45,875 nucleotides of DNA from Synechococcus sp. (GTDB taxonomy: Bacteria; Cyanobacteriota; Cyanobacteriia; Thermostichales; PCC-7336), in NCBI GenBank assembly GCA_051439425.1, contig JBFRWD010000020.1, positions 1 to 45,875 of the forward strand, given 5' to 3'. The stretch's first letter is position 1. Each line of letters starts with the position of its first letter. The notes under the pieces were generated by a model. The model was not told where the DNA came from, did not search any database, and worked only from the letters and a program-made list of their open reading frames with translations. The position numbers were made by a program, and so were the translations under genes. Shown here in pieces: positions 1 to 45,875 of the stretch.

Positions 1-167
1 GATATAGAGCGGATGCTGGCGCACCAACGGACGAAGAAGAGAGGGTTGATAACAACACTGGGAGTGGCGCTGGTGGCCAAGGCCGCGGCGGTCGGTCAGT
101 TATTGGGATGGCAGATTGGGGTGTAGAGCGTGGTCATTCGTCCTTGGTCATGAGCACGTATCCAGTT

Positions 168-1019
168 TTAGAACACTTGGCGGCGAAAGAAGGGGGGGAT
201 GACTTCGATCAGGCGATCGCTGTTGTCGATTTGGGCGTAGTGGCCTGCGTTGGCGATCGCGGTGAATTCGGTTTTCTTAAGAGCGTTGGCAGCATCTTTG
301 GCCTTGGAGCAGGAGAGCCAACTGTCGTTTTCGCCCCAAGCCACAAGCATGGGTTTGTCCAGTTTGGGGAGACCGGATTCTAGGTCGGGGAGGAGGGATG
401 CCAACTTATACTTGCGGACGGTAGAGAGGAGGGCGCGTCCGGCGGCTGAGCTTTTGAGGAAGGGGGCGCGGTAAATCTCAAGATCGGCGTCGGGGACGAC
501 GTTGCCGCCACCTCCTTCTAGGGTGCGATCGACACAGAGGGGGTCCTGGGTGAGCATTTCTCCGGCCAGGGGGAAGCCCAGCTGCTGCAATTTGAAGGAG
601 AGTTTGGCTCCTGGGTAGAAGGGGGTGTTGACGATCGCGATCCGGTCGATGCGATCGCTGTTGTGGATGGCGTATTGCAGTCCGATGACGCCTAGGTATC
701 CTTGGACGACTAGGCTGACGGTGTCGAGTTCTAGGGCATCGATGAAGGCGGCGAGGGAGTTTTCTAAACCAGCGGGGCTGTAGTCGAATTCGCGGGGGTC
801 GGGTTTGTCGGAGAGGCCGCCACCGGGCCAGTCGGGGGCGATCGCGCGGTGACCTTGGTCGGCTAGGGCGGGTAAGAGCTGTCGCCAGCTATAGCTTTGG
901 GCCAGGATGTCGTGCAGCAGGATGACGGGAGATCGCTCCTCGGCTCCGGATGGGGGGACTTGGCAGTAAAACCACTGGTAGTCGTTGATGACGATTCTGC
1001 GCTGCTCCAAATCCGCCAC
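168..1019 (-). CDS. Alpha/beta fold hydrolase (haloalkane dehalogenase-like family)
   Basis: ORF 168..1076, likely GTG start at 1019. Motifs VILLHD..QSYSWR, AIAPDWPGGGLSDKP and C-terminal AGHYAQ. The nucleophile elbow reads VVQGYLG instead of QDWGG. Confidence 0.85.
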   Translation of the reverse strand: MADLEQRRIVINDYQWFYCQVPPSGAEERSPVILLHDILAQSYSWRQLLPALADQGHRAIAPDWPGGGLSDKPDPREFDYSPAGLENSLAAFIDALELDTVSLVVQGYLGVIGLQYAIHNSDRIDRIAIVNTPFYPGAKLSFKLQQLGFPLAGEMLTQDPLCVDRTLEGGGGNVVPDADLEIYRAPFLKSSAAGRALLSTVRKYKLASLLPDLESGLPKLDKPMLVAWGENDSWLSCSKAKDAANALKKTEFTAIANAGHYAQIDNSDRLIEVIPPFFRRQVF

Positions 1020-1097
1020 TGAGATACCCCGTAAAGAATTGGGGCGAGCATAGCTTGTTTCGCGATCGGCCTTCAAGCCTTTGCAGTTCTCGTGATT

Positions 1098-3323
<2,226 letters not shown>

Positions 3324-3743
3324 TTATTTTCCTACAGGTCGATGGGAGAGCGCCTGAGCAGCTTAGAACGGTGAAATCGAGCGAGCGCGGGGTGAACCTA
3401 ACAGAGTTCGGCGAAACAACAGTGCTCCACCTTTGCCTGACCGAGCTACACCTAACCTGCTGCCGGTTGCTTCAGCCACACAGTATATAGGTAGGAGTAG
3501 CGCTGCAGTAGCGCTTGCTTACTTCTGGGAGAAATTGCAAATTTTTAACCCGGGCTACAGCTTTGCAATCGGTCGGATCGGGAGGTGATCGCCATCTCCC
3601 CGTACTACCCACCAAATAATCGGCAAACTGCGCATTCTTGTGGAAGAAACCGATTCGGAGCGGCAAACTCCATCCATCATGAGCGTAGAACGTGCAAAAC
3701 CTGCCAGCCCCAACCCCCTTCCCCGACAACACTCACAACGCGC

Positions 3744-4370
3744 ATGATTAAAAACGATCGCTGGATTACCGCTCAAGCCAACCAAGGCATGATTGCCCCC
3801 TTCGAGCCCCACCTCGTCCGACAAGTTCCAAGCTCTCAAGGTGACCCCTCTCACGTTGGGATCCTCAGAGATCGCATTCGCCAAGTACTGAGCTACGGCC
3901 TATCCTCCTACGGTTACGACATTCGCCTCTCCCCCGCCGACTTTCGCATCTTTCGCCACATCCCTGGTACCGTTGTCGACCCCAAACATTTCAACCCCGA
4001 CAACCTCGAATCCACTCCGCTACATGCAGATGAGGAAGGCGAGTACTTTATCCTCCCCGCCCATTCCTACGGATTGGGGGTAGCGATCGAACGACTGGAA
4101 GTCCCGGCTAACATCACTGTCATTTCAATTGGCAAAAGCACCTACGCCCGTTGTGGCATCATCGCCAACCTCACCCCCGCTGAAGCAAGCTGGCGCGGCC
4201 ATCTCACCCTCGAATTCTCCAATGCCTCCAGTGCCGACTGCCGAATCTATGCCAATGAGGGGGTGGTGCAACTGCTGTTCTTAGAAGGGGAACCCTGCGC
4301 CACCACCTACGCCGATCGCGCCGGAAAATACCAAGATCAACCCCAACAGGTGATTGTTGCCCGCGTGTAA
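3744..4370 (+). CDS. dcd: dCTP deaminase
   Basis: ATG at 3744 (MIKNDRWI). Motifs SYGLSSYGYDIRL, GKSTYARCG, YANEGVVQLLF and YADRAGKYQ. Confidence 0.95.
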   Translation: MIKNDRWITAQANQGMIAPFEPHLVRQVPSSQGDPSHVGILRDRIRQVLSYGLSSYGYDIRLSPADFRIFRHIPGTVVDPKHFNPDNLESTPLHADEEGEYFILPAHSYGLGVAIERLEVPANITVISIGKSTYARCGIIANLTPAEASWRGHLTLEFSNASSADCRIYANEGVVQLLFLEGEPCATTYADRAGKYQDQPQQVIVARV

Positions 4371-4641
4371 ATAGCGCTCCAGCTTCGTATCTCTAATGTC
4401 GTCTGTCGCTACATCGCAACTGAGAATAGGCCGATTATTTGCCTTGGTTGCCCGTATTCCCACGGGCATTAACGTCAAGACTGCTTGTGCTAAGAATTTA
4501 TGTCTGTACCCGATAGCCATAGTCACTCATTGAAGCAATGCCGTAGAGTAAGGATGGGAGATTGCCCGAACTTTAGCGCATCCCATTACGCGCCCGTCCG
4601 GTTCCCCACCCGCACGTTTCGGAGCATTGCAGCGGTAGGTT

Positions 4642-6948
4642 GTGACAGCGAGTAGACGCGAATTTTTAATCAAAAGTGCTGTAGGACTGACCGGGATTGC
4701 CCTCTCCCCAGCACTAGAATCGATGACTCGGCGGCTTCTGGGTCAGTCGACATCGTACGGCCAAGCGATTGCCGCCACCACCGGTCAAAAATACGCCTGC
4801 CTCATCGGCATCGATCGCTATAGCAATGGCTTTGATTCCCTGCAAGGTTGTACCACCGACGTTGCTCTCCAGCAAGAAGTTCTAGAGCACCGCTTCGGAT
4901 TTTCAGACATCGTCACCCTGACCGATCGCAATGCCACCCGAGAGGCGATTGAGCAAGCTTTAATCGATAACTTGCTCGACCGTGTCACGGCAAACGATAC
5001 CGTTGTGATTCACTTCAGTGGCTATGGTTACACCCTCCCCAACGGCACACCGCTGTTGCTAGCCGCTAACTCCAGCCTGCCAACTAATCTTTCAACAAAG
5101 ACTGGCCCGATCGACGCCCTCCCCCTTGAAACCCTCTATCAAGTCGTTCAAGCCCTACCCACCAACCGCGTTAGCATTGTTCTGGACTGCGGTTTTAGCG
5201 CCGGTGATGCAGTTGAAGAAGGAAATTGGCGCTTGCGATCGCCCGCCATTCCCGCCACCGAAGCCGAGGTCACTTACGAGCTATCCCCCGCTATTTTGGA
5301 GCGCCAAACCGCCCTCAGCGAAACGTATCGCTCTGCTCCACGACCGGGGAACTTTACTCCCAACCAAATCGCTCAAGCCAAAGGTAACTGGCTTCTAGCC
5401 GCCTCCCCCGGAGACTCCGCTGCCGAAGGATTGTGGGACGGATTCAGCGCCGGGCTTTTCACCTACTTACTAACCCAATCACTGTGGGATAGCACCAACA
5501 GGGACAACTGGAAACAAGTCATTCAACTCACCAGCGCTAAAGCCGATCGCGCAGTTGCCCGCGCCGACAAACCCACTTTGCAAGGCAAAGGCAATTCCAG
5601 CGGGCTGTATTCCCTGGCCTCCACTGTCCCCCACGGCATCTCGGGAGCCATCAGCCAAGTCCAAGCGTCACAAGCAGAAATTTGGCTGGGGGGAGTTTCT
5701 CCCAACGTGTTGCCCTTTATCAAACCCGGTACTCGTTTCCGCAGTTGCCTAGAACATCAAGATATCGAGCCTCAAGAATGGGTCTTGCGATCGCGCGATA
5801 AGCTGACTGCCCAGGTGGACTTAGCCACACCCAGCACCAGCGCAGCCTCGACGCCGCAGTCTACCCCAGCCAGCACGACCTCTGTGTCTGTCGCCAATTC
5901 CCAGCTGCTGTCCAGCCCTCAGCCTGTAGAAGTAGGTACGTTGGTGAAGGAAACGGAGCGAGTGGTGCCGATCGCCCGCCTGGCAATCGCCCTGGACACC
6001 AGTCTGGAACGGATCGAAAAAGTCGATGTCACCAGTGCTCTCTCTAGCGCTAGTTTGGCCGGAGAAATGCGTGCGATTGAAACGGCCCAACTGCACGAGC
6101 GCTCGGTTGATTGCCTGATCGGCTGCATGACCCCCGACCTGCAGGCCCAGTTTGCGAACGATGCCCCAGCCGCCACAGAACACTTACCCGAAATCGGCAG
6201 CTACGGCTTGATGTGGTCGGGTCGATCTCCCATGATCGATACCTTTGGCAGTGCTGGAGAAGCCCCGAAAAGCGCTGTCAAACGACTAGTTCCCCGACTG
6301 CAGCATCTGTTGGCTGCCAAACGACTGCGCATCACCATCAACCATCAGTCTTCGGATATTCCCGTGGTGTTGGAAGTCATCGGCAGTGACACCGTCTGGC
6401 AAGAGGGGACGGCTGCAGCGATCGCCCGTACTCCGTTAGTGCGCAAGCTCAGAAAGGGGCTGGTCGGTCTTCCCGAACTGGCAGTTGGAAGTTCGTTAAC
6501 TTATAGCATCGACAATCGCGGTGACGTTCCCCTGCATGTACTCCTGTTAGTCTTCGACCGCTTGGGCGGTCTCAGTGCTCTGGCGAACGGTTCTGGAGGC
6601 GAGACGGATGAAATGGCGGCTGGAGATATAGGGACATTTATTATTTCACCCCGCAGCAAAGTGGATCTGGCCCAACTGTTGGGATTCAATCTTGCCGTTC
6701 GAACGCCCAAAGGGTTGACGGAAGTCCTGGCGATTGCCAGCACCGATCAGCTCGCCAACTCCGGCACGTTACTCCAAGAAATTGCCAAAGAAATGGGTGT
6801 CAGGAGTGGACTGGTCACTCTTCCACGACCGCTCGATTTGACTCAGGAGATCGTCACCGAGCTGACACTGGATGGCCCAACCGAAGATACTCGCTTACTG
6901 CAACACGCCAACCACGCCATCCTCAGCTTGGCCTACAACGTGGTGTAG
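4642..6948 (+). CDS. Caspase-family (peptidase C14) pseudo-orthocaspase with Tat-like signal and C-terminal DUF4384-like domain
   Basis: N-terminal SRREFL followed by a hydrophobic stretch. C14 motifs ACLIGIDRY, LQGCTTDV, HFSGYG (catalytic His->Tyr) and LDCGFS (catalytic Cys position = Gly). Confidence 0.85.
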   Translation: MTASRREFLIKSAVGLTGIALSPALESMTRRLLGQSTSYGQAIAATTGQKYACLIGIDRYSNGFDSLQGCTTDVALQQEVLEHRFGFSDIVTLTDRNATREAIEQALIDNLLDRVTANDTVVIHFSGYGYTLPNGTPLLLAANSSLPTNLSTKTGPIDALPLETLYQVVQALPTNRVSIVLDCGFSAGDAVEEGNWRLRSPAIPATEAEVTYELSPAILERQTALSETYRSAPRPGNFTPNQIAQAKGNWLLAASPGDSAAEGLWDGFSAGLFTYLLTQSLWDSTNRDNWKQVIQLTSAKADRAVARADKPTLQGKGNSSGLYSLASTVPHGISGAISQVQASQAEIWLGGVSPNVLPFIKPGTRFRSCLEHQDIEPQEWVLRSRDKLTAQVDLATPSTSAASTPQSTPASTTSVSVANSQLLSSPQPVEVGTLVKETERVVPIARLAIALDTSLERIEKVDVTSALSSASLAGEMRAIETAQLHERSVDCLIGCMTPDLQAQFANDAPAATEHLPEIGSYGLMWSGRSPMIDTFGSAGEAPKSAVKRLVPRLQHLLAAKRLRITINHQSSDIPVVLEVIGSDTVWQEGTAAAIARTPLVRKLRKGLVGLPELAVGSSLTYSIDNRGDVPLHVLLLVFDRLGGLSALANGSGGETDEMAAGDIGTFIISPRSKVDLAQLLGFNLAVRTPKGLTEVLAIASTDQLANSGTLLQEIAKEMGVRSGLVTLPRPLDLTQEIVTELTLDGPTEDTRLLQHANHAILSLAYNVV

Positions 6949-7104
6949 TCATCTCCTTAATGGTTTTTCTCTCTCCTCTTCTCTAGGTTGCTTTTGCTCT
7001 AGTGGCCAGTGGAGAGTTTAAGAGTGGGTGTGCACAAGCAGCAGGCAGGCATTCTAGTGCGCGTGGGGATCGGACATGCCTCGATACAGTGTTTGCCATT
7101 TCAG

Positions 7105-7209
7105 CTATAGCGATCGGCAATCCGCTATGGAGGAGAGTTTTCTCAGTCCTTTTCCTCGCCAATAAAGGACTCTAGCTGTCTCAACACGCCAGACCTTAGA
7201 TAGGGGTTG
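7105..7209. repeat. Dispersed MITE-like repeat, copy 1 (right end degenerate)
   Basis: CTATAGCGATCGGCAATCCGCTA..GGAGAGTTT..TTTTCCTCGCCAATAAA..TCTCAACAC..AGACCT aligns by eye with 21074-21184 and 31796-31916. Confidence 0.8.
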
Positions 7210-7400
7210 AGGTTAAAGACTGGCCATCATTCATAATGAGACAATAAACTGAGTGTCATATGGCAAACATTTGCTACATGTCACCCTCTATGCCAGCAAT
7301 CAGCGAATCTCGTGTGCTTGGCACTCCGCCAACCTCGCACGACTTGGGCCGGTTGGGGACTTGTTGATTGAAGGCCAGATTGTTTGGGAGGTTCCGATTC

Positions 7401-8018
7401 GTGTACGCTGACGTGCCGACGCTGGATGAGCGGGAAGTGCGCCGACTCAAAGAGTTGTTGCCCGCCGGTAGCCGGGATGAAATTGATATCAGTGGAGCAC
7501 CCTTCAGTCAGACGGACGTCATCCGCTGTCGCCGACTGTTTCCTTGGCAGAAGCGGCTAAAAGTGACGATCAAACCTCGCGATTGGGAGCAGTTTAGCCC
7601 CAATCAGAGCTCGACCATTTTTTTGCATACGATCGGATTTCACAGTCCTTCCCTCACCCGCAGCCTCGACTTTTACGCAGCTTTAGCGGGGCTTGGAGGA
7701 GTTAGCCTCATGGTTGAAGGATTCCAGAAAGATCCTGTCGGTATCGCGGTCTCTGGCAGTTTGGGAGGCTTGGCCATCTGGCAGTTGATGAAGGATCGAA
7801 ATAGCGATCGCCGTCTGTTGGCTGCTGATGCCTATGCTGTCGATCGCCTCGTACTGCGCGGTGTTTCTCGCATCGAAGCCGTAGAAGCGTTGGGACAAGC
7901 CTTGCATATTGAGGCTCGATTAGAGGGGCGATCGGGGAATGACGTTGTGGACGTGCTGCGCTACCAGAACTTAAAGCGACTGGCACAGCGACCTGCCGAA
8001 GATATTGTGCTTGGCTAG
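7401..8018 (+). CDS. Cyanobacterial membrane-associated protein, DUF3318-like
   Basis: ORF 7368..8018, with GTG at 7401 after GGGAGG. Motif EVRRLKELLPA, two hydrophobic segments, then AD..A and IEARLEGR motifs recalled for DUF3318. Confidence 0.65.
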   Translation: MYADVPTLDEREVRRLKELLPAGSRDEIDISGAPFSQTDVIRCRRLFPWQKRLKVTIKPRDWEQFSPNQSSTIFLHTIGFHSPSLTRSLDFYAALAGLGGVSLMVEGFQKDPVGIAVSGSLGGLAIWQLMKDRNSDRRLLAADAYAVDRLVLRGVSRIEAVEALGQALHIEARLEGRSGNDVVDVLRYQNLKRLAQRPAEDIVLG

Positions 8019-8200
8019 CGTCTGTTTTGGGTGTACACCTGTCTTTCGCACTGAATCACCTTTAAACCTCAAGAGCGCGGGGGCAACCAGCGCGATATGG
8101 TGATGTAGCCGCAGTGGTTGCCAGATCGCTGGCGGCAGTTCGGTAGGGGTTATGCCGAGCTGGAGATGAATCAAAGACGTGTCAGCAAAAGGCTAGAGCA

Positions 8201-8896
8201 GTGGAAGAGCTACCGTTGGGAGACAAACTAAACAACGTCGCTCCCCTCGAAGTCCCCATTCACAAAGAGTTTGACGGTCAGTTTGTCAAACTGCGCCCTC
8301 TGGATATCGATCGCGATATCGATAATTTGTACGCAATCTCCCACGGCGATCCGGAAACAGAAAAGCTGTGGACGTACATGTCTGGTGGCCCATTTACCGA
8401 TCGCGATGCCATGCGTACGTGGTTGACAACCTTAGTCGACGATCGCAATCGCCTCCTGTTTTGTGTTGAATCCAAATCTCTACAGAAGGTCGTGGGGATG
8501 GTAGCTTACCAGGCGATTGCTCCCAGCATGCACCGACTAGAGCTAGCTCACACTTGGTATTGCCCCGAAGCCCAACGTACAAAGGTCAATACCGAAGTGG
8601 CCTATCTTCTACTCAAACATGCGTTTGACGACCATGCTTACCGACGGGTGGAATGGAAATGTGACGCCCTCAATTTGAAGTCTCGCAATGCGGCGTTACG
8701 GTTGGGATTTAGCTACGAAGGAACGTTCAAACACCATATGGTGATCAAGGAGCGCAATCGCGACACCGCTTGGTTTGCCATGCTAGATAGCGACTGGCCT
8801 CAGCTTAAAGAGCACATGGAAAAGTGGCTATACAGTGAAGAAGACTGCTCGTTATTTGCACTCAATCAGCCCCAACTTCGCCGTGCATTCTTCTAA
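8201..8896 (+). CDS. GNAT family N-acetyltransferase (RimL/YdaF-like)
   Basis: Motifs YRRVEWKCDALNLKSRNAALRLGFSYEGTF and RNRDTAWFAMLDSDWP. Confidence 0.9.
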   Translation: MEELPLGDKLNNVAPLEVPIHKEFDGQFVKLRPLDIDRDIDNLYAISHGDPETEKLWTYMSGGPFTDRDAMRTWLTTLVDDRNRLLFCVESKSLQKVVGMVAYQAIAPSMHRLELAHTWYCPEAQRTKVNTEVAYLLLKHAFDDHAYRRVEWKCDALNLKSRNAALRLGFSYEGTFKHHMVIKERNRDTAWFAMLDSDWPQLKEHMEKWLYSEEDCSLFALNQPQLRRAFF

Positions 8897-9379
8897 TGGT
8901 AGACAGTCGATTGAGTTAATCTAGGGCAGCTTGCGAGGAACTGCAATAAGCTGCCTGAAAAATAAATCACCTGTACGCCCGCCTAAATATATTAATTTAT
9001 GCAAAATTGGCCAAGTTTTGTTCTCCATATCTCGTACTCCATTTTATCGCTGGAGAAGGATTTTCTTCGGGGGCTTATTATATCTTTTTGGAGTTTTAGG
9101 TGTAAAGAATTAGCCCCGGTCTCTGTACTTTGCAATATGTAAGCCAAGAAGGTTCACTTTCTGTCAAGTTGCCGTATATTTGTTGTGTGACGATAAGGTA
9201 AATTTACGGGATTTCTTGCCCCTAAAGTGAACTGTTCCGAGCGGCATCTTTCACATCGAACTTTCATCAACCTCTTGAGTACAGCGAGAGGTTGACTTTC
9301 GAAAAAAATAATTTTCTCTAACAACTGCCAGTACAGACGTTGGCGGAATTATTTCCTCGTTCTAAATTGCTTTATTCCT

Positions 9380-12300
9380 ATGGACGCACGAGACAGCGGT
9401 CATCTGAGCGCTCGCTATACAGGTAGCCTTAAAGCCGGAAGGCGCAGCCGGCAATCTGAGCCTTTGACTGTGTCCAAATCTGGGGTGTCTAAGTCTGAAT
9501 TGCCCGCTTCGGCATCTTCCGAGTCAATGACGTCACCATCGGTGCTTCCTGCAGACCAGCTCATCGTTAAATTCCGCCCAGACGTCACTGTCAAGCAAAT
9601 CAATCGTCTGAAAGCTGCTCTGGGAGCATCAACAATCGATACTGCTTTCTCCAGTCGGATGCAGCTCTGGGAGCTCCGCACAACTAGTGTGAAGCAAGCA
9701 GTAGCCCAGTATGGCCAATTCCCAGCGATTGAATATATGGGGCCAAACCTACCCGTCTATTCCAGCGGCAGGGTGCCTTCTGACGAGCGATTTGGGGAAC
9801 AGTGGGCGCTTGAAAATACCGGCCAAACGGGAGGGACCCCTGATGCGGATATCGATGCTTCGGCAGCATGGGATATTCGCACCAGTACGCAAGAAATTCT
9901 CATCGGCGTGATTGATTCAGGGGTGGATTACAACCATCCGGATCTAAAAAACAACATTTGGGTTAACCCTGGAGAAATTGCCGACAACGGTATGGACGAC
10001 GATGGCAACGGTTTCGTCGATGATGTTCACGGATACGACTTTGTCAATGACGATGGCGATCCGTTTGATGACGACAGCGAAGGGCACGGGACCCATGTCA
10101 CGGGCACGATCGCGGCTAAGGGGAACAACTATGTTGGCGTCACCGGTGTGAACTGGAATGCCAAAGTTGCCAGTATTAAATTCCTGGATGAAAACGGTGC
10201 GGGTACTACATTTAACGCCGTTAAAGCAATTGAATATGCCAGCACAATTGGTGTCGATATCACCAACAATAGCTGGGAAGAAAGCGGGTTTAAGCCCGCG
10301 TTGCGGGATGCGATTGCAGCCGCTGGCGAACAGGGTCAACTCTTCATTGCCTCGGCGGGCAACATTGCAGCGGATAGCGATCGTCAGCCCACCTATCCCG
10401 GTAGTTACGGCCTGGATAACGTTATTACAGTTGCTGCCACCGACGATCGCGATCGATTGGCCGGATTTTCAAACTTTGGCGCTCAATCGATCGACCTAGC
10501 CGCGCCAGGCGTTAACATCCTCAGCACCCTGCCGGGAAATCGTTATGGTGTGCTGAGCGGCACGTCGATGGCGACCCCACATGTTACAGGGGTGGTAAGC
10601 CTGCTGTTAGCCGAGTTCCCCACCTTGAGTCCGGCCGAGATTAAGCAACTCTTGCTCGATAGTGTCGATCCCATTCCGGAGCTGGCGGACAAAACGGTTT
10701 CTGGAGGGCGGCTCAATGCCTATAAAGCTCTGTTGGGGGTGGATGCAGCTGAAATTCGCGGTACTAAATGGGACGATCTCGATCTTGATGGTGTCCGAGA
10801 TGCTAGCGAATCCGGCATTGCTAACGACACCATCTATATAGATGCCAACAACAACGGCAGATTTGACGATGGAGAACTGTCCACTATTACAGATGCTGAT
10901 GGCAACTATTCACTGTATGTCGCCCCAGGCACCTACACCATTGCTGACGTTGTTAGGCCGGGATGGGAAGCAACCCGACCCACTCAAAGCAGCTATTCAA
11001 TCACAGCGGATAACAAGGAGATTGTTCGAGGGATTGACTTTGGCAATGTCTTGGCCGATCCTGCTGAAATTAGCGGTATTGTTTGGCTCGATCGTAACCA
11101 AGATAGTATCCGTCAGGCGAGCGAATCTACGCTTGGTGATTGGACCGTCTACTTAGACTTGAATCAAAATGGGCAACTGGATGGGAACGAGCCGGTCACT
11201 CGCACCGATGCCAACGGTCGATATCGGTTTGCGGGTTTAGCTCCCGGCCAATATTTTGTCGCAGATATCCAGCCACCGGGATGGGAGCAGACAGCCCCCG
11301 TTACGGGCAGCTCGGGCTCCTTAGAGATTGACGAATCGGACGATGTTATCGGTAGCGCGACCGACAGTCAGCTAAGTTCGGCTCGTCCGGGTCGAGTCAC
11401 CATCGACAGCACTATTGGCAACAACCCAGACGTTAGCGCAGAAGCTGATGTCGATATGGTGGAAATTCAGTTGAATGCTGGCGATCGCGTCACCATTGAT
11501 GTCGATACAGATACTGATGGTTCTCTGGATTCAGCGTTGCGGCTGTTTAACTCTAGCGGTCAAGAGCTTGCCATTAGCGATGATGACATCGCTCCGGGCG
11601 AGCAATTCAGTCGAGATTCTTACATTGACTTCACCGCCCGCACCACCGATTCGTACTACGTTGCCGTCAGCAGCTACTCCAATATCTTTTACGACCCGCA
11701 GGTGGGTGGCGATGAAAACGAAGGGTTTAGCAGTGGTGACTACACGCTAGAAATTGTGCTGGGCCGCGAAGTATTGCCAGGAGAGTACCAGATCGATCTG
11801 GCCCCCGGCGAACAAGCGAACACTCTAGATTTTGGGAGCATCAAGCTGCCCCCCGGTGAACTCTCGGGGTTTCTGTGGAATGACCGTAACGGTAATGGCA
11901 AGCGGGATGCGAACGAGCCAGGACTGGTCGGACGAACGGTGTTTATCGATCGCAATCAAAACGGTGAACTGGATACAGATGAACAATCAGCCGTTACCAA
12001 CACCAACGGTCGGTACGTTCTTCAGGATGTCCCCGCCAGTACGCTAACGGTTGCGACAGTGGTTCCGGACGGTTGGAAGCAGACATCGCCGACAGCAATT
12101 GAATACTCGGCCACAGCGAGCAATCAACCCGGTGGACCGCAGTTCAATTGGGTGGACATTACCCAACGGGGCACAGCAGTCGAGTTGCTTGATGACGATT
12201 CGGTAGAGGTGTCCCTGCCATTCGAGTTTTCGTTCTTCGGCGAGATTAAAGACTCGGTGCGAATTTCCTCAAATGGCTATCTCGCCTTCGCTGACTCGGC

Positions 12301-13531
12301 CACCGCCTTTGACAATATCGAAATTGGTAGCGCCCTCGCCCCTAACGATTACATAGCTCCCTTTTGGGACGATCTCAATCCGGAGGAAGAGGGGGAGATT
12401 TTCTATTACGACGATCTCTCCAACCAAAGATTCATCGTCCAGTATCAAGACATTCCCCGCCAGGGTGAAGAGGGGGCACTGACCTTCCAAGTCATCCTCA
12501 ATTCTGATAGCAGCATTCGCTATCAATACCAACAGATGGCGGGGTCTGCTGATAGTGCCACGATTGGGCTTGAGAAGGCTGATGGTACGGATGGTCTGCA
12601 GATTGCTTTTAATGAGCCTTACGTTACCGATGGATTGGCGGTCGAGATTGTGGGCCAACGACAGCCACAACCCTATTCTGTTGATGTCTCTCCCAATGGA
12701 GTTGTGTCAGGGATTAACTTTGGCAGCCGGCAACAGGGAATCACTGGCCCTGCGCCTGATGAACTGGAGATTGGACTCTACGATGCCGATCGCGATCGTC
12801 TAATTGCGGTCATTGAAGAGGGAGCCGTGTTATCGGTTAAAAATCTAGCCCGCCGCAAGTTGACCCTCGCTGCTCGCATTCCCGCAACCAGCAAGTTGTT
12901 TGGGAAGGTGGAGAGTGCGTTTATTGACCTCAATAACGGTCGGGTGACCCGCACTGAAAATGCTGCTCCTTACGCACTATTTGGTGATTTTCGCGATAAC
13001 CTCTTCTCCGGCAAGGGGATCAAGTCCGGTCAAAACAGTATTTCGTTCGATTTGTTTTCGAAAAATCGCTTGCGTGGCAAAAAGTTAGGGACGATCTCGC
13101 GTAATTTCACGATGGTGGATGACTCGTCCGGACATTCTGGCTCGTCGACACGCCAATCTGAACTCGATATAGGCCTTTACGATACCAAGCGCGATCGGCT
13201 GATACAGCCCCTTCGGGAGGGGGGAGAAATTTTGGCGAGCGAGTTGGAGGGTCGCAAGGTCACGATCGCCGCTCTCATTCCTGAAGGTAGTCCCTTGATA
13301 GATGTGGCAATGAGTATGCGGCTCGATCTCAACAATGGTGAGGTTGTGCGAGTTGAGAATACCGAACCGTACGCTTTGTTCGGCGATTTGGAGGGAAATT
13401 TCTTTAGTGGCCGCAGACTTCCATCTGGGAACAACACCATCGTGGTGGATGTGTTCTCTGGTAATGATATGCAAGGCCAATTATTGAAGACGGTGACTCG
13501 CAGTTTTACGATCGTCAATGATTTAGCCTGA
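9380..13531 (+). CDS. Multidomain S8 (subtilisin-like) serine protease with SdrD-B-like repeats, PPC-like and nidogen-like domains and a duplicated C-terminal domain
   Basis: Catalytic triad motifs IGVIDSG, GHGTHVTG and GTSMATPHV. Three G..W.D.N.DG..D repeats near 10748, 11063 and 11855. DSALRLFNSSG (PPC-like) and ISSNGYL..IAPFWDDL (nidogen-like) motifs. Confidence 0.9.
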   Translation: MDARDSGHLSARYTGSLKAGRRSRQSEPLTVSKSGVSKSELPASASSESMTSPSVLPADQLIVKFRPDVTVKQINRLKAALGASTIDTAFSSRMQLWELRTTSVKQAVAQYGQFPAIEYMGPNLPVYSSGRVPSDERFGEQWALENTGQTGGTPDADIDASAAWDIRTSTQEILIGVIDSGVDYNHPDLKNNIWVNPGEIADNGMDDDGNGFVDDVHGYDFVNDDGDPFDDDSEGHGTHVTGTIAAKGNNYVGVTGVNWNAKVASIKFLDENGAGTTFNAVKAIEYASTIGVDITNNSWEESGFKPALRDAIAAAGEQGQLFIASAGNIAADSDRQPTYPGSYGLDNVITVAATDDRDRLAGFSNFGAQSIDLAAPGVNILSTLPGNRYGVLSGTSMATPHVTGVVSLLLAEFPTLSPAEIKQLLLDSVDPIPELADKTVSGGRLNAYKALLGVDAAEIRGTKWDDLDLDGVRDASESGIANDTIYIDANNNGRFDDGELSTITDADGNYSLYVAPGTYTIADVVRPGWEATRPTQSSYSITADNKEIVRGIDFGNVLADPAEISGIVWLDRNQDSIRQASESTLGDWTVYLDLNQNGQLDGNEPVTRTDANGRYRFAGLAPGQYFVADIQPPGWEQTAPVTGSSGSLEIDESDDVIGSATDSQLSSARPGRVTIDSTIGNNPDVSAEADVDMVEIQLNAGDRVTIDVDTDTDGSLDSALRLFNSSGQELAISDDDIAPGEQFSRDSYIDFTARTTDSYYVAVSSYSNIFYDPQVGGDENEGFSSGDYTLEIVLGREVLPGEYQIDLAPGEQANTLDFGSIKLPPGELSGFLWNDRNGNGKRDANEPGLVGRTVFIDRNQNGELDTDEQSAVTNTNGRYVLQDVPASTLTVATVVPDGWKQTSPTAIEYSATASNQPGGPQFNWVDITQRGTAVELLDDDSVEVSLPFEFSFFGEIKDSVRISSNGYLAFADSATAFDNIEIGSALAPNDYIAPFWDDLNPEEEGEIFYYDDLSNQRFIVQYQDIPRQGEEGALTFQVILNSDSSIRYQYQQMAGSADSATIGLEKADGTDGLQIAFNEPYVTDGLAVEIVGQRQPQPYSVDVSPNGVVSGINFGSRQQGITGPAPDELEIGLYDADRDRLIAVIEEGAVLSVKNLARRKLTLAARIPATSKLFGKVESAFIDLNNGRVTRTENAAPYALFGDFRDNLFSGKGIKSGQNSISFDLFSKNRLRGKKLGTISRNFTMVDDSSGHSGSSTRQSELDIGLYDTKRDRLIQPLREGGEILASELEGRKVTIAALIPEGSPLIDVAMSMRLDLNNGEVVRVENTEPYALFGDLEGNFFSGRRLPSGNNTIVVDVFSGNDMQGQLLKTVTRSFTIVNDLA

Positions 13532-13643
13532 CATTGGGCTACCGATCCGTTTCCGTTATCACTCACTTCATCGCTGAATCAGTCCCGATCTTTGCTCGCA
13601 ATCGGTCTGCGTTAGGATGAAACCTTTGCATTGGCAGAGGACT

Positions 13644-14414
13644 ATGGCAGTTTTGGGTGACGAGCGCTGCACGACGGCATTGGTGGTTGGGGCAGGTCGC
13701 GGCATTGGGTTGGGATTTGCGAATCACCTGCTCGGGTACGACCAGTTTCAAACAATCTACGCCACATATCGCGATGCGGAGCGTGCCTCTGGTTTGCTAG
13801 AGCTAGCGAAATGCGCGCCCGATCGCCTTGTTTGCTTGCAAGTCGATCCACTTCAGGATGAGGATGTTGCCAGTTGTGCCAAGCAAATTAAGCAAGCATC
13901 GGGAGACATCCACCTGATTGTGAATTGCGTTGGTATTTTGCAAGAGGGGGCATTGAGCCCCGAGAAAAGCGTCAGTCAAATTAAGCCAGAAACGTTCAAT
14001 CGCTATTTCGAAGTCAACACTCTGCCAACAGGATTGCTGGCCAAGCATTTCCTACCCCTATTTCGCAAAAGTGGCCCTGCAGTTTTGGCCAGTATTTCTG
14101 CCAAAATCGGCAGCATTGGTGACAATCGCTTGGGGGGTTGGTACGGCTATCGGGCGTCTAAAGCTGCGTTGAACATGCTGATTAAGACCATTGCAATCGA
14201 GTACAAGCGCAAGAGCCCGGAGACAATCGCGATCGCCCTCCATCCCGGCACCACCGATACCGATCTATCAAAACCGTTTCAGGCCAACGTCCCCCCTGAG
14301 AAGCTCTTTTCGGTAGACCGCACGGTAACTCAGTTACTAGCTGTAATCGACCAAGTTGGCCCTGAAAACAGCGGAGAATTCTTTAATTGGGATGGCAGTA
14401 AGCTGCCCTGGTAA
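13644..14414 (+). CDS. SDR oxidoreductase, C-factor/CsgA-like
   Basis: Motifs VVGAGRGIG, SAKIGSIGDNRLGGWYGYRASKAALNM (YxxxK) and HPGTTDT. ATG at 13644 follows AGAGGA. Confidence 0.92.
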   Translation: MAVLGDERCTTALVVGAGRGIGLGFANHLLGYDQFQTIYATYRDAERASGLLELAKCAPDRLVCLQVDPLQDEDVASCAKQIKQASGDIHLIVNCVGILQEGALSPEKSVSQIKPETFNRYFEVNTLPTGLLAKHFLPLFRKSGPAVLASISAKIGSIGDNRLGGWYGYRASKAALNMLIKTIAIEYKRKSPETIAIALHPGTTDTDLSKPFQANVPPEKLFSVDRTVTQLLAVIDQVGPENSGEFFNWDGSKLPW

Positions 14415-14492
14415 TTTGGCTGGCAGCGTGACGGAAAGTTGCAAGACTACACTGACCCCAACATCACCAATTTGAATGGAGCCTAAGCCTGT

Positions 14493-14852
14493 ATGACTTT
14501 GGAAGTATACGGAATCCCCAATTGTGGTACCTGCAAGAAGGCGTTGAAGTGGTTAGGCGAACAAGGGGCCGAGTACGAATTTATCAATACCAAAGAGGAG
14601 CCTCCCAGTAAAGAGGCGATCGCTGGGTGGGTACAAACCCTAACCGCTAAGCCCATGCGCAATACTTCCGGTATGGCCTATCGTGCAATCCCAGCAGACC
14701 AGCGAGATGCGATGAGCGATGCCGATTGGATTGAAGCATTCGCTGCTGACGCCATGCTGTTGAAGCGTCCACTGTTTGTCAAAGATGGAACGGCTATGAT
14801 GGCTGGATTTCGGGGTAAGCCGGAGGCCATTCAAGCGACATTGGGATTGTGA
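14493..14852 (+). CDS. ArsC/Spx/MgsR family protein
   Basis: Motifs YGIPNCGTCKKA (CxxC), NTSG.AYR and MLLKRPL. Confidence 0.88.
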   Translation: MTLEVYGIPNCGTCKKALKWLGEQGAEYEFINTKEEPPSKEAIAGWVQTLTAKPMRNTSGMAYRAIPADQRDAMSDADWIEAFAADAMLLKRPLFVKDGTAMMAGFRGKPEAIQATLGL

Positions 14853-14859
14853 GCGAACG

Positions 14860-14890
14860 AAAAAAAACGGGCCAAGTATTCCTTGGCCCG
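14860..14890 (-). terminator. Rho-independent terminator of atpD
   Basis: 9-bp stem CGGGCCAAG/CTTGGCCCG (14868-14890) followed by 8 T on the minus strand. Confidence 0.85.
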
Positions 14891-14931
14891 GCTCTCTAAT
14901 TCAAGTAATTAAGGAATGGCTCCTTCAGCAA

Positions 14932-16428
<1,497 letters not shown>

Positions 16429-16595
16429 TTAGCAGTTGATTTGCGTAGGTTGGCGATCGCGCAAACATCACCCTGAAGTGCGATCCCTAAGCACTTTTGC
16501 TCACCGTTAGCCGCTGACTAGAGTAACATCAGACGTTACCTCGGTAAACGGAATGGTTACTCAGTCAGCAGAGAAAACCGGGCGGTTGTCTGGGT

Positions 16596-17612
16596 CTACT
16601 GCCACTTGGCAGCCATGTGCTCGGCCAAGTCAACAACGCGCTGAGAATAGCCCCACTCGTTGTCGTACCAAGCCATCAGCTTGACGAGGTCACCATCTAG
16701 AACGGTGGTGAGAGGTGCGTCAACCACAGAAGAGCAGTCGGTGCGGCGATAATCGATAGAGACTAAAGGCAGCTCTGAGTAACCCAGAACACCAGACAGG
16801 CCATTCTCAGAAGCTTCCTTCAGAGCGCCATTAACTTCCTCAGCAATAACCTTCTTCTCGGTTTGAACAACTAAGTCAACCAAAGATACGTTGGGGGTAG
16901 GAACGCGAACGGCCAAGCCGCCCAGCTTACCTTTCAGTGCAGGTAGAACCAGTGCAACAGCAGTTGCAGCACCGGTGGTGGTAGGAACAATGCTCATGGC
17001 AGCAGCACGGGCACGGCGCAGGTCGCGGTGGGTGTTGTCAAGCAGACGCTGGTCGCCGGTGTAGCTGTGGGTGGTGGTCATGGTTCCACGAACAACCCCG
17101 AACTTCTCGAGGATGACCTTCATGATGGGAGCCAGGCAGTTGGTGGTGCAGCTGGCGTTACTAACAACGATGTCGCCTACCGGATCGTAATCTTCGTGGT
17201 TAACACCGTAGACGTAAGTGCCAACATTCGGCCCTTTACCAGGGGCCGTAATCATGACTTTTTTGGCACCTGCTTCAATGTGGCGAGAAGCGCTCTCGTA
17301 GGTGCGGAATACGCCGGTGGATTCAATGATTAGGTCAATGCCCATTTCCTTCCAAGGAAGGTTGTTTGGATTGCGGTCGGAAACGACGGGAATCGCTTTG
17401 TCCCCTGCAATCAACTTGCCATCTTTGGCTTCGATGTTGATACCGTCAAACGTTCCAAGAATAGAGTCATATTTGAGCAGGTGCGCGCTGGTGTTTGCAT
17501 CACCCGTATCGTTAATAGCGGCAACTTCGAAGCCGGAGTTTTCTCTTGTTAACCAGCATCGTAAAAAGTTACGACCGATGCGACCAAATCCGTTAATGGC
17601 TACCTTAATCAC
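16596..17612 (-). CDS. gap2: NAD(P)-dependent glyceraldehyde-3-phosphate dehydrogenase (Calvin-cycle type)
   Basis: Motifs [50 protein letters not shown] and [15 protein letters not shown]. Confidence 0.93.
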
Positions 17613-18039
17613 TGACCTTATCCTTACGTCTTATGAATCGGTGTTGCTGTCTTGCACATCATATCTCAACAGCCCTCCAATCTATAGATTGAATTTGGGA
17701 TCTTGATATGGTGTGCGTTGAAGTGCTTCGGAGTGAAGACGACTGGCGGATGCCCTTGCCTGCTGGACAAAATCATCTAAACCAATGGAGCTATTGTCTA
17801 TTGCCGCCTGCATTTAATCAAGATTTGTACCTATTGCTAATCAGAAGCTTTTTTGCTTAGGAGTTCTCTCTAAAAAAGAAGTCCGGGCTTTGCTGCTTGA
17901 GTGGTGGATTCCAGTCGTCCACGAGCGATGATTTGGCAGCTTTCTAGCTCTTTCCACCGTACTGAGAGCGCACTGACTGCTCAAACCAATTGCTTCGACT
18001 GACCAACCCTGCTGAATCTGTGAATCGAATGTAGCAAGG

Positions 18040-19287
18040 CTAGTGAGCTAAGATGCTCTTTTTTGACATTTGGGTAGGCGGTAGGGCGAAGGAGATGGCA
18101 GTTGCGATCGCCACCAATCCGGCAGACATCCACAAGCATCCAACCAACCCTAAAACTTGGAACCCCACCCCAGACAGCACCGTGCCTACCAACCGCCCTC
18201 CTGCATTCGCCATGTAGTAGAACCCGACATTGAGAGAAACATCGCTATCTGCGGTGTAAGCCAGGATCAAATACGAATGCACGGCAGAGTTTACCGCAAA
18301 CACGATCCCAAATAGAACCAAGCCACTGACGATCGCGATTGCAGGAGAAACCTCTAAATGCAGGGCGATGGCGATCGCTGTTGGACAGCCAATTAATGCA
18401 GCACTCCAGAACTGAATCGTCCTGGGTTCGGGCAATTCTTGTTGGGTGAACCGTTTGAGCACGATGGGGGCGATCGCCTGTACGATTCCGTAACCGATGA
18501 CCCAAAGAGCCAAAAATCCTCCCACTTGCTCGTAGCCCCAGCCCAGCGTCGCCGACAAAAACACCGGTAGGGCCACCACAAACCAAACATCCCTGGCTCC
18601 AAATAGAAAAAATCGGGCGGCTGAAAGACGGTTAATCGCTGGACTTTTCGAGAACAGTTGCTTGAATTTCACCTTGGCTTTGACACGCCCCAATCCTGAC
18701 GGAAGCCAAACGCCAGTACTCAACACGAGAGCCAGTCCCGCCGCCATAATGGCGAGCCCTGCCACAAAACCAACAGTGGACAGCAGCAGTCCCCCCACAA
18801 AGAACCCCACTCCCTTGAGGGCATTTTTCGATCCCGTGAGTATGGCTACCCACTTAAACAGAGTGGACTGCGCATCTTGTGGAATCACCAATCGAACCGC
18901 GCTTTTGGCACTCATCTTGGTCAGGTCTTTGGCAATCCCCGACAATGCTTGCGCCACCATGACATAGCTCACCCCCAACCATTGGGGCCACTCACTGCTG
19001 ATTAGCATCAGCATTAACAGCGACACAATTTGCAGCGAGATCCCCGAATAAAGGGTGAGCTTAACGCCGAATCTAGCCCCTAACCATCCCCCCAACAGAT
19101 TGGTCACAACCCCAAAGAATTCGTAGAACAAAAACAACAGGGCAATTTCGATGGTGGTATAGCCCAGGGTGTGGAAATAGAGCAGCACCAACATGCGTAG
19201 AGCGCCGTCGGTGATCGTGAACCCCCAATAGGCGGCGGTGACAAGTGCGTAGCTGCGCAGGCTGGATTGTTGGGAAGTTTCAGCCAT
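18040..19287 (-). CDS. arsJ: Organoarsenical (1-arseno-3-phosphoglycerate) efflux MFS transporter
   Basis: ATG at 19287. Motifs YWGFTITDGALRMLVLL, SGIAKDLTKMSAKSA, LTGSKNALKGVGFF and VGFYYMANAGGRL. Lies directly downstream of a GAPDH gene. Confidence 0.93.
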   Translation of the reverse strand: MAETSQQSSLRSYALVTAAYWGFTITDGALRMLVLLYFHTLGYTTIEIALLFLFYEFFGVVTNLLGGWLGARFGVKLTLYSGISLQIVSLLMLMLISSEWPQWLGVSYVMVAQALSGIAKDLTKMSAKSAVRLVIPQDAQSTLFKWVAILTGSKNALKGVGFFVGGLLLSTVGFVAGLAIMAAGLALVLSTGVWLPSGLGRVKAKVKFKQLFSKSPAINRLSAARFFLFGARDVWFVVALPVFLSATLGWGYEQVGGFLALWVIGYGIVQAIAPIVLKRFTQQELPEPRTIQFWSAALIGCPTAIAIALHLEVSPAIAIVSGLVLFGIVFAVNSAVHSYLILAYTADSDVSLNVGFYYMANAGGRLVGTVLSGVGFQVLGLVGCLWMSAGLVAIATAISFALPPTQMSKKSILAH

Positions 19288-19475
19288 GATGGGGCGATCG
19301 CTGCGGGAGTACAGCCTTAGTGTGGGTTGGAATTTCAAGAATCGATGTGATGCAGGCAACAGGTGAGCGCTTCCTCGCTACTGGTTTGCCAGGTTTGTCA
19401 TGAGGGGATGCCATCAAGCCTGATGAAAGATTGGCCTATTACTTTTTGTTGGCACAGTCCTGACGCAAGTTCAAA

Positions 19476-20489
19476 TTACGACAGACTGTTGGCGACTTTT
19501 CGAACCAGCTCGACCAGTCGATTGGCATAGCCCCATTCGTTGTCGTACCAGGCCAGAATTTTTACTTGCGTGTCGTCAACAACGGTCGTGGACAGCGCAT
19601 CAACGATCGCGGAATGAGGGTTATTGACGTAGTCGATCGACACCAACGGACGCTCTTCGTAGGCCAAAATGCCTTGCAAATAGCTGGTCGAGGCATCGTG
19701 TAAACGCTGATTGACCTCTTCTGCCGTCGTCGGTCGTGTTACCTCGAATACGCAATCCGTCAGCGATGCATTCAACAGGGGAACTCGCACGGCCAGACCG
19801 TTCAGCTTGCCAGCCAGCTCGGGGTAGATGATACCGATCGCCGTTGCCGAGCCTGTTGTCGTGGGAATTAGGGACAGGCTGTGGGCACGGGCTCGGCGCA
19901 GATCGCGATGGGGGGCGTCTACGACGGTTTGGGTATTCGTGACGTCGTGGATGGTGGTGATAACACCGTGTTGAATGCCCAAGCTCTCGTGAATCACTTT
20001 GACAACAGGTGCGAGGCAGTTGGTGGTGCAACTGGCTGCTGTCAGCAAGTGGTGTTGGTCGGGATCGTACAGATTGTCGTTAATCCCCATCACGATATTG
20101 AGGGCGTCCTCCTTCACCGGTGCCGCTACCACAACTTTGCGGACTCCGCGATCGAAATACGGAGCTAAAACTTGGGAGTTGCGAAATTGCCCGGAGGACT
20201 CAATCACGATATCGACGCCGAAATCCCCCCAAGGCACATCGCCAGGTGTGGTGTAGCTGGAAAACGTTATGGAGCGATCGCCGATGTCTATGTGGCGATC
20301 GCCGTAAGGACGAATGTGGCGATCCCAGCGTCCATGTACGGAGTCGAATTCCAGTAGATGTGCTGCGGTTGTATTGTCGCCCTTTAGCTCGTTGATGTGG
20401 ACAATCTCGAATTGCGGCCAATCCCAAGCCGCTCTCAGGGCTAGCCGACCGATGCGGCCAAACCCATTAATACCAATGCGTACAGTCAT
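19476..20489 (-). CDS. gap3: ArsJ-associated glyceraldehyde-3-phosphate dehydrogenase
   Basis: Motifs [38 protein letters not shown] and [16 protein letters not shown]. Located between arsR and arsJ. Confidence 0.9.
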
Positions 20490-20551
20490 TCAAGTCGTAT
20501 CTGAACTATGCAACAATACGCGATCCAGATTGGAGACCGCCTTTCAGGGAT

Positions 20552-20571
20552 ACATCAAGAAAAATTGATGT
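20552..20571. promoter_or_regulatory. Putative ArsR operator (ATCAA-N6-TTGAT)
   Basis: Perfect inverted repeat ACATCAA-GAAAAA-TTGATGT about 60 bp upstream of gap3. It matches the ATCAA-N6-TTGAT form known for cyanobacterial ArsR sites. A degenerate half-site follows at 20576-20590. Confidence 0.75.
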
Positions 20572-20744
20572 GTCAATCAAAAGCTAGATGACTGATATGG
20601 TCACGACTCCTTTTCTACCCAATGATGAGGGAGATGTATCTGCGCTAGAGATGATGTGTGAATCTATCAACAATATTCAATATGGTTTAGCTGCATATGT
20701 ACTGGCTAGACACAAAGTTGCTCAGTCGATCAAGCTCTGGTAAC

Positions 20745-21062
20745 TCAGCAGCAGCGGGGGGCAGGTTGAAATGTTGCCAAACGCCGGTAGTCAGATAGAT
20801 ATTGCTCCAATTCCACTAACTGCGCCAGATTGAGACTGTAGTACATCCATCGTCCCTCTTGTCTGGCTCGCACTAGCCCTGCTTCCCGTAAAGACTTGAG
20901 ATGAAATGACAGCTTTGATTGATTGACCTGCAGGCGATCGCAGAGATCGCACACGCACAGCTCGCTCTCGCGCAATGTCTCAAGAATTTGCAAGCGCAAT
21001 GGATCGGCTAGCGCCCGAAATCCGGCGATTACAGAGGGGCTTTGTAGAGAGTTGGCGGTCAT
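20745..21062 (-). CDS. arsR: ArsR/SmtB family transcriptional repressor
   Basis: ATG at 21062. Motifs FRALADPLRLQIL, ELCVCDLC metal-binding box, QSKLSFHLKSLREAGLV and C-terminal CC. Confidence 0.92.
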   Translation of the reverse strand: MTANSLQSPSVIAGFRALADPLRLQILETLRESELCVCDLCDRLQVNQSKLSFHLKSLREAGLVRARQEGRWMYYSLNLAQLVELEQYLSDYRRLATFQPAPRCC

Positions 21063-21073
21063 GTGGGTGGCTA

Positions 21074-21184
21074 CTATCGCGTTCGGCAATCTGCTACGGA
21101 GAGTTTCCTAAGTACTTTTCCTCGCCAATAAATAGAGGATTCTATCCGTCTCAACACTCTAGACCTGAGAGCGGATTGCCATAA
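21074..21184. repeat. Dispersed MITE-like repeat, copy 2
   Basis: CTATCGCGTTCGGCAATCTGCTACGGAGAG...AGACCTGAGAGCGGATTGCCATA, homologous to the copies at 7105 and 31796. Confidence 0.8.
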
Positions 21185-21244
21185 CACTCATGAGTATTGG
21201 GGAGCAAACCATTGAGATTGCACTAGCAGAAGAATTAAAGAGAT

Positions 21245-21274
21245 GGCGGCAGCTCCCAAAGGAATGCTGCCGCC
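21245..21274 (-). terminator. Hairpin / probable terminator downstream of leuA
   Basis: 9-bp stem GGCGGCAGC/GCTGCCGCC about 30 bp after the leuA stop, with a moderately T-rich tail on the minus strand. Confidence 0.55.
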
Positions 21275-21302
21275 GCACGAGAACTCTGACAGTCAAATCG
21301 GC

Positions 21303-22958
21303 CTACACTTTCTGGGTCGCTGCCTTCCGTTGAGACTCTGTTGCAGGGGTAGAGTTGAGGGCGAAGTAAAGACGATTGAGAGCATTCATGTAGGCATTTG
21401 CAGAGGCCACAATGATGTCTGTATTGGCGGCATGACCGGAAAACGTGCGTCCCAACCCCTCGTGATGCAGGCGAATGGTCACTTCTCCAATGGCATCAAT
21501 ACCGGCGGTGACTGATTGTACGGAATATTCAATCAGACGGTTGGGCACCTGCACGATCCGATTGGTGGCTTTGTAGACTGCATCCACCGGGCCAGTACCC
21601 ACTGCCGCATCTGTCAGTTCTTCGCCATCGGGGGTGAGGACGGTGACAGTAGCCGTAGGAATTTCGCGATCGCCACAGCTCACCTGTACCCGCTCCAGCT
21701 TAAATAGTTCGGGCACCTGGCGAATTTCGTCATTAACGATCGCCTCCAGATCTAGATCGCTGATTTCCTTCTTCTTGTCCGCCAGCTCTTTGAAGCGAAT
21801 GAAGGCTTTGTTCAATTCCTGCTCGGATAGCTCGAATCCCAGCTCTTCCAACCGAGTGCGGAAGGCGTTACGACCGGACAGCTTGCCCAAAACAATGCTG
21901 TTATTTTGCAACCCAATGGTTTGGGCATCCATGATTTCGTAAGTCTGGCGGTGTTTCAGCACCCCATCCTGGTGAATCCCAGATTCGTGGGAAAAGGCGT
22001 TGGCCCCCACGATCGCCTTGTTCGGCTGTACCAACATCCCGGTCAGGTTCGACACCATGCGGGAGGTTCGGTAAATTTCCTGCGTACGAATGCCCGTCAG
22101 GGGTTTCTCGGACTCCACCGGCAATCCAAAATACGGATTGAAATAGGGGCGGCGTACGTGCAGCGCCATGACAATCTCTTCTAAAGAGGCATTACCTGCA
22201 CGTTCCCCAATTCCGTTGATGGTGCATTCCACCTGGCGGGCACCATTCTTAATTGCCTCTAAGAAATTTGCAACGGCCACACCTAGATCGTCGTGACCGT
22301 GAACGGAAATAATTGCCTGATCGGCGTTGGGCACATTTTCCCGAATGCCGCGAATAATTCGCCCGAACTCCTCCGGCATGGTGTAGCCAACGGTATCGGG
22401 AATATTGATTGTTCTCGCGCCTGCCCGAATCGCCGTCTCCAGCACTTGATAGAGAAATTCGGGGTCGGAGCGGCCCGCATCTTCAGGCGAGAACTCTACG
22501 TCTGGGATGAGAGAAACCGCATGGGACACCATTTCTTCTACAGTTGCCAGTACCTCAGCCCGCGTCTTGCGCAGCTTGTACTGCATGTGAATGTCAGAGG
22601 TGGCGATGAAAGTGTGAATGCGCCCGTGGGCTGCCGGTGCTAGTGCTTTCGCAGCAGTTTCGATATCGTGGCGGGTCGCGCGAGCCAATCCGCAAATGGT
22701 CGGCCCCTCTTCTGTTCCGACTTCTTTCGCAATCGCTTGGACAGCTTCAAAGTCTCCAGGGCTAGCAAAGGGGAATCCCGCTTCAATGATGTCAACTCCC
22801 AGTCGAGCCAATTGCCGAGCGATGGTAAGTTTTTCCTCTCCGTTGAGTGTGGCACCAGGAGACTGTTCGCCGTCTCGCAAGGTGGTGTCAAAAATTAGGA
22901 CGCGATCCTGTTCGGGAGGAGTGAGGATATCACCTGATTTAGCTACCGCAGGCTCCAT
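21303..22958 (-). CDS. leuA: 2-isopropylmalate synthase
   Basis: Motifs [40 protein letters not shown] and [13 protein letters not shown]-terminal regulatory domain present (GTGPVDA). Confidence 0.98.
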
Positions 22959-23417
22959 ATCGAAATCATTCCGACTTTGAGTAAGTTTCTACATTCTGAC
23001 ACGAACAACCTAAGTTGTCGCCAGGACTACTGAGGTAATAGACCTGACAACACAATAACCTTTTGGGACTGGAGATGGGCTGGATAAGCAGGTCCTGATC
23101 ACCCCGGTATCTGGCGCTTTTATCCGCAACTTGTATGTTGGCTGTAGGCTGTCGATCTCTCTGTGGTGTTGGACTTTGGACGATCGCAGTTTCCCAGTAC
23201 TGTCTTCCCGGTCGTCACTGTTATGAGCGTCACTGTTATGAGTTGTTTTTCTCGCCGTCATGACTTCCTTTCATCCGGCTTTGTCCCAAGCCATTACGTC
23301 TGGCAAGTGACTAGGCAAATAGCCCCGTAAAGTCCGAGCTTTGGGTTACCCTCGACCTTAGAAGAGAGACTTGAGATACTGTTGTTCCCCAGTCACTAAC
23401 GAGACGATTGTTCCGCG

Positions 23418-23858
23418 ATGCACCTTCCTTCTTTTCTCTGGCTCTGGCGCGCAGCAGCGTGGTCTATGGGGGGGGCCATGGTTCTCTACATTGTCCAAAT
23501 CGTCTTGGGGCTATCGGTTCGACGGCATCGTATCGAGCGTGACGCCCCCAAGCGAGTCTGGTTTCGCCACTGGCACTTCTGGGCTGGCATGGCCATGCTG
23601 GCTTTGATTCTGCTGTTGCTGGCCATCGGCATTGTTGGCACGCTGGGCCACTTTGGCAGTTTGGGACATTCCTGGCATTTGCCAGCAGGATTGACAGTGG
23701 TGGGGTTGGCGATCGCTTCGGCCATCACTGGTAGCAGAATTCATTCCGATCGCCCCAATTCCCGTATTATTCATCTCGGTATCAATGGGGCTTTAGCTGT
23801 GTCCCTCCTGTTAGTCCTCGCCAGCGGCTGGGCAGTCGTTCAAAAGTACCTGCCCTAG
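23418..23858 (+). CDS. Small membrane protein, DUF4079-like (cytochrome b561-like His pattern)
   Basis: MHLPSFLWLWRAAAWSMG and GIVGTLGHFGSLGHSWH, four hydrophobic segments with conserved His. Confidence 0.75.
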   Translation: MHLPSFLWLWRAAAWSMGGAMVLYIVQIVLGLSVRRHRIERDAPKRVWFRHWHFWAGMAMLALILLLLAIGIVGTLGHFGSLGHSWHLPAGLTVVGLAIASAITGSRIHSDRPNSRIIHLGINGALAVSLLLVLASGWAVVQKYLP

Positions 23859-23935
23859 CTCGTTAAAAGTCCTCTCTGGTTTCCCCTGCTCCGAAATACA
23901 GCTTTTAGGATGTAGGTGGTCTAGTAACGATATGA

Positions 23936-24817
23936 ATGGCCTACATTGATATTTCTGGGGTTCCCCACTACTACGAATGGATTGTAGAGGGGGGAGTGGA
24001 CACCCCCAGCGGCAATCGACCGGTAATGGTGTTTATTCACGGATGGGGTAGTTCCGCTCGCTATTGGCGATCGACCGCCCGATCGCTAACAGACCTATAC
24101 GACTGCTTGTTGTACGACATGCGTGGATTTGGGCGATCGTCTGCTCGCGCCCAATCAACACCATTGCCCTACAGCGACCCGCGTGATGATGCCTATGCCC
24201 TAGAGCGGTATGCTAGCGAGCTGCTGCAGTTGCTAGACAAGTTGAACCTGTCGCACGTGTCGGTGCAAGCCCACTCGATGGGCTCGTCAATTGCTGCACT
24301 ACTCCTCAGCAAAGCTCCAGAGCGTGTTCAGCAAGCTGTATTTGCCTGCGGTGGTGTCTTCGATTACAATCCATTGACATTTGGACTCTTCCAACGCATT
24401 GGTGGCATTGTTGTTCAAATTCGCCCCGACTGGATAACTCGTATCCCCGGTATGGATCGCCTCACCATTGCTCGCTTTGTGCACAAGATGCCCGAGCAAC
24501 CTGTCCGCCAAGAGTTTCTAGAAGACTATATGATGGCAGACATTATCGCCGGACTGGGGACGCTCTACACCAGCGTCAGCAAGCATGCCAGCATCGCGCA
24601 GCCCGCAGCTTACAGTGCCATCCGCTGTCCTACCCTAATTGTGTCTGGAGAAAAAGACATCATTATTCCCTCCGAGCTAGGTAAAAAAGCGGCAGACCTT
24701 AACGACAACATTCACCATGTAGAAGTGTCAGGTGTCGCCCACCTGCCCATGCTGGAAGCCTCTCAGGAGTATCTCAAGCTAGTAAGGGACTTTTTGTCTC
24801 CATCGGCCCCACAATAA
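23936..24817 (+). CDS. Alpha/beta fold hydrolase
   Basis: Motifs FIHGWGSS, YDMRGFGRS, AHSMG nucleophile, GEKD and AHLPMLE. Confidence 0.9.
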   Translation: MAYIDISGVPHYYEWIVEGGVDTPSGNRPVMVFIHGWGSSARYWRSTARSLTDLYDCLLYDMRGFGRSSARAQSTPLPYSDPRDDAYALERYASELLQLLDKLNLSHVSVQAHSMGSSIAALLLSKAPERVQQAVFACGGVFDYNPLTFGLFQRIGGIVVQIRPDWITRIPGMDRLTIARFVHKMPEQPVRQEFLEDYMMADIIAGLGTLYTSVSKHASIAQPAAYSAIRCPTLIVSGEKDIIIPSELGKKAADLNDNIHHVEVSGVAHLPMLEASQEYLKLVRDFLSPSAPQ

Positions 24818-24845
24818 CGCGAGCCTGCCTGCACTCACCGCTCGA

Positions 24846-25955
24846 CTAGCGGCTGAATAAGCGGCCGAAAACTCCCTTTTTGGCAGGTTCTGGTTGCGGC
24901 TGCGATCGGGCATTGGTGGCCTGCTGGGTTGAGGGCCGATTGGATGCTCCTGTTGAAACAGTCTTTTTCCCTGTTTCGTTGAGTTTGGATGCCGCTTTGT
25001 CGTGCTTTGGATCGAGCTTTAGTGCCCGCTGGAAATCTTGGCGGGCTCTGGGAGCGTTATTGGTTTTTTGGAACGCTAACCCTCTTTCGTAGAAATAGTC
25101 GGGGTTATCGGGTTCATCTGAGATCGCAATATTCAAAAACTGAATCGCTTTCTTATATTGTTTTCGCGCCATCATGTCCTTGGCTTGTGCGAAGCGCTTC
25201 TTGCTGGGTTGGACGACAATGGGCTCCGGTTCTGGAGCTGGCGGTGGAGAGCTAGGGGATGGAGGGGGCGATGCTTGTCGTGCAGAAGGAGATGCTTGTT
25301 GTGCAGAAGGTGTTGTGGATTGTGGAGGTCTGGATGCAAATGGCCTGCGAGGATTGGCAGATAGCTGAGTTGTTGTTGCGGGACGGGCAACGCTGGGGGC
25401 AGGATTGCTGGTAAATGAAGTGGTGTTCAAAGGTTTTGGTGAAGGAGCAGGAGGGGCTGCCACTTTGAAGCCATTACTCAAGAGTAGGTAAGCCAAGTTA
25501 ATCTTGCTCAGCTCTTCAGTACACACAATTGACTTCTTTAAATCCGTGTACTGATGTGCCGCCAGGTTCAGGATCGTATCGCTGTATTTCGTTTCTAAAT
25601 CGGTGGCTTGTAATAGAGCGTCGACGAAGGTGGATTGCGGCCACACTTCGCTGGGTGGAGACGATAGCAGACGTTTGGCTCGTAACCGGAGGACTTCTCG
25701 ATACTCAATCCGATCTCTTTCCCGATTGAGGACTTCGCTGGCGGGACTAATGAGTTTTGAAAACAGCCAATTTGCTCTCTCCCGCTTTTCGGGTTGTCTG
25801 ATAAAGCGATCGGGGTGTAGGTGTTTCGCCGTATTCAAATACCCTTTGCGAATCAGACGGTTATCAGCATTTAGCGGAACACCGAGTATAGCGTAGTAAT
25901 CGGGTTCGTATTTGGCCAACCCTGACTCAATCTTGGGTGTATCCGCAAATGTCAT
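24846..25955 (-). CDS. DnaJ-domain protein with Pro/Ser-rich linker and TPR domain
   Basis: DYYAILGV and HLHPDRF (HPD), plus a C-terminal TPR (YFYERGLA..ARQDFQRALKLDP). ATG at 25955 overlaps the upstream stop (ATGA). Confidence 0.88.
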   Translation of the reverse strand: MTFADTPKIESGLAKYEPDYYAILGVPLNADNRLIRKGYLNTAKHLHPDRFIRQPEKRERANWLFSKLISPASEVLNRERDRIEYREVLRLRAKRLLSSPPSEVWPQSTFVDALLQATDLETKYSDTILNLAAHQYTDLKKSIVCTEELSKINLAYLLLSNGFKVAAPPAPSPKPLNTTSFTSNPAPSVARPATTTQLSANPRRPFASRPPQSTTPSAQQASPSARQASPPPSPSSPPPAPEPEPIVVQPSKKRFAQAKDMMARKQYKKAIQFLNIAISDEPDNPDYFYERGLAFQKTNNAPRARQDFQRALKLDPKHDKAASKLNETGKKTVSTGASNRPSTQQATNARSQPQPEPAKKGVFGRLFSR

Positions 25956-27274
25956 AGGTCCCACTTCTCCAAGATGGTGGTTAGAGTGCCGTTCTGCTCT
26001 AGTGCAACAATCGCTTCATCAATCGCTTGCTTGATGGAAGCCTCTTCCGTTTTGACAACTCCTACTAAGGGGGTTGGGAACATCGGTTCTCCCACAATGT
26101 ACAAGCCGACATCGGGCGTTGTGTCTTCATCCACTCCTTCTGCGCCGGTCTCCTCACTCTCTTGTGCGGATTCCTCACTCGAGGCCTCTCCATCCATAGG
26201 CTCTTCGGGCTGTGAAGGGGACGAGACAACGGGTTCGACAGTCAATGATTCGATGACGTCTAGGCCGATATCAGCATCAAGGGCAGTGGCAGTATCACCA
26301 GCTCCAGATGGTGAATTTATACTCGATTCTCCCTCTGCTACAGAGCGAGCGTCATCACCAGAGGTGCTACCGCCTCCTTCTAGTGAGATTGTCTCAACAA
26401 TGTCAGCTTCAGCCACCGCAACCGGTTGGTCGATTACAACCGCATCCACTTGTGATTCTCGCAATTGCTCGAATAGTTGAGATGGATTTGGACTGGAGAG
26501 CAATGTGAGAGCATTCGCACGTTCTTGGTTGAACACCTCCACAACAGCGGCGGCTGCACTGTCTGCTACAGTTCCCACTTTTCGGCCAAATAAATCGGAT
26601 AGGTGCTGGATCTCTGTAGAAAATTCCTCTCGTACGACAATTCGTTGCGGACTGGAATAGTAAGGAATTGTGGGGGTATAACGGGTTTCATCCACGCCTA
26701 ATGCATCTCGACCCCCCAAAATGACATCGACACTGTTGGTGTCTAACGCTGCGAGCTGGTTGTCCCAAGGGATGTATATCGGTTCGATGTCAATATCGAG
26801 CTCTTGCGCGATCGCCTGCAGGATATCCCATTCAAACCCTTCAAATGTTCGGCGCTCTGTATCGGCACGCAGATATGCATAGCCAATGGTCGGGTCTAGA
26901 CCGACTCGTAGGCGGCCGCGATTTTGCACTAACCTCCAAGCGCGATCGTCAGTTTCAGGTGAGGTGTGATTTTCAAGTGAGGTGTGATTTTCAGGTGAGG
27001 TGTCAGTCTCAGGTAAGGCTTCACTTACTGATGGAGTTTCAATCGACTCACTGCTGGTGCTAAATGCTTCCTCACCTTCAGATGCATCGAGCGAGTTTGC
27101 CGACTCAACGCGCTCGAAACGTTCTGCAGAGGTGAGGGAGGAAAGGGCATCCGAGGGTGATGGGTTGGATGATTGTAAATTGGCCGAACAACTAGCTAAG
27201 ACTGCAGCAGCAAGGCTGGCAAGAATGACTGTCACTGACGGACGGCAACGAGCGAGTGAGGCGCGGTGAGACAT
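25952..27274 (-). CDS. Amino-acid-type ABC transporter substrate-binding lipoprotein (family 3)
   Basis: Lipobox LASC. Motifs RGRLRVG, GFEWDILQAIAQEL, TIPYY and C-terminal IDEAIVALEQNGTLTTILEKW. Confidence 0.82.
   Translation of the reverse strand: MSHRASLARCRPSVTVILASLAAAVLASCSANLQSSNPSPSDALSSLTSAERFERVESANSLDASEGEEAFSTSSESIETPSVSEALPETDTSPENHTSLENHTSPETDDRAWRLVQNRGRLRVGLDPTIGYAYLRADTERRTFEGFEWDILQAIAQELDIDIEPIYIPWDNQLAALDTNSVDVILGGRDALGVDETRYTPTIPYYSSPQRIVVREEFSTEIQHLSDLFGRKVGTVADSAAAAVVEVFNQERANALTLLSSPNPSQLFEQLRESQVDAVVIDQPVAVAEADIVETISLEGGGSTSGDDARSVAEGESSINSPSGAGDTATALDADIGLDVIESLTVEPVVSSPSQPEEPMDGEASSEESAQESEETGAEGVDEDTTPDVGLYIVGEPMFPTPLVGVVKTEEASIKQAIDEAIVALEQNGTLTTILEKWDL
26953..27014. 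repeat. Intragenic 18-bp tandem repeat (about 3.5 units)
   Basis: TTTCAGGTGAGGTGTGAT units, encoding TSPENH-TSLENH-TSPET in the N-terminal linker of the binding protein. Confidence 0.85.
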
Positions 27275-27287
27275 GTGCCAGTGAAAC

Positions 27288-28136
27288 TCAAACAGATGTG
27301 ACTTCGGTGGGGTGCTGCGGCAACGCTTGATTGAGAGGCTGCACGCGACTCAGCTCAGTTTGGATCGCAGTGCGTAAATAAGGATTGGATGCCAGCAGGC
27401 GACCGGATTGAATATCGAGTGGCGTGCCATCGTAAGCGGTTACGTGCCCACCAGCTTCTCGCACCAGCACAATCCCGGCGGCAATATCCCACACCGATAA
27501 GCCGCGTTCCCAATAACCATCCAGTCGTCCCATCGCCACCGAAGCTAGGTCAACCGATGCCGAGCCGCCACGGCGCACCCCTTGGGTCAGATGGGTGAAG
27601 TGGCAAAACTCGGCGTAGTTGTTGTCGGATGTCTCGCGGCGATCGTAGGCAAATCCGGTCACCAACAGGCTGTGCTGCAATTGACGAGTCTCGGAGACTT
27701 GGATGGGGCGTCGATTGCAGGTTGCTCCCATCCCCTGGCAGGCCCGGAACAGTTCGTTGCGAAACACATCAAAAACTACCCCCATCACCGGCTCACCATT
27801 CAACAGTAAGCCGATCGACACAGCGGCAGCCGGATAACCGTGGGCAAAATTTGTCGTGCCATCAAGGGGGTCAATGGCCCACAGAAAGCCGTCCGTGTCG
27901 AGATCCCCCAGAGCCCCCGACTCTTCTGCCAAAATGCTGTCTTGGGGAAAATGTCGCTGCAGAATTTCCAAGACAATGGCTTCTGCCTGGCGATCGGCTT
28001 CGGTTACCAAATCGCCAGGACGCTTTTCCTGCACATCTTGCAAGTTTCCCTGCAGTTGCTGAAGTACGGCCCCTGCAGCACTGGCGGCTTCGGTAGCTAT
28101 GTCCAGCCGCTTTAGAAATTCCATGCGCTCTGGCAT
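27288..28136 (-). CDS. suhB: Inositol monophosphatase family protein
   Basis: Motifs DLVTEAD, WAIDPLDGTTNFAHG, GVRRGGSA and WDIAAG. Start uncertain (28142, 28136 or 28124). Confidence 0.9.
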   Translation of the reverse strand: MPERMEFLKRLDIATEAASAAGAVLQQLQGNLQDVQEKRPGDLVTEADRQAEAIVLEILQRHFPQDSILAEESGALGDLDTDGFLWAIDPLDGTTNFAHGYPAAAVSIGLLLNGEPVMGVVFDVFRNELFRACQGMGATCNRRPIQVSETRQLQHSLLVTGFAYDRRETSDNNYAEFCHFTHLTQGVRRGGSASVDLASVAMGRLDGYWERGLSVWDIAAGIVLVREAGGHVTAYDGTPLDIQSGRLLASNPYLRTAIQTELSRVQPLNQALPQHPTEVTSV

Positions 28137-28292
28137 GCACACTCCGGTGAATTCACTTGCGTATCACCTCTAGAGTGACGGAAAGTTGCCCCATTTCACA
28201 AGCGATATTTCACCTCGCATCGCCCCACCTGGCAGAGCATTCACCCCGTAATGGACCCGACAAGAATTCACTGAGGGGATTTACTAGACGAT

Positions 28293-29381
28293 TCAAGCTG
28301 AAGTTTGCGGCACTGGGGACAGGATGTGCTTTAGGTTGCTGAGAAATCGTTGATTCTCCTGTGGGGTTCCTATCGATAGCCGAAAACCGCCACCCGTATG
28401 ACGCAGGCCGCTCCCGCGATCGATCAGGGCTTGATGGAGGTCGCTCAGGCTGCGATCGCGCACCCGGAAGTACAAGAAATTGCCGCCACTGGGCCACACC
28501 TTAACGTCTGTCATAAGGTTGAGCTCTGCCCACATGCGATCGCGTTCCCGCACCATGTCGGGGATGTCGGCCAATAGTTCTTCTGCAGACTCTAGGGCAA
28601 GTTGAGCCGCCCATTGGGATATGGCCGGAAGATTGTAAGGCAGACGGGTGGCTTCAAAGATCCGGGTCAGCTCGGGGCTGGAAATGGCATAGCCCACTCG
28701 ATGGGCAGCCAATCGAAAGGCTTTGGAGAAAGTGCGCAACACCACCCAGTTGGGTCGTTGGTCTAACTCTGGTACCACTGTTGTTTGGCTAAATTCAAAG
28801 TAGGCTTCATCCACCACCACCATTGTGGATGGTGGCAGGGAACGGGCCCAATCTAGCTCGGCTTCTGTCAGCAGGGTGCCAGTGGGGGAATTGGGGGATA
28901 CCAGAAATACAACTCGAATGGGAGTCCCCTGAGCCTCAGCATCGGCGATTGCCGCGTCGCAGGCGGGCAGGTCGAGGGCAAATGTTGTTGGATTGCGGGG
29001 AACTGAAAGTACGGGAATACCCAGCGCGCGAGCCACAATTCCGTACATCGAAAATGTTGGAGGGGACACTAAGATAGCGCCACGATTTTCCAAACAGGTA
29101 GCAATTAATATGGAGCGAATCAGCTCGTCCGAGCCGTTCCCCAAACTGACCTGCATGGGCTCGACCCCTGCATATGCCGCGATCGCCCGTTTGAGGCTGC
29201 GGTGGTTGGCATCGGGATAGCGGTTACTGTGAATGCCGCGCTCCCAAACGAGTGACAGCTTTTTCTTAAACCATTCGGGTAAGTCTTGAGGGTGCTCGTT
29301 GGCATCCAGTTTATCGATGTTGGGCAACACCTCTGCTTCATAGGGTTGCAAGCTCAACAAATTGGGCCGAATGAAATCCAC
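28293..29381 (-). CDS. hisC: Histidinol-phosphate aminotransferase
   Basis: Motifs KLDANE, NRYPD, GNGSDELI, PNSPTG, VDEAYFEF and RTFSKAFRLAAHRVGY. Confidence 0.95.
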   Translation of the reverse strand: MDFIRPNLLSLQPYEAEVLPNIDKLDANEHPQDLPEWFKKKLSLVWERGIHSNRYPDANHRSLKRAIAAYAGVEPMQVSLGNGSDELIRSILIATCLENRGAILVSPPTFSMYGIVARALGIPVLSVPRNPTTFALDLPACDAAIADAEAQGTPIRVVFLVSPNSPTGTLLTEAELDWARSLPPSTMVVVDEAYFEFSQTTVVPELDQRPNWVVLRTFSKAFRLAAHRVGYAISSPELTRIFEATRLPYNLPAISQWAAQLALESAEELLADIPDMVRERDRMWAELNLMTDVKVWPSGGNFLYFRVRDRSLSDLHQALIDRGSGLRHTGGGFRLSIGTPQENQRFLSNLKHILSPVPQTSA

Positions 29382-29586
29382 AGTACAATTCCCACAGCGT
29401 TTCGCATTGGAGCTTCTTATTCTAGTGGCTTCATCGAGCGATCGCAGGGAATCATAAGAATTCAGGGTGTTTCTTTGCGCCCTTGCACTCCTTCTTCCTG
29501 TATTTGTTAATTTCCTGTCCGCGATTGTCCAGAACGGACATCTCTAATCAATATTTCAATCTTTAGACGTAGATCTTGAAACAGCA

Positions 29587-30174
29587 ATGTCCGAACATAG
29601 CCTGCCTGACAATATTGTTGCCGTCGAGGGTGATGGAATTTTCGGTGAGAGTAACCTCTTGCCGGAGGATGATTCTTCCGACGGTTGTGGGGTTGAGGTC
29701 ACCATTCAAAAGTTAGATGGGCGCAAGCGCTGTCTGGAGGCTTGTATCGATATTCCCTATACCTGTCAATCAGTATGGCAGGTGCTAACAGACTACGAAG
29801 GACTGGCCGAATTTATTCCCAACTTGGCAGAAAGCTGCATTGTTGGAGAGGAAGAGGGATGTACCCTATTGCGACAGGTCGGGACTCAGAAATTTTCTTT
29901 TATCAAATTTTCGGCAGCTGTCACCCTCAAGATGGACACAGTTCCCACCGAGCGAATTGATTTCACGATGACAGAGGGGGACTTCATCGAATTTTTCGGT
30001 TGCTGGCAGCTCTCAGATTTGGGTGACACCACCCGATTGAGTTATGCCATTACGATTCTGCCCCCCCGCAAAATGCCCATTCAAATTGTGCAACGCCGTC
30101 TAAAAGGCGATCTGGCATCGAATTTAGTGGCCATCCAGCAGGAGGTCGCCCGCCGCAACCAGTTCTGTGCTTAA
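29587..30174 (+). CDS. SRPBCC / polyketide cyclase-dehydrase family protein
   Basis: Motifs VWQVLTDYEGLAEFIPNL and GDFIEFFGCWQL. Confidence 0.85.
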   Translation: MSEHSLPDNIVAVEGDGIFGESNLLPEDDSSDGCGVEVTIQKLDGRKRCLEACIDIPYTCQSVWQVLTDYEGLAEFIPNLAESCIVGEEEGCTLLRQVGTQKFSFIKFSAAVTLKMDTVPTERIDFTMTEGDFIEFFGCWQLSDLGDTTRLSYAITILPPRKMPIQIVQRRLKGDLASNLVAIQQEVARRNQFCA

Positions 30175-30190
30175 ATGCCCTGAGACGTCG

Positions 30191-30610
30191 CTATGCGTTC
30201 TCGATGCAAATCAAGCACAGTCCGTGCACAATGACTTCGTAGTCATCCACTTGTGCTCCAGAGTTCAGTTTCTCGACGCTCATATCTTGAAACTGTTCCC
30301 AAGCAATATCTTCAATCTTGCCGCATTCCCGACAGCGAAAATGATGGTGGCGGCCTACGTTGGCATCGTAACGACAGACCCCTTCCTCTAATAGGACCTC
30401 GCGTACCAGGCCAACATTGCGTAGTGCCTGCAAGGAGCTATATACGGTGGCTTGAGATGAGGTGGGAGCGTCGCGATTGAGATCGCCAAGAATTTGCTCA
30501 GCCGTGGGGTGATCGGCGCGATCGAGCAAGTTTGCATAGACGGCAAAACGTTGGGGTGTTACTCGCAGCCCCTTCGCTTTCAAGGTTTGAACGATTTGGT
30601 CAGTATGCAC
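30191..30610 (-). CDS. perR: Fur-family peroxide-responsive regulator PerR
   Basis: GTG at 30610 after GAGGAAGAGG. Motifs GLRVTPQR, HPTAE, ATVY, HHHFRCRECG and CLIC. Divergent from a peroxiredoxin gene. Confidence 0.85.
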   Translation of the reverse strand: MHTDQIVQTLKAKGLRVTPQRFAVYANLLDRADHPTAEQILGDLNRDAPTSSQATVYSSLQALRNVGLVREVLLEEGVCRYDANVGRHHHFRCRECGKIEDIAWEQFQDMSVEKLNSGAQVDDYEVIVHGLCLICIENA

Positions 30611-30824
30611 TCGCCTCTTCCTCAACCAGCGTGCCAACCACGCATGCGAGCGGCGTTTTAGCCTGGCTCTAACAAACCCGCTAAAGATAAGCCCGCAAGC
30701 ACTGGACGCAATTCTATCAGTAGTAAATGCCTTAGGTGTCTAAGATAACATCTTTCTAAGAGAAAAAACTATATCTGAAGTACACTCATGAGTAAGTGAA
30801 TATAACTATTGATAGATTCCTTTC

Positions 30825-30839
30825 TAAGAATTATTCTGA
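30825..30839. promoter_or_regulatory. Putative Per box (7-1-7 inverted repeat)
   Basis: TAAGAAT-T-ATTCTGA (6/7 symmetric) in the AT-rich divergent perR-prx intergenic region. Confidence 0.45.
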
Positions 30840-30912
30840 TTTATGTTGGCCAGCGCTGAAGCAAGCGCAGCTAACCATAAATCCAGACACACGCAACACA
30901 CGAAAGGTAGAT

Positions 30913-31485
30913 ATGGCTGTAATTGAACGCGTACCTCAGGTTGTCTTCAAGACTCGCGTCCGCGATGAATCTGTCCCAGGTCCGAATCCCTATCGCTGGC
31001 AGGACAAAACTACCCAAGAGATTTTTGGTGGCAAGAAGGTTGTTGTCTTTTCGCTGCCTGGTGCATTCACTCCTACCTGTTCCTCCAATCACCTGCCTCG
31101 TTACGAAGAGCTGTATGACGAATTCAAAGCTCAGGGAGTTGATGAGATTATTTGTGTCTCTGTTAACGATGCCTTTGTTATGTTCCAGTGGGGCCTCAAG
31201 GTTGGTGCTAAAAACGTCTTCTTGCTGCCCGACGGCAATGGAGAGTTCACCCGCAAGATGGGCATGTTGGTAGACAAATCAAACTTGGGCTTTGGTATGC
31301 GCTCTTGGCGCTACTCCATGCTGGTGAATGACGGTCAGATTGAGAAGATCTTCACCGAGCCCGATTTTGGTGACAACTGCCCTACCGATCCGTTTGAGGT
31401 TTCCGATGCTGACACGATGTTGGCTTTCTTAAAAGGTGATGAGGCCGGAGCAGTTTCCGAGCCCGTTCTGGAGTTTGTTGGCTAA
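30913..31485 (+). CDS. Type II peroxiredoxin (Prx5-like)
   Basis: ATG at 30913. Motifs [33 protein letters not shown] and [11 protein letters not shown]. Confidence 0.95.
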
Positions 31486-31506
31486 GTAAAGCCATCGCTC
31501 CTTTCC

Positions 31507-31539
31507 GTACTCGCCCAGTCATCTGGGATGGGCGAGTAC
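31507..31539 (+). terminator. Stable hairpin after prx (terminator or mRNA stabiliser)
   Basis: 11-bp stem GTACTCGCCCA/TGGGCGAGTAC about 20 bp after the stop. No clear U-tract. Confidence 0.5.
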
Positions 31540-31795
31540 AGCGATCGCCAGTCATTTCGTGCCAGTCACTTCGCAACAGTCAGGCTCCGTCTTTCAATGC
31601 ATCGGCTTTTGCGCTGTTTGGTTAGCCGGTAATACGTATGGGGGCCGGAATGGAGCTCTATAGGTATATTCGGTGAATAAGGGCTGCTGACTGAAATGGA
31701 AGGCTCCATTCATGACTAGTCAACCCCAACTCATGTCACTCCAAGCTTGATAGTCGAGAATATGCGCGGCTGACTTGGCTGTGCGCTTCCCAGCG

Positions 31796-31916
31796 CTATA
31801 GCGATCGGTAATCTGCTACGGAGAGTTCCCTCAGTATTTTCCTTGCAGATTGAAGGCTTGTAGATTAAAAGACTCAGCTGTTTCCTCACTCCAGGCCTCA
31901 CAGCGGATTGCTATAG
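31796..31916. repeat. Dispersed MITE-like repeat, copy 3 (both ends intact)
   Basis: CTATAGCGATCGGTAATCTGCT...AGCGGATTGCTATAG. The termini are inverted repeats. Confidence 0.8.
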
Positions 31917-31952
31917 TGCCTACCCCCTCTCCATCCGATTCAACGATTTGCC

Positions 31953-32972
31953 ATGAAACTGTCTAGCAAAAATCTTGACGATCGCATCGATACGGTGTAC
32001 GACGCCGTTGTTGTCGGTGGTGGCATGGGAGGGTTATCAGCAGCTATCTACTTGGCCCGATACGGTCTCAAATGTCTTGTGATCGAAAAGGGGAAAGGGC
32101 GATCGTTTTGGATGCAAGACACTCGCAATTACTTGGGATTCGATCCCGATACACCCGGACGAGACATTATTGGCCACGGTGCTAAGCAAGCAATTCAATG
32201 GGGGGCTGATTACTTGCGCGGCTTTGTGGAAGACGTCACTGACGAGGGAGACACGTTTGCGATTCGGGTGAAAGTGGGCAAGAAAGACAGTGCGCACCCA
32301 GTATTTCGCAGTAAGTATTTAGTTGCGGCATCTGGCGTCATTGATAAGTTGCCTCAACTCGAAGACATGCAAAATGTCTACGATTATGCCGGCTATACGC
32401 TGCATGTCTGCATGATTTGCGACGGCTATGACATGTGGGACCAAAAGGCGGTGCTGATCGCAGGGTCGGAAGGACAGGTTAATGCAGCGTTTGTGCTGGA
32501 CTGGTTTACTCCCTATATCTCTGTTCTCACTCATGGGTTGTTTGAGGTGAGCGATGAGATGAAGCGAAAGCTAGCGGAGCGCGGCTATCCGCTGTACGAA
32601 GCCCCGATCTCTAAGTTTTTGGGCGAGAACCACAAGTTAAGCGGCGTTCAACTCGCAGACGGTCAGATTGTCGAGGCCACTACTGGCTTGGTTAGCATGG
32701 GATCCACCTATCACAACGATTATTTGAAAGGGATCGATGGGTTGGAATGGAATGGCGAAAACCTTGTGACCAACACCATGGCTCAGACATCTCACGATCG
32801 CATCTTTGCGTTGGGAGATTTGAAGCAGGGGCTGAACCAGGTGACGATCGCTGTGGCTGACGGGACTCTGGCCGCCACCCAAATTTGGCGCAATATCCGC
32901 CGGGCTAGTCCCCCTCGCAAATGGGAGGAGAACATTCCCACGCTGATGGACAACCTTACGGCTAACGTTTAG
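31953..32972 (+). CDS. NAD(P)/FAD-dependent oxidoreductase, thioredoxin reductase-like
   Basis: Motifs VVVGGGMGGLSAA, CMICDG (CxxC), IFALGD and QVTIAVADG. Confidence 0.85.
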   Translation: MKLSSKNLDDRIDTVYDAVVVGGGMGGLSAAIYLARYGLKCLVIEKGKGRSFWMQDTRNYLGFDPDTPGRDIIGHGAKQAIQWGADYLRGFVEDVTDEGDTFAIRVKVGKKDSAHPVFRSKYLVAASGVIDKLPQLEDMQNVYDYAGYTLHVCMICDGYDMWDQKAVLIAGSEGQVNAAFVLDWFTPYISVLTHGLFEVSDEMKRKLAERGYPLYEAPISKFLGENHKLSGVQLADGQIVEATTGLVSMGSTYHNDYLKGIDGLEWNGENLVTNTMAQTSHDRIFALGDLKQGLNQVTIAVADGTLAATQIWRNIRRASPPRKWEENIPTLMDNLTANV

Positions 32973-32998
32973 GGGTGCTGATTCAACAGAGATAGCTG

Positions 32999-33619
32999 TC
33001 AGAGGTTGCTAATGGGGTTGGCCTTTGTCCACAGGGCCAGCCCCCCGCCTTTTCCGCGGGCAGCTATGTAGCGATCGCAGATTGCGAAATAGGTAAAAAA
33101 CGCAGTTTTTTTCAGGGGTAGGTCGTAGAATGCTGCGGCTTTTTCCTGGCCTCCACGCACGTCTCCCGAATAGAGTTCCACGCCCGCCATGGTGACGGTG
33201 ATGTGAATGAAGTCGAAGGCCAACACGCTGGTTTTGGGATAGAAGCGGGTGGGGCCGGAGAGAGTTAGTGTCAGCGGGCCGACCGTGACTGAGTTGTGAA
33301 CGGTACCGCGATCGCTATCCTTCGCTGTTGCCGTATAGGCAATGAAGATATGCAACCATCGGGGCAAGAACCGTCCAGCGCCCAACGCGCCCTTGGCTTG
33401 CTGTCGCGCTTTCTGAGTACCGGTAATGAACCCCAGTTGCCAGGTGCCCGCAAGATCGGATAGTGAATTGGTTGATTTCGCTTGCCGAGCAGATTTTTCC
33501 GCCGCGGTTAATGCGGTGATAACAGCAGTTGTGTCGGGCTTTGCAGGGGAAAGTTTTTGATTCCGAACGCGATTCTGTAAATAGCTGGCCGCTGCTGCGA
33601 TCGCTGTTGATGCCGACAT
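32999..33619 (-). CDS. Conserved cyanobacterial hypothetical protein (PAP/fibrillin-like fold possible)
   Basis: [12 protein letters not shown] and C-terminal [13 protein letters not shown]. The ORF fills the space between convergent neighbours. Confidence 0.65.
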
Positions 33620-33706
33620 CTTTGCGCTCCCTTCGATCGTGCCGTCTATCCCGCTGGGTCAGACAAACCTACAATAAAGTCTCCCAGAGCATTCTCGAAT
33701 TGCCAC

Positions 33707-34597
33707 ATGGACGTAACCGCCACCACATCTGTTGGCTCTCCCCAATCTGCCGGATTTCCTCAATCTGTCGGCTCTTCCACATCTGTCGGCTCTTCTGAGG
33801 CAGAAGAGCAGGCTTTAGTGCGCCCCTCCAAGAACTTTAAAAAACTGCAGGCACGCCTGCGGGGATTGGTGGGGAAGGCCAGCGTCGATTACGGCATGTT
33901 GGAAAAGGGCGATCGCGTCATGGTTTGTCTGTCGGGAGGCAAAGACTCGTATACGATGCTTGACTTGCTGCTCAGCTTGCAGCGACGGGCTCCGGTCAAC
34001 TTCGAGCTACTGGCGGTCAATCTCGATCAAAAGCAACCGGGATTTCCGACAGATGTACTGCCAAATTATTTAGAACAGCTGGGGGTGTCTTACCGGATTG
34101 TGGAGGAGGACACTTACAGTACTGTGGTGCGGGTAGTGCCTGAAGGCAAGACGATGTGCGGGCTGTGTTCTCGCCTGCGACGAGGTATTTTGTATCGGGT
34201 GGCGAGTGAAGAAGGGGCAACGAAAATCGCCCTCGGTCACCATAGAGACGACATTGTCGAGACTCTATTTCTCAACATGTTCCACGGTGGGCGACTGAAG
34301 GCAATGCCTCCCAAACTGCGCAGCGATGATGGTCAGAACGTGGTGATTCGTCCGCTGGCGTACTGCTCTGAGAAAGAGATTGAAAAGTATGCGCGAGCCA
34401 GAAATTTCCCCATTATTCCCTGCAATCTATGTGGTTCGCAGGAGAATTTGCAGCGCGGCTTAATCAAGCAGATGTTGCAGGACTGGGAGCGAGAACACCC
34501 CGGTCGGATTGACAGTATTTTTCGCAGCATTCAAAACGTATCGCCGTCACAACTAGGCGATCGCGAGCTGTTCGACTTTGTGGGGTTGTCTAGGTAG
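33707..34597 (+). CDS. ttcA: tRNA 2-thiocytidine(32) synthetase
   Basis: SGGKDS PP-loop, [31 protein letters not shown] and [12 protein letters not shown]. Confidence 0.95.
33727..33796. repeat. Intragenic 18-bp degenerate tandem repeat (about 4 units)
   Basis: ATCTGTYGGCTCTYCCMC-type units encoding [23 protein letters not shown] at the TtcA N-terminus. Confidence 0.75.
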
Positions 34598-34622
34598 ACA
34601 AGCGAATAAGCATCTTGAAGAC

Positions 34623-35492
34623 TCAAGCTGGTCGGGTAACTTTGGGCCAATGCTTGAGCACCATCTGCGAGGCTGCTTCCAACCGAGAGAAATCCAGATC
34701 CACATCCATCCCCCATGACTGGCTGCTGGAATGCATCCCCATGACCAGTTTTTCAAGGTCGGTGTTGCCTCCTGCAGGGCCAACCCCCGCCAGCGTACCT
34801 TCCAACTGACGGGCCCCCGCATTCAAGGCAGCCAACGCATTGTCTACCGCCCACCCTTCGCCGTTATGGCAGTGGGCAGCCAGAATCGTTGTGGGCATGG
34901 GAACCCGATCGCATAGGTCAGAGAGGAGGCGGGCGAATTCATCGGGGGCAGCGCTGCCTTGAGTATCGGCAATGCAAATGGTGGATGCTCCAGCCGCGAT
35001 CGCCGTTTCTACAGCACGCACCACCGTATCAAAGTCGCTGTCGGTGGCGTTCATCGCCGTCCACTGCACGTCATCGGTCAACTGACGAGCCGCCTGCACA
35101 GAGTCTTTGACTAAACCAATCGTCCGCTCTAAGTCTTCTGGACGTTTGAGCTGAGTGGAGCAGAAGGTATGGATGCGAAATGGCGGCAAACTGGGGGCAG
35201 CTGATTGCGAACGCCCTGCGGTAATGGCTGCGGCTACTTGTTTGATGTCAGACTGACGGGCACCGGCCAAACCGCACACGGTGGCCTTTGATAGCACTTC
35301 AGCGATTGCTGTTAGCCCCTGCAAATCTCCTTTTCCGTCAATCCAAAATCCGGCTTCAATCACGTCCACGCCCGCTCGCTCCAATAAAATGGCGAGTTCG
35401 ACACGCTGTGCGATCGCTAAATCGCGCTTGCCCTGCAAACCATCGCGCAATGTGGAATCAAACAAACGAATGCGATCGAGCAGTAGGGGCAT
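34623..35492 (-). CDS. Short LeuA-like DRE-TIM metallolyase (catalytic barrel only)
   Basis: Motifs FDSTLRDGLQG, GVDVIEAGF, ICIADTQG, HCHNGEG and GVGPAGGNTDLE. 289 aa, no regulatory domain. Confidence 0.8.
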   Translation of the reverse strand: MPLLLDRIRLFDSTLRDGLQGKRDLAIAQRVELAILLERAGVDVIEAGFWIDGKGDLQGLTAIAEVLSKATVCGLAGARQSDIKQVAAAITAGRSQSAAPSLPPFRIHTFCSTQLKRPEDLERTIGLVKDSVQAARQLTDDVQWTAMNATDSDFDTVVRAVETAIAAGASTICIADTQGSAAPDEFARLLSDLCDRVPMPTTILAAHCHNGEGWAVDNALAALNAGARQLEGTLAGVGPAGGNTDLEKLVMGMHSSSQSWGMDVDLDFSRLEAASQMVLKHWPKVTRPA

Positions 35493-35919
35493 GGCGGCAG
35501 CTCGGCTGTGTTGCTATCAAACTTGTATCAAACTTAGTCGAAATCGGAATGGCGATCTCCGATATTTTCATGAACAAGCTATCTACGCATGAGACTTAAA
35601 TAACCCTATTTTTTTGTGCCGCAATCTTGCATGACGGATCTGCAATCAATCAATAGCTTGATGAACAAACCCAGGCCAGATATGTACCATTTGAAACACT
35701 GATTTGGGCACGAACGTTCTGTTTGTGATGGAGTCAACATATTTCTTTGCAAAATACGTAAAACTATCGGGCTCGATGCTCGATTTTCAATAGAGTGTGA
35801 TACTTATCATTCAGGTAGAGCTGACATCATTCGGCCTAGACCCGTAAGGACAAATCGTGTTCCCTGTTGGGCGGGATGTTTTAGATCCGCTCGAATGTAT
35901 CGTATGTATTCGGTGTCTT

Positions 35920-37584
35920 ATGCTATTTATCAATCAGCCCTCGATGGCAGTACTCGATCCAGGTTTATTGAAGCCTCCCCTTCTCGTGGCCCAGGCGGAC
36001 CCAGGCGGGGCGATCGGGCAATTCTTTAGTGGCATTACGTCTCAGCTAGGTACGTTTTTGCCCAATTTGTTTGGTGCTCTTTTAATCTTAGTTGTCGGTT
36101 TGTTTGTTGCAAAAGTTGCATCTACGGCGGCTAGGCAATTACTCAACCGAACGGAATTGGACGATCGCATTTATCGGATGTTTACCGGTAAATCGTTGGA
36201 GTCTGACCCGGCATCTGAAAAGTGGGCCGGAACTGTCGTCTTTGTAGTGATCTTAGTTTTTGTGTTGGTGGCATTTTTCAATGCCCTTCAGCTCAGCGTT
36301 GTTTCCCAACCCTTAGACGACTTTCTCAGCGTAATTTTGAGTTACCTGCCCCAGTTCTTGTCGGCAGCAGGCTTAGGTTTACTGGCATGGTTGTTGGCAA
36401 CTGGCTGCAAGATGCTGGTAACCAGACTGATGCAGCCCATGAATCTGGAAGGACGACTCTCGTTTTTGGGCGAAGAAGAAGAGGAAGGCTCTTCAGCTTC
36501 TAATGTCATTAGCGAAGCTTCTGGAACCATCATTTACTGGTTCATCTGGTTGTTCTTCTTGCCCTTAATCTTAGGGGTTCTGGAGTTGGGTGGGGTTCTC
36601 GACCCCGTTCAAAACTTACTCGATAGCGTTCTAAGTGCGCTGCCTAAGATATTAACGGCCGGTATTGTCCTGGCTGTTGGCTGGTTGGTTGCAACACTTG
36701 TGCGCAAAATCTTGGTAGGGTTCCTGCGTTCCGTGGGCACCGACCATATTGGAGCAAAAGTTGGCTTACGAGAGACTGGGGAAGAGGGCACCAAACTTTC
36801 AGACTTGTTGGGATTGCTGGCGTTTGTCCTAATTCTGATCCCGATCATTGTTGCCGCTTTGGAGGAAATGGCCATTGAAGCTATTTCCGCACCTGCGATT
36901 TCAATGCTGAATCAGTTCATGACCGCTTTGCCCCAGGTTTTTACTGCGGCAGGCGTCCTCGTCGTATTTTTTGTCCTCGGTCGTTTTCTGTCCGAAATCG
37001 TGACCGATTTGCTCAGTGGATTTGGTTTTGACGACATCTTAGTTTGGTTGGGACTCTCTAGCGTATCCAGTGCCAATCCAGCATTACCGGGCGATTCTGC
37101 CGAGGCTGAATCTGCAGAGGGATCGCCCAAGCTCCCCATGCAAACTCCGTCCGAAATTGTCGGCACCATTGTGTTGGTGCTGGTCATGATGTTTGCCGCT
37201 GTTGTTGCCTCTGAGGTTCTCGCTCTCGCTAATGTTACTGAAGTCGCCCGTGCAATCCTACGGGTGTTTGCTCGTATTCTGAGCGGCGTCTTGATTTTTG
37301 GGGTGGGTTTGTATCTGGCAAACTTTGCATCCACTCTGCTATCCAGCACAGGTACCGGTCAGGCTCGGATTATGGGGCAAGTTGCGAAGATTGCAATTAT
37401 TGTGCTTGTTTCAGCTATGGCCTTACAGCAGGTGGGAGTTGCTGAAACGATTGTGATTCGGGCCTTTACCCTATTCTTAGGAGCTTTCGCCGTCGCCGTT
37501 GCGATCGCTTTCGGTTGGGGGGGTCGCGATATTGCCGCAGAAAAGATCCGCCGTTGGTGGGATGAGTTCGATCGCCAAAACTAG
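35920..37584 (+). CDS. Mechanosensitive channel-related membrane protein with repeated TM-helix units (CmpX-like)
   Basis: Repeated LP.L..A..IL..G units and C-terminal AVAVAIAFGWGGRDIA. Start uncertain (35857, 35920 or 35944). Confidence 0.8.
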   Translation: MLFINQPSMAVLDPGLLKPPLLVAQADPGGAIGQFFSGITSQLGTFLPNLFGALLILVVGLFVAKVASTAARQLLNRTELDDRIYRMFTGKSLESDPASEKWAGTVVFVVILVFVLVAFFNALQLSVVSQPLDDFLSVILSYLPQFLSAAGLGLLAWLLATGCKMLVTRLMQPMNLEGRLSFLGEEEEEGSSASNVISEASGTIIYWFIWLFFLPLILGVLELGGVLDPVQNLLDSVLSALPKILTAGIVLAVGWLVATLVRKILVGFLRSVGTDHIGAKVGLRETGEEGTKLSDLLGLLAFVLILIPIIVAALEEMAIEAISAPAISMLNQFMTALPQVFTAAGVLVVFFVLGRFLSEIVTDLLSGFGFDDILVWLGLSSVSSANPALPGDSAEAESAEGSPKLPMQTPSEIVGTIVLVLVMMFAAVVASEVLALANVTEVARAILRVFARILSGVLIFGVGLYLANFASTLLSSTGTGQARIMGQVAKIAIIVLVSAMALQQVGVAETIVIRAFTLFLGAFAVAVAIAFGWGGRDIAAEKIRRWWDEFDRQN

Positions 37585-37766
37585 AGTCAGCTTGTCCGAT
37601 TGAGACCGTATGGAGCGGGAGGTAAGAGAAGCAGGTACGGGAAACACTCCCTGCCCAAGCCATTGGCTTCTACCTTAGCTCCCCAACAATGAATCCTTAT
37701 GTCATGCTGGTAAGACATTCTTACCAGCTTTTTTTCAGGATCTTTGCACCCTCTGGATTGCGCCCT

Positions 37767-38396
37767 ATGTCTATTTTCAATGCCATTCCCACAGTGATTG
37801 AGGAGTCTAGCCGCGGGGAAAAAGCGTTTGATATCTATTCTCGTCTGCTGCGCGATCGCATCATCTTTCTTGGCAAAGGCATCGACGACGAGGTAGCCAA
37901 TCTGGCGATCGCCCAAATGCTTTTCTTAGAAGCAGAAGATCCCGAGAAAGACATCTATATGTACATCAACAGTCCGGGGGGATCGGTATATGCCGGACTG
38001 GGAATTTTCGACACGATGGAGCACGTGCAGCCGGATGTTTGCACGGTTTGTATGGGGTTGGCTGCCAGTATGGGCGCGTTTTTGCTCAATGCCGGTGCTC
38101 CTGGAAAGCGGATGGCTCTGCCCAATGCTCGTATCATGATTCACCAGCCCCTGGGGGGGGCGCAGGGGCAAGCCACCGATGTGGAGATTCAAGCGCGGGA
38201 AACCTTATTTGTGAAACAGCAGCTCAATGGAATCATGGCTGAGCGCACCGGCCAACCCTTAGACAAGATCGAGAAGGATACCGACCGCGATTTCTTTATG
38301 TCTCCGTTTGAGGCTAAAGAGTACGGCCTAATTGATTCTGTGATTGAAAAGCGGATTCTACTGCCTTCCGATAAGCGTCCAACCACAGATGGCTAA
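37767..38396 (+). CDS. clpP: ATP-dependent Clp protease proteolytic subunit
   Basis: ATG at 37767. Motifs [28 protein letters not shown] (catalytic Ser), MIHQPLGG and DRDFFMS. Confidence 0.97.
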
Positions 38397-38462
38397 TCCA
38401 TTCGTCCAGTAGTTCCCTGTTAAGTTTGCGGCTACCGAGATAGCAGAGCTGCTCAATTCTGC

Positions 38463-40010
38463 CTACGAATCTTCGGGGTCACAGACGACGCGGAAACCGA
38501 TGAAGTAATCGCAGCCGTCGTATTTGCAGCCAATGCGATAGGACGAACGACAAATGCTGGGTTCGCTATCCCAAGAGCCTCCGCGTAGCACGCGCGTGTC
38601 GTCGAACTCACCTTCCACCCATGGTTTGCTTGTATCGGGGGCGCCGTCGTAGGAGTTGTGCCAGTAATCCGTGCACCATTCCCATACGTTGCCGTGCATA
38701 TCGTAGAGGCCATATCCGTTTGCAGGATAGTTGCCCACATCTGTGGTTTGGTTGTGGGTATCTAGGGTGTTGGCGGTTTCGGGAGAGATGTCGTCTCCAA
38801 AATGATAGGGAGTTTTGGTCCCAGAACGGCAGGCATATTCCCACTCAGCTTCGGACGGAAGGCGGAAGCTCCACCCCGAGTATTGGGTGAGGCGATCACA
38901 AAATTCCTGGGCCTGCTCGAAGGTAACGCTCTCTACCGGGCGGTTGTCCCCATTAAAACCAGAGGGGGAAAGACTGAGGTCATGGTTAACGCGGGGCCAG
39001 CGAGCCACCATTCTCCATTGGGACTGGGTTACGGGATAGGACGCGATCGCAAAGGGAGAGACTTTGACCTCATGCTGGGGGCGTTCGTCGTTGTCGCTAC
39101 CCTGCTCGTCGGTGGGGGCACCCATGACGAATGAACCCGCAGGGATATTGCGCATTTCTATATGGGTGCTGTCCCCCAAGTGCACGACAATGCCTTGATG
39201 GAGTTCGGTGATTGTGGGCTGCGGATGGTCGATCCGCTGCTCCGCTTTGATGTCGCTGTCAGAGTAGTCGCTGTCAGAATAGTTGCTGAGGTCATCTTCT
39301 ATTTCGCTGTAGCCATCTTGGATGTCATTGGCTTCGACATCATTGGCTTCGTCGTCATTAGCCTCATAGTATTCAGCTTCGTAATAGTCGACTTCGTCCT
39401 GGACGACTTCGCCATTGGCATCGCTGAGGTTGTCAACGTTAAGTTCGCGAGCATCGATGTATTCGACATCAGCGTCAGGGGCTGCAACGTACTCTTCGCT
39501 GGAGGCTGCTTGAGCGAGATGATAGCCTTCGGGGTCGAAACTGGGGGATGGCTCGTCATCGGGATAGGCCAGGGTGGGACGGGCGATCGCAAAGTCTGGC
39601 TTGTGGGAGATGCGTTCGCGTAACTGTTGAATGGGATCTGGGCGGTATTTGCGGAAATCAACCCAAGATTGTCCCTGCATGTAAGTGGGAAGCTCGGGGC
39701 GAGTTCGGACTTCTTCTAGAATGACGGGAATGATAGGGCAGTTGAGGCGCGCAAACTCTAGCAGAAATGCTTGAATGTCCAGATCGCTCCACGGAGTACC
39801 ACCAGGGCCGACAAACACTGCCACCGACCCGACTTCTAGAAGGTGTTCGTCCAGTTCCTGTTTCCATAGTTTCCCAGGCTGCAATTCCCACTCATCCAAC
39901 CAAACGTTCAAACCGCTGGTCTTGAGCTGTTGGGCAATCTCGCTCACTTGGTTTTTGTCGTGGCTGTTGTGGCAGAGAAAGACGTCGAAAGGCCAATTGA
40001 ACTGGGACAT
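38463..40010 (-). CDS. TIR domain + acidic linker + FGE-sulfatase (SUMF1/CLec-fold) domain protein
   Basis: N-terminal TIR_2-like FDVFLCHNSHDK..VWLDEWEL. C-terminal [36 protein letters not shown] and RGGSW..GFRVV. Confidence 0.92.
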   Translation of the reverse strand: MSQFNWPFDVFLCHNSHDKNQVSEIAQQLKTSGLNVWLDEWELQPGKLWKQELDEHLLEVGSVAVFVGPGGTPWSDLDIQAFLLEFARLNCPIIPVILEEVRTRPELPTYMQGQSWVDFRKYRPDPIQQLRERISHKPDFAIARPTLAYPDDEPSPSFDPEGYHLAQAASSEEYVAAPDADVEYIDARELNVDNLSDANGEVVQDEVDYYEAEYYEANDDEANDVEANDIQDGYSEIEDDLSNYSDSDYSDSDIKAEQRIDHPQPTITELHQGIVVHLGDSTHIEMRNIPAGSFVMGAPTDEQGSDNDERPQHEVKVSPFAIASYPVTQSQWRMVARWPRVNHDLSLSPSGFNGDNRPVESVTFEQAQEFCDRLTQYSGWSFRLPSEAEWEYACRSGTKTPYHFGDDISPETANTLDTHNQTTDVGNYPANGYGLYDMHGNVWEWCTDYWHNSYDGAPDTSKPWVEGEFDDTRVLRGGSWDSEPSICRSSYRIGCKYDGCDYFIGFRVVCDPEDS

Positions 40011-40365
40011 TGGGGCTACAGATACTCGCGGACTACAGGTACTTCAGATTGCAGAGGGGGAGATCGAATGAGACAGCGATGCCGATTGCACCGTTCATTA
40101 GTGTCCCCATAGATTCTCAAGAAAACGTCAATGAATGCCGGAGAAAACACCAATCCGTATACCTGAGGTTAAGAAGATAAAAAATTAACAAGAATCATAA
40201 AAGTATCTCTGTTTGGAAGATGTGGGAAGGTTAAATTAGCACTCTCCGTCCGTATTGGGGAGAGTGCTAGTGGTGATTTATAAAAAGTCAACGCGCAGAT
40301 TTTGAGTGGCTAAATCAGCGAACTCTTGCCCTGTTTCGACGTTGGCATCTACAGGGGACAGTGTT

Positions 40366-40935
40366 TCATACGGTTTGACCTTGAATTGTTTTGCCGCGAT
40401 CGCCAGCCCAGGTGACCCAGTGATGGCTGGCGACATGGGGCACGTTGAGGAAGTTATCGGGTGTTAGCCGGGAACCCGCTAGCTTGGCTTTGTTTAAATT
40501 AGCTCCTCTCAAGTCCGCCCGACTGACGGCAGTATTCATCAACAGTGCGCCTTCCAAATTGGCCCCTTCTAGGTCTGCATCCGTTAGATTTGCTCCTCTA
40601 AAGTTACAGTTTTCCATCTGAGCACACCGCATATCGGCTTGCTGAAGGTTGGCTGCAGACAGGTTTGCGCCGGTTAGATCGGCTCCGATTAAATTGACAT
40701 CCGTCAAATTTGCGCCGAGTAGCACGGTTCCTGTCAGGTCGGCATTGGATAGGTTGGACTGGCTCAAATTGGCTCCGCTCAGGTCGGCGGAACTCAGGTC
40801 AGCGGAACTCAGGTCAGCTCGGCTAAGGTCGATTCGAGATAGGTTCATGCCGCGCAAGTCTGCGCTATGTAGGTTGGCATCGGTACAGTCTTGGATGCCC
40901 GTACAGTATTTTCTCAGTAGTTCTAGTCCTTTCAC
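40366..40935 (-). CDS. Pentapeptide repeat protein
   Basis: Many A(D/N)LxG/S repeats. Likely GTG start at 40935 (MKGLELLRKY). Confidence 0.92.
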   Translation of the reverse strand: MKGLELLRKYCTGIQDCTDANLHSADLRGMNLSRIDLSRADLSSADLSSADLSGANLSQSNLSNADLTGTVLLGANLTDVNLIGADLTGANLSAANLQQADMRCAQMENCNFRGANLTDADLEGANLEGALLMNTAVSRADLRGANLNKAKLAGSRLTPDNFLNVPHVASHHWVTWAGDRGKTIQGQTV

Positions 40936-41274
40936 GGAGTACCTCCCAAACAAGTAACGTGTGTGGGTCTGGAAGGTATGGCAATCTTGTGGTTTTCGAG
41001 AGCTGAGTATCCCTATTCAAATAATTGCAATTTCGAAATTATCGGGAGCTGGGGGGCTCAGCAATGGAGCGTGCAATGTTGGTGACTGTCTTACCTTCAA
41101 GACGATGCTATTACCATGCGGCTGGTGAGCCGAACCGTATCCTACACAGCGCGGACTCGCCATTGTCAAAGACTGGCTTTGACTGTTCGATCCTAACAAT
41201 TTTGAAAGGCAAGTGGGGACTGGGAAGAGGGCGATCGGGTTACGAAGTATTTGGATTTCGCTGAAAAAAATCGA

Positions 41275-41287
41275 AGCGCTTCGCGCT
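41275..41287 (-). promoter_or_regulatory. GC-rich hairpin with GAA triloop, a candidate DGR target-recognition element (or terminator)
   Basis: Minus strand reads AGCGC-GAA-GCGCT, about 60 nt downstream of the FGE gene stop, then TCGA and T7. Confidence 0.55.
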
Positions 41288-41349
41288 AAGAGAGTGAAAA
41301 AAGGCCGAGGGCAAAGGGCTAAAGGGCAAAAAGAGCAAAGGGGAAGAAA

Positions 41350-42597
41350 TCACGCGGGGGAACAGGCAACCCGGAACCCCATGTTGTAGCCACGGCCCTC
41401 AGGATAGTACCCCTCGCGATAGGCAGAGCAGCAGTCCCAGGGATCACCGATCCAAGAGCCACCACGCAGCACCCGTCCTTTGTCTTTTCCTTTTATCCAG
41501 GGGGTTCCCCCTGGGGGCGCGCCTTCATAATTTTTGTGCCAAACATCCGCACACCATTCCCAGACATTGCCGTGCGTGTCATACAGCCCAAAAGCATTAG
41601 TGGGAAGTCTGCCTACCTCGGTCATTCCCTTGAAGTGCTTACCAAAATTGGCCATTTCAGGTGTCAGCTCTGTGCCGAAGGAAAAGGGGGTAGTTGTTCC
41701 TGCTCGGCAGGCATACTCCCACTCGGCTTCGGAGGGTAAGCGAAAGGTGAAGTTTGTTTTGGCAGAGAGGCGATCGCAAAATTCTCGTGCCTCGTACCAA
41801 GACACTTGTTCGACCGGTCGATTCTCCCCCTGGAATTTCGATGGAGCCAGCTTTAAATCTCGATTGACTTTCGACCATCCAGCAACGGTCTTCCACTGAG
41901 CTTGAGTGACTGGATATTTCCCCATCTAGAAGTTAGAGATTATGACTTCATGTTGGGGGCTTTCGTACTCATGAGCATCCCGATCATCCTTCGGTGACCC
42001 CATCAAGAAGGTTCCACCAGGTATCGACACCAGTTCTAAAACAACGCCATTACCCAGATCGATTTTCTTTAGCTCTTGTCGATCGCTTGCTTGTTCTGCA
42101 AACGTAACTGGAGTAGCGACAACCGGAGAAGGAGTAACTGTTTCTGGTGCAGGATTGTCTATCTGTTGTGAAAACTCTGGAACTGTTCGATCGCCCGTGA
42201 TCCCGTAATACAACTGGTGCAAAGGAATCGGCTCACTCTTGCGAAAATCCACCCACGTATGGCCCCGCAAAAACAACGGCAGCCGAGGCGGATCGCCCAC
42301 CCGCTCCAGAATCACCGGAATCACCGGACATCGACGCCGCACAAACTCCCGCAAATACGCCTGAATCTCTATATCCTGCCAAGGCCCAATCCCATCCGGC
42401 CCCACAAACACCGCCGCCGCCCCAATCTCCTCAATACAGTCTTCCAACGCAGGCTGCCACGGCAACCCCGGCCGCAATTCCCACTCATCCAGCCACACCC
42501 GCAACCCCATTTGCCTGAGCTGCAGTCCAATCTCTTTCACCTGTGGCTTGTCCCTGCTGTTGTGACACAAGAACACATCAAACTGCGAATCCGGCAC
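41350..42597 (-). pseudogene. TIR + FGE-sulfatase (CLec-fold) gene interrupted by one in-frame TAG; putative DGR target
   Basis: ORFs 41926..42597 and 41350..41925 are contiguous and in frame ([15 protein letters not shown]). The stop falls inside the FGE domain. The joined product is colinear with the paralog at 38463..40010. Confidence 0.85.
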
Positions 42598-42681
42598 AGG
42601 GCGTCCTTAATGCTTTAGAGCTAATGGTAAGGGGTGGGGAAGAGAAGGGGGAGAGGAATAGCTGATGGTGGAAGAGGTTTG

Positions 42682-42783
42682 TTTCGTCCTTCGTCTTTTG
42701 TCCTTCGTCATTAGTAGGGAAGCAACACAAACAACCAATGACCCATGACCAATGACCCATGACCCCAGCCCCCATCACCCCCT
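42682..42783. repeat. Heptamer tandem repeats (STRR-like)
   Basis: TTTCGTC-CTTCGTC-TTTTGTC-CTTCGTC at 42682-42709 and CCAATGA-CCCATGA-CCAATGA-CCCATGA at 42735-42762, followed by CCCCA units. Confidence 0.8.
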
Positions 42784-42875
42784 TTAAATACTCAAATCAC
42801 CCAGCATCAAACCCCCAACAATAAACCTGTATTACGATGGAAAGCAAGGAAACTTAACGTTTGGTGGATGGCCTA

Positions 42876-44609
42876 ATGGTTGCAACCGCTCCCGCTGTAA
42901 AGCGTCTCACCGTTCAAACCGAAGAAATCGCCGCCGATACTACAACCCTGCGCAGCCTGGACTGGGATCGCGATCGCTTTGACATCGAATTCGGCCTCCA
43001 AAACGGCACCACCTACAATTCCTTCCTAATTCGCGGCGAGCAAACCGCCCTGGTGGACACCTCCCACGCCAAGTTCCGCCAGCTCTATATGGATCTGCTC
43101 AAAGGCCAGATCGATCCCGCCACCATTGACTACCTGATCGTCAGCCACACCGAACCCGACCACAGCGGTCTTGTTGGCGACATTCTCGAACTCAACCCCG
43201 ACATCACCGTCGTTGCCTCCAAAGTGGCAATGACCTTCCTCGACAACCAAGTCCACCGCCCCTTCACCAAGCGCACCGTCAAAAGCGGCGACACCCTAGA
43301 TTTGGGCAACGGCCACGTCATCCAATTCCTGCTGGCCCCCAACCTGCACTGGCCCGACACCATCTTTAGCTTCGACACCGCCACCGGCGTCCTCTACACT
43401 TGCGACGCCTTTGGCATGCACTATTGCAGCGACCTGGTGTACGACGAAGACCTCAGCGTCATCGAAAAGGACTATCACTTCTATTACGAGTGTTTGATGG
43501 CTCCTAACACCCGCTCGGTCATTAAGGCGCTGAAGGGGCTGGACAAGCTGCAAAAAGAACACGATATCAACATCATCGCTAACGGCCACGGCCCTCTGCT
43601 GCGCTACAACCTGCAGGAGTTGTTGGGTCGCTACCGCACCTGGAGTGCTAACCAAAGTCAGGCTGCCACGACAGTCGCAGTGTTCTACATCTCTGACTAT
43701 GGCTATAGCGATCGCCTTACTCAAGCTATTGCACACGGCATCACCAAAACTGGTGTCGCCGTCGAAATGATGGATCTCAAAGGAGCCGATCCCCAAGAAG
43801 CTTACGAACTGGTGGGTGAAGTGAGTGGCCTTGTCATTGCCATGCCTCCTGCAAGCGGCCCCATGACCGAAGAGATTCAGGCGGCCCTCAGCACTGTGGT
43901 AGCCGCTGCTAGCAATAAACAAGGGTTGGGATTGGTGGAATCCTACGGTGGCGATGACGAACCGATCGATACACTGCTAACCCAGTTCCGCGAAGCCGGT
44001 TTGGATCTCGGTTTCGATCCCATTCGCGTTAAGGACACCCCTACTGAAGCGACCTATCAGCTGTGCGAAGAGTCCGGCACTGACATGGGCCAAAAACTGA
44101 GTGTTAAGAAAAAGACGAAGAAGAAAAAATCAGTCGATAACGGCCTGATTCAAGCCTTGGGTCGTATCAGCAGCGGCCTGTATATCATCACTGCCCAGAA
44201 AGGGGATGTACGCAGCGCTATGTTGGCCTCTTGGATTGCTCAAGCTAGCTTCGAACCGCTAGGCTTCACAGTTGCTGTTGCCAAAGACCGCGCGATTGAA
44301 TCTCTGATGCAAGTGGGAGACACCTTCGTTCTCAACGTGTTGGAAGAAGGGAATCATCTTAAGTTGATGAAGCACTTCCTGAAGCGGTTTGCCCCCGGTG
44401 CCGATCGCTTTGCAGATGTGAACGTGCAGGAGGCTAACAACGGCTCCCCTATCCTCACGGATGCTCTTGCCTACATGGAATGCACCGTCAGTACTCGCAT
44501 GGAAACCAGCGATCATTGGATTGTCTACAGCACCGTCAACGACGGGCGTGTCTCCAAACAAGACTCCCGCACCGCATCCCACCGCCGCAAAGTCGGTAAT
44601 TACTATTAG
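42876..44609 (+). CDS. flv3: Flavodiiron protein (diflavin flavoprotein), canonical di-iron ligands, Flv3-type
   Basis: RSLDWDRDRFDIEFGLQNGTTYNSF, SHTEPDHS, APNLHWPD and CDAFGMH, then flavodoxin and flavin-reductase domains (HRRKVGNYY). Confidence 0.9.
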   Translation: MVATAPAVKRLTVQTEEIAADTTTLRSLDWDRDRFDIEFGLQNGTTYNSFLIRGEQTALVDTSHAKFRQLYMDLLKGQIDPATIDYLIVSHTEPDHSGLVGDILELNPDITVVASKVAMTFLDNQVHRPFTKRTVKSGDTLDLGNGHVIQFLLAPNLHWPDTIFSFDTATGVLYTCDAFGMHYCSDLVYDEDLSVIEKDYHFYYECLMAPNTRSVIKALKGLDKLQKEHDINIIANGHGPLLRYNLQELLGRYRTWSANQSQAATTVAVFYISDYGYSDRLTQAIAHGITKTGVAVEMMDLKGADPQEAYELVGEVSGLVIAMPPASGPMTEEIQAALSTVVAAASNKQGLGLVESYGGDDEPIDTLLTQFREAGLDLGFDPIRVKDTPTEATYQLCEESGTDMGQKLSVKKKTKKKKSVDNGLIQALGRISSGLYIITAQKGDVRSAMLASWIAQASFEPLGFTVAVAKDRAIESLMQVGDTFVLNVLEEGNHLKLMKHFLKRFAPGADRFADVNVQEANNGSPILTDALAYMECTVSTRMETSDHWIVYSTVNDGRVSKQDSRTASHRRKVGNYY

Positions 44610-44705
44610 TCTTCAGGCTGGCTCCGAAGTATTTTGCTCCTTGGCAAAGACTCTGCAGCCCCTCTCAACTCCTTGCACGCCCTCTTCACTCCACAGGAGT
44701 TTGCC

Positions 44706-45875
44706 GTGACCCTTTCCGTGACCAAAAAGCAACGGGACGTTCAGACTCTAGCTTTGCGTCGGGACACGTTCGTACTGCGATCGCGCACTTGGGATCGCCT
44801 TAAATTCGAGATCGAATACGCCCTGCAGAAGGGGACCACCGCAAATTCCTTCCTGATTCAGGGAGATCGCACTGTCCTCATCGATCCCCCTGGCCAGTCG
44901 TTTACCGAGATCTTCTTGGATGCGCTGGGAAATCTGGTGGACTTTGGGGCGATCGGCCACATCATCTTGGGTCACGTCAATCCCAACCGCACCAAAACCC
45001 TCGTGCAAGTTCTAGAGCGCTCGCCAAACGTTGAAGTGATTTGCTCTAACGCTGCTGCCAAGCTTCTGCCCCAGTTGTTCGAGAAAGTTGAATTTACTTC
45101 ACCGGTCAACATCCGTCCTGTTAAGCGTGGCGACACCCTCGATCTGGGGCAGGATCGCATCTTGGAATTTTGTCCCATCCCCACTCCTAAGTGGCCGGGA
45201 GGCATGGCCACCTACGATTGCGGCAGTCGCTGGCTGTTTTCTGATAAATTCTTTGGGGCACACGTCTGTGGCGACCAAGTGTGGGATCAAGAGTGGAAAG
45301 CGTATGAAAGCGATCGCCGCTATTACTACGACAGCTTGATGGCCACCCAGGCCCGCCAAGTGGATAGCAACATGGATCGCTTGGCAGAATATGACGTCAA
45401 AGTCTATGCCCCCAACCACGGCCCCCTCGTCCGCTACGGTGTCACCCCTCTGACCCAGATTTATCGGGAGCTGAATCAGAAGCAATCCACCCAAACTCTG
45501 TCTGCTGCTGTTATCTACGCATCGGCTTACGGCAATACCGCCACAATGGCCCAGGCGATCGCTCGCGGCATCTCCAAGGCGGGAGTAACTGTGGAGCAAA
45601 TCAACTGCGAATTTGCCACCACTGAAGAGATTAAAGGCGTACTGGAAAAGACCTCTGGGTTTATCTTTGGCTCTCCCACTCTGGGGGGGCACGCTCCGAC
45701 TCCCGTGCAAACCGCGCTAGGCACGGCCCTATCGACTGCCAGCAAAGAGCAGTTGGTGGGAGTGTTAGGTTCTTATGGGAGGAGTGGCGAAGAGGTGGAC
45801 ATCATCGCCAACAAATTGCTGGATTCCGGCTATCCGTTTGGGTTTGACAATCTAGCCGTCAAGTTCACTCCAGAC
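44706..45875 (+). CDS. flv1: Flavodiiron protein with non-canonical ligands, Flv1-type (truncated by window end)
   Basis: Absent from the ORF track because there is no stop in the window. GTG at 44706 after AGGAG reads RSRTWDRLKFEIEYALQKGTTANSFLI, GHVNPNR, PTPKWP, DKFFGAH and YASAYGNT. Confidence 0.88.
   Translation, partial: MTLSVTKKQRDVQTLALRRDTFVLRSRTWDRLKFEIEYALQKGTTANSFLIQGDRTVLIDPPGQSFTEIFLDALGNLVDFGAIGHIILGHVNPNRTKTLVQVLERSPNVEVICSNAAAKLLPQLFEKVEFTSPVNIRPVKRGDTLDLGQDRILEFCPIPTPKWPGGMATYDCGSRWLFSDKFFGAHVCGDQVWDQEWKAYESDRRYYYDSLMATQARQVDSNMDRLAEYDVKVYAPNHGPLVRYGVTPLTQIYRELNQKQSTQTLSAAVIYASAYGNTATMAQAIARGISKAGVTVEQINCEFATTEEIKGVLEKTSGFIFGSPTLGGHAPTPVQTALGTALSTASKEQLVGVLGSYGRSGEEVDIIANKLLDSGYPFGFDNLAVKFTPD

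What the first reader, a model, noticed from the sequence alone, without database searches (positions are those of the whole stretch)
41263..41480. TIR-CLec gene ends in a DGR-like variable repeat with a downstream GAA-loop hairpin: probable remote DGR target
Seen: the 3' end reads CGG GTG CTG CGT GGT GGC TCT TGG ATC GGT GAT CCC TGG GAC TGC TGC TCT GCC TAT CGC GAG GGG TAC TAT CCT GAG GGC CGT GGC TAC AAC ATG GGG TTC CGG GTT GCC TGT TCC CCC GCG TGA. It is followed by a pyrimidine-rich (TTTGCCC)-type tract (41308-41348) and AGCGC-GAA-GCGCT (41275-41287). Known: FGE-sulfatase/CLec domains are the usual DGR targets in cyanobacteria, the VR lies between GGSW and GFR, it derives from AAC/AAT-rich templates, and GC stems with GRA loops lie downstream. 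Most non-scaffold codons here (ATC, GGT, GAT, GAC, TAC, TAT, GGC, GGC, TAC, AAC) fit adenine mutagenesis of AAY. Inference: the gene is or was diversified in trans by an RT/template repeat (TR) located elsewhere, since neither is in this window. That would couple a hypervariable ligand-binding domain to a TIR effector.
Basis: partly seen in the sequence, partly recalled or inferred. Interest (0 to 1): 0.8.

Follow-up and report, generated by a model that had tools for sequence, protein, structure and literature searches.

The report
Orphaned, broken DGR target gene
This cyanobacterial TIR-lectin gene carries the marks of past targeted hypermutation by a retroelement, but it is broken by a stop codon and no matching template is found in its genome.

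Summary
The quoted sequence, the pyrimidine heptamer tract and the AGCGC-GAA-GCGCT hairpin are all present at the stated coordinates. The gene (41350-42597, minus strand) is TIR_2 plus FGE-sulfatase.

The genome holds one DGR, on contig C146: bAvd, RT, a template repeat (TR) and three variable repeats (VRs) that differ from the TR almost only at adenines. One of its targets is itself a TIR-FGE protein.

The window VR is not templated by that TR: 21 of 31 adenine sites and 30 of 84 other sites differ. It belongs to a second VR family. Matching TRs for that family exist in a same-genus genome (G001:C88) and a same-order genome (G024). No such TR, spacer element or second DGR RT was found in this 96% complete assembly.

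Several results show past DGR mutagenesis:
- The NNY codon signature: 11 of 13 third positions are pyrimidines, p=0.003.
- The 3' tract and hairpin match those behind four active VRs.
- Differences from a close orthologue cluster in the VR.

Verdict: an orphaned, decaying former DGR target. Active diversification from an unassembled template is possible but unlikely. TIR-CLec DGR targets are already published.

The parts
41350..42597 (-). TIR_2 + FGE-sulfatase (CLec-fold) gene. It would be 415 codons if read through, but is split into 223-aa and 191-aa frames by one nonsense codon.
   Evidence: ORFs; Pfam; read-through alignment to paralogues
41926..41928 (-). In-frame TAG where paralogues have Trp (FWMGKYPVT). 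It is followed directly by the conserved ATG.
   Evidence: A contig of run X1 (the probable source, so not independent) is identical across it (record 5).
42232..42576 (-). TIR_2 domain (PF13676), residues 8-122 of the upstream frame
   Evidence: E 5.8e-24
41365..41925 (-). FGE-sulfatase domain (PF03781), profile positions 39-254. The first ~38 profile positions lie upstream of the TAG.
   Evidence: E 1.8e-42
41350..41463 (-). VR-like tract (GGSW ... GFRVACSPA*). It aligns without gaps to the TRs of C146, G001:C88 and G024.
41305..41349 (-). Pyrimidine-rich heptamer tract (TTTGCCC/TTTGCTC type) between the stop codon and the hairpin. The same tract stands behind the true VRs of C146 and of G024.
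41275..41287 (-). Hairpin of 5 bp with a GAA triloop, core GCGAAGC. The outer pair is A-T here and G-C in the other 8 copies seen.
41264..41274 (-). TCGA followed by T7 directly after the hairpin (terminator-like tail), conserved behind the other VRs

Best explanation
The gene is a former target of a diversity-generating retroelement that is now orphaned and decaying. A DGR of a second ('family-2') type once rewrote its last ~110 coding bases from an AAY-rich template. An intact DGR of this type, with avd, RT and TR, stands next to the orthologue of contig C63's gene in the same-genus genome G001. The 3' module behind the gene is a heptamer pyrimidine tract, a GC hairpin with a GNA triloop and a T-run. 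I infer that it served as the target-recognition hairpin and doubles as the gene's terminator. In this genome the family-2 cassette is gone or at least not assembled. The one remaining DGR, on C146, has a non-cognate template and an RT with a premature TGA. The window gene has since acquired a nonsense codon and some non-adenine drift.

Shown: the anatomy, the non-match to the C146 TR, the absence of a second TR, spacer or RT from the assembly, the NNY signature, and the shared 3' module.

Inferred: that the hairpin acted in homing, and the order and timing of the losses.
For: (1) The C146 DGR is real. Its three VRs differ from the TR at 12, 13 and 14 of 31 adenines and at 0, 0 and 1 of 84 other sites. 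Its locus holds bAvd, RVT_1 and TIR_2+FGE targets.
(2) The window VR differs from that TR at 21/31 A and 30/84 non-A sites. The largest number of non-A differences reported among 372 DGRs is 11 (PMC5758913, passage read).
(3) Family-2 TRs exist in G001:C88 and G024, with cognate VRs at 5/83 and 2/84 non-A differences. The window VR differs from them at 18/31 A vs 22/83 non-A (Fisher p=0.002) and at 18/29 vs 21/84 (p=0.0004).
(4) At the 13 codons aligned to AAY of those TRs, the window has a pyrimidine in third position in 11/13, against 43% in the other 377 codons of the gene (binomial p=0.0027). Positions 1-2 are non-A at 15/26. The four family-2 VRs of this genome together have 49/52.
(5) There is no second template. 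blastn and nhmmer with a family-2 profile (10 hits, namely 4 family-2 VRs, C62, the window paralogue, 3 C146 VRs and the C146 TR) find none. An nhmmer profile of the conserved TR-downstream spacer finds only C146 at E<0.01. A search with the G001 RT finds only the C146 RT.
(6) C63's homology to G001:C88 stops where avd-RT-TR begins there.
(7) There is decay around the family. The window gene has a TAG. The C38 family-2 gene is frameshifted. The C146 RT has TGA where G001 has Arg. The complete genome G002 keeps a family-2 VR-like gene with 13/13 third-position pyrimidines but only a 49-aa RT remnant.
(8) The window VR has the most private non-A differences in its subfamily: 12 of 78, against 6-7 for the others.
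(9) Six of the 8 genome copies of the hairpin motif lie behind FGE VRs.
Against: The assembly is 96% complete in 182 contigs, so a cassette could sit in the missing part.

A contig of run X2 holds an orthologue 90-96% identical over the gene and differing at only 3 listed sites in the 150-nt 3' flank. It shows at least 12 substitutions within 41380-41413, 10 of them at codon positions 1-2. This suggests homing after the two lineages split, which is fairly recent. The 'private' non-A differences could therefore belong to an unseen cognate TR rather than to drift.

The hairpin is intact and its one stem change is compensatory, which suggests continued selection.

The TAG rests on one data set. 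X1 is probably the source of the assembly.
Confidence: 0.62

Rival explanations
1. Active remote DGR target. A cognate family-2b TR with avd and RT exists in the unassembled ~4% of the genome or on a mobile element, and still rewrites this VR. The TAG would be a population variant or would be bypassed by restart at the adjacent ATG.
For: The VR-concentrated, codon-position-1/2 differences from the X2 orthologue. The intact hairpin with a compensatory outer pair. The assembly is incomplete. Trans diversification of incomplete loci is documented in PMC10907252 (passage read).
Against: No TR, spacer or second DGR RT was found in the assembly by four searches. The pattern scan of metagenome contigs gave only one further VR-bearing gene fragment and no TR. 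The nonsense codon truncates the protein between TIR and most of the FGE domain. The window VR has the weakest NNY signature of its family: 7/13 third positions are C, against 11-12/13 in its three paralogues in this genome.
Confidence: 0.2
2. Diversified by the DGR present on C146.
For: The same genome, the same domain architecture as one C146 target (TIR_2+FGE) and the same 3' hairpin. Identity to the TR is 56% (64 of 115), which would pass the lenient >=50% rule for 'remote VPs' in PMC7517822.
Against: 30 of 84 non-adenine sites differ, and only 21 of 51 mismatches are at adenines. The 3' end of the VR, where homing must start, is unlike the TR's. The C146 RT carries a premature TGA.
Confidence: 0.02
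3. Never a DGR target. It is an ordinary FGE paralogue whose ligand-binding loop diverged under selection, and the hairpin plus T-run is just an intrinsic terminator inherited with the gene duplicate.
For: The hairpin with its T-run matches a simple terminator pattern. The flank's folding energy is not special. Paralogues share the 3' flank by descent.
Against: Third positions of the variable codons stay pyrimidine while positions 1-2 vary. This is the reverse of ordinary divergence. The variable codons coincide with the AAY codons of real TRs in relatives. The motif is not a general terminator of this genome: 6 of 8 copies lie behind FGE VRs.
Confidence: 0.1

Closest known systems
[quoted passage not shown] 2020, PMC7517822; passages read)
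   Same: A C-terminal CLec/FGE-sulfatase domain with the VR at the 3' end. The N-terminal signalling domain can be TIR-like. Paralogues are scattered through the genome away from the RT.
   Different: That paper counts a remote VP from >=50% nucleotide identity. Here the strict test, mismatches only at TR adenines, fails for the only TR present. The gene is also a pseudogene.
The TIR_2+FGE target of this genome's own DGR (G000:C146:14653-16032, minus strand)
   Same: The same two Pfam domains, the same VR position, and the same tract-hairpin-T-run module.
   Different: That VR differs from the TR at 12/31 adenines and 0/84 other sites. The window VR differs at 21/31 and 30/84. The proteins are 48.5% identical over 291 aligned residues.
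Family-2 DGR of the same-genus genome G001:C88 (target, avd, RT, TR)
   Same: The TR aligns without gaps to the window VR. Its AAY codons coincide with the window's variable codons.
   Different: It lies in another species. 22/83 non-A sites differ. Its local target is the orthologue of C63's gene, not of the window gene.
BPP-1 / phage DGR target hairpin-cruciform (Guo et al. 2011, PMC3240598; abstract and passages read)
   Same: A GC-rich inverted repeat downstream of the VR, beyond TR/VR homology. The loop starts with G and ends with A. Stem pairing matters more than stem sequence.
   Different: The phage elements have 7-10 bp stems and 4-nt GRNA loops, 4-34 bp from the VR. Here the stem is 5 bp, the loop is a 3-nt GNA (GAA, GCA or GTA), and it lies about 40-75 nt from the VR end after a heptamer pyrimidine tract, followed by a T-run. 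Function here is untested.
d(GCGNAGC)-type DNA mini-hairpins with GNA triloops (PMC3201870, abstract seen in the listing; the older literature is recalled only)
   Same: The core GC-GNA-GC with a C-G closing pair is exactly the form that abstract describes as very stable.
   Different: That is a biophysical model system. No link to DGRs turned up in search.
DGR-diversified conflict systems of multicellular bacteria (Dore et al. 2024, PMC10907252; passages read)
   Same: CLec sensors are joined to or associated with TIR, caspase and MoxR/VMAP components. The C146 locus has AAA/MoxR-like and caspase+VMAP-C genes next to its targets. Trans diversification of incomplete loci is reported.
   Different: The window locus has no such neighbours. 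It holds a pentapeptide-repeat gene, a second TIR-FGE paralogue and flavodiiron genes. No diversification is shown here.

Membership tests
Active DGR target (variable repeat) | A template repeat in the same genome that differs from the VR (almost) only at template adenines | tested here: not met
   The only TR (C146) differs at 21/31 A and 30/84 non-A sites. No other near-copy was found by blastn, by an nhmmer VR profile or by an nhmmer TR-spacer profile.
Active DGR target (variable repeat) | A DGR-class RT (with Avd) in the genome | tested here: inconclusive
   One RT with bAvd lies on C146. It has an in-frame TGA and serves a different TR. The assembly is 96% complete.
Active DGR target (variable repeat) | The VR lies at the C-terminus of a CLec/FGE-sulfatase fold | tested here: met
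   PF03781, E 1.8e-42, up to residue 187 of 191. The VR aligns to three TRs without gaps.
Active DGR target (variable repeat) | A GC-rich inverted repeat or hairpin downstream of the VR | tested here: met
   Located at 41275-41287. The same element stands behind 3 true VRs on C146 and behind the G024 VR. Its form differs from the phage consensus of PMC3240598.
Active DGR target (variable repeat) | An intact reading frame | tested here: not met
   TAG at 41926-41928.
Active DGR target (variable repeat) | Variation within a population restricted to template-A positions | tested here: inconclusive
   Only contigs, not raw reads, could be laid. The X1 contig is identical to the window. The X2 orthologue differs mainly in the VR at codon positions 1-2, but 14 of its 29 differences were not listed and gaps blur the alignment.
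Former DGR target (relic VR) | NNY codons at positions that are AAY in related TRs: third base kept, first two randomised | tested here: met
   11/13 third positions are pyrimidines against a 43% background, p=0.0027. 15/26 first and second positions are non-A.
TIR-domain protein (PF13676 TIR_2) | Domain match above the curated cut-off | tested here: met
   85.4 bits against a cut-off of 28.
TIR-domain protein (PF13676 TIR_2) | Catalytic glutamate / NADase activity | not tested
   No structure or motif analysis was run.
Intrinsic (Rho-independent) terminator | A GC stem-loop followed by a T-run at a gene's 3' end | tested here: met
   Pattern match with 5 pairs, a loop of 3 and the tail TCGATTTTTT. 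The scan found 3 sites against 2.1 expected, so the match alone is weak. Termination itself is not testable here.

The most novel reading that the evidence does not exclude
The heptamer pyrimidine tract plus the d(GCGNAGC) GNA-triloop mini-hairpin is the target-recognition module of this cyanobacterial DGR lineage, a compact variant of the phage GRNA hairpin. Genes that keep it after losing their template, like this one, would remain docking sites. Any incoming or unassembled family-2 avd-TR-RT cassette could then re-diversify them. On this reading the genus holds a standing reserve of 'DGR-ready' TIR-lectin sensors, with diversification switched on and off by gain and loss of cassettes.
Probability: 0.15. 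Interest if true: 0.55.

Novelty: new member of a known kind. Interest (0 to 1): 0.3.

Why it matters
On its own this is one more CLec-type DGR target paralogue, and a broken one. TIR-CLec targets and remote targets are already described.

Two things have modest value. First, it is a clear worked case where a lenient identity rule would call a 'remote target', while the adenine test, the missing template and a nonsense codon show an orphan. That matters for counting DGR targets in genomes. Second, the same small 3' module (heptamer tract, GC-GNA-GC hairpin, T-run) stands behind four demonstrably templated VRs and behind this relic. This gives a concrete, testable candidate for the target-recognition element of cyanobacterial DGRs.

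Tried and rejected
(a) The C146 TR as the template of the window VR: rejected, 30/84 non-A mismatches.

(b) A second TR in the assembly: none was found by blastn with word size 7, by an nhmmer VR profile or by an nhmmer spacer profile (the next hits have E 0.079 or worse).

(c) A second DGR RT: none. RVT_1 gives 1 hit and the G001 RT protein gives 1 hit.

(d) A pattern scan for the subfamily's VR 3' end. In genome contigs it gave 0 hits. Even G002, which carries the pattern, was not returned, so near genomes may be left out of that collection and the blank says little. In metagenome contigs it gave 1 hit, L028, another VR-bearing gene fragment at a contig end, with no TR and no RT seen.

(e) Close orthologues by protein search. 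The 'near' lengths gave a best match of 62% identity and the 'longer' lengths were dominated by multidomain FGE proteins at <=57%. No orthologue was obtained. 'Shorter' was not tried.

(f) Relatives: 16 of 41 genomes searched have DNA matches, but none above 81% identity outside the own genome.

(g) Rfam: no family at E<=1 in 40300-42900.

(h) Folding energy of the 98-nt flank: z = 0.15, and the minimum-energy fold does not contain the small hairpin.

(i) Stem covariation: the 9 hairpin copies found have invariant stems except for the window's outer pair, so no statistics were possible.

(j) Earlier findings of the scan: one note on this genome, unrelated.

(k) Runs X3, X4 and X5 hold little or none of the stretch. 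X3's pieces are short and mostly under 90% alike, so nothing was drawn from them.

Full report
**The observation.**
- A pyrimidine tract with a 7-nt period follows the stop codon. Tandem Repeats Finder places it at 41308-41330 with 3.1 copies.
- Next come AGCGC-GAA-GCGCT at 41287-41275, then TCGA and seven T.
- Pfam finds TIR_2 in the upstream frame (E 5.8e-24) and FGE-sulfatase in the downstream frame (E 1.8e-42).
An in-frame TAG at 41926-41928 replaces the Trp of the conserved FWMGKYPVT found in paralogues. As assembled, the gene is a pseudogene.
- A contig of run X1 is identical across this site. X1 may be the source of the assembly, so this is not independent support.

**The genome has a DGR, elsewhere.** The window is contig C20 of a 4.8 Mb assembly in 182 contigs, 96% complete.
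- RVT_1 has a single match in the genome, on contig C146.
- That locus holds a bAvd gene, a HicA-like gene, the RT, a 115-nt template repeat and three FGE-sulfatase genes.
- The 3' ends of those three genes differ from the template at 12, 13 and 14 of its 31 adenines, and at 0, 0 and 1 of its 84 other bases. This is a textbook DGR.
- One of the three targets is itself a TIR_2 + FGE-sulfatase protein of 459 residues.
- The neighbours are an AAA/MoxR-like ATPase and a caspase with a weak VMAP-C match. This is the kind of conflict-system setting described in PMC10907252 (passages read).
- The RT has an in-frame TGA where the G001 homologue has Arg. Since the VRs are still clean, this would be a recent break, if it is not a variant or an error.

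**The window VR is not a copy of that template.** Aligned without gaps, it differs from the C146 TR at 21 of 31 adenines and at 30 of 84 other bases.
- Only 21 of 51 mismatches are at adenines.
- In a survey of 372 DGRs the largest number of non-A differences in one target was 11, and non-adjacent targets were assigned only when differences were A-to-N with minor exceptions (PMC5758913, passages read).
- By the lenient >=50% identity rule used for 'remote VPs' in PMC7517822, this gene would pass, with 64 of 115 identical. By the mechanism-based test it fails.

**It belongs to a second VR family.**
- Members in this genome:
  - blastn and nhmmer find three paralogous 3' ends at 70-77% identity: C74, C38 and C63.
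  - With the window, these share the upstream scaffold, the stop context, the heptamer tract and, except for C63, the hairpin.
- Templates in relatives:
  - In the same-genus genome G001, contig C88 carries target-avd-RT-TR. That TR is of this second type, and so is a TR next to a VR in the same-order genome G024.
  - Their local VRs differ from them at 18/31 A vs 5/83 non-A, and at 18/29 vs 2/84.
- The window VR against those templates:
  - It differs from the two TRs at 18/31 vs 22/83 (Fisher p=0.002) and at 18/29 vs 21/84 (p=0.0004).
  - Differences are thus enriched at adenines but lie far from a direct copy.

**The signature of past adenine mutagenesis.** This test separates DGR history from ordinary divergence, because it looks at the third base of the variable codons.
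- At the 13 codons that are AAY in either family-2 TR, the window has a pyrimidine in third position in 11 of 13 and C in 7 of 13.
- In its other 377 codons the figures are 43% pyrimidine and 18% C (binomial p=0.0027).
- The first two positions are non-A at 15 of 26.
- The four family-2 VRs of this genome together have 49 of 52 third-position pyrimidines (p about 5e-15).
- Ordinary divergence would randomise third positions first.
- The window has the weakest signature of the family. It also has the most private changes at sites that are non-A in both TRs: 12 of 78, against 6-7 for C74, G002 and L028. Some of these could belong to an unseen cognate template rather than to drift.

**No cognate template in this assembly.**
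- The nhmmer family-2 profile finds ten places: the four family-2 VRs, C62, the window's second TIR-FGE paralogue, the three C146 VRs and the C146 TR.
- A profile of the conserved element that follows TRs (C146, G001:C88, G001:C34, G024) finds only C146 at a significant E-value.
- The G001:C88 RT protein finds only the C146 RT (62% identity, one TGA).
- C63 is the orthologue of the G001:C88 target, but homology ends where avd-RT-TR begins in G001.
- Outside the genome, a pattern for the subfamily's VR end gave nothing in genome contigs. That blank is uninformative, since G002 was not returned although it carries the pattern. In metagenome contigs it gave one further gene fragment.

**Decay is common in this group.**
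- Of the four family-2 genes in this genome, two are broken: the window by TAG and C38 by a frameshift between TIR and FGE.
- G001's second DGR RT has a TAG.
- The complete genome G002 has no DGR-type RT apart from a 49-residue remnant with two stops. It still keeps a family-2 VR-like gene with 13/13 third-position pyrimidines.

**The 3' module.**
- The motif [AG]GCGCG.AGCGC[CT] occurs 8 times in the genome, and 6 of those are 40-75 nt behind FGE VR ends.
- With relatives included I found 9 copies behind VRs. Their loops are GAA, GCA or GTA, and their stems are invariant except for the window's outer pair, which is A-T instead of G-C, changed on both sides.
- The module also stands behind the well-templated G024 VR.
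- Phage DGR targets need a GC-rich hairpin/cruciform just downstream of the VR, with 7-10 bp stems and 4-nt GRNA loops, 4-34 bp away. There the stem structure matters, and so does the loop sequence (PMC3240598, abstract and passages read).
- The element here is shorter and has a GNA triloop on a C-G closing pair. An abstract describes that form as a very stable DNA mini-hairpin (PMC3201870, seen in the listing).
- It is also followed by a T-run and matches a simple terminator pattern. Its folding energy in context is not special.
- I infer a dual role as terminator and target-recognition hairpin. Neither role is shown.
- My searches found no paper linking GNA triloops to DGRs. This covers only the held library.

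**Evidence from other samples.**
- Run X2 holds contigs of an orthologue:
  - 7 differences in 177 bases and 18 in 402 over the TIR part;
  - 62 in 649 over the FGE body;
  - 29 plus 3 gaps in 41200-41511.
- Of the 15 differences listed for that last piece, 3 lie in the 150-nt 3' flank and 12 lie within 41380-41413.
- Of those 12, 10 are at codon positions 1-2, and all fall in codons aligned to adenine-containing TR codons.
- Fourteen differences were not listed, the gaps make the local alignment uncertain, and the piece is one base longer than the window.
- With those caveats, the pattern suggests that homing occurred in at least one lineage after they split. This is the main reason I keep 20% on an active target with an unassembled template.

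**Verdict.** 'Is diversified' is not supported.
- The most likely reading (about 0.6) is an orphaned, nonsense-interrupted former target of a family-2 DGR whose cassette is lost from, or at least absent in, this assembly.
- The kind is known: cyanobacterial CLec targets with TIR-like N-termini and remote targets appear in PMC7517822 and PMC10907252. I therefore rate it a new member of a known kind, with modest interest.
- The most useful by-product is the small conserved 3' module as a candidate recognition element.
- Supplementary tables of the cited papers were not consulted. They may list comparable orphan paralogues.

Noticed in passing
G000:C146:10800-23291 (locus L029): A complete-looking DGR locus: FGE target (274 aa), TR, RT, HicA-like gene, bAvd, TIR_2+FGE target (459 aa), 902-aa FGE target, AAA/MoxR-like ATPase and caspase+VMAP-C. 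Three VRs have 0-1 non-adenine differences from the TR. The RT carries an in-frame TGA where the G001 homologue has Arg.
   Followed up: partly
window 38463-40010 (minus strand): A second, intact TIR_2+FGE-sulfatase paralogue (515 aa) lies 1.3 kb from the finding. It is 42.5% identical to the window gene. Its C-terminal loop is also rich in NNY codons, but it lacks the heptamer tract and hairpin.
   Followed up: partly
G000:C38 about 7649-9000 (minus strand; locus L031): A family-2 TIR-FGE gene with the TIR domain in one frame and the linker plus FGE in another. This is a frameshifted pseudogene that keeps an intact GGCGC-GAA-GCGCC hairpin.
   Followed up: partly
L025 (G001:C34) about 3700-3960, minus strand: A copy with FGE gene-body sequence upstream but the TR-type spacer downstream, and a partly AAC-rich, partly diversified repeat. 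It may be a TR embedded in a gene remnant, or a VR/TR chimera.
   Followed up: no
window 42683-42781: Two short heptamer tandem arrays upstream of the gene (units TTCGTCC and ACCCATG on the plus strand, 3.9 and 4.6 copies). They resemble cyanobacterial short tandem repeats; the resemblance is recalled, not tested.
   Followed up: no
window 41506-41607: In the metagenome runs the summed contig depth rises about 100-fold here (X1 about 2100-2280 against 11-50 nearby). Many other organisms' FGE genes share this conserved WEW / GAPPGG segment, so this is not a copy-number signal.
   Followed up: no
G002:C1:3228126-3228272 and G001:C56:42502-43542: Decayed DGR RTs in same-genus genomes: a 49-residue remnant with two TAG stops in the complete genome G002, and an RT with one TAG in G001. 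DGR cassettes appear to be lost repeatedly in this genus.
   Followed up: partly
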